Part shown: one piece after another, positions 1 to 64,000 of the stretch | How positions within the stretch are numbered: position 1 is the first letter of the stretch | Layout of the letters: each line of letters starts with the position of its first letter | Source of the DNA: a virus | Taxonomy: Duplodnaviria > Caudoviricetes | DNA: 64,000 nt | Direction: 5' to 3' (one strand) | Virus record (IMG/VR): IMGVR_UViG_3300005614_000001 | Coordinates: 52,929-116,928 of that record | Notes under the pieces: generated by a model | Database searches by the model: none | What the model was told of the DNA's origin: nothing | The model's input: the letters and a program-made list of their open reading frames with translations, nothing else | Program-made: the position numbers and the translations under genes

Positions 1-364
1 TCTGGGAAGCCATAAGGGATTTTATCTGTGAGGCTGAAGCCACAGCATTTTGTATAGTTGGGTCTTTGTATATCTGTCCTGCAAGTGCCCCCACCTGGTT
101 TAACATAGCGGGGTTGCTCCAATCAGCTCCTGCTACAGATTGTAACTTAGAGGTTAGATCATCTACTTTAGATTGTACATATTGTTTCCTGTGGTCTCCA
201 TAAACCTCCAGTCCACCAACAGAATCTAATACTCCTTGTACTCTTTGTACCCCCTGGTTATACTGCTGCTGCTTTTCCATCCCTGCCTGTACATAGGCAT
301 TTACATCATATTTGCCAATATAAGGAGTTAGGGGAAGTGGTTGATTATCAAGGTATGAGGCCAA
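1..364 (-). CDS. Partial ORF (runs off the window start): crAss-like cargo/ejected virion protein of the type found upstream of the virion RNA polymerase
   Basis: Not in the ORF track. Manual translation from TTG at 364 gives MASYLDNQPLPLTPYIGKYDVNAYVQAGMEKQQQYNQGVQRVQ..., open to the window edge. A TACCTTTG promoter lies upstream, and the position after the cargo genes fits crAss synteny. Confidence 0.7.
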   Translation of the reverse strand, partial: MASYLDNQPLPLTPYIGKYDVNAYVQAGMEKQQQYNQGVQRVQGVLDSVGGLEVYGDHRKQYVQSKVDDLTSKLQSVAGADWSNPAMLNQVGALAGQIYKDPTIQNAVASASQIKSLMASQ

Positions 365-388
365 AGGAATTAGTATTTGAAAGGTTTA

Positions 389-396
389 CAAAGGTA
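389..396 (-). promoter_or_regulatory. Bacteroidota-type -7 promoter element TACCTTTG
   Basis: CAAAGGTA on + equals TAnnTTTG on -, 24 nt upstream of the start at 364. Confidence 0.55.
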
Positions 397-450
397 TTAC
401 TTATTTTAATTATATACAACTTCTTAAGTTATATTGTTTAACAGTTTAGA

Positions 451-2424
451 TTATTTCTTAGCCTTCTTTTTCAGCTTGATGGGGGTTTTACCACCATACT
501 TCTGTATATTAGTTTGCATGGCTTTCTTTCTATCTATTTCTGCCTGGTATTGTTCTTTAGCATCTCTATATCCACCATAGTGTATTTCCTTGCTTCCTAT
601 AATATTTCCTGAAGGATCTCTTTCTATTTCAGTTCTTATATTACTGCTATTTCCACTGGCTCCCAGACCAATATTAGACCCTGGTGCAAAATTAGCATCT
701 GGCCCCTGGTATTGCAGGTTCATATTCTGGTCTGGTCTATAATTAAACCTGTTTTCTTCCAGGCGGATAGTATTATTCTCTCTCCTGTTTTGGGCTATTT
801 TAGAAGCCAGGGATGCAAGTGCTTCTCTCTGGTGCTGTTTAGTGTAGGTTTCTGCAGCAGTTTGTCTTTGGTTCTCTGTATCTGCAAATTGCAGGTTCTT
901 TAATTTAGCATCATTTAGCAATCCAATATTCTTATTGGTTACTTCATTCTGTATTCCCTGGTTAGTTCTAAACTGTTCAGCCTGAACTGCGTTATCTGCA
1001 CTGTACTTCTGGGCAGCAAGAGCAGCTAAAGCTGAAGGATTACTATGTACCTGGTCTTCTACTGCTTTAAAAGTAGCATTGTTTTGATTTAGCCTATCCT
1101 GGAAAGATACATTATAAGGAGTGAAGAGCTGAGGGTTATACTGCTGGTGAGGAACAGGAGTAGGTCTTTCAGCTAACCCTGCAAGTTCCGGGAGAATATC
1201 TGATATCCCCAGTTTATTTCTATCTGCCAGGGATGTCATCTTTTTAGCCTGTGGTGTTACAAAGCCAGGATCTGGTTTATACCTGCTTACCATCTCATTT
1301 ACATCTACAGGATTGAGATTACCTGGGGCATTTCCAGCGGGCTGAATTGGGGAAATGGTATCTCTTACAGGAATTGGTTGTATATCCTGGTATGGAAGAG
1401 GTTTTATAGGAGCTGTACTAACTGGAGTATTATCATAATACTTTCCATCTTCTCCATAAGTTATAGTATTTTTCAGCTTTCCAAATTCATCAGGAGCTAA
1501 TTCTCCTACCTTCTTATTAGCTATATCACCAAGACTAATATTATATCCACTTCCACCAGTCCATTTCTTTATGGCATCTTTTACCGGGAGGTTTTTATAA
1601 GTAGGGGATTTTAACAATGCCTGCATGGCATTTAACCCTGAAGTAGTATCTGGGAATTTAGCAAACCTTCCACCATCAGTAGAAGGATCTCCAGGAACTG
1701 CACCATATTTTTGCTGCCATGGAGCATACTTTAAATTACCTGGATTGTTATGCCTTACAGCTACTGAAGAAGAGGAGGTTGTATTATCTCCACTTCCATC
1801 CCCTTGGCTACCACCATCTGCATAGATAGGAATAGAACCACCATTTTTAAGCATCTTAGATAACTCTTTTGGCTTCACCCCAGTTTTATCAGCAGTTTCC
1901 AGCATCCAGTTCTGTATAGTGGAGAGATCTTCTTTCTGTTGGGCTAAATCCTTCTGTTTTATATTGGCCCCTTCCTGCATTACTCTCCCTGAATTGAAAG
2001 CAAATGCCTGGAACTTATTATATGGATCCTGGGTATTTATTAGCCCTGAAGCTGTATCTAACTGCTTTCCGGCTTTAGCCTCCTGCTCCCCAATCTCCTT
2101 CCCAACAGTTTTAAATTTCTTATCCATTGTAGGAACTTTCATGTTCCCTAAAATATTTAAGTTGTTATCTCTCCCTATAAAAGCAGTCTCCGAGCCCTCT
2201 ACTTCCAGAGGATTTTCTCCATAAGACATTTTAATTCCCCCCTGGTCATGAGAGTTACCATGAAATTGCATCATTCCCCCATTATACGGGTTATGAGAGA
2301 TTGGAACTACTCCTCCTCCATCATATATCTGTATACCATTTTCAGCTTGTGGAATTCCGGTAACTCTTACCTTACTTATTCCACCATCTTCCATTTTTGG
2401 TATACCTTTTACTTTTACTTTCAT
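451..2424 (-). CDS. Cargo/ejection virion protein with an internal lysozyme-like (RHNNPGNL) domain
   Basis: 657 aa. Has the crAss cargo-type HDQGGI...EVEGSE motif, the AVRHNNPGNLKY...FAKFPDTTSGLNAM segment typical of virion muralytic domains, and repeated xxGG motifs. Confidence 0.6.
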   Translation of the reverse strand: MKVKVKGIPKMEDGGISKVRVTGIPQAENGIQIYDGGGVVPISHNPYNGGMMQFHGNSHDQGGIKMSYGENPLEVEGSETAFIGRDNNLNILGNMKVPTMDKKFKTVGKEIGEQEAKAGKQLDTASGLINTQDPYNKFQAFAFNSGRVMQEGANIKQKDLAQQKEDLSTIQNWMLETADKTGVKPKELSKMLKNGGSIPIYADGGSQGDGSGDNTTSSSSVAVRHNNPGNLKYAPWQQKYGAVPGDPSTDGGRFAKFPDTTSGLNAMQALLKSPTYKNLPVKDAIKKWTGGSGYNISLGDIANKKVGELAPDEFGKLKNTITYGEDGKYYDNTPVSTAPIKPLPYQDIQPIPVRDTISPIQPAGNAPGNLNPVDVNEMVSRYKPDPGFVTPQAKKMTSLADRNKLGISDILPELAGLAERPTPVPHQQYNPQLFTPYNVSFQDRLNQNNATFKAVEDQVHSNPSALAALAAQKYSADNAVQAEQFRTNQGIQNEVTNKNIGLLNDAKLKNLQFADTENQRQTAAETYTKQHQREALASLASKIAQNRRENNTIRLEENRFNYRPDQNMNLQYQGPDANFAPGSNIGLGASGNSSNIRTEIERDPSGNIIGSKEIHYGGYRDAKEQYQAEIDRKKAMQTNIQKYGGKTPIKLKKKAKK

Positions 2425-2433
2425 ATAATATTT

Positions 2434-3840
2434 TTATTCAAATGAATATCCCATTGCTTGATAATGTGCAATTTCTTCCGGTGTAAGTTCTAATTCCTGC
2501 CCTACAGAAAGCCCATTTTCTCCATGTTTCCAGTGGCTGGCGTTTTGAGCAAATATTGCACGTTTCCTGGTAAGAGGATTTTTAGAATGAGTTAATTCTT
2601 CTGTACTTTTACCAGTTTTTTTCTTCAGAGCATTAAATTTTCCCTTGTTCTTTGGGTTTATATGTATACCGCTTGCTGCTTCAGGTATCTCCATACCATC
2701 TTCTGCTTTTCCGCCTCCTGCTATAAAACCAAAATATTTCTTTTGTTTAGGGGTAAGAGGATGCCCTTGTGCAGTTCCATCTCTTAGTATCTCTTTTGCT
2801 TTTTCAGGACTTAAAGAGCCTCCATTTGCCATTGTTCTATCATCATGTGTATCTGGTGCATAAGTTCTGTTAGCTACCTGACCCATCCACTTCCCACCAG
2901 TTTGACCCCCATATTCAAATGGCATATAATCCTGTATTGGGATTTGTTGGGAATAGTCGTGTCTTATATTCCCCAGTATCTGGGTATTTGATTGAGGGTG
3001 AAAGTTTTGTCTCTCCTCTCTGAACTGATCATAACTTCTATTCACCGGAAAACCATTGTAAGTTTCCGGAAGAGAGTTCAGTAGTTGGGGAATTTGCGAG
3101 CTATTGTACCCATAAGGATCAATAGAATAAGAATCAGGCTTACCATAGCTATTATAGGTTGGAACATAATTAAACCCCCGCATAGGGTATTGCTTTTCTC
3201 TGTTCACCGGAGTAGCTACTGTAGCTCTGTTTATTCTATTACCATATATATCTACTTCCGGGAGGGTATTACTCGCGGGAGGATTATATATTGGTTGATT
3301 TGGAATATCTTCTGTTACCTGTATATTATGCTTTCTATAGCTTCTTTGTGTATAGTCATCTGCTACTCCACCATCTGCATATATTTCCCCACCATATTTG
3401 AATATAGCCTGGCTTCCTGTACCTTGAGAGTATTGGGAGTCTGTTAACTGGTTATAAGGTCTTATTCTCCTTGACTGGTGTTCTGGTATCATTGCATCTG
3501 CAAACTGTAAACCTGCAGCAAGTAAATCGCCAGTACCTGGGGTAGTAAAGGAAAAACCTTTCTTCTTTGGAGTTTGTTTATTTCCATCTATAGGTTGAAA
3601 GTTTGTTTGTTGATTTTGGTCCTGCATTCCTTGCATCTGGTTATTATCCTGTATTCCTTGATTGATAGCCATAGGAGAATGCCAGTTAGGATCTTGTTGA
3701 TACTGGTTTTGATATTGCTGCCATGGATAGAGACTATATCCATTATCTGCTATAGGCATCATATTACTATCAGGGGGAAGAGTTGGAATTTGCATTTTTG
3801 CACTGCCTCTTTTCTTTGGTTTAATCTTTTTACTTTTCAT
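2434..3840 (-). CDS. Cargo/internal virion protein, low complexity with xxGG repeats
   Basis: 468 aa, Q/N/P-rich. Contains the modules LSPEKAKEILRDG...LTPKQKKYFG and GIHINPKNKGKF...RKRAIFAQNA, and lies directly downstream of the muzzle gene. Confidence 0.55.
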   Translation of the reverse strand: MKSKKIKPKKRGSAKMQIPTLPPDSNMMPIADNGYSLYPWQQYQNQYQQDPNWHSPMAINQGIQDNNQMQGMQDQNQQTNFQPIDGNKQTPKKKGFSFTTPGTGDLLAAGLQFADAMIPEHQSRRIRPYNQLTDSQYSQGTGSQAIFKYGGEIYADGGVADDYTQRSYRKHNIQVTEDIPNQPIYNPPASNTLPEVDIYGNRINRATVATPVNREKQYPMRGFNYVPTYNSYGKPDSYSIDPYGYNSSQIPQLLNSLPETYNGFPVNRSYDQFREERQNFHPQSNTQILGNIRHDYSQQIPIQDYMPFEYGGQTGGKWMGQVANRTYAPDTHDDRTMANGGSLSPEKAKEILRDGTAQGHPLTPKQKKYFGFIAGGGKAEDGMEIPEAASGIHINPKNKGKFNALKKKTGKSTEELTHSKNPLTRKRAIFAQNASHWKHGENGLSVGQELELTPEEIAHYQAMGYSFE

Positions 3841-3844
3841 ATTA

Positions 3845-6800
3845 TTATTTATATGATGTTTGTGTAGGGAATAATGTAAACTGTGACAATAGCTTTACAT
3901 CACTTTTATTATCCAGGATATGTCTTACTTTTGCATTCTTACCCCTGATAGTATCTTTCCTAAAGCTCCTGGTACTATAATCCAGGTTATCTGTATTCAG
4001 CACTTTATTAGTCATAGATAGATCACAACTATCTGAAAAGAATGCCTCTGTATTTCCATTACTTATATTCCAGAAGGTGTTATACTGGTAGATATTATCT
4101 GTCTTGGTAACTAATATATCCTTTGAATCACTATTGAATTTAGGGTATTTTAAATATGCTGATAAGTCATTCTGTGGTTTTGGGATAAGATTTAATACCC
4201 CGGTACACTGATAATCATTAGAGATGATGGACTTATTAAAGTAGTCATTAGTACTATAATAATTATTCAAACTTGTATACTTCCTGGATACACAATAATC
4301 TCTTACAGATTGCAGGATTTGATCTTCTGCACCTTGGAACACCAAAGGGTATTCTAATATGTATGGATATTGTTTACCATAGAAGTTATTAAATACAGAG
4401 AATGTTTGATTATGGTTCCATAATGTAGCACCTGTAGCAGTATTATTTCCACTCTGGAAATAGTTAGCAAATGGCACATAATAGTTTGGGAGATAACTAT
4501 GATAAGCTATCCATCCCCCTGTTTTAAAACTATAAGATATGCTCCAGCTTTTATTACAGAAGTACTTAGGGTCTGTAAGCTGTATTTCTATTAAAGGTTG
4601 ATTACATATTACATTTCCTTGTGCTAACTGGTTAGTTGGGGTGTCATTTAAAGAAGTATATGGATTAAAATAGAACTTTCCATTATCATAAGTAATAGCA
4701 TCAGAAAGTGGAATATAATCCAGTTTGGTGATGATAAGCCTTTGATAGAACATATCATATACTCCATGTAACCCTACACCAGAAAAGTGATTATCTATAT
4801 CTACTGCCGGGAAGTATTTGTTTATATTAAATGGAAGGAATTGAGAGAACCACTTATCCATCCCATTACTTGTGATGTCGGTTACTTTACTTCCCTGTAG
4901 CAGTAATACTTCTCCTCTTACTGCATCTATAAATATATGTCCAAACTCTGTCCTTAAAAGAAATTTATGCTGGCTCCCTGCATATCCTATATCTGTTTCA
5001 GATAGGTCTATTGGTTGCTGAGAGAATAGTTCAGAGTTCCCAAGATATGCCTGTTGTGGGAGAGATGTATTTACTACTGTAAGAGCATTATATATCTGGC
5101 TCTTATTATCAAATCTAACCAACACTTCTCTGTTCTCTATAGTATCTATTGCAGTAAGCCCGCCGTAAGCTTTTGGAAAATCATGGTATGCTGCAGGTTT
5201 ATACACCAACCAGTTATTCTTTGTTTCCTCCAGGGTGCTCTGGTCACTCCATATAGCTCTATTAGGGAAGTTAGTGAGACAAGGTTTATTAGGGTCATAA
5301 TCTTCCCTTAAATGTCCAAAATAGTCTTCTTTATTTTGCTTAGAATAGCTTTGGTTATAGTTATAAGTATTATCATTTGCTATAGAAACAAATGCCTCCT
5401 GTACCCATTCATCTGGAATGGTGGAGGATACATGTGGGTAGAAATCTCCTTCCTTGCTATTAGTTGCCTGGCGATAATCTACATTTACTTCACTTTCTAC
5501 AAAGAAATAAGGAATGCCGTATACAAATAAATACATCAACCCTTGTTCATATAACTCTTTACTTTTGAAGTTATCCAGGTTGAGGTTCCTTACCCCAAGG
5601 TTATTGAGTATCTCTTTTAGAATATCGAAGGTTATTTCCATTGCCACTACCCCTGCATACATCACCTGTACTGCATTAGCATCTATATTAGTGGTGATGG
5701 CCCCAACCTTACTTTGAATTATTTTAGCTATATCACTCCCTATCTTAACTGGTCTGGTAGAAAACCAGAACATCGGGTAGGTGAAATTGGCTATTTGATC
5801 ATATTCTATATCCGTCTGGTCTGCATCCAATACTGTATTTTCATCAAATATTGGAAGCTTTGTTTTCAGTGCAAACCTGTTAATGAATATATCTCCTCCA
5901 AATACTGTAGGGATAGATGTAAATGGAGTTCCGTCACTTTGATAAAGAGGTGAATAATACCCTGTACTTATAGTTTCATAAGAATATATCTGCCCCCATT
6001 GGTTAAGGAGCTGTCTTTTTATACTACCATAGTAAGAGGATATATTAGACTTCCTTACAGTCTCCGGGATACGGTTTATACTATTATCCTCCTGGTATGC
6101 TGCATAGCTATCCAGATAGGCATTATAAGCCACCACCTTATCAAAATCCTCTATTGTAGATGGTGAAGATACATTTAGGGCCTCCAGGTCTGCTTCTGTA
6201 TTTATGCCGCTATAAATATTTTTAACCTCATTATTTGCAGTAATAAAAGCACCAATATTACCTGCTATGTACACCTGATAAGACTCTTGTTTTAATGAGT
6301 CAAAAGTTATATAAACAGGGGTTCCGTGAACAGATGTATTTACTTTTAATTTATTATTTAATGGGTCACGAGTGGCAGCATCGAAGTTATTATATTCAAA
6401 TATAACTGAAGTCCCACCAGCCTGTGTGCTGGAAAAGAACTGGAGTGAATTTGTTATATCTTGTTGATTACCACTTATTAATAGAAATGTATAAGTTCCA
6501 CAATCAAAGGTGGTGGAGGGAACCCCCGTAGTTGGATCTATACAGGGAGACATATTTATGTCCATTAACTGCAGTGTACCAAGCTTTACCCCAGTTGCAT
6601 CCAGGTAGTCATATGTATCACCTATAGTAGGGAGTACTTTAAACTGATTAGTGCAGTTAAATATATATACCTGTGGTCCTGTATAAGAGGAATTCAGTAA
6701 TTCTGTAGATATAGAACTATCAGATACAGTAGTTGTTTTTGCAGAAAGGAAGAGATTAAAATAAGTATCCCACAAATCTGCATTTGTATAAGAGGAGATA

Positions 6801-9328
6801 TTATACCTGGATGTATCTTTCTTTATACTGCTGTCATACTCATGCGGGTAGGGAAGAATATCAGTGCTTTTAGTTACTGCAGTATTTAAATATACACTGC
6901 TCTCCCTCTGAAAGTTATTTATTACATTAGTACCCTCTATCTGGTTATAACCATCATTTAAATACTTCCCAAAATTTATAGCTCTTTGCTTTGTTCCTGC
7001 ATTTGGAACAGGGAAATACTTATTATAAAGCCCATAGGAGTTAAAAGAGTACCCGAAATTACTATAGGGGAGGATCTTATTTAAGATATCTAAAGTTGCC
7101 TGGAAAGATGGAGCAAAATTCTCTGGGGCAAAGTTAGCACCTACTCCATAATCCCATGGAGTAGTGTAGGTTACTGTTCCGTTTATAGTAGACGCAACAC
7201 CTCCACCATAGGCTACATTATACCCATTTTTATTTAAAAATAGATAGTTTGCATTCTGGTTTACAGATACAAAGTGTCCATAACTCTCTCCGTACTCTAT
7301 AGTTTCTACTTTGAGTATCCCACTATCTATCCCTGTGGGTTGATAGAAATGTGTATCCGGGGAATGAAAAGAAAACCTACTTCTACTATCATTATCTGCA
7401 AAACCATTTAATTGTTTATCAGGGCGAAAACCTCCATGATTTTGAATTAAAGTAGTGGTAAAGAAAGGATCCTCCCTTAAATCATTATATGGATAGTTGG
7501 GAAAGTAATAAGTCTGGCTATCTTCTGTGGTAACTGTTACATCTTCACTTACTGGGGTATAGGTATACTTCCCCACATTGTTAAATATTCCTTTAGCTAT
7601 TACTGATTTATTAGAAGCTCTGTTCCCCCTGGCTATTTCAAATCCAGCTATCTGGTCTATTATACTTTGATCTATTCCACTTTCTTTTAAAGCAGAATAA
7701 ATACTTCCAATATCAACCCTCACCCCTATAGGGAAGATAGAATGTGTGTAGTTTGGATCTTCTCCAGTGTTGTTATCATGAATGTGTGTAATAAGACTAT
7801 CTGGGAATTTATGGTGCCTTATATTGGTGTTAGCTAATTCTCCCCATATAAGTGGATTATTTGGGTAGGTGTTTGTAGATTGCCAGTAGGCCATATCTCC
7901 ATATTGATACTTCCCTACATAGCAATTATCTGCTACTGTTCTGTTCTTATATTCATCTGCAAAGTCTATTAATGTTCCGGTATTATAAACTTCCCACCTC
8001 TTTTTGTCAGTTGGAGTATCACAAGGGTTTTGAAGAATAGATGCGCTATCAGGGTTATCTTCTGCTACTACCGGGAGAAGATCATAAGCATTTATAGCTC
8101 TCCCAGGTATGTGAAAACTCTTGGTTTTCATACCATTCTTAAATATAAATCTTCCCTCAAGAGCATACACTTCATCCCTCATATATCCTCTATACAAAGA
8201 GGTATTAAGACCATTATTGTACCCTTCAAAGTTATTGTAAGGGATTTTATAAGTTTCCCATTGCAGCTTTACCTTACTCCATACTGGCTGGAAGTTTATA
8301 TCTTCTGCAGAAGTAAGCCCATACCATCCAAGAACATTATCTACCTGAAATACCCCTTCTGCTGTATTATAGTAAGGAGAGGTTTCAAATATATCAGCTA
8401 TTGTTAACTGTATACTACTCTTTTCAGTCCCTGTATAAGTATATTTATACTCCGTTCCCACTACCGGAAAGGTACCAACCAGGTCTACAGATGTAATATT
8501 GTTTATAGTCTTTATTACAGCTATATTGAAATAATCGTACAGGCCAGTGGTATCCAGGTCTGTAATCTTTAAATCTATAGCTTTTGAAGTAGGGAGGTTA
8601 AAATCAGGGGTAGTTTCCTGCTGATATATACCAAGAGGGTTTGTTATATTATAATACGAAGTATATCCTTCTCCCAGGATGTTAGAGTATTGTATGGCAA
8701 ACTGGTAAGTCCCCATCACTAACTCTCCTCCCACATGTACTTCTGTAGGTTCTATTACAGGGAGTGAGAAGTTTGGTTGTACCAGGAGTTTGTTACAATC
8801 TACCAACCCAACCTGCTGTAATGGTTTAAATGCATTATCCGGATTTGGAACATCCACCCACGGGAGATTATCTAAATCTAAATACCTTCTTGGATTATAA
8901 TTATCAGTCCAGTATATTTGTGTAGAGCAATTAGTGGTTTTAACCACAGCCTCTCTTATTGGAGAAGAGAGATTAAAAGAAAGGCATTTTGAAGAAATGA
9001 TAGTCGTATACTGGCAATTTCCATCAAATACATACCCTATTTCACAGTCCCTTGTATCAGGATTTACTAACCAGAAGACGATCTTATTTATCTGCTGTAT
9101 ATTAGCAACTCCAATAACCCTCATTCCTGCAGGGAAAGTAACACATAAAGTATTTCCTCCTTCATTCTGATAAGTTATGCTATTACCATCAAAGTTCTCC
9201 ACTAATCCATTCAAAGCGTAGAGGATCTGCCCCGGCTTAAGAGATAAAGGATAACTATCCGTATTCATGCCTGTAGTGGCATAATTTACGGTAATGTTTG
9301 GATTATTATTTGATTGCTGATCAGCCAT
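3845..9328 (-). CDS. Muzzle / tail stabilisation protein (P22 gp10-like)
   Basis: 1827 aa. N-terminal GMNTD...YALN...NEGGN, IYWTDNYNPRRYLDLD, GYMRDEVY, GGDIFINRF and C-terminal SWSISYS...HSYLP motifs; crAss synteny. Confidence 0.85.
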   Translation of the reverse strand: MADQQSNNNPNITVNYATTGMNTDSYPLSLKPGQILYALNGLVENFDGNSITYQNEGGNTLCVTFPAGMRVIGVANIQQINKIVFWLVNPDTRDCEIGYVFDGNCQYTTIISSKCLSFNLSSPIREAVVKTTNCSTQIYWTDNYNPRRYLDLDNLPWVDVPNPDNAFKPLQQVGLVDCNKLLVQPNFSLPVIEPTEVHVGGELVMGTYQFAIQYSNILGEGYTSYYNITNPLGIYQQETTPDFNLPTSKAIDLKITDLDTTGLYDYFNIAVIKTINNITSVDLVGTFPVVGTEYKYTYTGTEKSSIQLTIADIFETSPYYNTAEGVFQVDNVLGWYGLTSAEDINFQPVWSKVKLQWETYKIPYNNFEGYNNGLNTSLYRGYMRDEVYALEGRFIFKNGMKTKSFHIPGRAINAYDLLPVVAEDNPDSASILQNPCDTPTDKKRWEVYNTGTLIDFADEYKNRTVADNCYVGKYQYGDMAYWQSTNTYPNNPLIWGELANTNIRHHKFPDSLITHIHDNNTGEDPNYTHSIFPIGVRVDIGSIYSALKESGIDQSIIDQIAGFEIARGNRASNKSVIAKGIFNNVGKYTYTPVSEDVTVTTEDSQTYYFPNYPYNDLREDPFFTTTLIQNHGGFRPDKQLNGFADNDSRSRFSFHSPDTHFYQPTGIDSGILKVETIEYGESYGHFVSVNQNANYLFLNKNGYNVAYGGGVASTINGTVTYTTPWDYGVGANFAPENFAPSFQATLDILNKILPYSNFGYSFNSYGLYNKYFPVPNAGTKQRAINFGKYLNDGYNQIEGTNVINNFQRESSVYLNTAVTKSTDILPYPHEYDSSIKKDTSRYNISSYTNADLWDTYFNLFLSAKTTTVSDSSISTELLNSSYTGPQVYIFNCTNQFKVLPTIGDTYDYLDATGVKLGTLQLMDINMSPCIDPTTGVPSTTFDCGTYTFLLISGNQQDITNSLQFFSSTQAGGTSVIFEYNNFDAATRDPLNNKLKVNTSVHGTPVYITFDSLKQESYQVYIAGNIGAFITANNEVKNIYSGINTEADLEALNVSSPSTIEDFDKVVAYNAYLDSYAAYQEDNSINRIPETVRKSNISSYYGSIKRQLLNQWGQIYSYETISTGYYSPLYQSDGTPFTSIPTVFGGDIFINRFALKTKLPIFDENTVLDADQTDIEYDQIANFTYPMFWFSTRPVKIGSDIAKIIQSKVGAITTNIDANAVQVMYAGVVAMEITFDILKEILNNLGVRNLNLDNFKSKELYEQGLMYLFVYGIPYFFVESEVNVDYRQATNSKEGDFYPHVSSTIPDEWVQEAFVSIANDNTYNYNQSYSKQNKEDYFGHLREDYDPNKPCLTNFPNRAIWSDQSTLEETKNNWLVYKPAAYHDFPKAYGGLTAIDTIENREVLVRFDNKSQIYNALTVVNTSLPQQAYLGNSELFSQQPIDLSETDIGYAGSQHKFLLRTEFGHIFIDAVRGEVLLLQGSKVTDITSNGMDKWFSQFLPFNINKYFPAVDIDNHFSGVGLHGVYDMFYQRLIITKLDYIPLSDAITYDNGKFYFNPYTSLNDTPTNQLAQGNVICNQPLIEIQLTDPKYFCNKSWSISYSFKTGGWIAYHSYLPNYYVPFANYFQSGNNTATGATLWNHNQTFSVFNNFYGKQYPYILEYPLVFQGAEDQILQSVRDYCVSRKYTSLNNYYSTNDYFNKSIISNDYQCTGVLNLIPKPQNDLSAYLKYPKFNSDSKDILVTKTDNIYQYNTFWNISNGNTEAFFSDSCDLSMTNKVLNTDNLDYSTRSFRKDTIRGKNAKVRHILDNKSDVKLLSQFTLFPTQTSYK

Positions 9329-9350
9329 TTATATTTTATATCACTATAGA

Positions 9351-10313
9351 TTACCACCATTTTAAACCTCTTCCACCTTTCCATCTGCTTTGATCTCCAG
9401 GGAGAGTGTATTTATTATTTCTATTGTATGAGCGAATAATTCCATGATTCTTCTGCTCAATGGTTTGTTTCTTAAGTTCAGTTTCTGCCAGAATAAATGC
9501 TTCTCCCTGCTCCTGGTCTGCTCTCTGCAGTTTCATTTGTATCTGGTTAAATGTTTCATCGGTTACCTGGTTAGACATTTGCTCAAATATTTTGAACTTT
9601 AAAAACTTCCTGATAAAATCCTGTACCCAGTAATCTTCTGGTACCAGTTGATCTCCATTTGCATCTGTAGGGTTGGCATAATATATGAGGAGAACCTGCC
9701 CAAATGGACAGTTGAGTATCATCTTTCCATCCCGGATATCATAAGTCCTTTCTCCTGCACCATACATATTATTTAAACAAGGTTGCCCCCCATATTCTAC
9801 TGCATTTATATTTCCTGGACGAAGGAGGAATTTCCTGGTAAACCTATAAATAGAAGCACCATTTATTTTATTTATTACTTCAAATTCTTCATTGCTATTG
9901 CAACATCCATCTGGTCCTACTATTTCACATGTTGGAGAGTTAGTAAAACAAGCATTACAACTATCTGTTATATTTGATATCCTGCAGTCTGTTTGGTAAT
10001 AAATAGATGATGCATCCCTTACAGGGTTGGAGAAAGTAGTTTCACATAACCATGCCTCTCTCACTGAATTAAAATCATCCGGGAGACAGGTTGTATAATC
10101 TTCCACATCCATTACTACAGGTTCTATCTTATAAGCAGACATTCTAAATCTCCTAAGACATTGCTCTGTCCATATAGGAAACATCATATCATCTACTGCC
10201 CCTGTATCAAAGTAACTCCTTAAAGTTTCCTTGACCTCTGCATAAAGAGGAGATGGAGAAGTGAATTTCATTTGGTAGTACCAACTCATAGTGGAGTATA
10301 AAAGTATCCTCAA
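9351..10313 (-). CDS. Tail ring / tubular protein (P22 gp4-like)
   Basis: 320 aa (start probably MSWYY), immediately upstream of the muzzle gene; LPDDFNSVREAW motif. Confidence 0.65.
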   Translation of the reverse strand: MRILLYSTMSWYYQMKFTSPSPLYAEVKETLRSYFDTGAVDDMMFPIWTEQCLRRFRMSAYKIEPVVMDVEDYTTCLPDDFNSVREAWLCETTFSNPVRDASSIYYQTDCRISNITDSCNACFTNSPTCEIVGPDGCCNSNEEFEVINKINGASIYRFTRKFLLRPGNINAVEYGGQPCLNNMYGAGERTYDIRDGKMILNCPFGQVLLIYYANPTDANGDQLVPEDYWVQDFIRKFLKFKIFEQMSNQVTDETFNQIQMKLQRADQEQGEAFILAETELKKQTIEQKNHGIIRSYNRNNKYTLPGDQSRWKGGRGLKWW

Positions 10314-10329
10314 ATATGAGGACAGTGAA

Positions 10330-10827
10330 TTAATATTTTCTTTTCACCCATTCCTTGTAAATATCTTTATAGATAGAGGATGGTGTTTTAAGGTAGGAGG
10401 CAAGAAGCCTGGATGGTATCCTTGCTATTTCAAATTTCCAGATGAAGGAACACTTTATCCTGGCATCTTTATATAACCAGGCCCAGTAGTAGTTATATCC
10501 ATCTGTATGATAGTTGAGGTGATAAACTCTCACCCCTTCTTCTTTACTTCTTTTATAATCTACAGAAAGAGCAATTATCTCCTCTCCTGTAGTTTTATTT
10601 ATCTTTCTTTTCTTCTTCTTATATTTATTGATAGTAATACAACCAAGTCCAAAAGGGAGTTTTATTTTATCCCCTGTATCCAAAATATGCTTTATTATCA
10701 GTTCATTATAGGTATAGAGGATCTTCTTATACTCTTCAAAAGATATTTTCACATCTTTATTACTCTTACAAAATAGTTTGTAGTTTTCCCTGGATGCTGT
10801 TCTGAACTCTAGTTTTGGTCTGGGCAT
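10330..10827 (-). CDS. IHF/HU-like DNA-binding protein (crAss tail-module type)
   Basis: Basic 165 aa; GDKIKLPFGLGCITI and YHLNYHTDGY motifs. Confidence 0.7.
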   Translation of the reverse strand: MPRPKLEFRTASRENYKLFCKSNKDVKISFEEYKKILYTYNELIIKHILDTGDKIKLPFGLGCITINKYKKKKRKINKTTGEEIIALSVDYKRSKEEGVRVYHLNYHTDGYNYYWAWLYKDARIKCSFIWKFEIARIPSRLLASYLKTPSSIYKDIYKEWVKRKY

Positions 10828-11495
10828 TATTCTTCTTTATCATCAACCTGCCTGTTCTCTTTTGTTCTTTCAAAAGTTTCCAGAAGGGTTTTATATGTCT
10901 CCTGTACCACTCCTGATTCTAAAAACCCTGGGCATTTAAATTCCAGATCTAATGGATTAGTGGGGCATGGAGGAGGATTATCACAAGTATATAATTGAAA
11001 ATCTACATCATCTTCAAATAGAGCTATAATAGACACTAACTCTATATTTGGATCAGTTATGTACAGATATTTATCTGTGCCCACCCAAAAGTATTTGTCA
11101 ACATTTTTCATCCCCAACTGTAGCATATTCACATATCTGTTAGGAGAGGTCTGTTTAAAAGATACTCTTTTATCCACTGAGTATACCCCCTGTACTAATA
11201 CTCCATATATTCCTTCTGCAAGCTTTGGAAGTGGTTCTTTTGACTTTGCCATCATACAGTCAGACTGATAACTACAGCAAGAGGATACAGGAACTTCTTC
11301 CATTTCTATACATGAAAGAGTAGTAAAGATATTAGGAGAAGCAAGAAGTCTTCTCCTATCAGTTTGTTGCTTTATAAACTTAAGAGCAGTGGAACGAAGT
11401 TCAGCAGCAATAGCCCTGTCAGATATAAGAATATCCATGCTATTTAACTTTAGCATACTCCTTACTCTACTACAATTATCTCTTAGTGTTGGCAT
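10827..11495 (-). CDS. Tail ring protein
   Basis: 222 aa; ISDRAI...TLSCIEMEEV...CC motif; conserved crAss position; 1-nt overlap with the next gene. Confidence 0.6.
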   Translation of the reverse strand: MPTLRDNCSRVRSMLKLNSMDILISDRAIAAELRSTALKFIKQQTDRRRLLASPNIFTTLSCIEMEEVPVSSCCSYQSDCMMAKSKEPLPKLAEGIYGVLVQGVYSVDKRVSFKQTSPNRYVNMLQLGMKNVDKYFWVGTDKYLYITDPNIELVSIIALFEDDVDFQLYTCDNPPPCPTNPLDLEFKCPGFLESGVVQETYKTLLETFERTKENRQVDDKEE

Positions 11496-12731
11496 TTATA
11501 AAACTTCTTTATATATATCTGTCATCCCTGCTTTTTCTTCTATCAGAAATGCAGTCATTTCTGCTTTAGTGGTGGTATATCCATTACGGCTATCCCACCA
11601 TGATTTACTTTTTGACAGTGCCGGAACCTGATAGAATTTTATTCCTCCTATACTTTTACTTAATTCTACATGTTTATCTCCTGTAAAAACAAAGTAATGG
11701 TCACAACTACTCCAGTGTTCTTTAAACTCTATTGGAAAGTTCTGTGCTAATTTCTCTGGTTTCATCTCATCACCATGATTAAACATCATAGCTGTATTAG
11801 AGAATTTTACATATTTTGTATAAGATGGAGAAATATCTATTTCTATATTCTTTTGGTCTTTATAATATACTCTTAACCAAGATGCTATGTGCCAGCCAGA
11901 GAAATTATCATGATTGCCCGGTATATAAATAACTTCTATACTATCACTGTATTTTAGTAGTTGATTTATAACATTTACTTCATGATAACACACAGCCTGG
12001 AAAGAAGTCTGATACCCTAATATATTCTGCTGTGGAGTACCTTTTGTAGTAGTTTCTGTCCACTCACTGTTTAATTCATCACTACCTATTATATAAATAA
12101 GCTTTTGTAAATTACTCCCGGTAGCTGCTTTCTTGAGTATCTTCTCGACTTTACCTTCTACTTCTGAAAATCTTTCTGTAATATCATTATTACCATTTAT
12201 ATCATATTTATTATAGTGTGCATCCTGTTTATTTATAACAAGACAACTATTTGTAGATATAGATGATAACTTCTTCTTTTCTATTACTTTATGTGGAGAC
12301 TTCCAACTATCCAGAAATTCTATGAACTCTGTCTGGAAAACCTGTGTCTTTGTTATTTTGGTGAACCAGGCACTTACTAACCAACCTTTTGCTTTTCCTT
12401 TACTCCAGTAACTACTTAATCTCCATAGTTCTGTGTCTATCTTATGATCTGCTATTACTTCCTCTGGCTGTGGAGGGTGGTCATAATAAGCCTGTATCTC
12501 TATACTTCCTTTCTCCAGGTTATGCCTTATTATAGTTCCATCTATTGTGCTATCCTCTTTATCTATTTCTTCATCAACTTCTTCTGTTTCTTTTATTTCC
12601 CTAAGTTCTTTCTTTAATTGTTCTACTTCTGTTTCTGTCACCCCCAGTATCTGTGCATAATATCTATTGCTCTTCTTTCGCTTTAACAGAGCTTTAAGCT
12701 CCACTAGTAACCCATCATTGGAATTCTGCAT
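11496..12731 (-). CDS. Calcineurin-like metallophosphoesterase with N-terminal HTH
   Basis: Motifs QDAHYNK, GSDELN, PGNHD, NHGD, GDKH in the correct order; N-terminus YYAQILGVTETEV. Confidence 0.8.
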   Translation of the reverse strand: MQNSNDGLLVELKALLKRKKSNRYYAQILGVTETEVEQLKKELREIKETEEVDEEIDKEDSTIDGTIIRHNLEKGSIEIQAYYDHPPQPEEVIADHKIDTELWRLSSYWSKGKAKGWLVSAWFTKITKTQVFQTEFIEFLDSWKSPHKVIEKKKLSSISTNSCLVINKQDAHYNKYDINGNNDITERFSEVEGKVEKILKKAATGSNLQKLIYIIGSDELNSEWTETTTKGTPQQNILGYQTSFQAVCYHEVNVINQLLKYSDSIEVIYIPGNHDNFSGWHIASWLRVYYKDQKNIEIDISPSYTKYVKFSNTAMMFNHGDEMKPEKLAQNFPIEFKEHWSSCDHYFVFTGDKHVELSKSIGGIKFYQVPALSKSKSWWDSRNGYTTTKAEMTAFLIEEKAGMTDIYKEVL

Positions 12732-12845
12732 ATTAAAGGTTTGGATATTATGTAAAAATAATGAATAGTTCTAATATGTCAAAATCTTTTATAACTAAAA
12801 TGATGATAGACTGTTAGTTTTGTTAACTACTTTAATTATAATACA

Positions 12846-12874
12846 AAAAGGGCTGCTATTACTGCAAGCCCTTT
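12846..12874 (-). terminator. Intrinsic terminator after the holin gene
   Basis: AAAGGGCT...AGCCCTTT stem with a T-run on the minus strand. Confidence 0.5.
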
Positions 12875-12896
12875 ATTATTTTATCTATTTATATAC

Positions 12897-13259
12897 CTAC
12901 TGTTTAGTTGGGGTATCATCTGCACTTCCAGCACTGCCTGATAGAGTATCTGTTAGTTTATCTGCTTTCTTCATGAACTTATAAAGGATGCTCTGCCCCA
13001 TATAACCAATAGCTATATATGCTAATCCTGCCCAATCCCCTATTTGCTGTATAGTAGCTATTTTTTGGGAGAATGGGATGAGAACAGATACCACTATAAT
13101 AGATATAAGGGTTGGGATCCATTCCATTACCAGGAATGATTTGAAGTTTATCTTACCGGGAGATTGCTTATTTACATCATCCATTTTCATGAGGAGATGT
13201 AAAACAACTCCAGCAAATCCCATAAGGAATAAAAAAGACATAGAGAGTGTGGTATTCAT
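12897..13259 (-). CDS. Holin-like membrane protein
   Basis: 120 aa with three hydrophobic segments and a charged C-terminus. Confidence 0.6.
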   Translation of the reverse strand: MNTTLSMSFLFLMGFAGVVLHLLMKMDDVNKQSPGKINFKSFLVMEWIPTLISIIVVSVLIPFSQKIATIQQIGDWAGLAYIAIGYMGQSILYKFMKKADKLTDTLSGSAGSADDTPTKQ

Positions 13260-13385
13260 ATTAAATAATTTGTTATTTATAAATCGTTAATTAATGGTTT
13301 AAAGTGAGAATAAGAGGAATAAGAGGGTTGTTTAGACCCTCTGTTATTCCCTGGAGGAAAACCAATAAACCTCCTATTAGCTTAT

Positions 13386-15131
13386 TTATCTTGAAAGGGT
13401 TATAATTAACTTATAGTTACTTGGAGAAGTACCGTAAGTAAAAGGATTAGTGGTGAGGGCGGCTGTGGTTGCCAGGGTACCAGAAAGTGTAGTACTACCA
13501 GGAACCGGGTTATTTAAACTATCCACTACTGTTACATTATAGGTAAGAGTTGTTTGGTTATTATTTTTCATAACTAAAGTACCAGTTACTGGAGTAGATG
13601 CTGTTATAGTGTATGCACCTGTAGTAATAGATGCTCCATTTGCTATAACTGTAGCCCCACTGTCAAACCATGCTACTGTAGGAGAAAGTTGTGTAAACGA
13701 TATTTCTACCGCCATATCATGACCACTTCCTGAAGTATTTTGTATAGAGGCAGATAAAGTAGCTGCTGGAACCCCGGTAGTAGTAGAAGTTGTTGTGGTG
13801 CATGGCTGGCAATTACAAGCCATAGCACAGAACATTGCCAGTAGTGAAGGGTCTCCTAAAATAGTATTTAATACATTTGTAGCCTGGGTAACACTATTTA
13901 TTACAGGGGTTACATCCAGTTTATGTGTACTTGAATTATAGAATTCACTCCATGATATAATATTACTTACATCAGGGACCATATTGAGTTTATCTATTAG
14001 GTACCCAGAAACTGTATCCCCGGTAGCTGCTAATACTTTTCCATCAGGGCCTGCAGCAGTTATGGTCATCATCCCTGCATTCAATACTCCATTATCCAGG
14101 GTGATATTGTTCCCTGCAGCTAATTTCTGTACTAATGTTCCTGGAGATGAATCTGTATTATTTAAAGCTACTAGTCTATCCTGGTTTAAAGTACCGGTAA
14201 AAGATAGCTTCTTTCCTGCACAAGGATCATCACTTGCTACTGCTGTTAAAGTAAAATTACCATCTACCTGGGTTATTGCATTTTCTGTATCTGCATTCAG
14301 GTCTGTGATGATATTTTGTATAGTGCTTTGCAGATCTGTACCTGGAGTTACACAGCCAAAAGTAATAGCTGTATGATCGAAGGTTGGAAGAGTACAAAGA
14401 AGAGTGCGTATCTTTATTACTGTATCTGATAAGGTATCTGAAGTGCCTGGAGAAGATAGACAGCTCCCTACATTATTAAATGTTGGAAGGGTAACTGCAC
14501 TTGGAATAGATGCCTTTACCTGGCATATCTGGTCCAGGAGGGTATTTACTGCAGCCAGTAGGGTGGTAGGATTGCTCCCTACAGATAAACACTGACTCCA
14601 GTTGGCTGTTGCCAGGTTTGTAGTGATGTCTGTATTTACTGTACAAAGATTAGAAAGTATCTTTGTAAGGGTACCATTTAGTGTATCAGTATTTATAACT
14701 CCTACAGTGCTACAGGATGTAAGGCCGGGGTTATTTATTGCATTTATCTGGGTGTTTATACTTGCTATTGCTGCAGGGTAAACCACCCCTGTAAAATTAG
14801 TATAGGCAGTATTTAAATTACAGAACTGTGCAGATACAGCTTCAGCAAATGTCTGTGCTGAGTTTATAGTACAATTACATAATGCTGGGATACAAGAATA
14901 GTTAAAGCTTCCCCAGTTTATAGATATTCCAGCACAAATAGCTGTATCTAATGCCTGTAGTGCTGCCTGTAAAGTAGAGCTACTTGGAACATTGGAACAA
15001 GTAAGAGCCGGGCCTGAATATACTATACAGGAAGCATCTGTAGTATTTATACAGTTTCCGGGGTATGAGGTGCAGGGAGAATAGGGGCTGAGATAATTAT
15101 ATACAGTTCCTGAACAAGAGGTACAAGACAT
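13386..15131 (-). CDS. Cys-rich tail fibre / appendage protein
   Basis: 581 aa; CIVYSGPAL.C N-terminal motif, helical Cys-spaced repeats, poly-T linker and a beta-rich C-terminal domain. Confidence 0.6.
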   Translation of the reverse strand: MSCTSCSGTVYNYLSPYSPCTSYPGNCINTTDASCIVYSGPALTCSNVPSSSTLQAALQALDTAICAGISINWGSFNYSCIPALCNCTINSAQTFAEAVSAQFCNLNTAYTNFTGVVYPAAIASINTQINAINNPGLTSCSTVGVINTDTLNGTLTKILSNLCTVNTDITTNLATANWSQCLSVGSNPTTLLAAVNTLLDQICQVKASIPSAVTLPTFNNVGSCLSSPGTSDTLSDTVIKIRTLLCTLPTFDHTAITFGCVTPGTDLQSTIQNIITDLNADTENAITQVDGNFTLTAVASDDPCAGKKLSFTGTLNQDRLVALNNTDSSPGTLVQKLAAGNNITLDNGVLNAGMMTITAAGPDGKVLAATGDTVSGYLIDKLNMVPDVSNIISWSEFYNSSTHKLDVTPVINSVTQATNVLNTILGDPSLLAMFCAMACNCQPCTTTTSTTTGVPAATLSASIQNTSGSGHDMAVEISFTQLSPTVAWFDSGATVIANGASITTGAYTITASTPVTGTLVMKNNNQTTLTYNVTVVDSLNNPVPGSTTLSGTLATTAALTTNPFTYGTSPSNYKLIITLSR

Positions 15132-15162
15132 TTAAATAAATTTAGTTTTTTGAGATAGTATC

Positions 15163-16302
15163 TTAAGATAACCTTATGATCCATACACCATAAATAGTAG
15201 GCTGTCGGTTTTCGTGAGGGGTACCAGAAGGAGTATTTACTCCCATAGTAACTCCGGTATAACTTATGTCTGTTGCTACAGAGGCATTAAATGCTCCTGT
15301 ATTATCAGTATTAGCCAGGTTCCCACCAGTAATAGTTTGTGGAGATTTACTAAACACTCCATGGGTGTGTCCATTATCTGTTAATGGATGAGTGTGAGGT
15401 GCTTCTTCATTAGCTACCAGTTTATGCTTTACTTCCCCTTTCTTTGCCCCAATAGTGGTAGCATAATCAGGGTCATTATTATATACAGGATCTACTCTAT
15501 TATCCAGTGCCGGGCCTGTAATCCCTATGGAAGTGGCACCTGCAAACCCATAACCTCTCATATCAGGAGTACCGTTATTACCATTGGCAACATACCATCC
15601 ACAATAACCTTTGGAAGCCAGCCCAATTCCCGTAGCATCGAAGTTACTCATATCTCCAAGGTATGGGATGGGACACATTGGAGGGACCATTGCATTAAAC
15701 TGTACAATAGTATTACCATTACTATCTACAGAAGTACTCCTACCCTTATTACCACAACTAACTACATTAGTTCCTAAGAAGTTAGATATGATGTTATTTA
15801 TCTGAGTTATTATAGTTGGAGTAAGAGTTGGCCCTGCATCTACAGTTGTAGTAAGCTGCCCCACCTGAGTAGTGAGGGAACAAAGCTGGTTGATAGTGGC
15901 TTGCAGCACCCCAGGAGTAGTAATCACAGAGGGCATTGTAAGACACCCTGGATTAGTATAGGTAACGGGGGCGTTTACTGTAGCAGTTAAAGTAGCAATA
16001 TTAGTTACGTTACTGCATACAGTGGAGATAATTGCATTTAGAAACTGGTTAAGGTTTGGTTCTGCCAGCCCTGCAAGCTGAGAGGTAATAGCTGTACATG
16101 AAGCTATGACTGCAGGGGTGATGGCTAGTCCATCTATTATATTTAACAGGTTATTTGCTATCTCTTGTATTACTTCTGTTCCTGTATCATTGGTACATAT
16201 ACCAAGTGATGAGTATGGACTCCCTACATACTGAGTACAATCAGAAGAAGTTATAGTAGTACACTTATTAGAATTTGGGGTAGAGTTACAGCCGGAGCCC
16301 AT
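15163..16302 (-). CDS. Tail fibre with tail-collar domain
   Basis: GWYVANGNNGTPDMRG collar motif; GEVKHKL...HTH...GHTH...HENRQP short-fibre tip motifs. Confidence 0.75.
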   Translation of the reverse strand: MGSGCNSTPNSNKCTTITSSDCTQYVGSPYSSLGICTNDTGTEVIQEIANNLLNIIDGLAITPAVIASCTAITSQLAGLAEPNLNQFLNAIISTVCSNVTNIATLTATVNAPVTYTNPGCLTMPSVITTPGVLQATINQLCSLTTQVGQLTTTVDAGPTLTPTIITQINNIISNFLGTNVVSCGNKGRSTSVDSNGNTIVQFNAMVPPMCPIPYLGDMSNFDATGIGLASKGYCGWYVANGNNGTPDMRGYGFAGATSIGITGPALDNRVDPVYNNDPDYATTIGAKKGEVKHKLVANEEAPHTHPLTDNGHTHGVFSKSPQTITGGNLANTDNTGAFNASVATDISYTGVTMGVNTPSGTPHENRQPTIYGVWIIRLS

Positions 16303-16303
16303 T

Positions 16304-16585
16304 TTAACAGATTGAGTTAGTGAGGTTTTTTATTTTAGCAATTATCTGATCTATAGATATATCACATAGACAATAATCGCAATATAATTTTGCAGTTAAT
16401 ATCTCCCGGTAGATAGTAAGGTCTTCATAAGCATCAAAGTTTACATTTGTGTTAAACCCATATCTTATATTATCCAAAAGATACCCTGCATACTGGTATA
16501 TCTTATTGTCTATATCCTCCAGTATCTTTGAGTAAGGAATAGCCTGGTGATCATAGAAATCAGTAGATATGAAGAATTGAGACAT
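16304..16585 (-). CDS. Small structural protein
   Basis: 93 aa, translationally coupled within the tail operon. Confidence 0.5.
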   Translation of the reverse strand: MSQFFISTDFYDHQAIPYSKILEDIDNKIYQYAGYLLDNIRYGFNTNVNFDAYEDLTIYREILTAKLYCDYCLCDISIDQIIAKIKNLTNSIC

Positions 16586-16737
16586 TATTGACCTGTAGTT
16601 TGTGGAGGAGGAGTTTGTGCTGCTTTAATTGCCTGCTGTTGTTTAGAGTAACAGGACGGACACATCCCATTTATAAGCTGGCATGATTGCATCTTATTTA
16701 CACATTCCGGGATTTTACATTTTACTATTGCACACAT
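16585..16737 (-). CDS. 50-aa Cys-rich microprotein (below the ORF track cutoff)
   Basis: MCAIVKCKIPECVNKMQSCQLINGMCPSCYSKQQQAIKAAQTPPPQTTGQ*; TAATG overlap with the next gene; fills the gap. Confidence 0.7.
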   Translation of the reverse strand: MCAIVKCKIPECVNKMQSCQLINGMCPSCYSKQQQAIKAAQTPPPQTTGQ

Positions 16738-16748
16738 ATTATTGGTTT

Positions 16749-17276
16749 TTATTTACAGTTGCATTGGCACTTAGATAACTTGTCCAACAGAGAGTTGGCC
16801 TTCTTGTACATATCCATACTATCTACTGTATTGCAGTTATTAGAAGCTGCTACACTTCCTTCTATTAGAAGTCTTATATTACGAAGCTCATCTTTTAATC
16901 TCCCGTAGTATGCACCATTACATGAACAATGCAAGTCTATTGCCAAAAATGTTCTTTGATATTTACACATTATTTGTGCAGTCCTCATAAACATCTTCTG
17001 CACCCAGGTAGTGTCATTTGGATAGACAGAATATTTCACTGTATAAAGCCCATCCGGTAGTTCAGTATCAGGAGCACATCCTATATTAAATACCTGGGCA
17101 TTGTATATATTAACTGATTTGGGGGTAAATATAGTAGATACTTTATTAAACCCTGGAGCAGTAATTTCTATAGTTGCATTACTTATAGCTAAATGTGGGT
17201 CATATGCCGAAATGTCAGCAAGGGCCATTGAACTAAGACTATAAGTATCTACTAAGTTTAAATTAAGATTGTGCAT
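16749..17276 (-). CDS. Tail hub-like structural protein
   Basis: LPDGLYTVKYSV motif, Cys-rich C-terminus; crAss synteny. Confidence 0.6.
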   Translation of the reverse strand: MHNLNLNLVDTYSLSSMALADISAYDPHLAISNATIEITAPGFNKVSTIFTPKSVNIYNAQVFNIGCAPDTELPDGLYTVKYSVYPNDTTWVQKMFMRTAQIMCKYQRTFLAIDLHCSCNGAYYGRLKDELRNIRLLIEGSVAASNNCNTVDSMDMYKKANSLLDKLSKCQCNCK

Positions 17277-17278
17277 GA

Positions 17279-17731
17279 TTATATTTTACAAAACAAATTC
17301 CATTCATTTTGTCTTCTTGTAACTAATCCAGGGATAGATTTATGATTATCGAAATGCCACTGCAACCAATGAGGTTTTATAGTATCTAAATAACCTTTTG
17401 CATTTATTGCTTTAGCCAGAGATGATGAAGCAAAAGCTCCTCCTCCTATATTATATATCAAACTCCCCAAAGCATCTAATTGGTTCTGTGATAAAGGAAC
17501 ATGAATAACTTTCTGTACTATTGGGAGAACTATTTTATTTAAATGAAATAGGAGAAGTTCAGCAGCCCTATCCTTAGTTATCGGAGGATCATGTAAAGTA
17601 ACTTTAGTTCCATCTTCATAGTAAGTACTACCATAACCTATTGTCGGTACTTGATTTTCATCAGGATATGGAGATGACTTAAATCCTTCAGAGAACTTTA
17701 TAAGGGAGATACAGTTATTAGAGAAAGTCAT
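17279..17731 (-). CDS. GH24 phage lysozyme (endolysin)
   Basis: LIKFSEG...PYPD...PTIGYGST, LSQNQLDAL..YNIG, GLVTRRQNE motifs. Confidence 0.9.
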   Translation of the reverse strand: MTFSNNCISLIKFSEGFKSSPYPDENQVPTIGYGSTYYEDGTKVTLHDPPITKDRAAELLLFHLNKIVLPIVQKVIHVPLSQNQLDALGSLIYNIGGGAFASSSLAKAINAKGYLDTIKPHWLQWHFDNHKSIPGLVTRRQNEWNLFCKI

Positions 17732-17737
17732 TATGGT

Positions 17738-18463
17738 TTATTCAGTTTTAATCTTTCTTGCTTCTTTTAAAGCCTTTCCCATTATAAGCATTTGCTCATA
17801 TGTGAAATTATTAAGTTTTAAAGTATTACATTCCCAGCAGCATGGTACACAGTTATCTTTAGTATGACCTTTTGTATTATCTTTTCTATCCAGGCCAGAA
17901 GCTTGTTCTCCACAATATTCACAAGGTTGTATAAACTTATCTACTACAAAATCCAGGGTTATATCACAATCATAACCTTTCTTCTTGTCATATGCTTTAT
18001 AAGATTGTAGCTTTGTTCTGGCTGCATCTACTATATTCCTGGGTTTTACAGCTAATTCTCTTGCTTTTATTTTTTCTTCAGGAGTTGCAGTTCTTGCAGC
18101 TTTTCTCTTTTTATTATAACATATTTTACAATCTGTTAAAAATGCAGATATTCCTGTGTGATAGTAAAACTCCTTAAGAGATTTTTCTTCTTTACATGAA
18201 ACACATTGTCTTACTTCATTATTTATTTCTGGAGCTGGAGTTTTTTCTTTCTTAGCAAACTTCTCTCTCCTTTTTATATTCTTACAATCTTTACAGGTAT
18301 TTGAAAAACAGTTATGTATTTTATGATAATAAAAATTATCCATTAACGGCTTTTCTATTTTACATTCTTTACAAGTTCTAACTTCCTCTTTAGAAGTTTC
18401 TCTTTTATCAAAGGGAACCTGAGCTTCTGATAGTTGTGTTTGAAAACTTTCTTTGTTGTACAT
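17738..18463 (-). CDS. Free-standing HNH/His-Me endonuclease with tandem Zn-finger repeats
   Basis: CEYCG...GLDRKDNTKGHTKDNCVPCCWECNTLK; two N-terminal CxxC..K...F...CxxC repeats. Confidence 0.85.
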   Translation of the reverse strand: MYNKESFQTQLSEAQVPFDKRETSKEEVRTCKECKIEKPLMDNFYYHKIHNCFSNTCKDCKNIKRREKFAKKEKTPAPEINNEVRQCVSCKEEKSLKEFYYHTGISAFLTDCKICYNKKRKAARTATPEEKIKARELAVKPRNIVDAARTKLQSYKAYDKKKGYDCDITLDFVVDKFIQPCEYCGEQASGLDRKDNTKGHTKDNCVPCCWECNTLKLNNFTYEQMLIMGKALKEARKIKTE

Positions 18464-18487
18464 TATAGTAATTTTGGTTAACTACAA

Positions 18488-18517
18488 CAAAGATAAATAA
18501 AATTAATTAAAAACAAA
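18488..18517 (-). promoter_or_regulatory. Bacteroidota sigma promoter (TTTG -33 / TATCTTTG -7) for the HNH-lysozyme genes
   Basis: CAAAGATA 18488-18495 and CAAA 18514-18517 on +. Confidence 0.6.
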
Positions 18518-18544
18518 ACTTTATTTAAAATATTTATGGAAATT

Positions 18545-18587
18545 AAAAAGGGTAGAAGGTTTAGGTTGAACCCTCCTTCTACCCCTT
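18545..18587 (-). terminator. Intrinsic terminator after the auxiliary capsid gene
   Basis: GGGTAGAAGG...CCTTCTACCC stem, followed by TTTTT on the minus strand. Confidence 0.6.
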
Positions 18588-18619
18588 CAGGTATAAGCTT
18601 TAATGTATTAGATTTAATT

Positions 18620-19747
18620 CTATGGGATGAAAATTGTTGTGGTGCTACTTGTTGAGGTCGTACTTGTTGAGGTAGAAGTGGTTGTAGTAAAGTTATTACC
18701 AGTTTCATCTACCGGAGTACCGAAGAATGCTGTAAGGACAGCTATAGTACCTGCATTCTGACCTGTTGGGTTGAATATCAGAACTTCTTCATCTAATGGA
18801 ACACCCATGCTCCAGTTGATATTTTCAGGAGAGTCAAACTTAAGATAGTATTGATCGTAGAAAGTACCTGCTGTTACATAGCTAACTGTATTAGGGTTAG
18901 CATTGTTGAAGATATCCCATTTGAATAGTTCTTTACCCTGGGCACCTTGGTTATAAGACCACAAGTTACGTTCTACCTGTGCTACCTGACCAGACTCACC
19001 ACTTAAGAAAGTAGCACGTTGGAGGATAGTTACAGTAGCTGCCTGGTTACAGTTATCCCATACATTGTAATCCTGGGTTGTTTCAGGACCTGCATAGCAG
19101 AATGCCCAGAAGTCCATACGATCATATTCATAAGGGAATGCTGAAGGATCACAACGAGTACCATCTTTTGCAAGAGGGATACCTACCAGACTGAGTACTG
19201 AGTTAGTACCTGTACCTGTACGTGAAGCAAATATAAACTGTGATACTAAAACATCAGCATTTATCTTTGCTACAAATTCATCTACTAGTGCTGTAGGGTC
19301 AAGTTCTGTACATGGTGAAGTACCACATGCACAACATGGAGCCTGTACAGTGTATGAACGTGTAAGGCCATTGAAGAAACCTGTACGTATATAGAATGAT
19401 GTAAGACGCAGAGATACTGTTATGGTTTCACCACAAAGAATATTGAAGTTACCTATGGTAGTAATCTGTACCTGTGCTGTACTGTGAGCTGTCATTTTAT
19501 ACCAGTCACGTACATTTTTCAGATATATTTTATCCGATTTCTTACTGCCAACTCCCGGCAGTGATTCTATTCTACCTTGAGCAAGGTATACATATGGTTG
19601 AGCTGCCACATTAGCTGCAGTAGCCGGAGTAAAATCTGGTTTAAACACCCCAAATTGAGCTGCTGTCAGATCTGCAGTACTACCTGTTGTAGGAAGGGTA
19701 TTGCTGGTAGGGAGAATAAAAAGTGTAGGCAGTGAGAATCCACTCAT
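18620..19747 (-). CDS. Auxiliary capsid / decoration protein
   Basis: 375 aa, biased codon usage like the MCP, conserved position, Thr/Ser-rich C-terminal tail. Confidence 0.6.
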   Translation of the reverse strand: MSGFSLPTLFILPTSNTLPTTGSTADLTAAQFGVFKPDFTPATAANVAAQPYVYLAQGRIESLPGVGSKKSDKIYLKNVRDWYKMTAHSTAQVQITTIGNFNILCGETITVSLRLTSFYIRTGFFNGLTRSYTVQAPCCACGTSPCTELDPTALVDEFVAKINADVLVSQFIFASRTGTGTNSVLSLVGIPLAKDGTRCDPSAFPYEYDRMDFWAFCYAGPETTQDYNVWDNCNQAATVTILQRATFLSGESGQVAQVERNLWSYNQGAQGKELFKWDIFNNANPNTVSYVTAGTFYDQYYLKFDSPENINWSMGVPLDEEVLIFNPTGQNAGTIAVLTAFFGTPVDETGNNFTTTTSTSTSTTSTSSTTTIFIP

Positions 19748-19772
19748 TTTAAAGTTTATTTAAGGCGTGATG

Positions 19773-20501
19773 TTATTCATTATTTTTATTTCTTATCTGG
19801 TCATATTGCACTACAGGAATATTTCCTGTATCCATTGCCAGTTCCAGAACAGTCAAGTCAAGCAGTTCATCTGCTAAATATTCAACAAGTTCACAGTCCT
19901 GTGTGGATGATGGAGTACCATCGAAATGTATATAACCTTCAAAGTCTATTTTCTGTGGGTATCTTAAGTAGTTCAGATAAATATTATCTACTACAAAATC
20001 CCCTGCAGGGTCATTACTATATACTATTATATTGTTTGAAGAAATGATTGCCATTGTCTCCTGGTATAAGAATGATGGTACAAAGTGATTGTTAGCCATC
20101 ATAGTGAATAAATCACCATGCCTTATTACCCTTTCAATATATATAGTTCTGTTTGTACAATTTCCCCTACTGCATTCTGCATACATTTCCAGGGGAATAA
20201 AGTACTCATGTTTTAAAGTACTTATATCTGCCTGGTAGCTGGTGTGGGTTTCATCTGTTTTTTGAACCCCCATCTTTTCAAATGGCACTGCAAGATTTTG
20301 TACATCTTCATACCTTTTCTTGAAGCCATCCAGCCCAATCCCCAATGTATTGTTTGGGTCCAGCTTTTTCTTTACCAGTTTTATCTGCCCTTCATTTAAT
20401 GCAAGGACTTTATTTTCAAGAGGTATGCTCTGGAAATCATTTGAGGACAATTTATTTAGCCTCATATCTAACTTATAGAGCAGCTCTGTTACTGCTATCA
20501 T
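19773..20501 (-). CDS. Tail ring protein (crAss gene 74-like)
   Basis: LNEGQIKL...KKRYEDVQNL and YLRYP...CEL motifs. Confidence 0.65.
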   Translation of the reverse strand: MIAVTELLYKLDMRLNKLSSNDFQSIPLENKVLALNEGQIKLVKKKLDPNNTLGIGLDGFKKRYEDVQNLAVPFEKMGVQKTDETHTSYQADISTLKHEYFIPLEMYAECSRGNCTNRTIYIERVIRHGDLFTMMANNHFVPSFLYQETMAIISSNNIIVYSNDPAGDFVVDNIYLNYLRYPQKIDFEGYIHFDGTPSSTQDCELVEYLADELLDLTVLELAMDTGNIPVVQYDQIRNKNNE

Positions 20502-20504
20502 ACT

Positions 20505-21473
20505 TTATGCATCTGCTAACTTAGCTGTTTTTACTTTCTCTTCCAGGGCTATGAGGTCCTCCTGTCTGCGTGGAGATGATAGGATCCCAATCCATTCTTC
20601 TTCATCTTTAGCTATTTCATTTTGACCTTCATAAAGCAAGCCATTCTTTAACCTATAGATGTTGTAATGGAATGCTTCCTTCACCAGGTAGCGAATATTT
20701 AGGTTTTCATCTGCCATAGAAACTACTTTATTAAACAGATCCAGGTTACGGGATTTATTACCGTCCCTTTGTGTAGATTCTTTTATAAAGGTATCTATGG
20801 TGTTGTATACTACAGATTCTTTTGTATTATGGGAAACCGGGAGTCCAAGAAGTTTAGCTACTTTTTTCTGCCTGTCAGGGTTCATGCCATCCAGGGTTGC
20901 AATAGCTTTATTTATAAGTGTTTTTTGCTTATAAGCTATTTCTGTTTCAAAGTCTTCATCATCTATAAAGTGCTGAACTTTATCAACATTCTTTATCCTT
21001 CCCGAAAGATAGGCTTGATGTGAAGGTGCTATTTCCGGGTGGACCCTAAGCCATGCATAAGTGATTGCATCCTGCAGATCATCAAAGCGGAATATATTTA
21101 CTCCATCTAGCATCTTATAAAGCTTTGCCCTTGTTGGTTGACCAAACTCATCATCATACATCTTTGTATAATAATCACTGCGAGGTCCAAGATCAAAACC
21201 AGCCATAGCTTCTAATTCAGCTTTGAGGTCTGTAACCCTTGCTTTCTCCTGCTCTGCTTCTTCCGGGTGGAGTTTTTCCAACTGTTTGATATATAGAGCA
21301 TTAGGATCTAAACCAGTACGATATTCACCATTCTTTTCTTTATAAGGAACAAATGTCTTCCCTGTTCCCGGAATGCGTGTATACCCTTCTCTTGCAAGGC
21401 TACCTACAAGTGTCTGAGCCATACTTGAGCTATACTCATGCTTAATGGAAGTGATCTTTCCAACTTTTCCCAT
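20505..21473 (-). CDS. Conserved crAss protein downstream of the MCP (gene 75-like)
   Basis: YRTGLDP, WLRVHPEIAPS, KKVAKLLGLPV motifs; synteny. Confidence 0.65.
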   Translation of the reverse strand: MGKVGKITSIKHEYSSSMAQTLVGSLAREGYTRIPGTGKTFVPYKEKNGEYRTGLDPNALYIKQLEKLHPEEAEQEKARVTDLKAELEAMAGFDLGPRSDYYTKMYDDEFGQPTRAKLYKMLDGVNIFRFDDLQDAITYAWLRVHPEIAPSHQAYLSGRIKNVDKVQHFIDDEDFETEIAYKQKTLINKAIATLDGMNPDRQKKVAKLLGLPVSHNTKESVVYNTIDTFIKESTQRDGNKSRNLDLFNKVVSMADENLNIRYLVKEAFHYNIYRLKNGLLYEGQNEIAKDEEEWIGILSSPRRQEDLIALEEKVKTAKLADA

Positions 21474-21635
21474 AATGTAGTTCTTTACTTTGGTTTTTTA
21501 TTTACTAGTTCCTACTACAGTCTCACTCTGCACGGAGATTACTATTCGATAGCTCTCTGTAGGATTGGATATTTCTTACTGAATAGTTTTACTACTATTG
21601 GCTTACTCTATCCTGAATTTATTTAAATAAAGTTG

Positions 21636-21680
21636 AAAAGGGGCCCTCAAGAGAGGGAGGTGTAAGAGGGCTACCCTTTT
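21636..21680 (-). terminator. Hairpin/terminator after the MCP gene
   Basis: AAAAGGG-GCCCTC...GAGGGC-TA-CCCTTTT. Confidence 0.55.
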
Positions 21681-21691
21681 CGATGGTATTA

Positions 21692-23242
21692 TTAGTCTGT
21701 TGGCAGTTCTTCGATTATTACTGTACGAGAGAGATCTTCTACGAATAGATCACAGCGATCTTCCATCCACAGTTTATAACCAGGGAACATATTAGCTGAA
21801 CTCATACCCTGAGAAGCAGCAAAACCTAAGTGATGGGCACGACCATCTACATAACCCCAAGTCATTGATGGAGCTGCTTCATGGCGTACTTCACGAATGT
21901 TATTTTTAGGAGTACCATCACCTTCAGGAGAGATGTCAAATACCAGGTAGAGAGGAGCAGATTTTTTGTTCTGACCATATTCTACGTTAGTCTGTGGTTC
22001 ATCTAATTCACGAAGATGTATAAGTTCTATCCTACCAGTTTCCATGGTTACTGCACCTTCAAAGGCATAGTCTACTACCATGTTCTGACCACTGCCCTGG
22101 ATAAAGCGATTATCCATTATGATGGTGAAACCTGAGTTTAATGCATCTTTCTTTAAAGCCTGGCGGAAAGTTTCTATACCACTTTCATTAGTGTATACTT
22201 TAACTCTACGATCTTTAATATCTACACGACGATAGAACAAGTCACCATAAACATTACGCATAATGTTGATAGAGAACTCACCACGGTTATACTGTACCAG
22301 ATTACCATTATTACGCATCTTGTAGTACAAACCTTCTACTGCTTTTTTCAGTTCCTGTTTGCCACCATGATCTTTACCATAACCAGGTTTACCCCAGATC
22401 ATACGAGATACACGAAGGTCTAACATTTCCTTACGCATCTCCTGTTCTACAAATGGCTCCCAGCGAACATCCAGAATTTGTGGTTTAGCCATTTCATTGT
22501 TACGGTATTTTGCATATACCATTACATCTAGTGGTTTACCATCTTTACCATACCTCATCTGGCGATGATCTGCCCATTTAGTGATGGTATGTTCTTTACC
22601 ATATGCTGCAGAAAGGGATTCATACAGGGTAATTTTCTGACCTAATTCACGCAGACCAGATAGCTGTTCTGTGAATTCACCAACCAGGGTATCAATATAG
22701 ATAAGGTTCAGACCTACCTGCAGCCATTGAGGAGCTACATATTCTGTTAGTGGGGTCTTTGATAAAAGAGAGCAAGTGTATAACCAGCCATTATATACTG
22801 GTTTTGGATCACCTATTATGTAAAAGTTCTGACCATAACGACGATCTGAAGTTATTACATCATTAGCAAAGAATGATTTACGACTAACTATTATCTCAAA
22901 TGTCTGACCATCTATACCTGGCTTGGTAAGGGAAAGTGTAGACTGAGGTATTTCTACTATTGTAGGAAAGGTATAAGGTACATTGATGTCCCATTGCCAA
23001 TAGTCAGAGTTACCCTTCAGGAAATAAGGAGTGGAGTTGTCTATCATCTGCAGAAAGTCATTAGAGTATAATGCTGTCTGAGTGTAGAGACTAATGATCT
23101 TTTTATCATAATCATTAGGCTCCATCTGGTGAAGGGAAGAAAGGTGATTTGTATCAGTTAGCTTGCCGATAGCCCTTGAGTCCAATGAGGATACACGGGT
23201 AGCTTCATAACCTACAAAGCCAGGTACTTGAGATAAGGCCAT
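21692..23242 (-). CDS. Major capsid protein (crAss-like, HK97 fold)
   Basis: 516 aa; LTDTNHL, WQWDINVP, GLYYKMRNNGN, TWGYVDG motifs; follows the portal and scaffold genes. Confidence 0.9.
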   Translation of the reverse strand: MALSQVPGFVGYEATRVSSLDSRAIGKLTDTNHLSSLHQMEPNDYDKKIISLYTQTALYSNDFLQMIDNSTPYFLKGNSDYWQWDINVPYTFPTIVEIPQSTLSLTKPGIDGQTFEIIVSRKSFFANDVITSDRRYGQNFYIIGDPKPVYNGWLYTCSLLSKTPLTEYVAPQWLQVGLNLIYIDTLVGEFTEQLSGLRELGQKITLYESLSAAYGKEHTITKWADHRQMRYGKDGKPLDVMVYAKYRNNEMAKPQILDVRWEPFVEQEMRKEMLDLRVSRMIWGKPGYGKDHGGKQELKKAVEGLYYKMRNNGNLVQYNRGEFSINIMRNVYGDLFYRRVDIKDRRVKVYTNESGIETFRQALKKDALNSGFTIIMDNRFIQGSGQNMVVDYAFEGAVTMETGRIELIHLRELDEPQTNVEYGQNKKSAPLYLVFDISPEGDGTPKNNIREVRHEAAPSMTWGYVDGRAHHLGFAASQGMSSANMFPGYKLWMEDRCDLFVEDLSRTVIIEELPTD

Positions 23243-23255
23243 GTTTCTTTATTAT

Positions 23256-24458
23256 TTATTTTGAAGTATCAAAAAATGAACCTGATGCAGGGAAAGTTTT
23301 CTGTGTTTTCTTTACAGTCTTCTCTGAACGGGTGAGATTATTAAATAGTTGTTCGTTCTTTTGGGAAATTGCTTTGGTCTTTATCTTTGAGAAATCCCAG
23401 TTGTTATGTGCCAGGAGGGCAATCTTAACTTTGGTTTCATGATTTTCAGGTTTACGTAAATCCAGGATCATTTTATCAAAGTCTGTAAGTAGTTCCCCTG
23501 AAGGTAGCTTCCACTTTTCTGTGGTGAGCATATCGAAGGTTTCTCTGGCTACTTTATCTGTTACCGGGATACCATCAAAATCTTTAGCTTTTAGTTTTGC
23601 AGAAAGGATGTTATTAAAAGATTGTGTTGTCTGCTGCTTCATTTTTAATTTCTGCTGCTGTTCAATCTTCGCCTGCTCCTGCATTTCCTGTAGTTCTTCT
23701 TCTTCTTGTTCTACTAATTTCTCATGAACAACTGAAGCTTCATCTTCCAGGTCTGCTGTATTCTTTAAGTTTTCTATTTTCTTATCTATCCTTTCTTTCT
23801 TCCAGCCAAGGCGAGTATAGTATTCTTTTACTATCTTCTCCTGGTTATCTTCAGTAGAAAGGTCCAATCCTTTTACAGATTCTAATTCTAAGAACTGGGA
23901 AATATAATCCTGTGGTTTTACACCATCTACAAAAATGGCCTGGAAGGCTTCTGCTCCAAGTTCGCCATGGGTATTAGAGATTATATCATATATCCCCTGC
24001 CATTTAGCTTTTTGTTTTTCTTTATTCCACCTTTCAGCAAACTGTTCAGGAGTAGTGATTTCAGCTTCTTCCTCTCCTTCTGTTTCTGTGAATATTCCAA
24101 GATCAGAAAGGTCCTTTGCTAAAGATGAAAAGTTAGTGCCTGTAGAGGTATCTATATTTTCAGTTTGCTCCTGGCTTTCCTCACCTTCTTCTGTTTCAGA
24201 TTCTTCAGCATCTTCTTCATTTAAAAGAAGAGAGGTGATAACTTCCTCACTTTGTTCCTGTGAAAGAGTAGCAGTTTCCTTTGCAGCTTCTTCAGGTTTA
24301 GCACCTTTTGGAGCTTTCTTTTTTGTATCAGGAGTTTCTGCTATAGGAGTAACCTCTGCAGGATTTTCTGTACCAGTCCCTGAATCACCCAAGATAAGAT
24401 CAGTGATGTATTCAGTTTCCACGATACCAAAGGTGTTCTGTGGAACTTCATTTCCCAT
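23256..24458 (-). CDS. Acidic scaffolding-like protein (crAss gene 77-like)
   Basis: Glu-rich N-half and coiled coil, directly upstream of the MCP. Confidence 0.65.
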   Translation of the reverse strand: MGNEVPQNTFGIVETEYITDLILGDSGTGTENPAEVTPIAETPDTKKKAPKGAKPEEAAKETATLSQEQSEEVITSLLLNEEDAEESETEEGEESQEQTENIDTSTGTNFSSLAKDLSDLGIFTETEGEEEAEITTPEQFAERWNKEKQKAKWQGIYDIISNTHGELGAEAFQAIFVDGVKPQDYISQFLELESVKGLDLSTEDNQEKIVKEYYTRLGWKKERIDKKIENLKNTADLEDEASVVHEKLVEQEEEELQEMQEQAKIEQQQKLKMKQQTTQSFNNILSAKLKAKDFDGIPVTDKVARETFDMLTTEKWKLPSGELLTDFDKMILDLRKPENHETKVKIALLAHNNWDFSKIKTKAISQKNEQLFNNLTRSEKTVKKTQKTFPASGSFFDTSK

Positions 24459-24588
24459 ATGTAATTGGATTAGATTGGTTTGTAATGGTAAAGCTATGTA
24501 AATAATTTATATTTACAAAACTTTTAATAGGTAATGAGTTGAAAAAAGGGCGATTATATAGCATTAATATAATCATCCCTTAATTTTA

Positions 24589-24891
24589 TTATAATATTTT
24601 TTCATCTTCTTCATTATCGGGGAGAATTACCATCCCTGGAAGGTCATCATAGTCTGCATGTTCTATCTTTTGAAAGAACTCCTGCAGTGATTCCTTTATT
24701 ACCATGTTAGTCCTCTCATCATAGAATGAAAGAATTGTCTTTGAGTTATTCATTTTATAGAACTCTTTTACATCTTCACTCCTGATGAATGTCTCCGCCC
24801 AATAGAAGTCTTCTTCTTTAGGATCTACCCCGAGTGCTATGAGCTTTTCATCCTGGTCTACTCTATAGGCTTTACAGCTTATCCACGGCAT
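24589..24891 (-). CDS. Hypothetical protein (small beta-rich domain with C-terminal helix)
   Basis: 100 aa between portal and scaffold. Confidence 0.5.
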   Translation of the reverse strand: MPWISCKAYRVDQDEKLIALGVDPKEEDFYWAETFIRSEDVKEFYKMNNSKTILSFYDERTNMVIKESLQEFFQKIEHADYDDLPGMVILPDNEEDEKIL

Positions 24892-24909
24892 AATTTTATA
24901 TTTAATAGT

Positions 24910-27501
24910 TTACTTTTTTGGTTTTTGTTGTGCTTTCTGCTTTGCAATCTTCAGTTGTGCGGCAGTTCTTTTGGCTTCTTCCTCCAGCTTTTGTTTCTCC
25001 AGGGATAGTTTCTGTTGATTTATACTCTGGTCATGTATTAATTTCTGCTGTTCCTGCTGCAATTTTTGCATCTTCATCTGATAATCTCTATCTGCTTTCT
25101 CTCTCTCCAGGTCAAACTTTGTTTGCTCCAGGGCACTTTCATCTCCCGGTATAATCTCACTACCTCCTTTGGCTGAGGCCATTATCAGGGCTATCTTTTC
25201 CTTAGATTGTCTATCCAGCTCTTTATTATAGTTCTCAGTATCCACTTGTGCCTGGTGCTGCTGCATTTGTAACTGCTGCTGTTGCTGGAACTGTTGTTGC
25301 TGCTGCTGTAATTCCTGTTGCTTGGTTTGTTGTTCCTGTTGGAACTTAGCATCTATATCATCCTTAGCATCTTTTAAAGTCTTAAGGATTTTTCTCATCG
25401 ACTTAGTGTTTTGCATTACTGCTACATCATATGGAGAAGCACCATTCTGAAGCATAGCCTGGGATAGTGACTCCAACTGCATAAAAGCTTTAGCATCTTC
25501 TGCCCTGGATGTTACATATACTCCAAGTTCTTTTAATTTTATTTCACTGCCATTCACCTGTACAAAACTCTTCTCTCCTTCTGTGGAAATATTTGATATA
25601 GTAGATACGGGCTTTTGAGATTCTATATATAATGCTACATCTAATAATGCCTGATATAATTTGTTTAATACATATTCATGTGTTGCAAACCATGATTCAG
25701 TCTGGGCATATGATTGAGTAATGGCAGTATTAGTGCCTGTAGCTGTTTCTGTAGCTGCTACTCCCCCAAGCCTTTGTTCATTTAATCCTACAAGTTTCCA
25801 GCATTCCTCCCTCATCCTTACTGCCAGTTGATAGCGGGATTCTATTTCCTGTGTCCTGGATAGATCCTGTCTTGCAAACTGGTTGAATGATGATGGTCCT
25901 TTGGTATTTTCAGGACTGTCATCTACAAATACTATCCCTTTTTCTCTAGCCTCTTCCTCCCATATCTCTATTGCATCCTGGTAAGAACCATCTTTTGGTA
26001 CCGGGATATGTCTTATAGATGAAACAAATACTACCCCTATTTCCTTTTCCAGGAGGCGGAATAGTTGGTTCATGGCTATGTTATACAACACCTGGAAAGG
26101 TTTCATTAGATCAACTAATGATCTTGGTTCATCTATATTCTTATTTTCAAATACTGCCCCTATTACCGGACAGTAATCCAGGATCTCCAGTGGTTTTACA
26201 TAGTATACATCCTGTCCTATTTTTAGTCCCTGGTACCATTGGTTTATCCAACTCCATTCCAAAGATATTTGCCCAGGATGAGATTTATTTTTATAGTTTT
26301 CGTCTACCAGTGTTATTTCTTCCTCTCCCTGCTCATTGATGAAAGTCAGCTTCCCTATCTTCTTCTTGGAACACCAATAAGCCCTTACTACCATATACTT
26401 CTGCCCGAATACACCAACATTATTAGTAATCCCCAGAAAGTCTGCCAGCTCCTCATTATTCTCCTTCAGTTCTGCTTCCATTAGCAACCTGGTCTGTAGT
26501 ACTAATGGGTCATATGTCTGGTAGGTAACTGAATTATGACCAGTTACTCCAGGCTTTACAAGGTTAGATTCATTTGGAGAAAGAAGGTACGCTTGTTGTG
26601 TTAACTTTCTTAAGTGCTCTACTTCTTCTTCTGTAAGTTCATACTTACGCATAATCTCACTTATCTCCAGTATTTCTATAGTCCCTGCAGCATATGCTCC
26701 TATTGTTGGGTTCATTGGGTCTGAGATATACTTCTCATCAGGAGTTGTAAGCCACCATACATTCTTTGGATTTACTACTTCTACATTAAACCCAAATGGA
26801 GAATTGTCTTCATATATATGATAGAACTCTTTCCCGGATATAAGAAGGTCCCTGAATGCATCTTCAGATTTCTCTTTCATAGAGAACCTTACTTTCATTG
26901 CTTCCAGTACTCTGCTTCCCCACATCTCTGCAGTAGAAGTATAGTCTGTCATATACTCCTTGACTTTCTCCTGGGTCATCTGCTCCAGTTCATCAGGACT
27001 ATCTATCTGTGTCCCCTGTTGAGCCAGCATTCCCTGAAGTCTTTGCTTTGCATTATCTAATATATACTGCTGAAGAATTTGGGTTTTGAATTCCAATTCT
27101 TCACTTTTACTATCATCATCAAATGCTTTTACATATACATTATCCGGCCTTTTTGTCATCTCCCCCACCATAGTATTAATAGGAGGAGTTAGAATAGAAT
27201 AATGCTTTACATACCCCGGTAGGTCATCACTTTGCAGAATGGTGTCTGTAAATGATTTTACTTCCGGTTCCATGTAGAAGTCACTGCGGCGCAGTATTCC
27301 CTTCACTAGTTCATAGTTTGGGACCACTGTTCTTTTATTCTTTGCAAAATGGTTTATAGCTACAATAAAGAAATAATCCATATTGCGCTTTATAAACTCA
27401 TCTCCACTCTTTTCTTTATCTGTAAGAAACTGATTTGGATATAGGTTGAGCCATTGTTCTGCAGGGGTTTTAAACCCAGGAGATGTAGTAATAATTGGCA
27501 T
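24910..27501 (-). CDS. Portal protein
   Basis: 863 aa; KHYSILTPPINTMVGE, FRDLLISGKEFYHI, WINQWYQG, SLVDLMKPFQ; Q-rich coiled-coil barrel. Confidence 0.9.
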   Translation of the reverse strand: MPIITTSPGFKTPAEQWLNLYPNQFLTDKEKSGDEFIKRNMDYFFIVAINHFAKNKRTVVPNYELVKGILRRSDFYMEPEVKSFTDTILQSDDLPGYVKHYSILTPPINTMVGEMTKRPDNVYVKAFDDDSKSEELEFKTQILQQYILDNAKQRLQGMLAQQGTQIDSPDELEQMTQEKVKEYMTDYTSTAEMWGSRVLEAMKVRFSMKEKSEDAFRDLLISGKEFYHIYEDNSPFGFNVEVVNPKNVWWLTTPDEKYISDPMNPTIGAYAAGTIEILEISEIMRKYELTEEEVEHLRKLTQQAYLLSPNESNLVKPGVTGHNSVTYQTYDPLVLQTRLLMEAELKENNEELADFLGITNNVGVFGQKYMVVRAYWCSKKKIGKLTFINEQGEEEITLVDENYKNKSHPGQISLEWSWINQWYQGLKIGQDVYYVKPLEILDYCPVIGAVFENKNIDEPRSLVDLMKPFQVLYNIAMNQLFRLLEKEIGVVFVSSIRHIPVPKDGSYQDAIEIWEEEAREKGIVFVDDSPENTKGPSSFNQFARQDLSRTQEIESRYQLAVRMREECWKLVGLNEQRLGGVAATETATGTNTAITQSYAQTESWFATHEYVLNKLYQALLDVALYIESQKPVSTISNISTEGEKSFVQVNGSEIKLKELGVYVTSRAEDAKAFMQLESLSQAMLQNGASPYDVAVMQNTKSMRKILKTLKDAKDDIDAKFQQEQQTKQQELQQQQQQFQQQQQLQMQQHQAQVDTENYNKELDRQSKEKIALIMASAKGGSEIIPGDESALEQTKFDLEREKADRDYQMKMQKLQQEQQKLIHDQSINQQKLSLEKQKLEEEAKRTAAQLKIAKQKAQQKPKK

Positions 27502-30500
27502 CTAAAATAATTTGTTCTTTTTCTGAGTGAATAAGTTAAACCCGGAAGCAAATAAATTCCTTGCTCCTTGTTTCTTCTCTTTATTGAAATAATATTTGAA
27601 CCTTGGATCTGTTTCCAATGTCGTAACCTTCCCCATAGGAGCTAAGTGATCTGCCATAGCTATAGCAAGTGATGCGGCTACACAATTATGAGAAACTATA
27701 TCATTTACTGTATATGAATGATCTTCTTCTACTTCTATATTATAAACTTCTTCAGATGAGGAATAGACATCTATTGATTTTATAGGAATTATTATTCCTT
27801 CATCTATAACTCTATAGTTTTTTCTCTGAGATCTTTCCTTAAGATTTTTAAACTTCTTAGAACTACCTGGTATAGAATTCAATATTTTATTTATACCTTC
27901 TATATTTTGAATGTCCAGTCTATACTGTTCTTTTGAGTTTGGATTTTTCTGTTTATTAATATTTCCAGAACACCATATACCCTCGTCAAACATTAATCTC
28001 CTTATTTGTTTTATCAGATGTGTATATATACCAGATACCTCTATTGTTTCTCTGAAATTTATAGACCCTGGTGCCTTAGTTGATTTTTGATGACCATCTC
28101 CTTCTAAAAATCCTAATATTAATGGTAAAAGTCCTTTTGAGTTAAATAGAGGATCTTTTATAATTTTCTCCCCTCCCACTTTAATACTTATATTTTCATT
28201 TATTATATTATTAAATGTAGTGCAATTAAACTCTAAGTTGTAAGCAAATTTATCTTTCACCTTATATATTCTTGGGAGTTTTCTCTTTGATTTACATATA
28301 ATATTATCTTTTTTTAAGTGATTATAAGAGGAATATGTAATTGGAGAAAAATCATCCACTTCTTCTAAAAGAGATTTTATATATTCTGCTATATGCAACT
28401 GATTCCCCTGAAAAGTTATTCTTACAGTATTTTTATGTTTATGCCCATCAGATAAATACCATCCTAATATATATAAGTATCTCCAGTTTAAATTACACTT
28501 TTTTAAATCTTTTCTAAATGGAATTAAAAGATAATCATTCTTATTTATATCTTTTGCCTCTTTCCATTTGAGATCTCCTATTGTAAAATTTTTAAAGTAA
28601 TTTTTACCGTTACCTTTTTTTATCTCACTTATTAATAAAGGGTGATTTTCTGTACATGTAAATTCCTCAATACCTAATGGTTTAATTATATATTTATCTT
28701 TTTTGGAAACAGAGTTAAAAATATCCGTCACATTTTTGTATTTACCAGTATGTGTTAATACTCTATCCCCTATTTTTAAATTTTCTATACATTTATATCC
28801 ATCAATACAAAGAACTTTTGCCCCCTTTGTAAAACATCTATCAAAGTTCCCTGTATCATTAAACTTAATAATCTCTTCCAGGAGCATTGCATCCAATACC
28901 CTGGTTACACCAGTAACTTCTTTTATAATAGAACCTTCTTCATCCTTTTCCTGGTATATTACCTGGTCCAGGTATCTCTTTAAGCAATTATTTAAATGAT
29001 CTATTATCTTCTGTGATGAACGATGTACTCCATATTCCCTGGTAACTTGTGAATGAGGAACTACTTCTTTCAACCATTCAGGTTGACGTTCCAGGTATCT
29101 TGCATCCCCTTTTGCCTTCATATAATCTATGAAAGATATTTCATCATTTTCACATAGAGTCCTGGCATTATAAAATTTTATAAGTAATCTTGCCTGTTCA
29201 TGCCAGGTATCTTTACTATCTGGTCTTGCTACATATGAGGCTACAAACATATCCTGGAACTTATCTCCGGCTATATCATGCATTCTCTTATAAATATATA
29301 CTGCCCCAAGAGAGTCTGAATACTCTGACTTTCCCTGTCTATAAGGATCTACTCCGGCAACATACAGGCCAAATGGAGGGTTCTGCATTGGCATCTCATA
29401 TATTACTATTGGAGCATTCTTATTATCATTTGGTTTTGTTGGGAAGGAACCAACCGGGAGAGCATCTGTATGTTCAAAGATTATCTTCTCCCCATCATGT
29501 GCCAATAATACCGGGATGCCAGTTCTTCCATTTGCAAATATCCTGCCCTTCTGTGCAAGTGCTGCCTGGGTATTGAATATATTAAAAGATGCTGTAAGAA
29601 AACATTCGTCTGGAGTATAAGGATAATACATTACAGCCTTAAGATATGCCTCTTGGTCATTGGCATCTTTAGCTGTTTTACGTTCCTCATCTATTATCTT
29701 CTTAGCTTTTTCAAGATCACTCTTCTGAAAGTTAAGATTATAAAGTTCACTTTCTTCCGGGATATCTATTTGTTTTTCTTCCTTTAACCATTCCCCAAGC
29801 TTACAGTCTACTTTTGCCTCCATTCTATAACTACCTGGAAGGAATAATCCATACTTCTTTTTCTCTTCTCCAAACTCTACTGCTAAGAAATTGTAAGCTT
29901 CTGGATTATAAAATATCTTTTCTGCATCACTTCCTTTTTCAAATGCACCACCTGTACCAACCAGTAGGGGTGAGCATCTCCACCCATATGGAGATGTGAA
30001 CGCCGGGATGGCTGCCTCAAGACATCGTAGGAAAAGAAACTTTCCTATTTCATCAATTATGAATTCAGTTGCAGTAACCCCTGCTACTGCTTCTGTATTT
30101 TTACCATCATCTAAGTTACGTGGTAAAATAGTGGACCATGGTATACGATTGCCACTTTTATCTTTTATTCCTAAAGTAACCTGTCTCTTCCAATCATTTT
30201 CTATTCTACCCCATTTAAAATATGGGTGAACATTATTTAATCCTTTATCTATCTTATCAGCTATAAGTTTTAAATCCTTATCGTTACCTGCAGAGATAAT
30301 ACTTTCAGACCCCTCAAGTATTGTAGCTGCTCTCCCTATAATGGATGATTCAATCTCACTTTTGGAAAATCTTCGACTACCTACAGCGCACAACCCCTTT
30401 TTCTCTCTCCTGGCTTTTAACCTATATTCTGCAAGTTGCCATTCATTGTCTCTGAGAAGGGGCTTTCCTAATATTCTTTTTATGAACCCTGTATTTTTAT

Positions 30501-30693
30501 TCTCAAGATCCATATGTATATTCCAATGATTGGTATGCCAGTATAACCATCCATCTATGTACACTCCATTTACAAAGAATCCATTTTCTATTTTGTCTAT
30601 TTCATTCTGAAAAAAGGCATCATACTCCTCTGACTTTTCATCAGGGATGGATTTCATATTTATAAAGAACTCTTGTGTAGTTGTAAAGTCCAA
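27502..30693 (-). CDS. terL: Terminase large subunit containing an intein
   Basis: GSRRFSKS Walker A, FIIDEIGK Walker B, GTGG coupling motif, AGVDPY nuclease motif, NFDR; about 679 aa after splicing. Confidence 0.92.
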   Translation of the reverse strand: MDFTTTQEFFINMKSIPDEKSEEYDAFFQNEIDKIENGFFVNGVYIDGWLYWHTNHWNIHMDLENKNTGFIKRILGKPLLRDNEWQLAEYRLKARREKKGLCAVGSRRFSKSEIESSIIGRAATILEGSESIISAGNDKDLKLIADKIDKGLNNVHPYFKWGRIENDWKRQVTLGIKDKSGNRIPWSTILPRNLDDGKNTEAVAGVTATEFIIDEIGKFLFLRCLEAAIPAFTSPYGWRCSPLLVGTGGAFEKGSDAEKIFYNPEAYNFLAVEFGEEKKKYGLFLPGSYRMEAKVDCKLGEWLKEEKQIDIPEESELYNLNFQKSDLEKAKKIIDEERKTAKDANDQEAYLKAVMYYPYTPDECFLTASFNIFNTQAALAQKGRIFANGRTGIPVLLAHDGEKIIFEHTDALPVGSFPTKPNDNKNAPIVIYEMPMQNPPFGLYVAGVDPYRQGKSEYSDSLGAVYIYKRMHDIAGDKFQDMFVASYVARPDSKDTWHEQARLLIKFYNARTLCENDEISFIDYMKAKGDARYLERQPEWLKEVVPHSQVTREYGVHRSSQKIIDHLNNCLKRYLDQVIYQEKDEEGSIIKEVTGVTRVLDAMLLEEIIKFNDTGNFDRCFTKGAKVLCIDGYKCIENLKIGDRVLTHTGKYKNVTDIFNSVSKKDKYIIKPLGIEEFTCTENHPLLISEIKKGNGKNYFKNFTIGDLKWKEAKDINKNDYLLIPFRKDLKKCNLNWRYLYILGWYLSDGHKHKNTVRITFQGNQLHIAEYIKSLLEEVDDFSPITYSSYNHLKKDNIICKSKRKLPRIYKVKDKFAYNLEFNCTTFNNIINENISIKVGGEKIIKDPLFNSKGLLPLILGFLEGDGHQKSTKAPGSINFRETIEVSGIYTHLIKQIRRLMFDEGIWCSGNINKQKNPNSKEQYRLDIQNIEGINKILNSIPGSSKKFKNLKERSQRKNYRVIDEGIIIPIKSIDVYSSSEEVYNIEVEEDHSYTVNDIVSHNCVAASLAIAMADHLAPMGKVTTLETDPRFKYYFNKEKKQGARNLFASGFNLFTQKKNKLF
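27685..28836 (-). mobile_element. 384-aa intein with LAGLIDADG homing endonuclease in TerL
   Basis: NFDR|CFTKGAKV ... CTENHP (block B) ... LGWYLSDG / LGFLEGDG (LAGLIDADG) ... VYNIEVEEDHSY..VSHN|C; very AT-rich. Confidence 0.92.
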
Positions 30694-30698
30694 AGTTG

Positions 30699-31025
30699 TT
30701 ATTCTCCTCCTTCTATTTTTCTTTTCATCATACCACCAACACTTTGCCCACCTCTGGCTTCTATTTTCTTTTCCTCTGCTTCTCTTAATTTCCCTATAGC
30801 TTCTATCAGAAAGGAGTAATCTTTAAGTGCTTCTCTCCTTGCTTTCTGTTGTGCCTCTTTATTAGAAACTACTTTTTCAGATGGCCCTTTTGCTCCCTCC
30901 AGCATAACTATTCTGTCTGACAAAGAGTTGTAAGGATTTGTTTCTACCTCTTCTTTTATTTCATTTGCTCTTTGTTCAAGCCAATCTAACTCCTCTGTTA
31001 TATAGTTATTCTTCTTTGTAGCCAT
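30699..31025 (-). CDS. Putative terminase small subunit
   Basis: 108 aa helical protein immediately upstream of terL, ending ...ARGG. Confidence 0.5.
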   Translation of the reverse strand: MATKKNNYITEELDWLEQRANEIKEEVETNPYNSLSDRIVMLEGAKGPSEKVVSNKEAQQKARREALKDYSFLIEAIGKLREAEEKKIEARGGQSVGGMMKRKIEGGE

Positions 31026-31804
31026 TATAGAAAATTTTGTGCAAAAGGAGATAACTCTATAAAATGTTTATAGCATGTAGAGTAGTGATTATTAAGTTCT
31101 GTGTTTACAGGTTCATCAAATTGCTTACAACTATATTCAAGTTTATACCCTAACTTCTTTAACAAAAATATAGTAGAAGATTTTATAGTTACTTTATCAT
31201 TTCCTACTATCATTCGTATAGGTATATCATCTTTGATATGATCTGCCCATACTTTCCCGTAAAATAAAGTAATTTCTATTTTACAAATTAGCTCCCCTCT
31301 ATCTAAAGATTCCTGTATCCTTTCAAAGATATAGTTAGCATCTTCTGTATAGAAACTACATGAATGATATTCATATAGATTCTCCCTATAGGTACGTGCA
31401 TTTATTGGCTCGCACTTATATAGAAACTCTTTTACTTGTGGTTGGAGATCTATGAAATTTTCATCTGTCATTTTTACTATAAATCCTATTATAGAATAGT
31501 CGTCAAATCCATAACTATATAGTGGTGATATTTTTCTTTTATCAATACTTAAGTCTATCCCAAGAAGTTCATACATTTTCTCTGTTATAATCATCCCATC
31601 ATTTAAATTTCTTACTTCTTTTTTATCAAGAAATTCCTTGCAAACTTCATCAAATGATTCATCAGGAACTTGAATACTATCTATCACCTTAAAATCTTTA
31701 ACACTACTGGCAAAAGATTTAGATCTAGTTGGATAGTATACAATTACTGGTTGACCAGTAGAACTTATATTATCTTCTTCAAAGAAGCCAATTTGATTTT
31801 CCAT
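31025..31804 (-). CDS. Hypothetical protein (possible moron insertion)
   Basis: 259 aa, AT-rich, within the packaging module. Confidence 0.55.
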   Translation of the reverse strand: MENQIGFFEEDNISSTGQPVIVYYPTRSKSFASSVKDFKVIDSIQVPDESFDEVCKEFLDKKEVRNLNDGMIITEKMYELLGIDLSIDKRKISPLYSYGFDDYSIIGFIVKMTDENFIDLQPQVKEFLYKCEPINARTYRENLYEYHSCSFYTEDANYIFERIQESLDRGELICKIEITLFYGKVWADHIKDDIPIRMIVGNDKVTIKSSTIFLLKKLGYKLEYSCKQFDEPVNTELNNHYSTCYKHFIELSPFAQNFL

Positions 31805-31844
31805 TATGTAGTTATTTTAATGTATTGGTTTAATCTACTTCTAT

Positions 31845-32141
31845 TTAGAAGTCCTCCTCTGTACTTCCCAGGATATCATCACAGAGTTTATCGAAGTTTG
31901 TTCCTTCTTCTATAATTCTTCTGATATCACTTGAATGTGGGATATCTATATCTAACTCTTTCTGACACTTGTATTTATCCAGGATGAAGGCAAATTCCTT
32001 ATTACTTATCCCATCAAAGTTATCATAGTCACTTAGTGCCATTGATAGGTGTGTTGACACCGGAAGGTTTGGAGATAATTTTAGTATCTCTTTTATACTA
32101 TTCAGGATAGAGTTAACGTGGTTTTTCTTGCTGCTCTGCAT
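31845..32141 (-). CDS. Conserved crAss hypothetical protein
   Basis: 98 aa in the overlapping operon upstream of the terminase. Confidence 0.55.
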   Translation of the reverse strand: MQSSKKNHVNSILNSIKEILKLSPNLPVSTHLSMALSDYDNFDGISNKEFAFILDKYKCQKELDIDIPHSSDIRRIIEEGTNFDKLCDDILGSTEEDF

Positions 32142-32460
32142 CTTCTATGGCTTTTTGTATATCAAGATCCTCTTGTTCAGTAGAAACTGCAAACCATTTT
32201 AAAGGACGCTGATCATTTGGGTTATATTTATTGTGCATCTCCAATCCACAATTACTGGAAAGGGAAGCTGTTTTTAATTTAAGGAAGCAACCACATGAGG
32301 AACATTTACTGAATGTATCTATCTCTCCTGGAGTAGTGTTCATTTCACACCCTATACAGATAGCCATTCTCTCCTTCTGTGTCTGCTCTATTAAGCTCTT
32401 TAGTTCCTTTGGGGGAAAGGTGCTATTCCTCACTCCCTCAAGTATCTTCTTAAAGTCCAT
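32113..32460 (-). CDS. Zn-binding protein
   Basis: RMAICIGC...CSSCGCFLKLKTASLSSNC...W motif. Confidence 0.65.
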   Translation of the reverse strand: MDFKKILEGVRNSTFPPKELKSLIEQTQKERMAICIGCEMNTTPGEIDTFSKCSSCGCFLKLKTASLSSNCGLEMHNKYNPNDQRPLKWFAVSTEQEDLDIQKAIEDAEQQEKPR

Positions 32461-32788
32461 TTGTTTTGGTTTTTAAATATTCTATTTCTGAAGTGGCAGA
32501 TTCCAGTTTCTTTATAAGGGTGGTTCTTTTTATATCCCCTTCTTCTAAAGATTCCAGCCTGGAGAGGTAAGAAGAGATAAACTTTTCTAATAGTTCTATT
32601 CTCCTGTTTACTTTCCCCATCCTTATTTTAAACTTTCCCAGCCCTGACACTTCTATACTACTGGTAGATGACATATTATCATATACACTTTTCCATTGCC
32701 ACCTTATAACTGCATCCACTACTTCTTCCGATAGAGACAGTAGCTTTGCTGTTTGTTTAGCTTTCTGCTCCAGGGTTGAGGGTGTCAT
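32450..32788 (-). CDS. HU/IHF-like protein
   Basis: LSLSEEVVDAVI...SIEVSGLGKF. Confidence 0.65.
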   Translation of the reverse strand: MTPSTLEQKAKQTAKLLSLSEEVVDAVIRWQWKSVYDNMSSTSSIEVSGLGKFKIRMGKVNRRIELLEKFISSYLSRLESLEEGDIKRTTLIKKLESATSEIEYLKTKTNGL

Positions 32789-33137
32789 TTATTATAGTTA
32801 TTTCTATTTTAAAAGATGGAGAGGAGAAATCCGGGAGTATGATAGGATTGACCTTTATCTTTCCTTCTTTCTTTACCAGGATGTTTAACTTCTGCAGCCG
32901 GGAGCTCATATTATTAAATGAGAACTTACTGCTTTGGAATGTTCTTATAAACTCTTCCCTCACCGGGGGAGTAGTGATGGTACCATTAATTGCAGAGAAA
33001 GCAACCAGGTCTATCTCAAGTGGTTTAACCTTTATATTGTTTACTTTAAACAGTACTCCATAATACCTTTTGGCTACTTCAAACTTTGAAGGAACCTGTA
33101 TTTGTATCTTCTCTGGAGAATACTTTACTTCTTTCAT
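32757..33137 (-). CDS. Winged-helix DNA-binding protein
   Basis: NNMSSRLQKLNILVKKEGKIKVNP wHTH-like segment. Confidence 0.5.
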   Translation of the reverse strand: MKEVKYSPEKIQIQVPSKFEVAKRYYGVLFKVNNIKVKPLEIDLVAFSAINGTITTPPVREEFIRTFQSSKFSFNNMSSRLQKLNILVKKEGKIKVNPIILPDFSSPSFKIEITIINDTLNPGAES

Positions 33138-33225
33138 ACAAAAGTACTAATAAATATAGGAAATATATATGTGTTTATTACTTTATTTCCATAAGTAATG
33201 CTATATCATAGCAAAGTTTTTCATC

Positions 33226-33579
33226 CTATCGTGGAGAAACAGGGGTTTCTGTAACCAATTTATTATACTTCTCCAGCTCCTTTTTGAACTTATCAAATGT
33301 ACAGTTTAGGTTAAGACTTTCCCCAGTAGTAAGAGTTACCTGTACCTGGTTCATCTTGGGATTCTCAAGGTTATAGTGGGATTCTTCCAGGCTATAGCAC
33401 TCTGAGAAGTTAGATATTTCTTCCGGATTGATGGCTATCTTAGATATTATTGGGATTGGGGTATGTTCAGGGCCAGGGGCTGGAAATTCACTTTCAAACT
33501 GCTTTTCCAGTTCACGCTGATACTCAGCCATTTCCTTTGCATTGTATATATTAGTCGTAAACTCTATGAATCTTTTCAT
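33226..33579 (-). CDS. Hypothetical protein
   Basis: 117 aa with its own promoter at 33602-33632. Confidence 0.55.
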   Translation of the reverse strand: MKRFIEFTTNIYNAKEMAEYQRELEKQFESEFPAPGPEHTPIPIISKIAINPEEISNFSECYSLEESHYNLENPKMNQVQVTLTTGESLNLNCTFDKFKKELEKYNKLVTETPVSPR

Positions 33580-33601
33580 TAATTATACATCATTTATTAT
33601 A

Positions 33602-33632
33602 CAAATATATAACTTATTATGTTATTTCCAAA
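33602..33632 (-). promoter_or_regulatory. Bacteroidota promoter TTTG-N19-TATATTTG
   Basis: CAAATATA 33602-33609 and CAAA 33629-33632 on +. Confidence 0.65.
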
Positions 33633-33654
33633 TATATTTTATATTATTTTTTAT

Positions 33655-33888
33655 TTATAAATCTAACCTGGCTCTTTCTCCTTTCTCTTCACTGCCCCTG
33701 AATGCTTTCTTAATTAAATATTTCCCCCCATTCTGTAAGTTTACCAGAACTTCTCCGCTCTGTAGTACATTATCTTTCATACCTGGATAGATATCTTCAT
33801 GTGCTATATCATCTACAAAAGATTGAAACTCAAGTTCATCCAGGTAATATATTCCTTCCGGGCGATTGTATAGATCTTCTAATTTCAT
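33655..33888 (-). CDS. Hypothetical protein (MKLEDLY family)
   Basis: 77 aa; paralogue immediately upstream. Confidence 0.55.
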   Translation of the reverse strand: MKLEDLYNRPEGIYYLDELEFQSFVDDIAHEDIYPGMKDNVLQSGEVLVNLQNGGKYLIKKAFRGSEEKGERARLDL

Positions 33889-34092
33889 GGTATAAATTTT
33901 AATTTGTAGATGCGTCCCATATAAGATTCTGTTTTAAGCACCCTGTCTTTTTTTTACTTTATCTATAAGTTTATTTATAAATTCTGAATGTATATCAGAT
34001 TCATTTATTAAATCTGCAAAGAACTCTCTAAATGCAGTGTCATTAAAATAATATGTTCCTGGCTTACTTTTATACAAATCCTCTAATTTCAT
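33885..34092 (-). pseudogene. Frameshifted MKLEDLY paralogue (52 aa as sequenced, 33934-34092)
   Basis: MKLEDLYKSKPGTYYFND...; removing one base of the A8 run extends the ORF to an ATGA overlap with the start at 33888. Confidence 0.55.
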
Positions 34093-34164
34093 AATTATAG
34101 TTTTAAAAATAAAAGCTGATGTAGAAACACCAGCTCTGAATAGTCTATTTGAAATGAAACAATA

Positions 34165-34518
34165 TTAGTCTACTTTAATGACAAAAGATGACTCTACATT
34201 ATGTACCCTTGTGAACCAATTCCCAATATCTCCATAAGCTGGATCGTAGGGTTTTGATATCTCTACATCATAGGATACACAGCATTCAGAAAAGTGGACC
34301 TTAATAACCTTACAGTCTGTAATCTGTTGATCTCCAAACTTTAAAATCACTTCATCTCCAACCTGATGAGCTGCCGGAAGAAGTCTTAAGGTAATCATTT
34401 TCTCCTTAAAGAACTCGGCACCTTTAAGAAATTCTCCATCATGTAGTAGTGAAACAGAATCCATTAGATTATCTAATGCATTATCCCACATCCTTTTTTC
34501 TCGTTTTACTTTTGACAT
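34165..34518 (-). CDS. Hypothetical protein with SH3/Tudor-like C-terminal domain
   Basis: HQVGDEVIL...CKVIKVHF...YDV pattern. Confidence 0.5.
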   Translation of the reverse strand: MSKVKREKRMWDNALDNLMDSVSLLHDGEFLKGAEFFKEKMITLRLLPAAHQVGDEVILKFGDQQITDCKVIKVHFSECCVSYDVEISKPYDPAYGDIGNWFTRVHNVESSFVIKVD

Positions 34519-34559
34519 ATTGTTTATGTTCAGCTTACTCTGTCCCCAGTTTTTATATT

Positions 34560-34913
34560 TTAAACAGGTTTTACTATAATATCTCCATCATGTATAACAG
34601 GAGGATTGTATATATAATCTGTTACCTGAGTATCTACTATATTAGCTTTCTTTATCTCCAGTTCTTCCTTTGCTATCATCTCCCCTAATACATTATATGC
34701 CCATTTCAAGGCAGTAATGTCATAATTATTTATAGGGCGAATCTTTGTATTGCCACCTTCATCTTTATTGGCAAAACAGAATCCTCCAGTTGCTGGAATA
34801 TAAAGTCCAAACTTCTGCACCAGCTTATCCCGAACATCATCAGAATGTTCATAATCCAACTGTACTACAGGAAGGTTATCATAATCAACGTCAATCCTTA
34901 CTTTTGATTTCAT
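34560..34913 (-). CDS. Hypothetical protein, first gene of the minus-strand arm
   Basis: 117 aa downstream of the promoter at 34980-35010. Confidence 0.55.
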   Translation of the reverse strand: MKSKVRIDVDYDNLPVVQLDYEHSDDVRDKLVQKFGLYIPATGGFCFANKDEGGNTKIRPINNYDITALKWAYNVLGEMIAKEELEIKKANIVDTQVTDYIYNPPVIHDGDIIVKPV

Positions 34914-34979
34914 AAATGTTTGTTTTTAAATGTTTAAATAAATGAATAAATTATAGGCTTAATTAGTCACTATATATTA

Positions 34980-35010
34980 CAAAGATATACAATATATAAT
35001 ATCTTCCAAA
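34980..35010 (-). promoter_or_regulatory. Bacteroidota promoter TTTG-N19-TATCTTTG
   Basis: CAAAGATA 34980-34987 and CAAA 35007-35010. Confidence 0.7.
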
Positions 35011-35093
35011 TTTATTTTTTATTTTCTAATTTTTTTTCCAATTTTTAAAATCTTTTATATGGCTTTTAGAATACCTCTATTGAAGGTGGGCTT

Positions 35094-35123
35094 AAATTAA
35101 AACAGCCGCAGATTAGCGGCTGT
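35094..35123 (-). terminator. Intrinsic terminator (minus strand)
   Basis: Perfect 8-bp ACAGCCGC/GCGGCTGT stem followed on minus by TTTAATTT. Confidence 0.6.
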
Positions 35124-35150
35124 AAATGTTTTAGTCGTCGGCGGCTAAAG

Positions 35151-35216
35151 TGACAGTTGGTGTAAATAACACGCCATCCTTTGAAGATGGGGTTGTGGTT
35201 AAATCCACGCTGTCCT
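35151..35216 (+). tRNA. Atypical/degenerate tRNA-Gln(TTG)-like cloverleaf 1
   Basis: TGACAGT TG GTGT-AAATA-ACAC G CCATC-CTTTGAA-GATGG GGTT GTGG-TTAAAT-CCAC GCTGTCC T; lacks the D-loop GG and TTCG. Confidence 0.55.
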
Positions 35217-35223
35217 AAGTAAA

Positions 35224-35295
35224 CGACTGGTTGGTGTAACGTCAACATGTTGCCCCTTGAAGGCAAAGTAGCTGGTTAAACTCCAGCACCGTCCA
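35224..35295 (+). tRNA. Atypical/degenerate tRNA-Gln(TTG)-like cloverleaf 2
   Basis: GACTGGT TG GTGT-AACGTCA-ACAT G TTGCC-CCTTGAA-GGCAA AGTA GCTGG-TTAAACT-CCAGC ACCGTCCA; bulged acceptor stem, C33. Confidence 0.55.
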
Positions 35296-35302
35296 ATTTT
35301 TA

Positions 35303-35333
35303 CAAATATACAAAGGGGGTATGACACTACAAA
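35303..35333 (-). promoter_or_regulatory. Bacteroidota promoter TTTG-N19-TATATTTG pointing antisense into the tRNA-like pair
   Basis: CAAATATA 35303-35310 and CAAA 35330-35333. Confidence 0.65.
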
Positions 35334-35473
35334 ATTTTTTTCTATTTTCTGAAAACTTTTATATACATAAAACATCTTACTACTCCTTCCACAACCCCCT
35401 CTCATGTTTAGGGAGGTGCCAGTCACCCCGCCTATTGAATAATCATTGTTTAACATTTAAAATTGAAAAAGCT

Positions 35474-35833
35474 ATGAATTTGGCTAAAGTAACAAAAGTT
35501 GGAGAAAAGGCATGTTTTGACATTGCTGGAAATCGCATTGCCCTTGGAGGGTTAACAGACATTAAAGTGGGTTCTTATGTTGCCTACCGGGAGCAGACAG
35601 TTACCAACAGGACTAATCCTGAGACTAGTAAGTTAGAAGAGCTGGCTCCTGAAGCTTACTGGGTGAATAAGATTGCTACAGCGGTGTTTAGTGACCGTAC
35701 AGAGGCTATCCTGGCAGTTAATGAAGGCAGTATCATGGCTGCTGAATCTAAGCTGGTAATTGCCCAGCAGGCTGCTAAGATTGCACAGTCTTATGACATT
35801 CCTGCATCTGTGCTGGAATCTTTGGGCATGTAA
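35474..35833 (+). CDS. First early-arm protein (119 aa, start MNLAKVTK)
   Basis: The track ORF starts at 35321, but an AT-rich leader precedes the ATG at 35474; higher GC than neighbours; followed by a terminator. Confidence 0.6.
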   Translation: MNLAKVTKVGEKACFDIAGNRIALGGLTDIKVGSYVAYREQTVTNRTNPETSKLEELAPEAYWVNKIATAVFSDRTEAILAVNEGSIMAAESKLVIAQQAAKIAQSYDIPASVLESLGM

Positions 35834-35856
35834 TGCTGATGGTTGATGAATTGAAT

Positions 35857-35895
35857 AGTGTGCTCTTCGTGATGGTGGAGCACACTTCTTCTTTT
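35857..35895 (+). terminator. Intrinsic terminator
   Basis: AGTGTGCTC...GAGCACACT followed by TCTTCTTTT. Confidence 0.6.
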
Positions 35896-35976
35896 GTTGA
35901 GGGTATATATTCTATAGTAATATATTCTATTATATTATAGTATATAATAAATAATAACTTGATAAGTGTAAAAATT

Positions 35977-36010
35977 AATAACAATTGTTAGTAAATAAAT
36001 AACAATTGTT
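35977..36010. repeat. Two direct copies of AATAACAATTGTT (palindromic core AACAATTGTT), 21-bp period
   Basis: 35977-35989 and 35998-36010, just upstream of TATATTTG (36034-36041) and the RepL-like gene. Confidence 0.7.
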
Positions 36011-36057
36011 TTCTTTTTGTCCTACATTATACATATATTTGCACAAAATAATATATA

Positions 36058-36480
36058 ATGAAAGATAAATCAACAAGATCTCCTAACATTAAGTCTTACC
36101 CTGAACATGAAAGTAACCCATTCCCTATGGATAACCTATTAGAGCAGCCTGATTATACTGTTCCTGGATTACATATAGGGGAGAAATGTGTTGCTTTTAG
36201 TAACAAGTATCCAAATGTTATGTACACCCTGGATAAGCCTGGGATGAAGGGGTTATTGTATATAACATCTAAATTAGTTATAGGGGTGCATGAAGTGTGT
36301 ATATCTCAGGTAGAATTCAACGAGTATGGTAAGTATAAACAATCTAATAGGTATGCTTACTATAAAGCTTTAGATCAGTTATTGGAGACTGGGGTTATTG
36401 CCAGGAAGAAGAATTATAATAATTGCTTCTTTGTGAACCCTGAAGTGATGCAGGCTACTGTTGAATTCTTCTATAAATAA
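36058..36480 (+). CDS. RepL-like winged-helix replication/regulatory protein
   Basis: YYKALDQLLETGVIARK...FFVNP C-terminal motif; N-terminal ESNPF. Confidence 0.65.
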   Translation: MKDKSTRSPNIKSYPEHESNPFPMDNLLEQPDYTVPGLHIGEKCVAFSNKYPNVMYTLDKPGMKGLLYITSKLVIGVHEVCISQVEFNEYGKYKQSNRYAYYKALDQLLETGVIARKKNYNNCFFVNPEVMQATVEFFYK

Positions 36481-36491
36481 CTCCTAATTAC

Positions 36492-36800
36492 ATGAAAGAT
36501 ACTGATATATATGGTATTATTTATGCTTGGGTTATGAAGAGTAAAGAAATTGAAATTGGCCCTAAAGCACTGTATGCTCTTCTCTGTACCTATAGAGAGG
36601 CATCTAATAATACCTGTTTCCCTGGAGATAGTAAGCTTGCTGAACAGCTAATGGTTGACATTAGGACTATCAGGAGATATATGCTTGCACTTCAACAAGC
36701 CAGAATAATAGAGAGAATTACTCTATTTGATCCTCACTCAGGGAAGAAAAAAAGAACCATTCTCCTTACCGATATAGTGAAATTTAAGGAAAAAGCATAG
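36492..36800 (+). CDS. HTH_36-type replication-initiator-like wHTH protein
   Basis: KALYALLCTY...TCFPGDSKLAEQLMVDIRTIRRYMLALQQARII. Confidence 0.75.
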   Translation: MKDTDIYGIIYAWVMKSKEIEIGPKALYALLCTYREASNNTCFPGDSKLAEQLMVDIRTIRRYMLALQQARIIERITLFDPHSGKKKRTILLTDIVKFKEKA

Positions 36801-36861
36801 GACATGTATGTCCTAATATATAGGACACAGGTGTCCTAAGGTATAGGACATGGGTGTCCTA
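36798..36861. repeat. Three 18-bp palindromes TAGGACA-N4-TGTCCTA at 23-bp period (iteron/operator array)
   Basis: 36798-36815, 36821-36838, 36844-36861. Confidence 0.9.
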
Positions 36862-37147
36862 TATAACATTACCATAATAACAATACAATAGAACAATACC
36901 AGGGAAAGTTTATCAAAATTTTGCAGACTGCAGGGAGCAATTTGCCTATCCCGGCAGTAAGTAGTTCCCAATAGCAGTAAATAATTATTGGTTCAAAGTA
37001 ATTCCCAACAGTCTATACTATCTGTAGGGATACTATAAGCGTCAATTCCTGGTAACTAATAAGAGATAATTACTACTATAGTATCAAAATACAACGCTTA
37101 TACTACCGGAGTAGATAGTATAGCACACAAATATTAACTTTTAGTTA

Positions 37148-37165
37148 ATGTTCCACGTGGAACAT
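37148..37165. promoter_or_regulatory. parS: parS centromere-like site
   Basis: Perfect palindrome ATGTTCCACGTGGAACAT; the core TGTTCCACGTGGAACA is the symmetric form of the bacterial chromosomal parS consensus TGTTNCACGTGAAACA. Confidence 0.85.
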
Positions 37166-37318
37166 AGTAAATTTATTCCATTTGTAGGTATTAAAAGAGC
37201 TGAATACTACGTATATAGTCTGAAATCAAACTAATTGAGTAGTTAAATAGCTACGGGTACTGATATAGTATAGCATTAACAACATATTTTTATATATTTA
37301 CACTTAAAATCAATTATT

Positions 37319-37540
37319 ATGGTACTTATAGCTATACTGCTATCTTTGGGGGTTGTTTCTCTAAATCTGATAGCTTATTATATATTGAAGAAAACTACAT
37401 CAATGTATACATTCAGGCAGTATATCATAGTGATCTGGAGTGGAGATTATGAAATCCTTTTAGTTTTGAATATGTTTCTTATTTCAGCACTCTTTATCTC
37501 TTTTGCAGGTTGTGTACATTTACTATTATATCCACAATAA
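37319..37540 (+). CDS. Small membrane protein
   Basis: 73 aa with two hydrophobic segments. Confidence 0.5.
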   Translation: MVLIAILLSLGVVSLNLIAYYILKKTTSMYTFRQYIIVIWSGDYEILLVLNMFLISALFISFAGCVHLLLYPQ

Positions 37541-37575
37541 AATCATTCATTTAACCACTTAATACATAAAATGTC

Positions 37576-37893
37576 ATGGAAAAACTACCAATAAAATTCA
37601 AAGAAAAATGGATAGCTGCTTTAAGGAGTGGTGAATACAAACAAGGAAAATTCACTATGTATGACTCAATAACACAAACATATTGTTGTTTAGGAGTTGC
37701 TGAAATAGTGGCTGGTAATAACATAGAAACAATTGGAAAAACATATTCTCCGAGGAGGTTAAATCGTAAATCAAAAGTTCCCGAATTACTAAAATCTACT
37801 ACATCAAGCATATCAGATATACTTATGGGCATGAATGATAGTAAAGATAAAACATTCAATGAAATAGCTGATTGGATAGAAGAAAACCTATAA
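37576..37893 (+). CDS. Early protein, W..ALRSG.Y.Q / CCLGV family (copy 1)
   Basis: KWIAALRSGEYKQG...YCCLGV...MND....F.EIADWIE. Confidence 0.7.
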   Translation: MEKLPIKFKEKWIAALRSGEYKQGKFTMYDSITQTYCCLGVAEIVAGNNIETIGKTYSPRRLNRKSKVPELLKSTTSSISDILMGMNDSKDKTFNEIADWIEENL

Positions 37894-37945
37894 TAACTAC
37901 TTTTTACTATTAATTACATACTTTTAACAACTAAAACTAATTTAT

Positions 37946-38233
37946 ATGGCTAATTATAGAATGATGAAGGTTTTTGATTGCACAGAAATGCCTAAAGAAG
38001 TAAGGAAGGTATTTTTTGAGACATTTCAAAAAGGTAATGATGTATTGGTGGAAACCTATTGCCATGAATCTCGTAAACCATTTGACGAATATACAGGGGG
38101 AGAGATTATTCATGAAGAGATAGACGACGGCATTAAGTACGTTAGGGAGAGAGGAGATGATATAATAAGTGATTGGCTATTTGATAATGGTGCAGAAATA
38201 GAAGAGGAAGTAATTATATCACATTGGTGGTAG
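37946..38233 (+). CDS. Hypothetical early protein
   Basis: 95 aa, acidic. Confidence 0.6.
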   Translation: MANYRMMKVFDCTEMPKEVRKVFFETFQKGNDVLVETYCHESRKPFDEYTGGEIIHEEIDDGIKYVRERGDDIISDWLFDNGAEIEEEVIISHWW

Positions 38234-38267
38234 AAATCAACAAATTAACAACTAAAAACATTTATTT

Positions 38268-38603
38268 ATGAAACAGAAAGCAAATAAATTACCAAAAAGG
38301 TTTAAAGAAAGATGGGTAAAGGCTCTCAGAAGTGGGAAGTACAAACAGACTGCTGGACGTCTATACAACAAAGAGGAAGATGGGTATTGCTGTCTGGGAG
38401 TAGCTTGTGCTATTTCAAGAGTCTCCAAGAACAATCTAAGAGGATATATACCTCGTAATATAAAAAAGAAACTTCCTGAAAGCTTTCCTAAAATATTATT
38501 GGAAACGGATGATATGGGAACTACAGTCAGAAAATTAATTAGAATGAATGATAATGGAAAAAGTTTCAAATACATTTCCTACTATATTGATCGGTATTTA
38601 TAA
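38268..38603 (+). CDS. Early protein, W..ALRSG.Y.Q / CCLGV family (copy 2)
   Basis: RWVKALRSGKYKQ...YCCLGV...MND..KSF. Confidence 0.7.
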   Translation: MKQKANKLPKRFKERWVKALRSGKYKQTAGRLYNKEEDGYCCLGVACAISRVSKNNLRGYIPRNIKKKLPESFPKILLETDDMGTTVRKLIRMNDNGKSFKYISYYIDRYL

Positions 38604-38623
38604 TAACCATAAAAATTTATATT

Positions 38624-39067
38624 ATGAATAAGAAACCAACATACCAGGAACAGTTTAATAAACTGACTGAGGCTTATATATCAAATAAAGTTGATCCATA
38701 CTATGGATGTGGCTGCTTTGTGGGCAATCTTTTAAATGGAAAGGGGAATTGGGAATTGGGAAGAGAGATGCTTATCTGGCATAGAAGTAAAGAATATGGC
38801 TATCAAATAAGTCCTAAAGGGTTACATCACACCCTTTTAGTACTTCAGGAAGAATGTGATAGTCTATACACTCCCAGAGAGATATTTGAACTGGAGAAGA
38901 AATTTCTCAGGTGTTATAATAGTCTGAAAGACCAGGATGGTGAAGAGGAAGCCTTATTTAAAGCATTTGAAACCACTCTTGACCTATTAAAAGAAATACA
39001 TATCTCTAAAGGAGAGATAATAGATACCATTCCGGTATTTACAAAGAGACAATTAATTCATCAATAA
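38624..39067 (+). CDS. Hypothetical early protein
   Basis: 147 aa; CGCFVGNL motif. Confidence 0.6.
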   Translation: MNKKPTYQEQFNKLTEAYISNKVDPYYGCGCFVGNLLNGKGNWELGREMLIWHRSKEYGYQISPKGLHHTLLVLQEECDSLYTPREIFELEKKFLRCYNSLKDQDGEEEALFKAFETTLDLLKEIHISKGEIIDTIPVFTKRQLIHQ

Positions 39068-39075
39068 TCTTGTTA

Positions 39076-39172
39076 AAAATACACCCTGTTTATGATTTAC
39101 TTAGATGGGCAGGCAAGTAAGCAAATCCACGGGCCCATATTCCTAGAGTGGTATATAAACAGGGTGTATTTT
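39076..39172 (+). ncRNA. Candidate structured RNA (three-way junction with kissing loops)
   Basis: 18-bp perfect closing stem, two internal hairpins, complementary loops ATGGGC/GCCCAT. Confidence 0.45.
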
Positions 39173-39298
39173 GTTAAATAATCATAAAATCTTATTAATT
39201 ATGTCAAACATTATATTCTTATGTTATAAAGAACCTACAATATCATATACTGATAATACTCCATATTGTGGAGATTTTTAACTATTAAATAATCTATT

Positions 39299-42200
39299 AT
39301 GCACACAATTATTGTTTTATCTATTATAATTCTCTATCTTATTGGGTTTGTTATTAGTTATATACTTGTCCGGCATATATTAAAGAGACATATTAAAGAG
39401 ACAGAAAGAGGTGATTATGATTGGTTTGATGTATTTCTTTGCTTTATACTTGGGACTTTTTCCTGGATAGGAGTGATTATTATCTCTTTAATGGAGATAT
39501 TGGAATGGATTGGAACTAAAGTTAAATCTAAACCCCCTAAATGGTTGTAAAATGGAACAACAAACCACAAATTGTGTTTATCAATGGAAAGGTGATGTAT
39601 GGAAAGGTGAATATCCTATTGAAACATGCTGCAAACCAGCTACTCATAAACACAGTACAGGGCTACCGTTATGCCGCAAACATTATAATAAAACCCTCCA
39701 GGGAACTATAAGTACTCATGCCTGGAGGCATAAGAAATGTAAATCTAAAAACAATGAAAAGCATATCAGCAGAACAGATGGGAAATATATCTGACTTCCA
39801 CCAGAGATGGTCAGATCCTGATACAATAGAATTTGAGGAGGTAATGAAGAAAATGGAAGAAGAAGCCTCAAAGGGGAGATATGATTTCTGGTTTCCCGGA
39901 ATATTACGAAAATTGGTTAGAAAAGAACTGGAATCTCTGGGTTATAAAGTAGGAATAGATGTAGGGAAAAATTCTACTTATACACAGATACATTGGATGA
40001 AATAAGATCACATTTAGCATTTTAAGCTACATTACAGACCTTTCTTACATTCAGGGAAGGATATATACCTCTTATATTAAATAACAGCCTTAAACAGTAT
40101 TTAAATAACAATTAAAAAAAAATAAAATGAAAATATTTAAAGTTGAGAGACCACAAGATGATAATATAAACTATGATGAATTTGATGCTCATATAGTTGT
40201 TGCCAATTCCTGGGAGGAAGCATTAGAAATTGCAATAAAAACAGGAGATAATGGCCCATCCCCCGAAAGTATGAAGGTATTAGAAATAGGAAACTATACA
40301 GGAGGCGAGAAAGAACCATTTATATTATTATCATCTTATAATGCAGGATAAATAATTATTCTAACAATTAAAAACTTATTATTATGTCAATGTTAATATT
40401 AATTATTATCCTGATAGTTGCCGGTGCAGAAAATAGGAAGGGCAAACTAAAATTATAGAAATGAAAAAAGTACTTTTTTTCTTCATCTTAGGGACATTTA
40501 TCACCTATAGCGGAATATTTTGCCTTATTTTATCTCTCATAGCACATTATCTGAAAGATTCCAAAGGAAGGTTATTACAAATAATAGGAGAGAAGATTTA
40601 TAACCCTTTATTTGACTTTGGAGTAGTAGCAGCTCTAACAGGATTAGGTTTAGTAATATTATCTTTCTTATTAATGATAGTGGTGGTATTAATTAATAAT
40701 CAATAACAACAAATTATAAACAGATAAAAATTACTAATTATGACAAAAACTATTATAATAGGAGAAAAAAATAAAGAAACTCCTAATAAACCAATACAGT
40801 TTAGCAGCTTCTTAACTAATACTGCTTCCCTATCTAGTTCTGTTATAGAACCAACAGAGTTCCAGTTTATTGAACTTATTTGCAGAAACTATACTGTAAA
40901 TGGAGAGGATCTCATGTTTGCATATGATAGTGAATCAGAAAGAAATAGAGGAGCCCTTTATTTGGGCAAATGGAATTCAGGGAAAGTTGATTTACAATTC
41001 TAATAACTACACAACAAAATTATTAATACATGAAAAAAGCTTCAATAGTAGAAGAAAAACAAGTAATAGACTACCGGACTGCAGAAAACATGTACGGTAA
41101 AGTAATAACGCAAGGAATGTGGTTAAGAAGTATTTATACAAATGATGAAGTAGTTGTATGTACTGAAGATAGTTCCATTAATCGCAATTCTTTTGAAGGT
41201 GTGCATATCTCTGGAGTATTTCAGGGAGTAAAAAGTTTCAATTTAGGGAAGGCAAGTTTCACTGAATTTGAAGGGAAAATAGCTTATTAACATTTTAAAT
41301 CATTAATACATGAAACAAATAACAATATTCTGTAAAGGATCAGAATTAGCCGGGAAGTTACAAGACTACAACTCCAGGGAAATATTGGCTATTAAAGATA
41401 TTTATAACCCTGAAGATATAGAGAGGGATTATGTAATATTTTTATCATTTTAATATAGTAAATAGTACAATTTATAGTAGAATATATCATATTTTATTAT
41501 CTTTTGTACTATTTATTTTATCTATTCATATCTATTTATATACATTTGTAATTAAAAATCATAAAGCATGACAAAAGAAGAATCATTTCTATTAGATATG
41601 CTGGCTTATTATACAGTAGACCCACAAGCCAGGAGGAATTATGTAGAAGATACTGGTCTTAGTACCTGTAAATATGCTCCACTCAAGGAAACTTCAGAAG
41701 GATGTGCTATTGGCAGACATCTTCCATTAGAAGTAGCATTAGAATGGGATAAGGTAGATATTTTATATTGTGACGAGGAAGAGGAAGAATGTTTACACTT
41801 TGAAAGTGTTTATGATGACATAAATTCAGCTATTGATCTTAAACTAATAAAAGATGATAGACCTCCTGTATTAAAAGAGCTGAATAGTGTATTTTTAACA
41901 CGTATTCAAAGTTTGCATGATAATAAGACATGTTGGGATAATGAAAATAAAAGCCTTTCTAAATATGGAAAGAATAGATTATCTGCTATTATTGACAGTT
42001 ACGATATGAATAAAGAACTATTTTCACAATATCTATAAATCACCAGGCTATGATAATATGTACTTCAGGAACTTTAGAAAATAATAAGGGAATATACAGT
42101 AATAAAGATATCCTTACTATAAAACAATTAATAGAAATGATAAACAGATAACTAAAACTTATAATATGTGCTTAACATTATATATAAAAAAAGAAGACAG

Positions 42201-43006
42201 ACATAAATCTAAACAAGAGCTTTCATTAAAATATCGTAAGAGGGCAAATAAAGACATTACTACTTATAAAGTCCTTGTTAAAAATAGTGAAGAGAGGTTA
42301 TTGTCACTATTTAGGGGTAAAAAGTATGACCTTAATTCTCATTATTATCAGGTAGGAAGTTTTGATAAGCAGTTTTCTTTTGCATTATACGAAAACACAT
42401 TTTCTATTTATATAGGGTTACACAGCTATAAAACGTTGTCTATGGCAAAAATTAAAGCTAGATACTCCGCAGATAGAGTAATTATAAAATGTACTATTCC
42501 AAAAGGTAGCTGGTATTATATCAACGCCAAGCACAGAGAATTAGTAAGTAATAACCTAATACTACATGAAATAATATCATAGGTGAACAGATACCTATAA
42601 ACCTTATTTTCCATTCATTTTAAAACTAAATAATATGATAGCAGCAATATTGATCCCTTTAATATTAATAATTCTCTTTATATTCATTCATCTTCAGATT
42701 AAAATAAGTACTCATCATGAAATGGTAAGCTCTTTTTGTACTAAGTTCTATAAAGTTCCTTATGAAATATTTGAAAAAGAATTTAATAAAGTTGATTGGA
42801 GGATACTGGAAGGTTATAAATCATTAGAAGGATATAATTATTTTAGTACTAAGTTTCATACTTCTATTATAGAAATAAATAACATAGGGTATTGGATCAC
42901 TGGTATGGGGTATTTAAAAGCCCTTAAATTAAGAGATAAGAAGCTAAAAGAACTTGGGTATAATCCAAGGGTTAATCCAAAAGAGATAAAATATCCACAA
43001 AACTAG
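39299..43006 (+). other. Cluster of small early hypothetical ORFs (39299-39550, 39510-39794, 39718-40005, 40127-40351, 40461-40706, 40740-41003, 41030-41290, 41568-42038, 42166-42582, 42635-43006), several membrane-anchored
   Basis: Co-directional ORFs with AT-rich Bacteroidota-type leaders; TACATTTG promoter element at 41541-41548. Confidence 0.6.
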
Positions 43007-43024
43007 CTAAAAACTAATAATTAT

Positions 43025-43882
43025 ATGAAACATACTATAAAAAATGACTTAAAGAAAGCGGATACAGGATGTTATCTTCTTCTTAACATATTATTTGGCG
43101 ATGCTCAAAGACATGCAATGTGTTATGGGTTAGCTATTAAATCCGGGTTGGGAGTTACTTATTCAGCTATTAGCTATGCTGAAGAGAATGAAAATGTCTA
43201 TTACCTGGGTGGAAATGAAATAGGGAGTGAGAAAGGTTTATACTCTCAACTGCTGCAGGCCATGGGGAGCGATCAGCTTATAAGAACCAGCAGGGATAAA
43301 ATGATTGCTGCTATAGAAAATATAATAGATAATTGTGGGGAAGATAAAGAACCTCTTATCATTATAGACAATGCAAGCCTGTTGTCATTAGATGCTCTTT
43401 ATGCAGCTACAAAGCTTTATAAAAGGCTTATAAATAAATGTGGACTGGTGATAATGGGAACTGATAATTTGAGGGAAAGAATAATAGATGAAGTCAGACA
43501 ATCTGATGAAAAGTATAGTGAAATATACAATACTATAGGCAGGAGATTTGTTACTTTAGGAACTAGGGGACCAAAAGATGTAGAACTTATATGCAGAGCA
43601 AATGGAGTAAAAGATGAAAAGGTTATAGAAAGAATAAAAAATGATACAAGCCATTTAGGAGGGGTAAAAGCAATGATAGAAGACTATAAAGAACAGCAGG
43701 CTCTTGATAAAGCAGCAGAAAGAGTTCCAGTCACTACTGGTAAAAAGTTCCCAGAAGAAGATTATGAAGAAACTCTGATACTGGAAGCCTATAGGGAATT
43801 AATGTCAAATAATTTACACATGTCAGATACCGGGCTAAAGTTAAAAGAATACCTGGTAGCAACTAAAATACTCCCAAGATAA
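43025..43882 (+). CDS. MuB/ExeA-like AAA+ ATPase homologue with degenerate Walker motifs
   Basis: KSGLGVTYS (Walker A lacking K), PLIIIDNA (Walker B lacking E), CGLVIMGT, EIYNTIGRRF, DVELICRANGV. Confidence 0.7.
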   Translation: MKHTIKNDLKKADTGCYLLLNILFGDAQRHAMCYGLAIKSGLGVTYSAISYAEENENVYYLGGNEIGSEKGLYSQLLQAMGSDQLIRTSRDKMIAAIENIIDNCGEDKEPLIIIDNASLLSLDALYAATKLYKRLINKCGLVIMGTDNLRERIIDEVRQSDEKYSEIYNTIGRRFVTLGTRGPKDVELICRANGVKDEKVIERIKNDTSHLGGVKAMIEDYKEQQALDKAAERVPVTTGKKFPEEDYEETLILEAYRELMSNNLHMSDTGLKLKEYLVATKILPR

Positions 43883-44062
43883 CTATTTAAAAACTAATAA
43901 ATTATGAAACTACATATCATACAACATACAGAATATGGAATGGATACAACCATTCAGTATATAAGCAGTAAGCTCTCTTATGCGGAGGTGATAGCTTTAT
44001 TTGAAGTAGCATGGTTGGCTGCATTATTTACAGGCCAACATCCTGAATTAAATTAAAACATT

Positions 44063-46635
44063 ATGGAAATACAAGTAACAGAATGTGATAATTGCCCTTT
44101 TTGTCAATATAATGAAACTAGGTCAGGAGCAACTTGTGGTATTGATTTTCAACTTAATATAAAAATTCGTTACATGGAAGAAGACTATAGTAATGACCAC
44201 AAAATTATAACTCCTACATGGTGTCTATTAAAGAAAGAATCTATAACTATACAATTTAAAGAACAAAAAGATGGAACTGACTAAAGAGAATAGATTGAGG
44301 ATATATAAAGAAATGATTTCTATATATAACCAAAAAAGTCTTAGCAGATGTGTTATAAGTAATTATGGCTTCTGTAAAGTGTTAGATATAGCTTTGGCTA
44401 ACTTGCAAACCAATTGGAAAGAATGGGTCTATATTTCTGAACTTGATGAGTTAGAAGAATATAAACCATATAAACAAGACATTTGTCTTTTTTGGTTTAA
44501 TACATGGTATGGAGGAATGATAAAGAGAAAGCGTATTTTAAAGAAAATCATTAAACAAATAGAAAATGGAAATTAATGTATTTAAACCAGGGGATAAGGT
44601 AATTCTCTCCAATCAAGGAGAACCAATAGGATGGGAGAAAGAAGATTATACAAAATGTTCTTCAGATCTGGAACTGGGAGGAGAATATACAGTAGGTTCA
44701 TATCTATATATAAATAATGAAATCCCAATAGTAGATTTAAAAGAAGACTTGTGGAAATACAAATTTCACCCAAATCATTTCACTTTAAAATCTTAAATAT
44801 CATGAGCAATCAAATATATCCGGGAGATGAAGTTATATGTATAGATGATAGTACATCAACAAATACACCAACAAGGTTAAAAAAAGGAGAAAAATATATT
44901 GTAAATAGTATCCATAGATCAAATTGTTGTAAAGTAGTAGTTATAACTGTAGGGATAAAGGCAGTAGGTTATAGTCAAATTTGTAGAAGTTGTGGTAAGG
45001 TAGCTCATGCATATGAACCGGGTACAGAACTTTGGTTTAATATAAAAAGGTTTGCTAAAGTAGATAATTCATTATCAGAAACCACAATAGAACAGATATT
45101 AGAAGAACCACAAACAGTATTAAAATAAAAGATATATGAATAATTTAAAATTAGCAGCCTTGATATTCACATTTGTAGTATCAATAACATGTTCAATTAT
45201 AACTATTGCTGAATCGTATTATGTATTTAGCAATATATATACAGAAAATAAAGAAAACATAGAAGATTACATTTTTCACAGCAGAATGGGGACGGGGTTT
45301 ATGTATATATCCATACTTTTCTGGTTCTTATTTGTAGCATTAAACACATAAAATCATGACACAATTACTAATAACATCATCTCTTATCCTGGTACTGGTA
45401 TTAACATACCTGGTATATAGTGGAAAAGATACAAGGAATAGGTACTATATAGTGGAAATACCAGTACATCTCCCTGTAGGGGATAATATCCTTACACAAG
45501 TAGATATAAAAATGTATTCCCAACAGCAGTATAAAGATCTTTCTATTAATGAGTGGAAGATTTTACATACCGGGAATTATCAGGAATGTTTATCTTTATT
45601 CCATCAATTAATATAAAATGAGCCAACTACAAAGAGTAACTAAAGAACAAGCTGTAAAGCTGAAAGAAGCGGGGTTTAATTGGAAGTGTGGATATTATTA
45701 TGATACTTCAGGGGACGACCTAAACGATAAATTATGTATGGATAATCATAATAGAGATATAGAATATTGGTCTGCTCCTGAATTAGACCTTGCCTGCAAA
45801 TTCTTACGCGAAGTAAAGGGTATAGACATAAATCCAATACTTAATACTCCTTGGGGTAAATACAAACAAGATTGGGCACATGATTTTATGGCTCAACCAC
45901 AAATCTAAAACCATGATACCAGAACAGATAAAACAACTTGCAGCTTTGAACTATTCTGCTAAATATATTAATCCTGAAAATGGAGACACGGTAATAACTG
46001 CTGATACTACTGAGGCAGAAGCATTCATCAAAGGCTACACCACCTGTCAACAGACAGAGGCAGCAGAATTACAGAAGGAGATAGAAAGGCTGAAGGGGCT
46101 TATCGAGTTTTCTTACAGATGCGACCAAAGAGATATGGGCATACACGAAGATGAAATAGACCATAGTTGGGAATACTACAAACAACAAAACAATCTCTAA
46201 CACAATAAATAAAATGTAATGGTACAGCCGCAAGAATTAAGAATTGGGAATTATGTAACAGTAACTAATCTTAATGGTTATTACAAAGTAGTGGGGATTG
46301 ATAAATTAAATAATGATTTACTTCCAATAGTTTCAAACAATTCGAATGAAATAAAAGTAGTTAAACACGTATTGTCACCCATTCTCCTTACTCCTGAAAT
46401 ATTGGAGAAAGTTGGGTTTGAAGAATATTCAAGAAGTGAGTATTATATCAATTATTGGTTAGATAATGGTATTTACTTAGCTTATTGTTTAAAAGGGGAA
46501 GCTAATATAGGATATGGTCATACACCAGGTAACTATTACAGTGAACAGCTATCAAATATACCGATAAATGAATTGCATAGATTACAAAATTGCTATCATT
46601 CGTCCACAGGTCAAGAACTTCAAATAACACTATGA
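44063..46635 (+). other. Cluster of small early hypothetical ORFs (44063-44284, 44271-44576, 44566-44796, 44802-45128, 45136-45351, 45356-45616, 45618-45908, 45913-46200, 46219-46635)
   Basis: Tightly coupled co-directional ORFs; includes CxxC proteins, SH3-like FKPGDKV proteins and an ELRIGNYV family member. Confidence 0.6.
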
Positions 46636-46727
46636 AACTACTCCTAATCCTCACGCTCTTATCCTTCACCACTCAAACACCTCCATAACCAACATTATTA
46701 AACAGAAAGAATTAAAAACTATTTTTT

Positions 46728-47453
46728 ATGATAACAACTAAAGAACAATTACAGAAGACTAAAATAAGGGTAAATTCTCCTGAAGAAAGTAAACGAATAC
46801 AGGAAAGAGCATTTGAATTAGGCTATGGATGGAAGGGGGCAAAAGAGGTTAGACACAGGGGTGTAGAATCATTATATTTTTACCCAGATGGGAGTATAAC
46901 TTACGGAAATCTATCATTGAGTTTTGCAAATAGTAAATTTAAAGAAATTACCCTCCAGGACCTATTTGGAACAGATACTAAAAAAGATAATAATATGAGA
47001 TATAAGCATATTTTTGTAGTACATTCAGAGAATAAAAACCTTCTATTAGCCCTGTATCAGGAAGTATTGGCTTTGGGGAGAACAGAATCGGATGACTGGA
47101 ATAAATGGTATAAAGACAAGGATACATTCACTTATTTACTCTTTTATAAAAGTGGACTGATAGAGTTTCACAACCATGATTGTGGAGTACAAATATTGGA
47201 ACTTCCAAAAGATTGGAATAGAGCTATAGAAATGATGCAGGAAGAAGAAGATAAGTCTCCTATTAAAATAGGAGATTATCTTGCTGAATTTAAACCAGAT
47301 AATAGAGTCCATTTTGGTTGCCAATCATTCACTAAGCAGGATTTGCAGGTAATATATAATCTCTTATCTCCCCCGGTAAATGCAAAGATTAACATTCAGG
47401 GAAGTAATATTACAAGAGAATTAATAGAACAAATAAATAGTAAATTATCATAA
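46728..47453 (+). CDS. Modular early protein (LPxDW / C-terminal GC family)
   Basis: LELPKDWNRA; HFGCQSF. Confidence 0.65.
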   Translation: MITTKEQLQKTKIRVNSPEESKRIQERAFELGYGWKGAKEVRHRGVESLYFYPDGSITYGNLSLSFANSKFKEITLQDLFGTDTKKDNNMRYKHIFVVHSENKNLLLALYQEVLALGRTESDDWNKWYKDKDTFTYLLFYKSGLIEFHNHDCGVQILELPKDWNRAIEMMQEEEDKSPIKIGDYLAEFKPDNRVHFGCQSFTKQDLQVIYNLLSPPVNAKINIQGSNITRELIEQINSKLS

Positions 47454-47459
47454 AATCAT

Positions 47460-47565
47460 AGCCTGCAGGAAGATGTGTACATTCATTTTTAACATTAAAT
47501 CAAATTTTAACCGTTAAGAAGTTTTGTATTAGTCGGGAAACCACATCTACTGCAGGCTTATTTTA
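47460..47565 (+). other. Long intergenic hairpin
   Basis: AGCCTGCAG-GA-AGATGTG ... CACATCT-A-CTGCAGGCT followed by TATTTT. Confidence 0.5.
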
Positions 47566-47770
47566 TCTTTATGAAGTATTTAAGAATAGCCTGGGCCATA
47601 ATTTCTATATTTATTATTCTGTGTATCTATGTAGGGATAATATGTGCTTTATTCCACATTTTTACTATGAAATAACCATAAAAGTTAAACAAATTCACTA
47701 TAAATTAGTATCTTTGTCATTGGTATAAGATTGGTAGTAGTTAAATAGAACAAATTAAAATGCATACAAC

Positions 47771-47974
47771 ATGGAAAGTCCAGCAATGATAATAGAAACA
47801 ATAGACAATACTTATGTTTGTGATAGTATTCACTTTACATATGATGATATAAACCATTGGCAGAATGTAGTAGGGATCACCACAGATATGGATGAGGTGA
47901 ATATTCCTCTAATTGAGGTAAGGTGTATAAAATCAGTGATGACAGAGCCTATAGCTGTTATTAGCTTAAATTAA
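47771..47974 (+). CDS. Hypothetical protein
   Basis: 67 aa; TATCTTTG promoter element at 47709-47716. Confidence 0.5.
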   Translation: MESPAMIIETIDNTYVCDSIHFTYDDINHWQNVVGITTDMDEVNIPLIEVRCIKSVMTEPIAVISLN

Positions 47975-48252
47975 ACAAAATGAAAAGAAAAAATAGACAC
48001 CCAGATTATGAAGAATTAAGAAAACAACATCCGAATAAGAAATTATATAAAATGGCAGTCAGATTAGAAAGTGTCTTATTATCTCAAGATAAGGCTGCTA
48101 TGAGGAAATGGTTTAAAAAGAGGAAGGTTAAAAAGATAATGAGAATAATAAAGATATTAAAATAAAGATTTTTTCTTTCTGTTTATAACACAGTTTACAT
48201 ATTTGTTCATGTGAGCTGTGTTTTTTATTTTTACACAACTAAGTTATAATAT

Positions 48253-48705
48253 ATGATAAAAATGGCTCCCGCTGTAGAAAATGAAATACAGCAGCAAGAA
48301 CAAGCTAAAAAAATAACTACTCCGATAGAATTAACATTTTATAAAGAGGGAAGTACCTGGCTAGCTTATAATAAAGAATTGTGGGAAGGGGGGATGAAAT
48401 ATTCTTGCACTATGGTTGCGGGAACTGATGAGGTCCTAAATATGTTAGCTGAAGGAAATACCAAACTAACCCTCCTGATTTCACAAACATATATAAGAGA
48501 TTATAGAATATACCTTGTTAGTGCAGATGAAGGAGAGTTTGAAGGAGAAACAGGAGGAGATTACTTAGTATCCGGGTATATCAATGAAAACAGAACTTTA
48601 GGCACTTTTGGGGCATATAGGGTATGGCTATGTCAGGTTACTAAGTATATATTTGGATTCTACCCACAAGTAATGTTTGTTAAAGTAATAGATTTAAAAC
48701 CATAA
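48253..48705 (+). CDS. Conserved phage hypothetical protein (DUF6717-like)
   Basis: FYKE..W...MVAGTD...WLCQVT..FG.YP pattern. Confidence 0.5.
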   Translation: MIKMAPAVENEIQQQEQAKKITTPIELTFYKEGSTWLAYNKELWEGGMKYSCTMVAGTDEVLNMLAEGNTKLTLLISQTYIRDYRIYLVSADEGEFEGETGGDYLVSGYINENRTLGTFGAYRVWLCQVTKYIFGFYPQVMFVKVIDLKP

Positions 48706-48707
48706 AA

Positions 48708-49586
48708 ATGAACCAAAAGATTAAAGATCTAAAAGGACAAAAGATAGCTATTCATTGCCCTACAGAACAAGAGGCTGATGAATTAATGAAGATATTATAT
48801 GAAAATGGGTATACATGGGCAGATGGAAAAAATATATATGCACATACAAATAATAGATGGAGAGTTAATAAACAAGAAACTTGTTATAGCTTAAATTGAT
48901 TATACCTTGGTCCTATTACCTTTTTTGAAAAAGAAAAATACAAAATAATAACCTTTAAAGAATTTAAACGACAATATATGAAAGCAGAAAAACCGCAATC
49001 ATTCTCTATAGAAGGAACCCCATCTTTAATAAAAGCTATGTGGGAGGAAATGAAAGCTATAGGGTATACCTCAAGTTCTAATGAGAAAGATCCTAGAAAG
49101 AGTTGGGTTAAATTAAGTCAAAATTCTGGTGAAAAATACATAAAGAATATAGAAATGTATAAAAGTATATTTATATCTTATAAAGATCAGGAAGGGCAGA
49201 GTTGTTCTTTAAATTTTAAACTCCCTGAACAATGGAATGAAGCCCTGCAGTATGTAAAAGATGCTTACAATTCTTCATATTGGGAAGAAAGACAGAAGAA
49301 AGACTGTGAAACTATTACTGTTGGTAGTCAGGATGTAAAAGTAACTATATACTGTGATGGAAGTATTGACTATAACCACAAAAAGAAATTTGTAGGAATT
49401 ATTTATATAGATACTGTAAAAGAAATAATAAGTAAATATTCAAGAATCTCTTTAGAAGTAGATGAATATACTTCTACTGCTGATACTAATATACGTTTTA
49501 TAAGAATTGGGTGTACTACTGAAAATAACCGATTTTCTATAAATGATCTGCAGAATATAGTGAGAGTATATAACGATTTACAATAG
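48708..49586 (+). CDS. Modular early protein split by one in-frame TGA (63 aa + 26 codons + 202 aa)
   Basis: 48708-48899 and 48978-49586 share a frame, and the intervening codons are open and protein-like. Confidence 0.6.
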
Positions 49587-49639
49587 ACAATAAAAATAAA
49601 TTATAAATAACTATTTTTAACAAATAAAACAGAAAGAAA

Positions 49640-50014
49640 ATGAAAAAGTTAACAAAGATTGATGGAAAGTTCTGTATAGTAGAAACAGAATTAGTATTAT
49701 CTTCTATCCCCTCTAATATAGGGAAGATGGAAAATGTAATAGAAAATAAAGCTCATCCCTATCCATCCAGGGAAACAGAGCAGCTTTATTTCAGAAATGG
49801 AAGATACAACCCTGCTGCCTCTAACAGGAGAGAGGTTGAAATAAAAGCTGCTATAAAGAATAAGCCAGTGTATTCTACTCCTCTAACCACCATGCACAGA
49901 GATAATAACACTACTATCAGGCCGAACCCACAAATGGCTAAAGCAGCTCTTCACACTCTAAAGTTTTCATCCATCCTTATAGATAAGATAGCTAAGGAAA
50001 AACACATGATATAA
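49640..50014 (+). CDS. Hypothetical protein
   Basis: 124 aa, basic. Confidence 0.5.
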   Translation: MKKLTKIDGKFCIVETELVLSSIPSNIGKMENVIENKAHPYPSRETEQLYFRNGRYNPAASNRREVEIKAAIKNKPVYSTPLTTMHRDNNTTIRPNPQMAKAALHTLKFSSILIDKIAKEKHMI

Positions 50015-50015
50015 T

Positions 50016-50552
50016 ATGGAACTAACTAATGAAATAAAACTAAAAATATTTTCAAACTATATAGGGTGTAGAGTAAAGTACATTGGCACAGACGGAGAGT
50101 ATAAAGAAGGAATGTCTGACACAAACAAGGATGACTACAACTATCGGTTTATATTAACTGGTATTAAAAAAGATAACCACTGGTGCACTACTGCACTATT
50201 TGGTGACATATTAAATAGGGAAGATTTGGTAGTTGATACAAACATAGAAACAGATATTAATGATTGCAAACTTATCCTTACTCCATTATCTGAAATAACA
50301 GATGAAGATGCTATTGAACTTACAAATATATTAGGCTGGAAGGGATTAAATAGTGGTGAAGCAAAAGCTCTATTTGGATTATTTTTCCTTATTAAAAGTA
50401 ATGACAATCTCAAAAGCCAGTTACTATATGATCTAAATGATATCTGCATGGTATATGATTATCTCCGCTTCAAAGGCTACATGGTTCCATATATGGGTAT
50501 TGATCTCTATGAAGCCGGAATAGCAATTAAACCAATAAAATATGGAAAATAA
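50016..50552 (+). CDS. YopX-like Bacteroidota phage protein
   Basis: CKLILTPLSEITDEDA...DYLRFKGY motif. Confidence 0.5.
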   Translation: MELTNEIKLKIFSNYIGCRVKYIGTDGEYKEGMSDTNKDDYNYRFILTGIKKDNHWCTTALFGDILNREDLVVDTNIETDINDCKLILTPLSEITDEDAIELTNILGWKGLNSGEAKALFGLFFLIKSNDNLKSQLLYDLNDICMVYDYLRFKGYMVPYMGIDLYEAGIAIKPIKYGK

Positions 50553-51009
50553 AACCTGTAAAACTTGCAAATATTGGGGGAAAAACCTGCAAATAATGTC
50601 TATGTAAGCCTTAAAGATGCACCCTGTTCTAAAATAGATGATACAATCTGGATAATATTATCTGGAGATACACATGGTGTAGATATCGAATATATCAATA
50701 CGCCTGAGAATTTTGGATGTATTTTACATGAAGAAAGAACTGGTTAAACCAATAAAATAATGAAAATGTTACTATTATCAGCTATTACTGCAGGGGTCTG
50801 TACAACCCTTCTGGTAATAAAATTTAAAAGGTCATGAAATATATTATGAAACTATTATCTATATTTAAACGAAAGAAGAAAGAAAATAACAATATTTGTA
50901 TTATAGGGGAATTAAAGTTAAACAGGACAGTAGTAAGTAAGGAATTTATAAATAATTTCCCTGTATGGGATATAGGCAAACCATCATCTAACTTAATAAT
51001 AATCGAATA

Positions 51010-52236
51010 ATGACTGGAAAATATAAAATAGGGGATAAAGTTACCCCTATATCTAAATGTGGTAGTTGGGTAAGCTTAATTGAATCTTCTTGTTGGAATG
51101 AGGCAAAAAAGATGAATCAACCTTTTCTATATATAAAAAATATAGACGATCAAGGTGTTCATATGTGCTCAGAAGAAAATACTGATCCAATAAGATCAGA
51201 TTGGTTTTTTGAAAAAGATCTTATCCCATATATAGAGCCAAAAGTAATTGAAAAATCTAAAGAAACAACAAAAAGCATGAAAAACAAAAACAGAATAAAA
51301 GTAAAAGGTCCAAAATCCTTAATACTTGCATTTGCAGAAGAACTAAATAGTATAAGATATGTAAAAATTTCCCGCACCTTATTATCTCTAAATAATGAGC
51401 CGGAGAAAATTTACGAGAATAATTGTATAACAACTTATTCAGATGCAGGTTATACCATTTTAAATACAGAAAATATAGCCAAGTATGGGGATGGAGATGA
51501 ACCCATCTTTACCCTTCCAGAAGACTGGAACAAAGCATTAGAATTAGCTAAAGAAGAAATAGTACAAAAAGAGAAGTTTGAAGTAGGTGATTATGTAACT
51601 CTAAAATCTAAAGATAGTTATGGAGATGTTAAACCAGGAGAAGTTTTAAGAGTAGACACTATGGGAGCAGAAAATTGGATAGGTTTTAATAAGTATAAAG
51701 CATATGGAAATAGTAATAATCATCACAATCCAAGAGGGTTCAGAAAAGCTACAGAGCAAGAATATTTACAATATCATGTAGATAAAAGTGGGTTAAAGAT
51801 AGGTGATGTTATATCTGAAGATATTCTTAATGCCTGGAGTTCGGCTGGTGAAAATTATCATATGGATAGTTATAATTGGAGAAAAACTGAAACTGGTTTT
51901 ATAGGAGATAGGGATGTAAAGGAGTTTAAAATTGTCAAAGAAAAAGCCTGTATGCAAATAAGTGGAACAATGAGTGATGTTGCCTTATCTATAGAAGGAA
52001 TAGGAGAATTTATCAAAGAATACCACAAAGAAGATCTGAAATTTGATACCTATCTTCCTGAAGTAAAAGATGATTATACCATAAACTATGGTTGTCAGAA
52101 GTTTACAGAACAGCAATTAGAAGCTTATATTAGGTTATTAAAAGTACCGGGAATATCAGACATTACTATTCATGGAAGGAAATTAACAGAACAAATACTC
52201 ACATCTCTTATAAAAAAGATAGAAAATGGCAAATAA
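51010..52236 (+). CDS. Modular early protein (LPxDW / GC family with SH3-like inserts)
   Basis: YKIGDKV, FTLPEDWNKAL, FEVGDYV, NYGCQKF. Confidence 0.65.
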   Translation: MTGKYKIGDKVTPISKCGSWVSLIESSCWNEAKKMNQPFLYIKNIDDQGVHMCSEENTDPIRSDWFFEKDLIPYIEPKVIEKSKETTKSMKNKNRIKVKGPKSLILAFAEELNSIRYVKISRTLLSLNNEPEKIYENNCITTYSDAGYTILNTENIAKYGDGDEPIFTLPEDWNKALELAKEEIVQKEKFEVGDYVTLKSKDSYGDVKPGEVLRVDTMGAENWIGFNKYKAYGNSNNHHNPRGFRKATEQEYLQYHVDKSGLKIGDVISEDILNAWSSAGENYHMDSYNWRKTETGFIGDRDVKEFKIVKEKACMQISGTMSDVALSIEGIGEFIKEYHKEDLKFDTYLPEVKDDYTINYGCQKFTEQQLEAYIRLLKVPGISDITIHGRKLTEQILTSLIKKIENGK

Positions 52237-53296
52237 TTTCATAAATAGAGTAGAAGTGTCAGGTAATCTTGAACAATTAAGAGAATATGGAAAAGAACTG
52301 GAGAAGATGGGATATTCTTTACATTATGAATATCTCGATGATAAAAAGGCAACCTTCTTAGAAAGTTACGAAAATTTAGAAAGATATACAATTTATTGCC
52401 ACAGTACAAATACTATGTATAAACTCCCGGAAGATAAAGAATTAGCTTTAGGATTAGCAGCTATGAGAGAGGGAGATGATTTCCATGTAGGAGAGTATAT
52501 AAGAGTTACCAATAAAGGAAATAGTTATGATACTTTTACAAAAATGTTTAAAGAGTTAAATTTTAAAAACATAGAAGAGAAAGATTTACCTACTAATGGG
52601 ACAGTAGGGAAGATATTTGCAGTAAAAGAACACCCTGTATTTCCAGATACTATAATGTATGCTTTTATTACAGAAAGTGGTGAGGAGTATTTGATAGGCA
52701 GTAAGGGAGTACAAAAGTTAACAACAGAAGAATTAATCAATCATTTTAAAAACCAAAAACAAAGTATGAAACAGTTTTCAGTAAGTTCAGAGAGTAAAAC
52801 ATTAAAACAGGCATTTATCAATGAATTGAAAGAAAAGGGATGGGAACCAATGGGACGAGGAAGTGATGGTACTTTTATTAATGAAAAAGATGCATATCTA
52901 TCTCCCTGTAAAAACTATACTAAACAGTATATGGTAGAAAGAAAAAAAGAAACAAACTATATTCTTCCACAGGATTGGGATAGAGCTTTAAAAGCATTTG
53001 AAGATTATGCTAAAGAAGAAGAATTTACTTCTGTAATAGTTGGTTATACTGGTGGGGCTTTAGAGTTTAAAGTAAAGAAATCCGGAATTGTAGTAACAGA
53101 TCCAATGGACTCTGTAGTTACAGATCTCCCGGTAGACATAAAAATGTTAGAAAATGTAAGTCATATACCATTAGCTGTGTTTAATAGTTCCTGGGATATC
53201 ACTCCTGCTACAGTAAATATAGGGTGTAAGAAAGAGATATCTATAGAAGACTTAAAAAAAGTATTAAATACTTATAACCGATTAAATAACAAATAA
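52226..53296 (+). CDS. Modular early protein (two LPxD modules, GC C-terminus)
   Basis: YKLPEDKELA, EGDDFHVGE, ILPQDWDRAL, VNIGCKK. Confidence 0.65.
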   Translation: MANNFINRVEVSGNLEQLREYGKELEKMGYSLHYEYLDDKKATFLESYENLERYTIYCHSTNTMYKLPEDKELALGLAAMREGDDFHVGEYIRVTNKGNSYDTFTKMFKELNFKNIEEKDLPTNGTVGKIFAVKEHPVFPDTIMYAFITESGEEYLIGSKGVQKLTTEELINHFKNQKQSMKQFSVSSESKTLKQAFINELKEKGWEPMGRGSDGTFINEKDAYLSPCKNYTKQYMVERKKETNYILPQDWDRALKAFEDYAKEEEFTSVIVGYTGGALEFKVKKSGIVVTDPMDSVVTDLPVDIKMLENVSHIPLAVFNSSWDITPATVNIGCKKEISIEDLKKVLNTYNRLNNK

Positions 53297-53307
53297 AACC
53301 ACAACAG

Positions 53308-53943
53308 ATGGAAAATAACCACACAAAACAGTACAGCTCCTGGAAAATACAGGATGATCTATATCTTCTAAAGAACTACAAACCAGGAGAGAATGAGAGT
53401 GAAATAGGGGCATTTCTTAAAAGAACAAATTGGGCAGTGAAGGGCAGATGGTACAGGCTTAGTAAATCATCCTCCAGGGTGAAAGAGGTAGCAAGGTCAT
53501 TTCCTGAAGCAAATATTACTAACCCATTCACTGAAAATAGTGAGAACATAAAAGAAACAAATAATCAACATTCAAATTTATCACATCAACCTTCAATTAT
53601 GAAACGATATACAATAGAAGATGAATTATATATAGCCAACAACCTGGATAAAAAAGATAATGTGTTAGCTCTTAAATTAAATAGAGGAAGTGGAGCAATA
53701 AGTGTTAAAAAGAGTGAAGTGAAAAGAAAGCTCCGGGATAGTTCATCTAAGCTCTACAGGGCCTGGAAGAAGCAGAATAAAATGACAGACCTAGGTAATG
53801 TTCTCCTTAAAGACACCTCTTCTGTAAAAGCCCCAAAAGTGGCAATACAACAATCTTCTATTAATGGAAATACAGTCACTGTACCATTTAAAGATATACA
53901 GATAGACTGGAGCACTAAAAGTCTTATATTTACAATAAATTAG
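53308..53943 (+). CDS. Protein with two Myb/SANT-like HTH repeats
   Basis: WKIQDDLYLLKNY...LKRTNWAVKGRW and YTIEDELYIANN...LNRGSGAISVKK. Confidence 0.55.
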   Translation: MENNHTKQYSSWKIQDDLYLLKNYKPGENESEIGAFLKRTNWAVKGRWYRLSKSSSRVKEVARSFPEANITNPFTENSENIKETNNQHSNLSHQPSIMKRYTIEDELYIANNLDKKDNVLALKLNRGSGAISVKKSEVKRKLRDSSSKLYRAWKKQNKMTDLGNVLLKDTSSVKAPKVAIQQSSINGNTVTVPFKDIQIDWSTKSLIFTIN

Positions 53944-54003
53944 TTCTTTGTGTGTCATAACCTATAAATCCTATCACTTTTTGAAAACAAAATATAATAT
54001 ATT

Positions 54004-56010
54004 ATGGATTTAAATAAAGTCACCATTTACGACATAGAATTATTAGCCTGTCATTTTAGTATAACTTTTGCAAATATAGAATTCTCTGATGTTGAGGATA
54101 TGGCTATAGATCAGTTCCAGGATGACAGATATAAATTAGCAAAGAAACTGAAAGATAGGAGCTTTGACTATATGTGTGGCTTTAATAATATAGGATATGA
54201 CTGGCAGGTACTTCAGTATTTCCTGGATAACTATGAAAAATGGCATGACTTATCAGCTTTACAGGTAGTAGAGAAGATGTATGCTTTCTCCCAGGAAATA
54301 ATAGATAATCAGAACTATGAGCTCCCCCCACCTTATAGAGAAGCTTATTTTTCTATTCCGCAAATAGATCTGTTCTCTATTTGGCATTTTAATAATGTCA
54401 ACCGTAAAACGTCCTTAAAATTTATAGAATTCAGTACTAATTTTGAGAATCTGGAAGAAATGTCTGTTCATCATAGTATATTTTATCTTACTGTAGAACA
54501 AAGAGAGGAGTTAGATGGATATAGAAGAAATGATGTAAAAGCTACCTGTTTACTTCTTAAGTTTACTTTAGGGGAAACAGATCATCCTTTATATAAAGGA
54601 ATGAATAAAATAGAACTTAGAGAGAATATACAAAAGGAGTTTGGTTTTGGAGATTATTGCCTGAACTGGAATGATGTTAAGATAGGAGATGAGCTTAATA
54701 AAAAGAATTATTGTGACCTTAAAAAAATAGACAAAAGAAGGTTATATGACATTAAAAAGGGCGCAAGAACAAGACATAATTTCTATTTTAAAGATTGCTT
54801 CCCCTCTTATGTAAACTTTCAACTTCCAGAATTTCAAAGCTTTATAGATAAGCTTGGGAAGGTAAAAGTTAACATGAACGAAAAACAGGAATTCATTTTC
54901 TCCTATAATGGAACAGATTACAATATAGCTAAGGGGGGTATTCATTCTAATATGAAGCCTGGAGTAATAGAACCAAAAGAAGGAGAAAAATATATTAGTG
55001 CAGATATTGGTAGTCAATATCCAAATGCTATACGTAAAAGAAGATTGTTCCCTTCGCACCTAGGAGAGATTTGGAATAAAATATATTCTTCTAACATTCA
55101 GAAGAGATTAGAGGCTAAAGCTTTATTTAAAGAAACCAAAGACCCCAAATATGACGCACTTCAGGGAGCATATAAGTTAATTTTAAATGGGTCTTATGGT
55201 AAATTGAATGAACGCACTAACTGGCAATATGATGGATATGCAGCTATGTGTGTTACTATTGGAAGCCAGGTAGATATATTAATGTTAATAGAAAGATTGG
55301 AAAGGAGTGGAATCCATGTAGTGACAGCCAATACAGATTCTATAGATGTTATCTTCCCAAATGAAGCAGAAGGACTTTATTATAAAATATGCAAAGAATG
55401 GGAGGAAGAGGTGGGTAATGATATATTGGGAAAATTAGAGTATGATGAATATAGTAAAGTAGTAATGACATCTATTAATGATTATTTAGCTGTTACAAAG
55501 GAAGGAAAAATTAAGGTAAAAGGTGATTTTGTATCAGTAATGGAGTTGCATAAAAATAAGTCAAAATCTATCATTCCTATAGCTCTCCAGGCATATTATA
55601 AAGATAACACTCCAATAGAAGAAACTATTAAAAACCACAAAGAAATCTTTGATTTCTGCATTTGTCAAAAAGCAACCAGGCAGTTTCATTATATAGGAAG
55701 AGATATGACCACAGGGTATACAAATCATTATAATAAGATGATAAGGTATTTTGTATCTACTACCGGGGAAAAACTATTAAAGATAAAAAATGAAGATACA
55801 GATAGCAAAGCTCCTAAAGTAAGAGAGTGCGAGGCTGGAGATTATAAGTGTACTTTATTTAATAAGGCATTTTTTTATGATAAAATGGAAGATTATAATA
55901 TTGATTATCAGTATTATATAGATAAAACACTAGCTATAATACATAAAATAGAACCAGAAAAGAAAAGATTACATGAAAGTATTAAAAAACAACAACTTAG
56001 TTTATTTTAA
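54004..56010 (+). CDS. polB: Family B DNA polymerase
   Basis: YDIE exonuclease motif, GFNNIGYD, SADIGSQYPN, YKLILNGSYGK, ANTDS. Confidence 0.9.
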   Translation: MDLNKVTIYDIELLACHFSITFANIEFSDVEDMAIDQFQDDRYKLAKKLKDRSFDYMCGFNNIGYDWQVLQYFLDNYEKWHDLSALQVVEKMYAFSQEIIDNQNYELPPPYREAYFSIPQIDLFSIWHFNNVNRKTSLKFIEFSTNFENLEEMSVHHSIFYLTVEQREELDGYRRNDVKATCLLLKFTLGETDHPLYKGMNKIELRENIQKEFGFGDYCLNWNDVKIGDELNKKNYCDLKKIDKRRLYDIKKGARTRHNFYFKDCFPSYVNFQLPEFQSFIDKLGKVKVNMNEKQEFIFSYNGTDYNIAKGGIHSNMKPGVIEPKEGEKYISADIGSQYPNAIRKRRLFPSHLGEIWNKIYSSNIQKRLEAKALFKETKDPKYDALQGAYKLILNGSYGKLNERTNWQYDGYAAMCVTIGSQVDILMLIERLERSGIHVVTANTDSIDVIFPNEAEGLYYKICKEWEEEVGNDILGKLEYDEYSKVVMTSINDYLAVTKEGKIKVKGDFVSVMELHKNKSKSIIPIALQAYYKDNTPIEETIKNHKEIFDFCICQKATRQFHYIGRDMTTGYTNHYNKMIRYFVSTTGEKLLKIKNEDTDSKAPKVRECEAGDYKCTLFNKAFFYDKMEDYNIDYQYYIDKTLAIIHKIEPEKKRLHESIKKQQLSLF

Positions 56011-56023
56011 ATAAAAACACGAT

Positions 56024-56965
56024 ATGAAACCAAGATTTAAATTATCAATTTTAGTTAATAACCAGGAGGAAAAAGATATAGTATCTAAAATATTTGAAAA
56101 GATAGAAATGTATGAAAAGTATAACTTTTCAGAGGGTGGATTTCCTCATTATATAGTTAATAATTTAGGAGAAGTGCCAGGTGCTTGGAGTGACACCAGT
56201 ACAAAAAAAGGAAATACTCGTGGTAGAACAGTGATAGATCAGTGGAATGAACCATTACTACAAGCATTATTATCTGCTACAGAAGGAGATGACTTTACAG
56301 TAGGAGAATGGGTAAAAGCTGAAAAAAGCTCATACTATTCATTTACAGAAGATAAACTATACAAGATAAGAACATTAAACGATAGTGCAGGAAATATAGG
56401 TATAGAAATAGATGATAACGGGAGTAAAACTAATGGATGGATTAGCAGTATGTGGGCTAAACCTACTATAGAAGAATTAAAACAACACTTTTTAAATATG
56501 AAAGAAGATAAAGAATTAATTGGATATGAATTATTAAAAGATTTTTATGGACTTCATAAAGGGTATACATTTACAATACACAATAAAGGAGCTACTATAT
56601 CTATGAATGAAAGATGTGGTATAAAATTAAATTATGAAATTACTAAAGAAGCACTATCTGATACTTCTATTTTCAAACCTGTATATAAAGAAGTAATTAA
56701 AGAAGTAGTCAGGACAATAAAGCCAGAAGTAGGGAGTGATATAACTTTGAAAATTACAAAGGGTGGTATTATAGCTATACCTGGAGATAGCCCGGAATAC
56801 ATTTGGGATAAAGAAGATATAAAAGAATTTAAAAGATTATTACTAAGTGTAGTTTTTAAAGGGTGGAGTATAATATCAAATACTGTGGATATAGGGTGTA
56901 GGAAAGGAATAAAAGTATCAGATTTGCAGGAATGTATAGATATTTATGATAAAATGCAGAAGTAA
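56024..56965 (+). CDS. Modular protein of the GC C-terminal family
   Basis: EGDDFTVGE; VDIGCRKGIKVSDL. Confidence 0.6.
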   Translation: MKPRFKLSILVNNQEEKDIVSKIFEKIEMYEKYNFSEGGFPHYIVNNLGEVPGAWSDTSTKKGNTRGRTVIDQWNEPLLQALLSATEGDDFTVGEWVKAEKSSYYSFTEDKLYKIRTLNDSAGNIGIEIDDNGSKTNGWISSMWAKPTIEELKQHFLNMKEDKELIGYELLKDFYGLHKGYTFTIHNKGATISMNERCGIKLNYEITKEALSDTSIFKPVYKEVIKEVVRTIKPEVGSDITLKITKGGIIAIPGDSPEYIWDKEDIKEFKRLLLSVVFKGWSIISNTVDIGCRKGIKVSDLQECIDIYDKMQK

Positions 56966-56994
56966 CTTCTTTTTTTCACTTTTAAAACTATTTT

Positions 56995-57228
56995 ATGGGG
57001 TACTACAAAGATGAATTTATGAACTTCCTACAGGAGGATTATGAATATATAGCTCAAAGAGAGCAGTTTTGGTTAGAAGCTGAAGAAGAAATAGCTTATC
57101 AAAAGCTTAAAAAAGACCCACTTTTTGCACCATTCTCTCAAAAGAAGCAGAAAATAGAAAGAAAACAGCCAAAATACATTAGTAAATATAAAGTAGTGAA
57201 GAATAACTTTAAAAAGACAAAGAAATAG
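56995..57228 (+). CDS. Hypothetical protein
   Basis: 77 aa, acidic N-terminus and basic C-terminus. Confidence 0.5.
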   Translation: MGYYKDEFMNFLQEDYEYIAQREQFWLEAEEEIAYQKLKKDPLFAPFSQKKQKIERKQPKYISKYKVVKNNFKKTKK

Positions 57229-57270
57229 CAGAAGAGGAATTAAATTTTGATGGAAATTATGATTTTATAC

Positions 57271-57298
57271 AAAAGGGTGCTATCTTAGCATCCTTTTT
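57271..57298 (+). terminator. Intrinsic terminator-like hairpin
   Basis: AAAAGGGTGCTA-TCT-TAGCATCCTTTTT. Confidence 0.55.
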
Positions 57299-57319
57299 AT
57301 ATTTAAACCTTTATATATT

Positions 57320-57928
57320 ATGTTGGAAAAAATCTCACTTACACAGATCAAGCAATTACATGAACTTCGCCTGAATTTAGACCACTTATGGGCTTTAGAC
57401 AGATTAGTAGCTGGTAAACCAGTAGATGAAGATAGTGTAATAGTACAAGGACTTAAAAGAAAGCTATTCTTAGTAGATAATACTGTCACCCCTGCAGGGA
57501 AGGAGTTCTATGAGATGATAGTCAATATGAAACCCCTGGATAGCAATATAAGTGCTAAAGCAGTGATAAAGAAGCAAAGAGATGCAGGAAATGCTCATTT
57601 CAATGAATGGTGGAAAGTCTATCCAAGCAGTAATGAATTTACTTATAAAGGGAAAAACTTTGCAGGATTGCAGAAAAAGAACCTGAATAAAACAGAGTGC
57701 TGTGCTAAGTTCATGGAGATCACTGCTACTGGTGAATTTACCCCGGAGCAAGTGATAGAAGGAACTAAAAACCATATAGAAACAGCAAAAGAACAATCTT
57801 TTCGTACGGGAGATAATAAACTTACTTACATCCCTAATAGCTTAAGGTATTTAAGGGAGAGGTATTTTGAGCCATTTATTAATAAAAAGGTGGCAAAACA
57901 GGAAGATACTACCATGACAGGTATATAA
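57320..57928 (+). CDS. Putative replication initiator / helicase loader
   Basis: FNEWWKVYP...YIPNSLRYL C-terminal domain; directly upstream of the helicase. Confidence 0.55.
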   Translation: MLEKISLTQIKQLHELRLNLDHLWALDRLVAGKPVDEDSVIVQGLKRKLFLVDNTVTPAGKEFYEMIVNMKPLDSNISAKAVIKKQRDAGNAHFNEWWKVYPSSNEFTYKGKNFAGLQKKNLNKTECCAKFMEITATGEFTPEQVIEGTKNHIETAKEQSFRTGDNKLTYIPNSLRYLRERYFEPFINKKVAKQEDTTMTGI

Positions 57929-57937
57929 ACTAAATAT

Positions 57938-59032
57938 ATGACAGCATATGAGAATTTACAGCAAGAAATAGAGCATGGTATATCTGGTAAAAATGATGGG
58001 CTTCCTATAGGACTTCCAAGAGCTAATAAATATATAGGATTAAGAAGAGGCGTAAATACTGCTATAATCTCGGCAACAGGTATGGGAAAGTCCTCAATGC
58101 TCCAGAATAACTATATATTAAACCCAGTAGACCACTATTTACAGAATAAACATAAGCCTGGAGTAATAAAGCCCAAAATCTTTCTCTTTAGTATGGAGAG
58201 ACCAGAGGTATATACAGTTGCTAAATGGATGAGTAGAAAGATATTCTTAGATCAGGGAATATTAGTACCTGTGGGAAAGATGTTAGGATGGTGGGAAGAG
58301 AAACTTACTATGGATGAAAAAAACCTCATTCATGAATTTAAGTGGTATATAGACGAGATAATAGAAGGAGGCTTAATAGATATCATCTCTGGTCCACAAA
58401 ATCCTACAGGGGTCTATAGGCACATTAAAAACTATGCTGAATCCAAAGGAAGAATAGAACATTTATCAGAATATAAGAAGATATACATCCCGGAAGATAA
58501 TACAGAACTTGTAGTGGTAGCATTAGACCATTTTGGCTTAATGAGGTTAGAAAAAGGGTTGAATACTAAAAAAGAAGCTATAGATAAAACCTGTGAATAT
58601 ATGCAGTTCTTCAGGGATTTATATAATTATTCATGTGTTGGGGTATCACAGTTAAATAGAGATATAGCTTCCCCGGTAATGCTTAAAATGGGAGATGTAG
58701 AACCATCTTTAGAAACTATTAAGGAAAGTGGCAGGATTGCCGAAGATTTCGAGATAGTGATTTCAGTGTTTGACCCTCTTAGATATGATTTTTCACATAC
58801 TTTAGAAAAAGATAAATTAGGGTATGAACCATATAAAATGGAAGATAAACAAACTGGCTCCCGGTATTACAGAAGAATAAAGATATTAAAAAATAGCTAC
58901 TCAGTTTCAGATCTAGGGATAGGAGCCTGCTTACATGGTCCTACAGGAATATTATGTGAACTCCCAAAAGTAAAAGATATAACAGATAATACTTATGAAA
59001 GCATATTAAGTAATTCATACTTTTTAAAATAA
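57938..59032 (+). CDS. dnaB: DnaB-like replicative helicase
   Basis: ATGMGKS, FSME, LDHFGL, SQLNRD, KESGRIAED, ILKN. Confidence 0.88.
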   Translation: MTAYENLQQEIEHGISGKNDGLPIGLPRANKYIGLRRGVNTAIISATGMGKSSMLQNNYILNPVDHYLQNKHKPGVIKPKIFLFSMERPEVYTVAKWMSRKIFLDQGILVPVGKMLGWWEEKLTMDEKNLIHEFKWYIDEIIEGGLIDIISGPQNPTGVYRHIKNYAESKGRIEHLSEYKKIYIPEDNTELVVVALDHFGLMRLEKGLNTKKEAIDKTCEYMQFFRDLYNYSCVGVSQLNRDIASPVMLKMGDVEPSLETIKESGRIAEDFEIVISVFDPLRYDFSHTLEKDKLGYEPYKMEDKQTGSRYYRRIKILKNSYSVSDLGIGACLHGPTGILCELPKVKDITDNTYESILSNSYFLK

Positions 59033-59036
59033 GCTT

Positions 59037-59210
59037 ATGGATATAGCAGAACTAAGAGTAAAGAAAAATGAACTGGAGAAAGAGATCCAACTCCTGGTAA
59101 GAAGGTTTGAAAATGAAACCTCTACAAAAGTAGATAATATAGAAATGGATAAGAAGCCAGGAGAGCAGGGAACATTAATTAAATCAATAGTAGTAAATGT
59201 GAAAATATAA
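59037..59210 (+). CDS. 57-aa small protein (below cutoff)
   Basis: MDIAELRVKKNELEKEIQLLVRRFENET...; TAATG overlap with the next gene. Confidence 0.55.
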   Translation: MDIAELRVKKNELEKEIQLLVRRFENETSTKVDNIEMDKKPGEQGTLIKSIVVNVKI

Positions 59211-59965
59211 TGAATAAAGATAGATCAGATGCCCTTTACTATAGTATTCAATCTTATATTAAAGAGTTAGGAAATCGGAAACCAGATCCTTTTTGCCCTG
59301 AATTATTAAATGAACTAATTAATTATAATCCATATAAACAAAAAAGTATTATGAAGAAATACACTATAGAAGAAATGCAAAAAATGGATAATCCTCCATG
59401 GATAAAATGTATTAATATAAATCAAGCTAAAAAACTAGGCCATTATTGTTTTATTACTGTTCATGACCTTCAGTACTTTAACTTTTATAATAGTTTTGAA
59501 GACAATAAAGTAGTATATATTTATATAAGAAAGAAGAATAATACAAGTGGAGGTTGGGTGAATAATATAGATTATGTAATTAGAACTGGTACAGAAATAA
59601 TAGATTTTTCACAAGTAATATTTCCAAAAGATCAACAAAATAACAATAACAATAACGATAACATGAAAGAAGAATATAAAGTAGATAAAGATTTTATCCT
59701 CCAGGCACATAAAGCTGCATGTAGTGAATGGAAAGGGAAGTTAGAAGATAAATTCCCAGAATTATTTCCAGAGGGTCCTATAGGAATAGAAGGACCAATT
59801 CAAATTAATACATCAGACACAAAATTTTTATATATAGGAAATGTTTATGCGGAACGAAGCTTAAATAATAAATGCTTAATAGTAGGAGATGGCTATAGAG
59901 TGGAAGTAAAAATTCACCCTACTTCAGGGAGACAACAATTAGTATTTTACAAGAAAAAGAATTAA
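59210..59965 (+). CDS. Hypothetical two-domain protein
   Basis: Poly-N linker; FILQAHKAACSEWKGKLEDKFPELF. Confidence 0.55.
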   Translation: MNKDRSDALYYSIQSYIKELGNRKPDPFCPELLNELINYNPYKQKSIMKKYTIEEMQKMDNPPWIKCININQAKKLGHYCFITVHDLQYFNFYNSFEDNKVVYIYIRKKNNTSGGWVNNIDYVIRTGTEIIDFSQVIFPKDQQNNNNNNDNMKEEYKVDKDFILQAHKAACSEWKGKLEDKFPELFPEGPIGIEGPIQINTSDTKFLYIGNVYAERSLNNKCLIVGDGYRVEVKIHPTSGRQQLVFYKKKN

Positions 59966-60004
59966 TTTTATAATAAAGAAAAAGATAAACAATTAAAATA
60001 GAAT

Positions 60005-60694
60005 ATGAGTCAAACAAAAGAAAAAGTAGGAACAGATACACCTACAAAAGATAGAATATACTATGCAAAGGTTGCAATAGTAGGACCTAGTGGAGGAGGA
60101 AAGTCATATCTTTCCAAAACTGCAGATAAAAAGACAGTAGGATTAGTGAATATAGAAAGAAAACCTCTACCATATAAAACAGAGCCATTTGTCTTTGAAG
60201 GGAAGCCTAAAACCTGGAGTGGATTTATGAAGTGTATTAAAGATTTTGGTGAAAATCCAGAAATTACAGCACTTATTATAGATTCTCAGACAATGGCATT
60301 TAATATCCTTAATAAGGAAATGTCGCAGAATTTCCAGGGATATGATATATACAAGAATTATAATAGGCAAGTATATGAATACCTAGAGCTAATAAAGAAT
60401 ATAGAAAAGGATATAATAGTCCTATCTCATGATGAATTGGTAAAATTAGATGAAGGTAGTAAGGTAAAGAGAATGGCTACTCACGGAAAAGAGTTTGAGG
60501 GAAAAATAGAACAACACTATTCTATAGTACTCTATACAGGAACCAGATTGAAAGATGGGAGGCCGCAGTACTTCCTGAAGACTTTTGAGCAGGACACCAG
60601 TACTAAATGCCCTGAAGGGTTATTTGGAGACTCCCTGGAGATAGCAAACGATGCTGGTTTTATATTTGAAAGATTACAAGATTACTATAGCTAA
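60005..60694 (+). CDS. AAA_24 / Sak4-like ATPase
   Basis: GPSGGGKS, NIERKPLP, LIIDS, LSHDE. Confidence 0.8.
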   Translation: MSQTKEKVGTDTPTKDRIYYAKVAIVGPSGGGKSYLSKTADKKTVGLVNIERKPLPYKTEPFVFEGKPKTWSGFMKCIKDFGENPEITALIIDSQTMAFNILNKEMSQNFQGYDIYKNYNRQVYEYLELIKNIEKDIIVLSHDELVKLDEGSKVKRMATHGKEFEGKIEQHYSIVLYTGTRLKDGRPQYFLKTFEQDTSTKCPEGLFGDSLEIANDAGFIFERLQDYYS

Positions 60695-61434
60695 TGACTT
60701 GTGGAATATATACTATTACCAGTAAGGTAGATAATAAGATTTATGTTGGATATTCCTCTAATATAGAAACAAGATGGAATTGTCATAAAAGTGAATTAAG
60801 AAATAATAAGCATAAAAATAATCACTTGCAATCTTCCTGGAATAAATATGGGGCAGAGAATTTTCTATTTGAGGTCCTCTGGGAGTGCGAAGAGTGGGAA
60901 TTAACTTGTCAGGAACATTACTGGGCTACTTTATTGAATGTTCACAATCCTGAATATGGATATAATATCTTACTCACAGATCCAAATCTACCTTTTGGTA
61001 AAAGTTCTATCGAAACAAGATTAAAGAATTCATTAAAGCAAAAAGGGAGAAAGTTTACAGAAGAACATAAGTTAAGAATAAAAGAGAAAAGATCTCTTCA
61101 GAAAATAACAGAAGTAGCTAAATCCAGACAAAGAGAAACTAACAAAGGAAAGAAAGATTCAGAAGAGGTAAAAAGAAGAAAATCAGAAGCTGCAAAAATC
61201 AGGAAGGTTAATCTTTTCTGTGGACTTCCTAATCCAGTAGTACAAATATCTATGGATTATGAATATATAGAGAGATACAATGGGGTAAAAGAAGCATCTA
61301 GAAGAACAGGGATAGGTCAATCAGCTATAAGTGCTTCAGCTTCTGGTAAACAGGAAGGAACAGGAGGTTTTAGATGGGTATATGAATATGATTATATAGA
61401 ATGGAAAACAAGTGAATTAATAAATTTTGCGTAG
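60694..61434 (+). CDS. GIY-YIG homing endonuclease with NUMOD3/NUMOD1-like C-terminus
   Basis: CGIYTITSKVDNKIYVGYS..R..H...L....H.N..LQ; EASRRTGI. Confidence 0.88.
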   Translation: MTCGIYTITSKVDNKIYVGYSSNIETRWNCHKSELRNNKHKNNHLQSSWNKYGAENFLFEVLWECEEWELTCQEHYWATLLNVHNPEYGYNILLTDPNLPFGKSSIETRLKNSLKQKGRKFTEEHKLRIKEKRSLQKITEVAKSRQRETNKGKKDSEEVKRRKSEAAKIRKVNLFCGLPNPVVQISMDYEYIERYNGVKEASRRTGIGQSAISASASGKQEGTGGFRWVYEYDYIEWKTSELINFA

Positions 61435-61460
61435 ATTAAACTATATATTCTACGCAAAAT

Positions 61461-61778
61461 GTGCGTACTTTACAGCAAAAATATAGCATGAAATTACAAA
61501 TAGATACATTCACCAGGAGAGTGAGGATAGAGGAAGAAGTAAACCTATACAGGTTATTTGAGATTATAAATGCAGTTTTCCCTGACAAATCATGGGTAGA
61601 TTTTACTATAGAAAGCTCTCCTATTGTTGCTAATGAATGGGTGAATCCAATAGTAATAGATGGTATAGTTCATAATATAGATACTAACCATCCATGGGTA
61701 AAGAAGAAATCTTTCTCCACTACCGGGGAAGGAGTATATAATGTAGAAGTTAACAATTTAGAAACAATAACAAATTAA
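61461..61778 (+). CDS. Hypothetical protein (start probably 61488)
   Basis: MKLQIDT... Confidence 0.5.
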   Translation: MRTLQQKYSMKLQIDTFTRRVRIEEEVNLYRLFEIINAVFPDKSWVDFTIESSPIVANEWVNPIVIDGIVHNIDTNHPWVKKKSFSTTGEGVYNVEVNNLETITN

Positions 61779-61789
61779 AACTAAAAAAG

Positions 61790-62656
61790 ATGAAAGTAAC
61801 AAAAAGAGAAGGTTCAGATAACCAACAAGATTATTCAAAACATATAGGGTTAGCTACATGGAAATGTATAGCACTAAACCCGGACTTAGAACAACTGAAA
61901 GCTATCCTTAAAACAGATAAAATAGAAAAAGAACCAGTATATATAAAAGATACTACAGATGGAGAAACTATGATACAGTTAAACTTCTGGATGCAATCTG
62001 CTAAAGGGGTAGTTCTTCCACTGCGTTTCTCTATAATAGATAAAGTAAAAGTATCACAATCAGGGAAGACACAATTTGTTGCTCAAAATGGATCCACATC
62101 TTATGTAGATGATAAATCCAACCTGCAGGATTGGTTTACTAAATTCCTGGATAAAAGTAAAAAACCTATAGCAGATAAGGAATATCGTGAAGCATTAGTT
62201 GGAGAAGAAGATCTGTATAGTTTCCTCCGTTCATGGATAGTGAAAGCTGATTGGTTCTCCCCTGATACTAATATCCTATTAGATACAAAGAAGTTATTCC
62301 GTGGTAAAATAGATGACCTGAAGAGCTTTATAGACAGTGATATGGTAGAAGATGTAGTACTTATGGCTACTGTCCGGGTAGTAGATACTGATGATGGTAC
62401 TAAGGAATATAATCAACTATCTCCAAAAGTTTCCCTTCCTGGCTATAAAATGAAGCTGGTGAGGAATAGCATTACTACAGGGAAATGGGATGATGATAAG
62501 GCTCTAAAGTACTTTAAAGAAGCCATAGTTGGGGAATTCGGATTAAAAGATTTGTACCTCTTAAAAGAGTTAACAGAATATGATCCATCTACTTTTGTAG
62601 CTGCAGGTAATGATACCTTAGTACAAGGGGGAGATGATTTAGATACATCATATTAA
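61790..62656 (+). CDS. ssb: Putative single-stranded DNA-binding protein (crAss type)
   Basis: CIALNP, SQSGKTQFV, REALVGEEDLY, acidic-aromatic C-terminus DDLDTSY. Confidence 0.65.
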   Translation: MKVTKREGSDNQQDYSKHIGLATWKCIALNPDLEQLKAILKTDKIEKEPVYIKDTTDGETMIQLNFWMQSAKGVVLPLRFSIIDKVKVSQSGKTQFVAQNGSTSYVDDKSNLQDWFTKFLDKSKKPIADKEYREALVGEEDLYSFLRSWIVKADWFSPDTNILLDTKKLFRGKIDDLKSFIDSDMVEDVVLMATVRVVDTDDGTKEYNQLSPKVSLPGYKMKLVRNSITTGKWDDDKALKYFKEAIVGEFGLKDLYLLKELTEYDPSTFVAAGNDTLVQGGDDLDTSY

Positions 62657-62682
62657 AAGAAGTTTCATATATTAATAGAAAG

Positions 62683-62714
62683 GGCCTAGTATATTCTTAT
62701 ACTGGGCCTATTTT
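62683..62714 (+). terminator. Intrinsic terminator after SSB
   Basis: GGCCTAGTAT-attctt-ATACTGGGCC-TATTTT. Confidence 0.6.
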
Positions 62715-62732
62715 ATCTTAAAAATATACAAA

Positions 62733-63720
62733 ATGACACCAGAAGAGTTTTATAACAATAGTCAGTATCTATCTGATGACCTTCTTTGTGAAAAATCTAC
62801 TGTAATAAGAGCTTTAAAGCAATATAGCAGAATGGTAGCCTCAGAAGCTTATACTTCCGGGTATACAGCTTGTGATTGGTATTATAATAGTCACCTGCGG
62901 ATAAAAGAAGATAGGGTAGAAATTAATGATTTTTTAAATAACCATGGATTATGACACGAGAAGAAATAAATCAAGGAAATAAATTGATAGCTGAGTTTAA
63001 TGGGACTGTAGAACATATTCCTTACGGGAATGTACTACCAGGCAAAGATGCTTTCTACTATATATCTGAAGGAAGAAGAAATTTTATAAAAATAGACAGC
63101 CGGAAAGATAATGAGTTACAGGAAGTGTGGGGTATTATAGTAAATAAATCTCTATATCACATTTCATGGGATTGGCTAATGCCGGTAATAGAGAAGATTT
63201 CGTCTCTAGGATTTACGTACTGTATTAGAAAGAATTGGGCATCAAGTAATAAGCATGTTGTGCAAATTTACAGAAAGCCTGAAGAGGTTGAGATCACAGA
63301 ATTAGCAGAATGTCCTTTAGATGCATTATATTTTGCAGTGGTTAAATTTATTAAATGGTATAATGAAAATGGAAAACTTCCTGCAAGCAATAGCTAATCA
63401 CTGGATAGTGTGTATATTAATTATGATATTTATCATAAGTTTAGTAGAGGTAATTATAGATGGAATAGCTAATATAAAAAAGGCTAAAAACAAATAATTT
63501 TATGAATATAGATGAAGAGAAATTAGCAGAGAAATTGGCAAATGATTGGTTCTTTGAGGAATATGAAAGTAAACTGCACCCAAAAGAGCTGTATGAAGAA
63601 GAACTAGTAGAAGGTCATGGGCTTATCCTTAACAGGTATGTAAAAGATGAATATGCCAGGTTATATTTCTCTAAATTAGAGGAGTATAAAAGAATAATTT
63701 CTTTATTTGAAGTGGATTAG
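62733..63720 (+). other. Small hypothetical ORFs 62733-62954, 62951-63397 (ABA-sandwich-like SWDWLMPVIEKI) and 63502-63720
   Basis: Co-directional ORFs; ATGA overlap between the first two. Confidence 0.55.
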
Positions 63721-63733
63721 TAACTTTGTTTAT

Positions 63734-64000
63734 ATGAAGGTAGTAAAAAGAAAAGATCTCTCCCAGGAAGAAATCCTCTCTAAAGTAGATGACTGGACCA
63801 TATTCAGGTATTATATAGGGGATAACTTTCAGGTAAATAGAGCTATCTGCTCCCCTATGAGGAAGGATAATAACCCGTCATTTTCTATATTTCTATCTGA
63901 AGAAGGAAGGCTACGGTTTATAGATTTTGCAGATGATAAATATAAAGGAGATGCTATAGACCTTGTCGGGCAATTATATAATTTAGACTACTCTTCTTCC
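63734..64000 (+). CDS. DNA primase, N-terminal part (runs off the window end)
   Basis: Manual translation MKVVKRKDLSQEEILSKVDDWTIFRYYIG...ICSPMRKDNNPSFSIF...FIDFA...GDAIDLV; TAACTTTG at 63721-63728 suggests a near-leaderless mRNA. Confidence 0.8.
   Translation, partial: MKVVKRKDLSQEEILSKVDDWTIFRYYIGDNFQVNRAICSPMRKDNNPSFSIFLSEEGRLRFIDFADDKYKGDAIDLVGQLYNLDYSSS

What the first reader, a model, noticed from the sequence alone, without database searches (positions are those of the whole stretch)
35094..35333. Tandem degenerate tRNA-Gln-like pair transcribed apparently ANTISENSE: candidate anti-tRNA/decoy sRNA
Seen: two cloverleaves with TTG anticodons on + (35151-35216, 35224-35295) that lack the conserved D-loop GG and TTCG, one with C33 and a bulged acceptor stem. 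The only recognisable promoter (TTTG-N19-TATATTTG, 35303-35333) and the U-tailed terminator (35094-35123) are on the MINUS strand. They bracket the pair exactly, predicting a ~200-nt RNA starting near the complement of the terminal CCA. In that RNA both hairpin loops read UU-CAA-R (UUCAAAG, UUCAAGG), i.e. a Gln codon displayed in a loop, or a tRNA-Leu(CAA) anticodon-loop mimic. Inference: an sRNA that pairs with or sequesters host tRNA-Gln or its fragments, or a decoy for anticodon nucleases. Counter-evidence: G-U pairs favour folding of the + strand.
Basis: partly seen in the sequence, partly recalled or inferred. Interest (0 to 1): 0.78.

Follow-up and report, generated by a model that had tools for sequence, protein, structure and literature searches.

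The report
Odd tandem phage tRNA-Gln genes
Two neighbouring, unusually shaped glutamine-tRNA genes sit at the head of the early genes of a crAss-like phage of Bacteroidota, with a host-type promoter pointing backwards across them. They look like altered but still maintained phage tRNAs, not a dedicated antisense "anti-tRNA".

Summary
Two cloverleaves with a UUG anticodon lie on the + strand (35151-35216, 35224-35295). They score 31.5 and 39.8 bits on Rfam tRNA (cut-off 29), but ARAGORN misses them at default settings. Both lack the D-loop GG and the T-loop UUCG, both have an irregular acceptor stem, and one has C33. A perfect Bacteroidota-type promoter (35333-35303) and a hairpin with a U-tail (35123-35094) bracket them on the minus strand.

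All tRNA-specific signal is on the + strand. A tRNA-Gln model gives 28 bits on + and under 4 bits on minus.

The copies share the D arm, the 4-nt variable loop and the anticodon of Bacteroidota tRNA-Gln(UUG). They also share derived changes: U19 with A56, and C32/A37/A38. Six stem pairs differ on both sides between the copies yet still pair.

In related phages, all 13 tRNA hits located lie upstream of the terminase operon, on the strand opposite it.

The predicted antisense RNA matches Bacteroidota tRNA-Gln over at most 8-10 bases.

Best reading: maintained, non-canonical phage tRNA-Gln genes, possibly insensitive to a host nuclease. Antisense transcription probably happens, but its role is unknown. 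No expression data could be reached.

The parts
35151..35216 (+). tRNA-Gln(UUG)-like copy 1. It is 66 nt with a U1xC72 mismatch, a 5-nt D loop without G18/G19, a 4-bp T stem, a 6-nt T loop starting UUAAA, and the anticodon loop CUUUGAA.
   Evidence: Rfam tRNA 31.5 bits. ARAGORN at relaxed threshold calls Gln(ttg) at 35150-35217. tRNA-Gln model R1 gives 28.4 bits. Segment table.
35224..35295 (+). tRNA-Gln(UUG)-like copy 2. It has a C1xC72 mismatch and a bulged U after C4; in the register 35225-35295 this reads as two mismatches instead. Its D loop has G18 and U19, its T loop starts UUAAAC, and its anticodon loop is CCUUGAA with C33.
   Evidence: Rfam tRNA 39.8 bits. ARAGORN at relaxed threshold. 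R1 gives 28.0 bits. Segment table.
35303..35333 (-). Promoter P1, of the Bacteroidota sigma-ABfr type: TTTG, 19 nt, TATATTTG. The predicted start is near 35298, 3 nt beyond the 3' end of copy 2. Its spacer is unusually C-rich.
   Evidence: Exact match. The G of the -7 box lies at -5 according to PMC6847099. Local scan.
35094..35123 (-). Hairpin of 8 bp (6 G-C) with a 6-nt loop, followed on the minus strand by TTTAATTT. It is a likely terminator or attenuator of the P1 transcript. On the + strand the U-run lies 5 nt away, so the fit is poorer.
   Evidence: Folds.
34980..35010 (-). Promoter P2, with the same consensus and the same 19-nt spacing and an AT-rich spacer. It lies directly upstream of the first leftward gene.
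34560..34913 (-). First gene of the leftward block (117 aa). It has no family match and is unique to this phage lineage.
35474..35833 (+). First gene of the rightward block, presumed early (119 aa). The only homologue found is 76% identical. It shows a weak OB-fold/SSB-like structural resemblance.

Best explanation
The pair is a tandem duplication of a phage-borne tRNA-Gln(UUG) gene of the Bacteroidota type. It is read on the + strand at the head of the rightward gene block, which is presumed early and transcribed by the virion RNA polymerase.

Before the duplication the gene acquired an altered elbow: the tertiary pair G19-C56 became U19-A56. It also acquired an unpaired 1-72 position and a changed anticodon loop (C32, A37 and A38 in place of the invariant U32, G37 and U38), while keeping the UUG anticodon. 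After the duplication both copies kept the cloverleaf through compensatory stem changes, so they are under selection as folded RNAs.

The most likely job is to supply glutamine-decoding capacity that a host tRNA-targeting defence recognises less well. This step is inferred.

The minus-strand promoter P1 is probably real. It would let host RNA polymerase transcribe about 205 nt antisense to the pair, up to the hairpin. I read this as one of several host-type promoters of the leftward accessory genes, or as transcriptional interference on the phage's own tRNA genes. I do not read it as an RNA aimed at host tRNA.
For: - Strand: both the generic and the Gln-specific covariance models hit only the + strand. 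The + strand cloverleaves are 2-3 kcal/mol better than their mirror images and use 3 G-U pairs against 1.
- Ancestry: eight Bacteroidota tRNA-Gln(UUG) genes and five from crAss-like and Flavobacterium phages share U8, G9, the GUGU D stem, A14, A15, a 4-nt variable loop and the UUG anticodon with both copies. Some also share G2-A3-C4 and G69-U70-C71.
- Maintenance: six stem pairs (27-43, 28-42, 29-41, 30-40, 50-64, 5-68) differ on both sides between the copies yet stay Watson-Crick, while the loops stay about 80% alike. The loss of G19 is matched by C56 to A in both copies (my reading of the table).
- Slot: in TerL relatives, all 13 tRNA hits located lie upstream of the terminase operon on the strand opposite it. 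The 12 that fall inside the TerL loci sit among mostly co-oriented small genes.
- Host: there is no Shine-Dalgarno signal, the leaders are A-rich, and sigma-ABfr-type promoters sit in intergenic sites of the leftward block.
- Transcription scheme: a 4019-aa protein carries DFDVD, matching the DFDxD motif of the crAss-like virion polymerase. In phi14:2 that enzyme transcribes early genes from promoters with no common motif.
- Precedent: phage tRNAs with anticodon-loop changes relative to the host are proposed to escape anticodon nucleases (PMC10264068).
Against: - The scores are 10-30 bits below canonical Bacteroidota or phage tRNA-Gln: 48.7-64.6 bits on Rfam and 85-95 bits on model R1 against 28 here.
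- G18 is lost in copy 1. The T stem and T loop of copy 1 are shortened. The acceptor stems are irregular. Copy 2 has C33. Any of these could block processing, charging or ribosome use.
- The five other Bacteroidota phage tRNA-Gln genes examined keep host-like loops, so loop change is not a general habit of these phages.
- No nuclease that targets tRNA-Gln is known for the host, which is itself unknown.
- No + strand promoter was identified.
- No relative carrying the pair could be obtained, so the only comparative evidence is between the two copies.
Confidence: 0.5

Rival explanations
1. The + strand RNAs are made but do not decode. They would be tRNA mimics that act as decoys or inhibitors for a tRNA-binding host factor (a nuclease, a modification enzyme or a synthetase), or as RNase P/Z processing signals at the start of the early transcript.
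For: The elbow and acceptor defects and the low scores fit an RNA freed from ribosomal constraints. Relatives carry other tRNA-shaped genes with aberrant central regions in the same slot.
Against: A decoy for an anticodon nuclease should copy the host loop. Here positions 32, 37 and 38 are exactly the ones that changed, while the anticodon, the 7-nt loop and a permitted C32/A38 combination are kept.
Confidence: 0.17
2. The pair are decaying tRNA pseudogenes, relics of a once canonical phage tRNA-Gln, with no present function. P1 is simply a promoter that arose beside them, or one that predates them.
For: Both are missed by ARAGORN at default settings and score in the range usually treated as pseudogenes. 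The surrounding 33.2-39 kb zone turns over fast and is unique to this lineage. The closest TerL relative has no tRNA in that zone.
Against: Four of five anticodon-stem pairs, plus two others, changed on both sides and remain Watson-Crick in both copies. U8, A14, A21, G53, U54, U55, A58 and C61 are all retained, and the 19-56 change is compensated. Neutral decay would break the stems first.
Confidence: 0.18
3. The functional product is the roughly 205-nt minus-strand RNA. It would be an antisense or sponge RNA acting on host tRNA-Gln, on tRNA fragments, or on the phage's own tRNA transcripts.
For: There is an exact host-type promoter 7 nt beyond the tRNA 3' end and a hairpin with a U-tail just past copy 1, bracketing the pair. 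No such antisense box lies next to the tRNA genes of relatives. The minus RNA folds as well as the plus RNA (z -3.27 against -3.14).
Against: Complementarity to Bacteroidota tRNA-Gln is at most 10 nt. The loops fold shut. There is no minus-strand covariance signal. G-U pairs favour the + strand. The P1 spacer is atypically C-rich, and the U-tract is interrupted.
Confidence: 0.12

Closest known systems
Phage-encoded tRNAs with anticodon-loop substitutions proposed to resist host anticodon nucleases (van den Berg et al. 2023, PMC10264068; related work on T5-type tRNAs against retron and PARIS effectors, PMC11555353, PMC12409363)
   Same: The phage copies are of a host-type tRNA. The anticodon is kept while the flanking loop positions (32, 37, 38, and 33 in one copy) differ from every host-type sequence compared.
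   Different: Those tRNAs are otherwise canonical and score as normal tRNAs. Here the elbow and the acceptor stem are also altered. No nuclease that targets tRNA-Gln is known for the host, and nothing has been tested.
Canonical tRNA-Gln(UUG) genes of crAss-like phages (cr8_1, cr130_1, ctcc615, bajarodcaudo virus 1) and of Flavobacterium phage immuto
   Same: Same isoacceptor, same D-arm signature and same 4-nt variable loop. They are carried by phages of the same host phylum.
   Different: They keep G18-G19, the UUCGA T loop and the host loop UUUUGGU, and score 48.7-62.9 bits. The pair here scores 31.5 and 39.8 bits.
tRNAs with reduced or altered D-loop/T-loop interaction, as in animal mitochondria (established knowledge, not tested here)
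   Same: They lack the G18-G19 and T-Psi-C consensus yet function as cloverleaf adaptors.
   Different: Those tRNAs work with co-evolved mitochondrial enzymes and ribosomes. A phage tRNA must use the bacterial host's machinery.
Abundant early non-coding RNAs from intergenic regions of the crAss-like phage phi14:2 (Drobysheva et al., bioRxiv 10.1101/2020.03.07.982082)
   Same: Non-coding transcripts from long intergenic regions at the start of the early region of a crAss-like phage of a Flavobacteriia host.
   Different: Those RNAs are not reported to be tRNA-like, and no sequence relation was tested.

Membership tests
tRNA (Rfam RF00005) | Covariance-model score at or above the gathering score of 29 bits | tested here: met
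   39.8 and 31.5 bits, + strand only. Only copy 2 passes the filters in the whole-window scan.
tRNA (Rfam RF00005) | Cloverleaf with a 5-bp anticodon stem and a 7-nt loop, plus U8, A14, A21, G53, U54, U55, A58 and C61 | tested here: met
tRNA (Rfam RF00005) | Elbow consensus: G18-G19 in the D loop and U54-U55-C56 in the T loop | tested here: not met
   C56 is A in both copies. G19 is U in both. G18 is absent in copy 1. A U19-A56 pair is possible, which is an inference.
tRNA (Rfam RF00005) | Regular 7-bp acceptor stem and U33 | tested here: not met
   Position 1-72 is mismatched in both copies. Copy 2 has a bulge or two mismatches, and has C33.
tRNA (Rfam RF00005) | Processing, CCA addition and aminoacylation | not testable with these tools
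Bacteroidota-type tRNA-Gln(UUG) | D-arm signature (U8, G9, GUGU, A14, A15), 4-nt variable loop and UUG anticodon | tested here: met
   These are invariant in 13 reference genes and present in both copies.
Bacteroidota-type tRNA-Gln(UUG) | Invariant anticodon loop (U32, U33, G37, U38) and a family-level model score | tested here: not met
   The loops read C32, A37 and A38. Model R1 gives 28 bits against 85-95 for members, and below the 31-52 bits of unrelated canonical tRNAs.
Bacteroidota sigma-ABfr promoter | -33 TTTG and -7 TAHHTTTG at about 19-21 nt spacing | tested here: met
   Exact at 35303-35333 on the minus strand. Consensus taken from PMC7366714 and PMC6847099.
Bacteroidota sigma-ABfr promoter | Mapped transcription start and AT-rich spacer | tested here: inconclusive
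   The start cannot be mapped here. The P1 spacer contains a C5 run, unlike the AT-rich spacers of P2 and of the 33602 site.
Intrinsic terminator | G+C-rich hairpin followed at once by a U-tract | tested here: met
   8-bp stem with 6 G-C pairs. The minus-strand tail TTTAATTT is interrupted. The + strand tail is offset.
Nuclease-insensitive phage tRNA | The host encodes a nuclease that cuts the corresponding host tRNA, and the phage copy resists it | not testable with these tools
   The host is unidentified. Only the loop differences were shown.

The most novel reading that the evidence does not exclude
The locus is a two-strand switch. Early in infection the virion polymerase makes two elbow-variant tRNA-Gln RNAs. 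Later the host polymerase fires P1 and makes a perfectly complementary ~205-nt RNA that removes or masks them. Alternatively, the + strand RNAs are non-decoding mimics that soak up a host tRNA-Gln-directed defence factor. Either would be a phage RNA device built from a tRNA gene rather than an ordinary tRNA.
Probability: 0.15. Interest if true: 0.7.

Novelty: new variant of a known kind. Interest (0 to 1): 0.42.

Why it matters
Phage tRNAs are now seen as counter-measures to host defences that deplete tRNA, but almost all known examples are canonical in shape. This pair keeps the anticodon and the cloverleaf while changing the elbow, the first acceptor pair and the anticodon-loop flanks together. 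If it is charged and used, it marks out how far a bacterial translation system tolerates such changes, and it hints at an unknown tRNA-Gln-directed defence in Bacteroidota. If it is not charged, it is a tRNA-derived regulatory or decoy RNA. The abutting antisense host-type promoter is a concrete, cheap target for testing.

Tried and rejected
Searches for relatives that carry the pair:
- Both flanking small proteins had no relatives in IMG/VR.
- P0004 has one 76%-identical homologue, on a 1183-nt Logan contig, and a near-identical sister genome of 116,989 bp.
- The one JGI contig found (L097, 97% identical) starts at 35313 and so misses the pair.
- DNA searches of phage records found nothing.
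- An exact 20-mer and a gapped motif pattern gave only chance hits in viral contigs and genome contigs; the genome-contig hits were shown to lack a cloverleaf and the single viral hit lay in coding sequence.
- blastn and tblastn against 80 TerL-relative loci showed that synteny ends at about 33137.

Thermodynamic folding does not separate the strands.

Readings rejected:
- Minus-strand small ORFs (35066-35266 and 35199-35456) have no PHROG match.
- An attP or integration relic is unlikely: both cloverleaves are complete, no ORF examined near the locus matched an integrase family (the rest of the genome was not screened), and the record has direct terminal repeats.
- A suppressor tRNA is excluded: the anticodon is UUG and the ORFs are long under table 11.
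- No shared + strand intergenic motif was found.

The check was redone by reference.

Full report
WHAT IS THERE

The window is the last 64 kb of a 116,928-bp virus record with direct terminal repeats. Positions 34914-35473 form the divergent intergenic region.
- Leftward genes end at 34560-34913. They continue to an intein-bearing large terminase at 27502-30693.
- Rightward genes start at 35474.

In this gap Rfam's tRNA model hits the + strand twice: 35225-35295 at 39.8 bits and 35151-35216 at 31.5 bits, against a cut-off of 29. ARAGORN reports nothing at default settings, in the window or in the whole genome. At a relaxed threshold it calls both tRNA-Gln(ttg).

- no GG in either D loop;
- T loops that start UUAAA;
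- C33 in copy 2;
- irregular acceptor stems.

PHAGE AND HOST

- The terminase is 55-75% identical to that of a large uncultured clade with 100-125 kb genomes.
- It is 43% identical to a Leptolyngbya phage, 32% to Cellulophaga phages phi4:1 and phi17:2, and about 27% to gut crAss-like phages.
- A 4019-aa protein outside the window carries DFDVD. That matches the DFDxD motif of the crAss-like virion RNA polymerase. In phi14:2 this enzyme transcribes early genes from promoters without a common motif, while host polymerase transcribes middle and late genes.
- Start codons have no Shine-Dalgarno signal and have A-rich leaders peaking at -12 to -10 and at -3, as described for Flavobacterium johnsoniae (PMC6847099).
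- Exact sigma-ABfr-type promoters sit in intergenic sites upstream of leftward genes.

I therefore take the host to be a Bacteroidota. This is an inference.

WHICH STRAND

- The generic tRNA model and a model built from 13 Bacteroidota-type tRNA-Gln(UUG) genes (R1) both hit only the + strand: 28.4 and 28.0 bits, against at most 3.9 bits on minus.
- The + strand cloverleaves are more stable than their mirror images: -20.0 against -17.8 kcal/mol for copy 1, and -14.4 against -11.0 for copy 2. They use three G-U pairs against one.
- Free folding does not separate the strands.

ANCESTRY AND MAINTENANCE

I compared eight tRNA-Gln(UUG) genes from Bacteroidota genomes with five from phages: cr8_1, cr130_1, ctcc615, bajarodcaudo virus 1 and Flavobacterium phage immuto. 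They are nearly uniform.

Both copies here share with them:
- U8, G9, the GUGU D stem, A14 and A15;
- the 4-nt variable loop;
- the UUG anticodon.

With some of them the copies also share G2-A3-C4 and G69-U70-C71. This fixes the homologous register as 35151-35216 and 35224-35295.

Both copies share these derived states:
- C32, A37 and A38, where U32 and U38 are invariant in all 13 and G37 is nearly invariant;
- A56 and A57 in place of C56 and G57;
- U in place of G19;
- C72, which leaves position 1-72 unpaired.

The G19-C56 tertiary pair thus became a possible U19-A56 pair.

Between the two copies, six stem pairs differ on both sides and remain Watson-Crick: four of the five anticodon-stem pairs, plus 50-64 and 5-68. 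The loops stay about 80% identical (my reading). Neutral decay would not do this, so the fold has been selected since the duplication.

Against this, the copies score far below family members: 28 bits against 85-95 on R1, and 31.5/39.8 bits against 48.7-64.6 on Rfam.

RELATIVES

- Synteny with 80 TerL-relative loci stops at about 33137. The zone from 33.2 to 39 kb is private to this lineage, and the closest relative has no tRNA there.
- Even so, 12 of 40 relatives searched carry tRNA hits: canonical Arg(UCU) and Met, plus odd Leu-like ones. All 13 hits that I placed relative to the terminase gene lie upstream of the terminase operon on the strand opposite it. The 12 inside the TerL loci sit among mostly co-oriented small genes.
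- The pair here occupies the same slot in the same orientation.
- Most of those tRNAs have no host-type -7 box within 250 nt upstream, and none has a full -33/-7 consensus. That includes the 72.8-bit tRNA-Arg, which has neither. The missing + strand promoter here is therefore not informative.

THE ANTISENSE UNIT

- P1 (35333-35303, minus strand) matches TTTG-N19-TAHHTTTG exactly. With G at -5, the start falls near 35298.
- The hairpin at 35123-35102 is followed on the minus strand by TTTAATTT. This predicts an RNA of about 205 nt.
- A second consensus promoter, P2 (35010-34980), lies between the hairpin and the first leftward gene. P1 is therefore not needed for that gene.
- The P1 spacer has a C5 run, unlike the AT-rich spacers of P2 and of the 33602 site.
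- No antisense box flanks the tRNA genes of relatives.

I judge P1 probably real, at about two in three.

The functions proposed for its RNA fare poorly:
- The longest identity of the template region to any of the 13 tRNA-Gln sequences is 8-10 nt, at positions 8-17.
- On the minus strand both anticodon hairpins close into 7-bp stems with 3-nt loops.

MECHANISM AND RIVALS

Best reading (0.5): the pair are maintained, non-canonical phage tRNA-Gln genes transcribed with the early block. Their anticodon-loop flanks differ from the host type, in the way proposed for nuclease-insensitive phage tRNAs (PMC10264068). Charging and decoding are inferred, not shown.

Rivals:
- a non-decoding + strand mimic (0.17);
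- relic pseudogenes (0.18);
- a functional antisense RNA (0.12).

Gln codons make up about 3.9% of phage codons, and CAG is unusually frequent in the late block. This neither supports nor excludes a codon-supply role.

LIMITS

- As a result, no relative carrying the pair and no RNA data could be examined. The only comparative evidence is between the two copies.

Noticed in passing
L087-L094 (relatives; tRNA hit starts at position 1501 of each locus): At least eight TerL relatives carry a conserved tRNA-shaped gene in the early block. It has a perfect acceptor stem, a class-II-like D arm and a canonical T arm. The region between the D and T arms varies greatly in sequence and length, giving totals of 73-158 nt, and several have no clear anticodon loop. 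It may be tRNA-Leu with insertions or introns, or an anticodon-less tRNA-like RNA family. The window's own genome has no copy.
   Followed up: partly
window 27502-30693 (-): The large terminase gene is interrupted by an intein with Hint and LAGLIDADG domains (residues about 620-1003). Some relatives have inteins and others do not.
   Followed up: no
window 33200-39100: This zone of small genes on both sides of the divergent region has no counterpart even in the closest TerL relative (75% identical). It holds three exact Bacteroidota-type promoters with identical 19-nt spacing, all leftward (33602, 34980, 35303).
   Followed up: partly
window 35313-35956 and L097: A JGI metagenome contig is 97% identical over these 644 nt and then unrelated. 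The 76%-identical homologue of the first rightward protein has an identical N-terminal 41 residues. Both point to mosaic exchange in this region.
   Followed up: no
window 35104-35146: The 3' arm of the hairpin (GCGGCU, 35117-35122) recurs at 35141-35146. The 5' arm (35104-35109) could therefore pair with either copy. On the minus strand this would compete with the terminator-like hairpin, which suggests a possible attenuator. Read from the sequence only.
   Followed up: no
genome 38683-50742 (-), outside the window (L099): A 4019-aa protein has a DFDVD motif at residue 3001, a candidate crAss-like virion RNA polymerase. Its only PHROG match is at the extreme C-terminus.
   Followed up: partly
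window 35474-35833 (+): The first rightward protein weakly resembles OB-fold, SSB-like and DUF3127 models (TM 0.42-0.50, low-confidence model).
   Followed up: no

Follow-up and report, generated by a model that had tools for sequence, protein, structure and literature searches.

What is a perfect bacterial centromere site doing in a crAss-like phage? The question is raised by an uncultured crAss-like phage whose complete genome measures 116,928 bp, carries direct terminal repeats, and encodes a portal protein only ~25% identical to that of gut Crassvirales. The window analysed here is a stretch of 64,000 nucleotides of this genome, to which all coordinates refer. The segment under discussion opens the early (replication) arm of this phage, a distant, environmental member of the crAss-like group. 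A sequence-only reading had interpreted it as one plasmid-like maintenance cassette, made of RepL-like and HTH_36-like genes, palindromic iterons and a host-type parS. All the motifs listed in that reading are present where it had placed them, and are given below with the neighbouring elements.

35858-35896, plus strand: hairpin resembling a terminator, GTGTGCTC ... GAGCACAC and then a T-run (read from the sequence)
35980-35989 and 36001-36010, unstranded: two AACAATTGTT palindromes with centres 21 bp apart, preceding the promoter-like motif; candidate operator
36018-36024 and 36034-36041, plus strand: TGTCCTA half-site, then Bacteroidota-type -7 motif TAnnTTTG (sequence scan)
36058-36480, plus strand: 140-aa protein, predicted winged-helix, remote and shortened relative of RepL (remote homology, AF2/Foldseek)
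36492-36800, plus strand: 102-aa HTH_36 protein (Pfam HTH_36)
36798-36815, 36821-36838 and 36844-36861, unstranded: three TAGGACA-N4-TGTCCTA palindromes, 23-bp spacing
36862-37318, unstranded: non-coding stretch of 457 bp with short direct and nested inverted repeats; putative origin or regulatory region
37134-37148, unstranded: inverted repeat TTAACT-TTT-AGTTAA, abutting parS (read from the sequence)
37149-37164, unstranded: perfect, chromosomal-type parS, TGTTCCACGTGGAACA (sequence scan)
37292-37540, plus strand: promoter-like ATATATTTACAC, then the next early ORF (sequence repeats, ORF list)

A chromosomal-type parS in a phage genome

The site at 37149-37164 matches exactly the parS consensus TGTTNCACGTGNAACA at all 14 specified positions, and is the core of a perfect palindrome of 18 bp (37148-37165). 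No other match is found in the window even with three mismatches allowed, and the exact 16-mer occurs once in the complete genome, where ~1.2e-5 copies (elsewhere rounded to ~1e-5) are expected from base composition. The genome is strongly depleted in CpG (observed/expected 0.22), and its one CACGTG hexamer, against ~11 expected, lies inside parS. Because of the ~1e-5 copies expected, and because the site holds the only CACGTG of a CpG-depleted genome, chance does not explain its presence.

The site resides in lineage-specific DNA. It is 1.8 kb into the early arm, and the conserved winged-helix gene of the late arm is 4 kb away. Searches with Pfam models, which a very divergent ParB could escape, detected no ParB_N, HTH_ParB, AAA_31 (ParA) or Phage_integrase (tyrosine integrase) domain at E<=1 in the complete genome; the absence of parA, parB and integrase genes, previously noticed in the window, thus extends to the entire phage. 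A self-contained parABS cassette, in which parA and parB are encoded by the element itself, is not found in the complete genome.

The arm junction resembles an origin zone, with the minimum of the cumulative GC skew at 34-36 kb and RepL-like genes at the junction both in this phage and in the relative G003. In related phages the late arm is headed by a Rep-O-like winged-helix gene (a weak Pfam match, below cut-off) and by an HU-like gene; their homologues in the window, 32757-33137 and 32450-32788 respectively, have no Pfam match. An origin is not proved by the GC-skew switch, since gene orientation changes at the same place. Neither DNA nor protein searches with the region matched any GenBank phage, and searches for related loci with the two small proteins and with TerL (large terminase subunit) found nothing.

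Two winged-helix proteins and their putative targets

The hairpin at 35858-35896 closes ORF 35321-35833 and parts it from the downstream region. A consensus terminator scan missed it because its loop is 12 nt long; otherwise, the scan added just the first palindrome, read as a hairpin. The AACAATTGTT palindrome is found in the 117-kb genome only in the two copies listed, against 0.46 expected. The TAnnTTTG motif lies 17 nt before the ATG at 36058, but it is not enriched (62 plus-strand copies genome-wide), and is not significant by itself. A sigma-70 promoter scan, the wrong promoter type for Bacteroidota, gave no excess over shuffled background. The ATATATTTACAC element is a near copy of 36033-36044, and precedes an ORF (37319-37540) encoding a hydrophobic protein of 73 aa.

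The 140-aa protein had been called RepL-like, and the name holds at a distance. The protein does not match Pfam RepL (PF05732), and hence does not reach the gathering threshold; a six-frame RepL search of the whole genome found nothing at E<=10, and a word-based search for homologues retrieved only the protein itself. An exhaustive HMMER search revealed 16 remote homologues (E<1e-3). RepL is the top Pfam match for 6 of 15 of them, and two exceed the RepL cut-off of 20.3 bits: P0122, the best homologue (E 3e-9, 39% identity over 74 aa), with 21.7 bits, and P0130, with 20.5 bits. The link to RepL is therefore only transitive, via remote homologues. The AF2 model (pLDDT 80.7) has a winged-helix DNA-binding fold: Foldseek probabilities reach 0.97 for winged-helix regulators, with every E-value >0.01. 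Transcription regulators such as CodY, MarR and CRP are the closest structural matches; structures of Rep and initiator proteins rank 10th and 28th. An identical protein is encoded on a second contig.

The 102-aa protein is a true member of HTH_36 (PF13730; 28.3 bits, gathering cut-off 25), as had been proposed. PHROG profiles of replication initiation proteins and DnaD-like helicase loaders, 308-383 positions long, match its residues 2-77 only. The protein is similar to the N-terminal winged-helix domain of phage initiators and DnaD-like proteins, and is devoid of the C-terminal part. A search of PDB sequences returned only noise.

The array of TAGGACA-N4-TGTCCTA palindromes, the sole three in the genome, begins at the HTH_36 stop codon, and is presumably an operator or an iteron array for one of the two winged-helix proteins. 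Each unit is an 18-bp palindrome, as operators are, whereas iterons are tandem direct repeats of ~17-22 bp. The palindromes described earlier as iterons are thus present, but their sequence suits the tripartite operator of a dimeric repressor as much as iterons. In the downstream non-coding stretch, 37013-37042 pairs with 37094-37123; tRNA and Rfam scans of the region identified no tRNA and no RNA family, the only matches being to microRNAs, far below threshold.

There is, in our opinion, a nearly even chance that the RepL-like and HTH_36 genes and their palindromes constitute an early transcription-control module, with repressor or antirepressor proteins and a lambda-like tripartite operator, functionally unrelated to parS, rather than a plasmid-type replicon. 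An arrangement such as that of the 18-bp palindromes, three spaced by 23 bp, and of the 10-bp palindromes, two spaced by 21 bp, is typical of operators for dimeric HTH proteins; the TGTCCTA half-site beside the promoter-like motif suggests autoregulation; the 102-aa HTH_36 protein lacks the initiator C-terminal part, the 140-aa protein is structurally closest to regulators, and parS occurs in relatives without these genes. Yet, by sequence the 140-aa protein is nearest to the RepL family, the HTH_36 protein matches the replication-initiation and DnaD-like profiles, and in the prototypic crAssphage a RepL gene is reported at the head of the replication arm, beside a predicted origin (PMC10983915). 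This explanation covers the cassette only, and is compatible with the recognition of parS by a host ParB.

Distribution of parS among relatives and other viruses

Relatives of the phage, with portal identity of 53-61%, were gathered in two sets of 50 and 30 records; IMG/VR has ~588 relatives in all. A site differing from parS by at most one mismatch is found in 21 of the 80 records (16/50 and 5/30), and a control motif of the same composition in none. Among the 44 loci reaching far enough, 15 have the palindrome, with up to two mismatches, 4.1-5.8 kb upstream of the portal gene, where late and early arms meet, and most of the sites in these loci retain the core GTTyCACGTGrAAC. In all seven loci in which ORFs were mapped, this position corresponds to the divergent intergenic region or to the first spacer of the early arm; the ~450-bp divergent promoter region separating the arms contains the site itself in many relatives. 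Sites vary by C/T and G/A changes at positions 5 and 12, and at the outer positions, all changes seen in chromosomal parS.

The position of parS is conserved only loosely. Sites reside in at least three unrelated flanking contexts, within an early gene in one lineage, and a quick portal tree requires at least five gains or losses. Phages sharing parS have neither early genes nor flanks in common with the phage described here. About 60% of the relatives, including the three nearest (G001-G003), lack a parS at the junction, which is therefore dispensable. An Rfam scan of the relatives' junctions gave nothing credible. Searches for canonical ParB in 30 relatives, and for integrase in 21, were all negative.

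These data bear in opposite ways on the sequence-only reading. A lack of positional conservation in relatives had been indicated as the outcome contrary to it, and the sites found (21/80, against 0/80 for the control) map for the most part to the arm junction or to the start of the early arm. The notion of a single cassette is, in turn, unsupported, because parS occurs in relatives without RepL-like and HTH_36 genes, and G003, the one relative with a RepL-like gene, has no matching parS.

A survey of parS in Crassvirales, recommended in the same reading, was run on a small sample of seven named genomes, six Crassvirales and the related Leptolyngbya phage Lbo-JY46, prototypic crAssphage NC_024711 not being among them. 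None carries the site, and in this sample parS is not a general trait of Crassvirales. In IMG/VR, the exact 16-mer is found as a single copy in at least 120 contigs and the control in 3, an over-representation of at least 40-fold; a ParB_N domain of any kind was detected in just 2 of 50 tested contigs carrying the 16-mer. Three crAss-like contigs retrieved in the first IMG/VR scan (L040, L049 and L097) have the 16-mer elsewhere in the genome, and are uninformative; in L049 it is read in the frame VPRGT.

The candidate host

MAG binning and one prophage point to a Chitinophagaceae-type member of Bacteroidota as the most likely host. Portal relatives were found in Sediminibacterium and Cytophagales MAGs, and one lies inside a 4.83-Mb contig of Chitinophaga sp. 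YR573, as part of an integrated relative of the phage. The YR573 genome encodes a canonical ParB (108.9 bits; G082:C8:4106157-4106435) and carries exactly two parS sites, 60 bp apart, both identical to the phage site, which supports the earlier assignment of the 16-mer to the host type. In Chitinophagaceae at large, 36 of 61 genomes have 1-4 clustered parS, with the same C/T and G/A variants, and none of the 61 has the control motif. The phage site has therefore the same sequence as the clustered chromosomal sites of a lineage that encodes ParB, the lineage being that of the presumed host. Comparison of the non-coding flanks with Chitinophagaceae genomes revealed no DNA homology beyond ~20-38 nt centred on parS. 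A capture of host DNA is rejected as source of the region, since parS alone matches genomes of the host family.

Possible roles of the phage parS

We favour the view, probable on balance, that parS is the loading site for the ParB of the host, and serves the segregation of non-integrated phage genomes. The site would load the host ParB-CTP clamp, and ParB, close to the presumed origin of the phage, would link its DNA to ParA and SMC, with which the host segregates and condenses its chromosome. The likeliest benefit would be the delivery of non-integrated genomes to daughter cells in slow, delayed or carrier-type infections. The AACAATTGTT pair and the TAGGACA-N4-TGTCCTA array would probably be binding arrays of the two winged-helix proteins, and these palindromes and the winged-helix genes may act in an origin or replicon. 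An episomal carrier state of this phage is conjectural. Presence of a single parS, where phi29 has five, counts against the view favoured here, as do the loosely conserved position and the lack of a junction site in most relatives.

Host ParB might bind the site for other ends, such as loading SMC and organising or resolving replicating phage DNA, titrating ParB with disturbance of host segregation, or allowing ParB clamps that slide along the DNA to tune the neighbouring early and late promoters, as a switch of timing or of the carrier state. We hold this rather unlikely. The location of the site within the ~450-bp divergent promoter region of many relatives, and at the point where the arms diverge, as in origin-proximal chromosomal parS, would fit such roles, and so would the absence of ParA from the proteins encoded by these phages. 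Chromosomal ParB, however, is usually a weak transcriptional silencer, one site per genome would titrate little ParB except at high copy number, and the sequence holds nothing to tell such roles from segregation. A precedent for regulatory use of host proteins is offered by phi29, which also exploits the DNA-binding protein Spo0A of its host in transcription control (PMC2731898).

It is improbable that the palindrome is the target of a phage protein unlike ParB, and resembles parS by convergence. Several small DNA-binding proteins are encoded near the site, and Pfam-based searches could miss a very divergent ParB. On the other hand, the match extends to 14 of 14 specified positions, relatives vary solely as chromosomal parS does, phages sharing the site have no early genes or flanks in common with this one, and neither ParB_N nor HTH_ParB was matched at E<=1. 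The hypothesis that the palindrome arose by chance, or is a neutral leftover of host DNA once captured, suggested by its single copy and its absence from the nearest relatives, can be practically dismissed, given the ~1e-5 copies expected, the recurrence of the site, the absence of the control motif from 80 relatives and 61 host-family genomes, the lack of host homology in the flanks beyond ~20-38 nt centred on parS, and the maintenance of the site despite strong CpG avoidance.

Loading of host ParB on parS may be part of a broader scenario, which we put forward tentatively. An integrase-free, environmental clade of crAss-like phages of Chitinophagales could have repeatedly gained, or kept, the host centromere next to an origin at the arm junction, and its members could behave as mini-chromosomes relying on host ParB, ParA and SMC, in this phage with the addition of a RepL-type initiator, as in the phage-plasmid proposed for crAssphage. 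Phages of the crAss-like group persist for months although they have no integrases. A recurrently selected host centromere at the arm junction is a specific, testable hypothesis for such persistence, and mini-chromosomes, if real, would provide a concrete mechanism for a long-term, non-lysogenic carrier state.

Comparison with known systems

Phage-plasmids of the P1/N15 type likewise associate a replication-initiator gene and a centromere-like site on a phage genome. They encode their own ParA and ParB and have a plasmid-specific parS, whereas here both proteins are absent and the site fits the chromosomal consensus. The genomic island SGI1 is reported to hijack the parABS of IncC plasmids (PMC10954446), and is a mobile element stabilised through the ParAB of another replicon; the system exploited belongs to a helper plasmid, not to the chromosome, and SGI1 is an integrative element, not a phage.

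In the prototypic crAssphage (Carjivirus communis) a RepL-type gene heads the replication arm, and the origin is predicted at the strand and GC-skew switch; the phage has no integrase, and 'phage-plasmid' features and persistence without lysis have been proposed (PMC10983915). Neither parS nor ParB is mentioned in that paper, and the 140-aa protein described here is not a RepL at the Pfam level.

The 16 bp of the phage site are identical to those of the chromosomal parS/ParB-CTP/ParA/SMC system of Chitinophagaceae, in which 1-4 sites are clustered, presumably close to the origin. The phage site is found at the GC-skew switch where the arms diverge; unlike chromosomal parS, it is in single copy, on a virus, and without parA and parB in cis.

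There is published evidence that a virulent phage borrows the ParB of its host. Bacillus phage phi29 has five parS sites for the host Spo0J, which takes part in the segregation of the phage genome into the prespore (PMC2731898, citing Meijer et al. 2005), and a host-type parS bound by Spo0J/ParB is found also in the phi29 relative Nf (PMC2731898). Both phi29 and the phage described here carry the parS of the host chromosome, and have neither ParB nor integrase of their own. The host partition protein is exploited by phi29 to move or keep its genome; in our phage binding is predicted. The two phages differ in most other respects. phi29, a protein-primed podophage of 19 kb that infects a spore-former, has five sites and benefits from entrapment in the prespore; the other is a 117-kb crAss-like phage of a presumably non-sporulating member of Bacteroidota, with one site by initiator-like genes, at the arm junction or the start of the early arm. 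By analogy, the crAss-like phages with parS described here probably borrow the host ParB as phi29 does, and the principle would extend from a small Firmicute phage to large phages of Bacteroidota. The at least 40-fold excess of the 16-mer in viral contigs, rarely accompanied by ParB, supports the notion that borrowing of host ParB is a widespread, under-described phage strategy.

Results

The complete virus record measures 116,928 bp, of which the window is bases 52929-116928, and carries direct terminal repeats. Terminase, portal, major head protein, large virion protein and DNA polymerase were recognised by PHROG matches. The portal is just 25-29% identical to those of gut Crassvirales and of the Leptolyngbya phage Lbo-JY46, and 53-62% identical to those of numerous uncultured phages with genomes of 100-125 kb. 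Thirty portals were aligned, and 80 related IMG/VR loci (the best 80 of ~588 relatives) were retrieved. Late genes run leftward from ~34.9 kb of the window, early/replication genes rightward from 35.3 kb, and cumulative GC skew reaches its minimum at 34-36 kb. ARAGORN found no tRNA anywhere in the 64-kb window. Genome-wide, CpG is markedly under-represented (observed/expected 0.22), GpC being normal at 0.94. The TerL ORF (27502-30693, - strand) encodes 1063 aa, whereas the TerL of relatives is ~675 aa long. Alignment with the TerL of G002, one of the nearest relatives, covers residues 1-660 and 968-1063, and the ~300 residues in between, without counterpart, are a candidate intein or inserted domain. 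A separate ~1-kb gap lies near codon 120 of the TerL gene of G003, another close relative.

Features at and beyond the junction of the two arms (window positions)
35094-35333, divergent intergenic region
35102-35123, GC-rich hairpin, bidirectional terminator (terminator scan)
two AACAATTGTT palindromes, 21-bp spacing, sole copies in the genome
TAnnTTTG motif, promoter-like, 17 nt ahead of the ATG at 36058, with an additional TGTCCTA half-site adjoining it
36058-36480, + strand, 140-aa ORF
36492-36800, + strand, 102-aa ORF
three TAGGACA-N4-TGTCCTA palindromes, 23-bp spacing, from the stop codon of the 102-aa ORF onward
non-coding stretch of 457 bp holding nested inverted repeats
37149-37164, parS TGTTCCACGTGGAACA, exact match

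Sequence reading and repeat and motif counts located every element from which the sequence-only reading had assembled a plasmid-like maintenance cassette, each where it had been placed. The palindromes regarded there as iterons do exist; the arrays suit repressor operators at least as well. The parS 16-mer is the single match in the window even when three mismatches are allowed, and is single copy in the genome, where ~1.2e-5 exact copies are predicted from base composition. CACGTG occurs once genome-wide, inside parS, against ~11 copies expected. No match to ParB_N, HTH_ParB, ParA-type AAA_31 or tyrosine integrase profiles was detected at E<=1 in the complete genome, so that the absence of parA/parB and integrase, noticed in the window, extends to the whole phage. 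Further along the early arm, two paralogous genes (37576-37893 and 38268-38603, + strand) match phrog_18067, of unknown function, through their N-terminal ~45 residues (E 4e-15 and 3e-17).

The 102-aa protein had been called HTH_36-like, and Pfam agrees (28.3 bits vs a cut-off of 25); its alignment to the PHROG replication-initiation and DnaD-like profiles is confined to the ~75 residues at their N-terminus. The 140-aa protein found no Pfam family and no homologues in a word-level search, and RepL had no match at E<=10 in the complete phage genome. An exhaustive HMMER search retrieved 16 remote relatives; six have RepL as their top Pfam match, and the RepL threshold is exceeded by two relatives, the best homologue (P0122) among them. 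The AlphaFold model built on the remote-relative alignment is a winged helix (pLDDT 80.7), for which Foldseek returned weak, generic matches, CodY, MarR and CRP first, Rep and initiator structures lower. RepL-like is thus fair as a resemblance, but membership of the RepL family is not established. In G003 (locus L241, G003:C1) a RepL-like gene (3480-3905, 141 aa, 26.9 bits to the alignment for this protein) is the first after a ~900-bp divergent region and is oriented in the late-arm direction; a ATTTATCGATAAAT-type palindrome lies upstream (3403-3432), and no parS was found nearby.

Whole-record scans of the best 80 of ~588 relatives identified parS-like sites with at most one mismatch in 16/50 and 5/30 records (five being exact), against 0/80 for a control motif of the same composition. 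Eleven sites reside outside any long ORF, and in 7/7 ORF-mapped relatives the site occupies either the ~450-bp divergent stretch separating the arms or the first early-arm spacer. Among 44 loci with sufficient upstream sequence, 15 carry a palindrome (<=2 mismatches) at a distance of 4.1-5.8 kb upstream of the portal gene; the core GTTyCACGTGrAAC is preserved in most, and two or three more loci hold decayed copies at the same place. In one large group of relatives the site sits within a conserved intergenic architecture made of an invariant CCCACCC..CCCCAAAG block, GTAAA-N-TTGACA repeats and a C6/G6-rich element. The highly structured ~450-bp region is common to L128, L135, L159, L179, L180 (~5480-5930) and L203-L222 (around position 1501), and reads CCCACCC..CCCCAAAG(T)TACAA block, CCAAATTTATTTTTT, one to three GTAAAcCTATAGcTTGACAa repeats, parS if present, and C6/G6-rich element (~90 nt). 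It matches no Rfam family and may serve as an origin or as an early-promoter complex. Site flanks in relatives G020 and G024 are quite unlike those of the large group, the G032 and G033 lineage holds an exact site within an early gene, and the flanks in the window differ again from all of these. Homologues of the window early genes (33.2-42.6 kb) were not found in the relatives' loci. Their first late genes, a Rep-O-like winged-helix gene (weak Pfam match, below cut-off) and an HU-like gene, correspond to 32757-33137 and 32450-32788 of the window, indicating that the junction has here been expanded by lineage-specific DNA. On a quick portal tree the site must have been gained or lost five times or more, and the phage groups with three relatives devoid of parS. 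Scans, flanks and tree together describe a recurrent, loosely position-bound and dispensable site; to this extent positional conservation holds, but the nearest tree neighbours lack the site. ParB_N exceeded threshold in 0/30 relatives, and integrase was found in 0/21.

MAGs bearing Sediminibacterium and Cytophagales labels contain portal relatives, as do a few implausible bins (Firmicute or Actinobacteria). They are also embedded in a 4.83-Mb contig from Chitinophaga sp. YR573 (NZ_FOJF01000001.1), an isolate. The host is probably a bacterium of the Chitinophagaceae type (Bacteroidota). In YR573, homologues of DNA polymerase (42% identity), portal (48%) and major capsid (51%) lie within ~60 kb (L230, L256 and L257; G082:C8 ~3,647,000-3,707,000) in a two-arm layout like that of the phage. 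This arrangement suggests that a crAss-like prophage is integrated in the genome of the cultured isolate. The prophage-like stretch has no parS of its own; a tyrosine-recombinase (integrase-like) ORF (3,766,901-3,767,428; 35.7 bits) is found ~60 kb past the capsid gene. The YR573 genome encodes a canonical ParB, and its two parS sites, the only ones it has, lie 60 bp apart and match the phage 16-mer at every base. Of 61 genomes of the same family, 36 carry exact sites, numbering one to four and closely clustered, and the control motif occurs in 0/61; position 5 is always C/T, position 12 always G/A. Except for parS, the phage non-coding region shares no DNA with these genomes.

The exact 16-mer resides in at least 120 IMG/VR contigs (L002-L121), against 3 for the reversed control motif of equal composition. 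Among the matches listed, just 2/50 tested carriers have any ParB_N domain, 28% of sites fall outside ORFs >=100 aa vs 11% of random positions, and many carriers are complete genomes of 37-106 kb with direct terminal repeats.

Discussion

Loading of host ParB at the phage parS is considered likely, with rather better than even confidence in the statement as a whole, and more in binding alone. Segregation or maintenance is the leading, unproven purpose of the predicted loading; alternatively, ParB there may load SMC, modulate promoters or be titrated. The relatives weaken the case for a single integrated maintenance cassette: they carry parS without the RepL-like and HTH_36 genes, and the one RepL-like gene detected among them, that of G003, likewise sits at the junction but is not accompanied by a junction parS. 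Taken as a whole, the junction nonetheless resembles an origin zone, in that winged-helix genes of initiator-like type, an HU-like gene and the skew switch all come together there.

No parS was found in six named Crassvirales genomes or in the related phage Lbo-JY46, and in the literature searched no paper links Crassvirales with parS in this sense. In a preprint describing crAssphage as a phage-plasmid, RepL heads the replication arm and adjoins the predicted origin, and neither parS nor ParB is mentioned (PMC10983915). A precedent is offered by phi29, whose genome has five parS sites bound by host Spo0J, a protein involved in segregating the phage genome into the prespore (PMC2731898).

Follow-up and report, generated by a model that had tools for sequence, protein, structure and literature searches.

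ParB-parS is among the best understood DNA-segregation systems, and a family of 16-mers constitutes the parS consensus across bacterial phyla. In the chromosomal ParB(Spo0J)-CTP systems, such as those of Bacillus subtilis and Pseudomonas aeruginosa (parS2/parS3), the site is a 16-bp inverted repeat with GTTCCAC arms, which is present in one or a few copies near the GC-skew minimum or the putative origin. On phages, to our knowledge, ParB-parS is known only where the phage also has its own ParA and ParB. Lin and Grossman reportedly showed in 1998 that a single cloned chromosomal parS stabilised unstable plasmids through the host Soj/Spo0J, one host-type site being enough in these laboratory constructs when the proteins came from the host. 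Phage-plasmids of the P1/N15 type carry a centromere-like site, presumably for unintegrated inheritance, and have their own ParA, their own ParB and their own specific parS (PMC11652158). The prototypic crAssphage has been proposed as a phage-plasmid with a persistent, non-integrated life in Bacteroidota; this proposal is based on its repL gene, and the paper that makes it describes no parS, ParB or partition system in crAssphage (PMC10983915).

Here, we report a familiar type of site where it has not been described before, namely as a recurrent and accessory orphan parS on virulent-looking phages. The window, i.e. the whole stretch of 64,000 nucleotides that was analysed, makes up the right-hand 64 kb of an IMG/VR virus genome of 116,928 bp that is complete and has direct terminal repeats. 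The palindrome that it contains has the same 16-bp inverted repeat as the chromosomal sites and resembles them in copy number and, being near the GC-skew minimum, possibly in position. It differs from them in that it lies on a virus genome without ParB and ParA, is accessory in its clade and is a site for which binding is predicted. As in P1 and N15, a centromere-like site is carried by a phage, but the site is here of the host chromosomal type and no partition genes accompany it. The mechanism proposed below is that of the plasmids of Lin and Grossman, to which the phage would provide a natural counterpart. With the prototypic crAssphage, our phage shares crAss-like kinship and a proposed unintegrated persistence in Bacteroidota, whereas the repL gene on which the phage-plasmid proposal was based is absent. 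The palindrome is an orphan host-type parS, at which host ParB most likely loads.

The earlier note on this DNA had described a perfect, fully symmetric 18-bp palindrome with a GC core in AT-rich DNA, located in the longest early intergenic gap, and all of this was confirmed. The palindrome ATGTTCCACGTGGAACAT (Table 1) is unique in the window and in the genome: a search of the window that tolerated up to 3 mismatches gave no second copy, and the 16-bp core TGTTCCACGTGGAACA remained single-copy in the 116,928-bp genome with up to 2 mismatches allowed. The surrounding gap is repeat-rich, contains inverted repeats and is made up of 60-76% A+T; the palindrome stands 26.8 kb from one end of the terminal-repeat genome. 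When compared with the chromosomal parS consensus TGTTNCACGTGNAACA, the core matches at 14/14 specified positions, and by sequence it is a canonical chromosomal-type parS. The core shares its GTTCCAC arms with the perfect parS2/3 of P. aeruginosa (PMC5961200). No clustering of parS half-sites was observed around the palindrome.

Table 1. Positions in the window of the palindrome and of the features discussed with it
Feature	Position	Strand	Remarks
Large terminase with intein	27502..30693	-	PHROG 6681 at 1.6e-95; Intein/Hint Pfam domains
Conserved 126-aa gene	32757..33137	-	BLASTP to 69 related loci; parS-like site of relatives just upstream of the homolog
Two tRNA-like elements at strand switch	35151..35295	+	Rfam tRNA, 31.5 and 39.8 bits
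102-aa winged-helix protein, directly 5' of the gap	36492..36800	+	HTH_36 / DnaD-N / replication-initiator N-domain type
Three phased palindromes TAGGACA-N4-TGTCCTA	36798..36861		23-bp period, from the stop codon of the HTH gene
Non-coding gap with the palindrome, 518 bp	36801..37318		Longest ORF-free gap of the rightward block
30-nt inverted-repeat arms	37013..37123		77% complementary; 51 nt between arms; 25 nt upstream of parS
Perfect 18-bp palindrome ATGTTCCACGTGGAACAT	37148..37165		16-bp core TGTTCCACGTGGAACA at 37149-37164

It had also been claimed that chance occurrence is very unlikely. For 18-bp palindromes in general, this is not so: three perfect ones are present in the genome, and in first-order Markov simulations the longest palindrome usually reached at least 18 bp. 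An argument for rarity from the length of the palindrome was therefore abandoned, such palindromes being common in this genome. The claim does hold for the parS match, since the first-order Markov expectation for TGTTNCACGTGNAACA matches is 3.9e-5 per genome. Moreover, the palindrome holds the only CACGTG of the genome, compared with 11 expected. The scarcity of CpG noticed earlier was equally clear, with an observed/expected ratio of 0.22 in the genome and 51 occurrences of ACGT against 372 expected; the site is thus retained in a genome otherwise depleted of CpG and CACGTG. Restriction avoidance and a CpG-directed host activity are both possibilities for the cause of the CpG depletion. The depletion is clade-wide, with observed/expected ratios of 0.20-0.35 in 9/9 complete genomes (ours and eight relatives).

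The ~117-kb phage is crAss-like, with a probable Bacteroidota-type host. In the genome, we recognised a portal, a major head protein, a large terminase (with its intein), a DNA polymerase, a DnaB-type helicase and Sak4; the portal shares 22-29% identity with its counterparts in Crassvirales, in Cellulophaga and Flavobacterium phages and in a single Leptolyngbya phage. The genes point leftward until ~35 kb of the window and rightward beyond, and the cumulative GC-skew minimum is located at this switch. Shine-Dalgarno use was seen in 6 of 85 genes, which is less than background, and the leftward genes are headed by canonical Bacteroidota promoters (TTTG ... TAnnTTTG). A Bacteroidota host is considered probable because of the crAss-like kinship, the lack of Shine-Dalgarno use and the TTTG/TAnnTTTG promoters at the junctions of relatives; an orientation-specific excess of TAnnTTTG in front of genes was not found (10 versus 13). 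We found no DNA-level relative among GenBank phages, and single-sequence scans of IMG/VR with the HTH protein and with the portal did not retrieve relatives. Concerning the tRNA-like pair at the strand switch, both elements are just above the Rfam tRNA threshold and are not called by ARAGORN, pointing to degenerate or non-canonical tRNAs.

The gap that holds the palindrome is a candidate origin or regulatory region. An Rfam search of its 518 bp matched no family. The winged-helix protein encoded directly 5' of the gap matches Pfam HTH_36 at 1.5e-6, as well as PHROG 270 'replication initiation protein' and PHROG 186 'DnaD-like helicase loader'. The phased TAGGACA-N4-TGTCCTA palindromes, which are iteron- or operator-like, seem to be the likelier cognate sites of this HTH_36 protein. 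Between these and the parS, the inverted repeat may form a cruciform at an origin or act as an RNA element; the single-strand fold z-score for positions 36990-37200 is -2.75. No canonical promoter adjoining the parS was found in our phage. The ORF at 36058-36480 was considered as RepL-like and rejected, as it has a weak DUF5487 match alone, and a search for RepL (PF05732) in six frames gave no match with E values up to 10.

To compare the phage site with the chromosomal ones, Bacteroidota genomes were gathered with a 16S probe pattern, which is a sampling device and not evidence. A perfect TGTT[C/T]CACGTG[G/A]AACA is present in 138 of the 201 sampled genomes (69%), as against 1 match overall for the reversed control. 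The sites usually number 1-3 per genome and are tightly clustered, with perfect sites ranging from 1 to 5, and HTH_ParB was found in 100 of 101 sampled genomes. On each of the Myroides and Flagellimonas chromosomes, two perfect TGTTCCACGTGGAACA sites are separated by 1.9 kb, and the form found in Chryseobacterium is TGTTTCACGTGAAACA. The Myroides pair brackets gidA/mnmG, a classical origin-proximal gene. In the comparison with host parS proposed in the earlier note, the phage core proved identical to Flavobacteriaceae sites paired around gidA. As side observations, a pair spacing of 1.9 kb recurs in many of the sampled Bacteroidota genomes, and on the Myroides chromosome ~850 kb separate the pair from the ParB gene.

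The site had further been proposed as a handle for host prediction, and this part of the proposal was not borne out. The 16-mer family is common across phyla, and the C/T and G/A variants sometimes co-occur inside one Bacteroidota genome. The A...T extension, which takes the site from 16 to 18 bp, is not common to the host sites, whose flanks vary; for this reason, the extension was rejected as a functional part of the site. We saw no similarity between the flanks of the phage site and host DNA. Because the same C/T and G/A variants are found in hosts and the A...T extension is unshared, the site says little about the host, and its value for host prediction is low.

We then turned to related phages, using the terminase as the synteny anchor that defines the clade. 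More than 3,000 terminase relatives were obtained, on contigs of 110-125 kb, and an alignment-based scan of IMG/VR gave at least 555 related contigs, with 80 loci examined. These 80 loci contain 23 parS-like sites at up to 1 mismatch, compared with 0 for the reversed control. In 50 whole related records, 20 places were found versus 2 for the control, with no more than 2 per record. The relatives therefore retain a parS-like site more than chance allows. The junction carries the core in 18 of the 59 loci with enough upstream sequence, and about one third of the large 110-125-kb clade has a parS-like site. Most of the relatives' sites lie 2.1-3.2 kb upstream of the terminase, in the intergenic region of the divergent early/late junction and directly upstream of the homolog of the conserved 126-aa gene. 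The site of our phage is located ~4 kb beyond this position, in lineage-specific DNA without homologs in the relatives' loci. In 4/4 complete site-bearing genomes, the distance from the site to the global GC-skew minimum is 54-1749 bp; this minimum coincides with the transcription strand switch, and an origin there is putative.

The distribution of the site in the clade is scattered. On the terminase tree, it is present in six lineages, ours included, our sister being without it, and its presence requires at least 4-6 gains or losses. The lineages have the 16-bp core alone in common and their flanks differ; within the core, the phage sites vary only at the C/T and G/A positions that are also variable in hosts. 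Phages of the clade can do without the site: in five complete site-less relatives, no sequence resembling parS was found at any position, and none is present in the available part of the genome of the closest relative. From the scattered presence on the tree, the sharing of the core only, the existence of site-less complete relatives and the lack of any gene tracking the site, we conclude that by sequence the site is accessory, repeatedly gained or lost, selected as a 16-mer and without a visible phage partner. A set of twelve cultured or curated crAss-like and Bacteroidota phages, which includes crAss001, DAC15, IAS virus, Cellulophaga phi17:2_18, Flavobacterium Fpv3 and Leptolyngbya Lbo-JY46 and leaves out the prototypic crAssphage, gave 0 sites at up to 1 mismatch. 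The idea that parS is a general crAss-like trait was therefore rejected.

Beyond the clade, the exact 18-mer is present in at least 120 IMG/VR contigs, whereas two composition-matched control palindromes were found in 0 and 1. Among the matches listed, the contigs range from 20 to 70% GC, some have 2-4 copies, and about half of the sites are outside any ORF of at least 70 aa. A ParB N-domain was detected, again among the matches listed, in 2 of 35 contigs of at least 30 kb (33/35 being without it) and in 1 of 18 contigs that are at least 90% complete. None of the stretches fetched around the listed 18-mer sites is related to our phage.

ParB_N, HTH_ParB and the ParA-type AAA_31 are absent from the complete phage genome. 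Nor did we find ParB_N in five relatives, among them three site-bearing genomes that are 98-100% complete. A phage-encoded ParB or ParA was rejected on these grounds. The locus thus does not have the parA and parB genes that are encoded with the site in a ParABS cassette of the P1/N15 type. Nor does it correspond to a clamp of the ParB/KorB type, in which a ParB-family gene of the phage itself goes with many copies of the palindrome, as the site is single-copy and there is no ParB gene. Compared with ParB-family clamps such as KorB-OB of plasmid RK2, the roles are swapped, our phage contributing one canonical site and no protein. A phage-plasmid replicon of the RepL type would have a RepL gene, and here none was matched in six frames.

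The identity with parS, the absence of a phage ParB or ParA and the presence of the relatives' site at an equivalent junction make a host-ParB site the best reading of the palindrome. Since the same site is found at the same junction in relatives, with no ParB gene, the host segregation machinery is most likely borrowed. If all readings that assume it are taken together, binding of host ParB at the phage site is quite likely. We prefer the reading in which host ParB loads at the site and partitions unintegrated phage DNA, and we give it, with the binding step included, about an even chance. Of the earlier proposal that the palindrome is a parS for host ParB, what stands is supported by the identity of the core, by the lack of the phage's own ParB and ParA and by the retention in relatives; its suggestion that the region enters the cell early, like that on host prediction, found no support.

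According to the preferred reading, host ParB dimers would bind the phage site after injection. The bound ParB would close as CTP-dependent clamps and spread across the neighbouring origin-like region; for binding, clamp closure and spreading we rely on established ParB biology. To the ParA gradient of the host, and possibly also to SMC, the ParB-loaded phage DNA would then resemble a chromosome origin, and unintegrated phage genomes could be positioned and passed to both daughters in a carrier-state or plasmid-like persistence. The phage would be spared partition genes, all proteins being supplied by the host. The phage-plasmid proposal for the prototypic crAssphage is a precedent for such persistence. 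Arguing against this reading are the dispensability of the site, its displacement by ~4 kb in our phage, its proximity to a promoter in the main clade and the failure to find RepL or another direct indication of plasmid-like or carrier-state life.

Host ParB might also load at the site for a different benefit. The selected effect would then be regulatory, with clamps at the early/late junction damping or timing transcription or replication initiation; once phage copies outnumber host ParB, repression would fall, which would amount to copy-number sensing. We consider this rather unlikely. In P. aeruginosa, ParB at the perfect parS3/parS4 represses the adjacent promoters (PMC5961200), and our site adjoins the initiator-like HTH gene and its iteron-like repeats. 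Furthermore, a conserved promoter of the Bacteroidota type, AAATTTGG-N19-TGTAACTTTGGGG, follows the site of the main clade at a distance of 27-130 bp, in a highly organised divergent junction in which G/C-run blocks are followed by the parS core, by hairpin-like repeats and by the promoter; this position suits a regulatory role equally well. However, in our phage no canonical promoter stands beside the site, the position of the site relative to promoters differs among lineages, and many relatives with the same junction architecture do without it.

Another explanation, which appears improbable, is that the palindrome just resembles parS and serves as an operator, to be bound by a phage protein or by some host factor that is not ParB. 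Phage control regions commonly hold palindromic operators, and the site is found 350 bp downstream of an HTH gene. This neighbouring gene, however, has its own and better-placed triple palindrome, and no homolog of it is present in the related loci that were fetched around the site. An operator would moreover go together with a co-occurring phage DNA-binding gene. No gene family is present in 4/4 site-bearing and 0/5 site-less complete genomes (BLASTP at 1e-5, a clustering that very divergent partner genes, such as those for small, fast-evolving DNA-binding proteins, may escape), and a partner gene tracking the site was rejected on the basis of these four and five genomes. The same result bears on a possibility raised in the earlier note itself, that the palindrome is a site of a phage protein unrelated to partitioning, and it speaks against it. 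The 14/14 match to parS, the fact that relatives vary only where host sites vary and the sharing of the 16-bp core alone by independent lineages also argue against an operator.

The site could act as a decoy, a reading that we hold to be quite improbable. Replicating phage DNA would provide hundreds of parS copies, diverting ParB and SMC loading from the host origin, and the phage would benefit from the disturbed segregation or organisation of the host chromosome. Given that host genomes have just 1-5 perfect sites, a modest phage copy number already outnumbers them; each phage genome has a single perfect palindrome, presumed to be of high affinity, and the exact 18-mer is widespread among unrelated ParB-less viral contigs. 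Against this, the benefit is doubtful for a phage that lyses the cell anyway, and ParB is often non-essential in bacteria (PMC5961200). A decoy also has no need for a position at the skew minimum and junction, yet this position is found in 4/4 complete genomes.

Finally, a chance match without function, or a scrap of host DNA gained by recombination, is very unlikely: many relatives do without the site and the genome commonly has palindromes this long, but the expectation is 3.9e-5, the clade holds 20-23 sites versus 0-2 in controls, at least 120 IMG/VR contigs have the exact 18-mer versus 0 and 1 for the control palindromes, the site is kept despite the strong CpG/CACGTG depletion, and its flanks are without visible similarity to host DNA.

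If host ParB does partition the phage DNA, a virus would exploit the chromosome-segregation machinery of its host for the price of 16 bp. This would offer a testable answer to the question of how non-integrating, persistent phages such as the crAss-like ones are inherited, and would open a new class of interactions between phage and host, mediated by ParB, ParA and possibly SMC. The site would then also serve as a simple sequence-based sign that a phage persists as an episome. The unrelated ParB-less phages that carry an orphan host-type parS lead us to suggest, tentatively, that centromere mimicry may be a general phage strategy, although we rate this somewhat below an even chance. If so, host ParABS/SMC would position and segregate unintegrated phage genomes, and for crAss-like phages mimicry could supply the missing partition function of the proposed plasmid-like, carrier-state persistence. 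We found no description of a phage-borne orphan parS used via host ParB in a full-text literature search. As a caution, parS is unsafe as a marker of chromosomal origin in metagenome binning, as well as for predicting hosts.

Several minor observations concern the junction and the genes near it. At the main-clade junction, there is a conserved ~50-nt block (GGAAGTACCCTCCCCTCCCATGCACAGGGGGG-like), several G5-7 runs bracket the parS, and GTAAAG...CTTTAC hairpin repeats precede the promoter; in our phage, neither the GGAAGTACCCTCCCCTCCCATGCACAGGGGGG-like block nor the G5-7 runs nor the GTAAAG...CTTTAC repeats are present. In some relatives, the near-parS motifs GGTTACACGTGAAACA and GGTTCCACGTGAAACT are conserved within the major-capsid gene and a 176-aa gene (L163:17743, L167:9690, L181:12278, L201:17705; L137:6001, L163:14707). 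Some of the relatives with these coding motifs have no junction site, and the motifs may be either a coding coincidence or relocated sites. The intein of our terminase carries Hint and homing-endonuclease domains, whereas the terminase of most relatives is intein-free and about 675 aa long, and a few relatives have other inteins.
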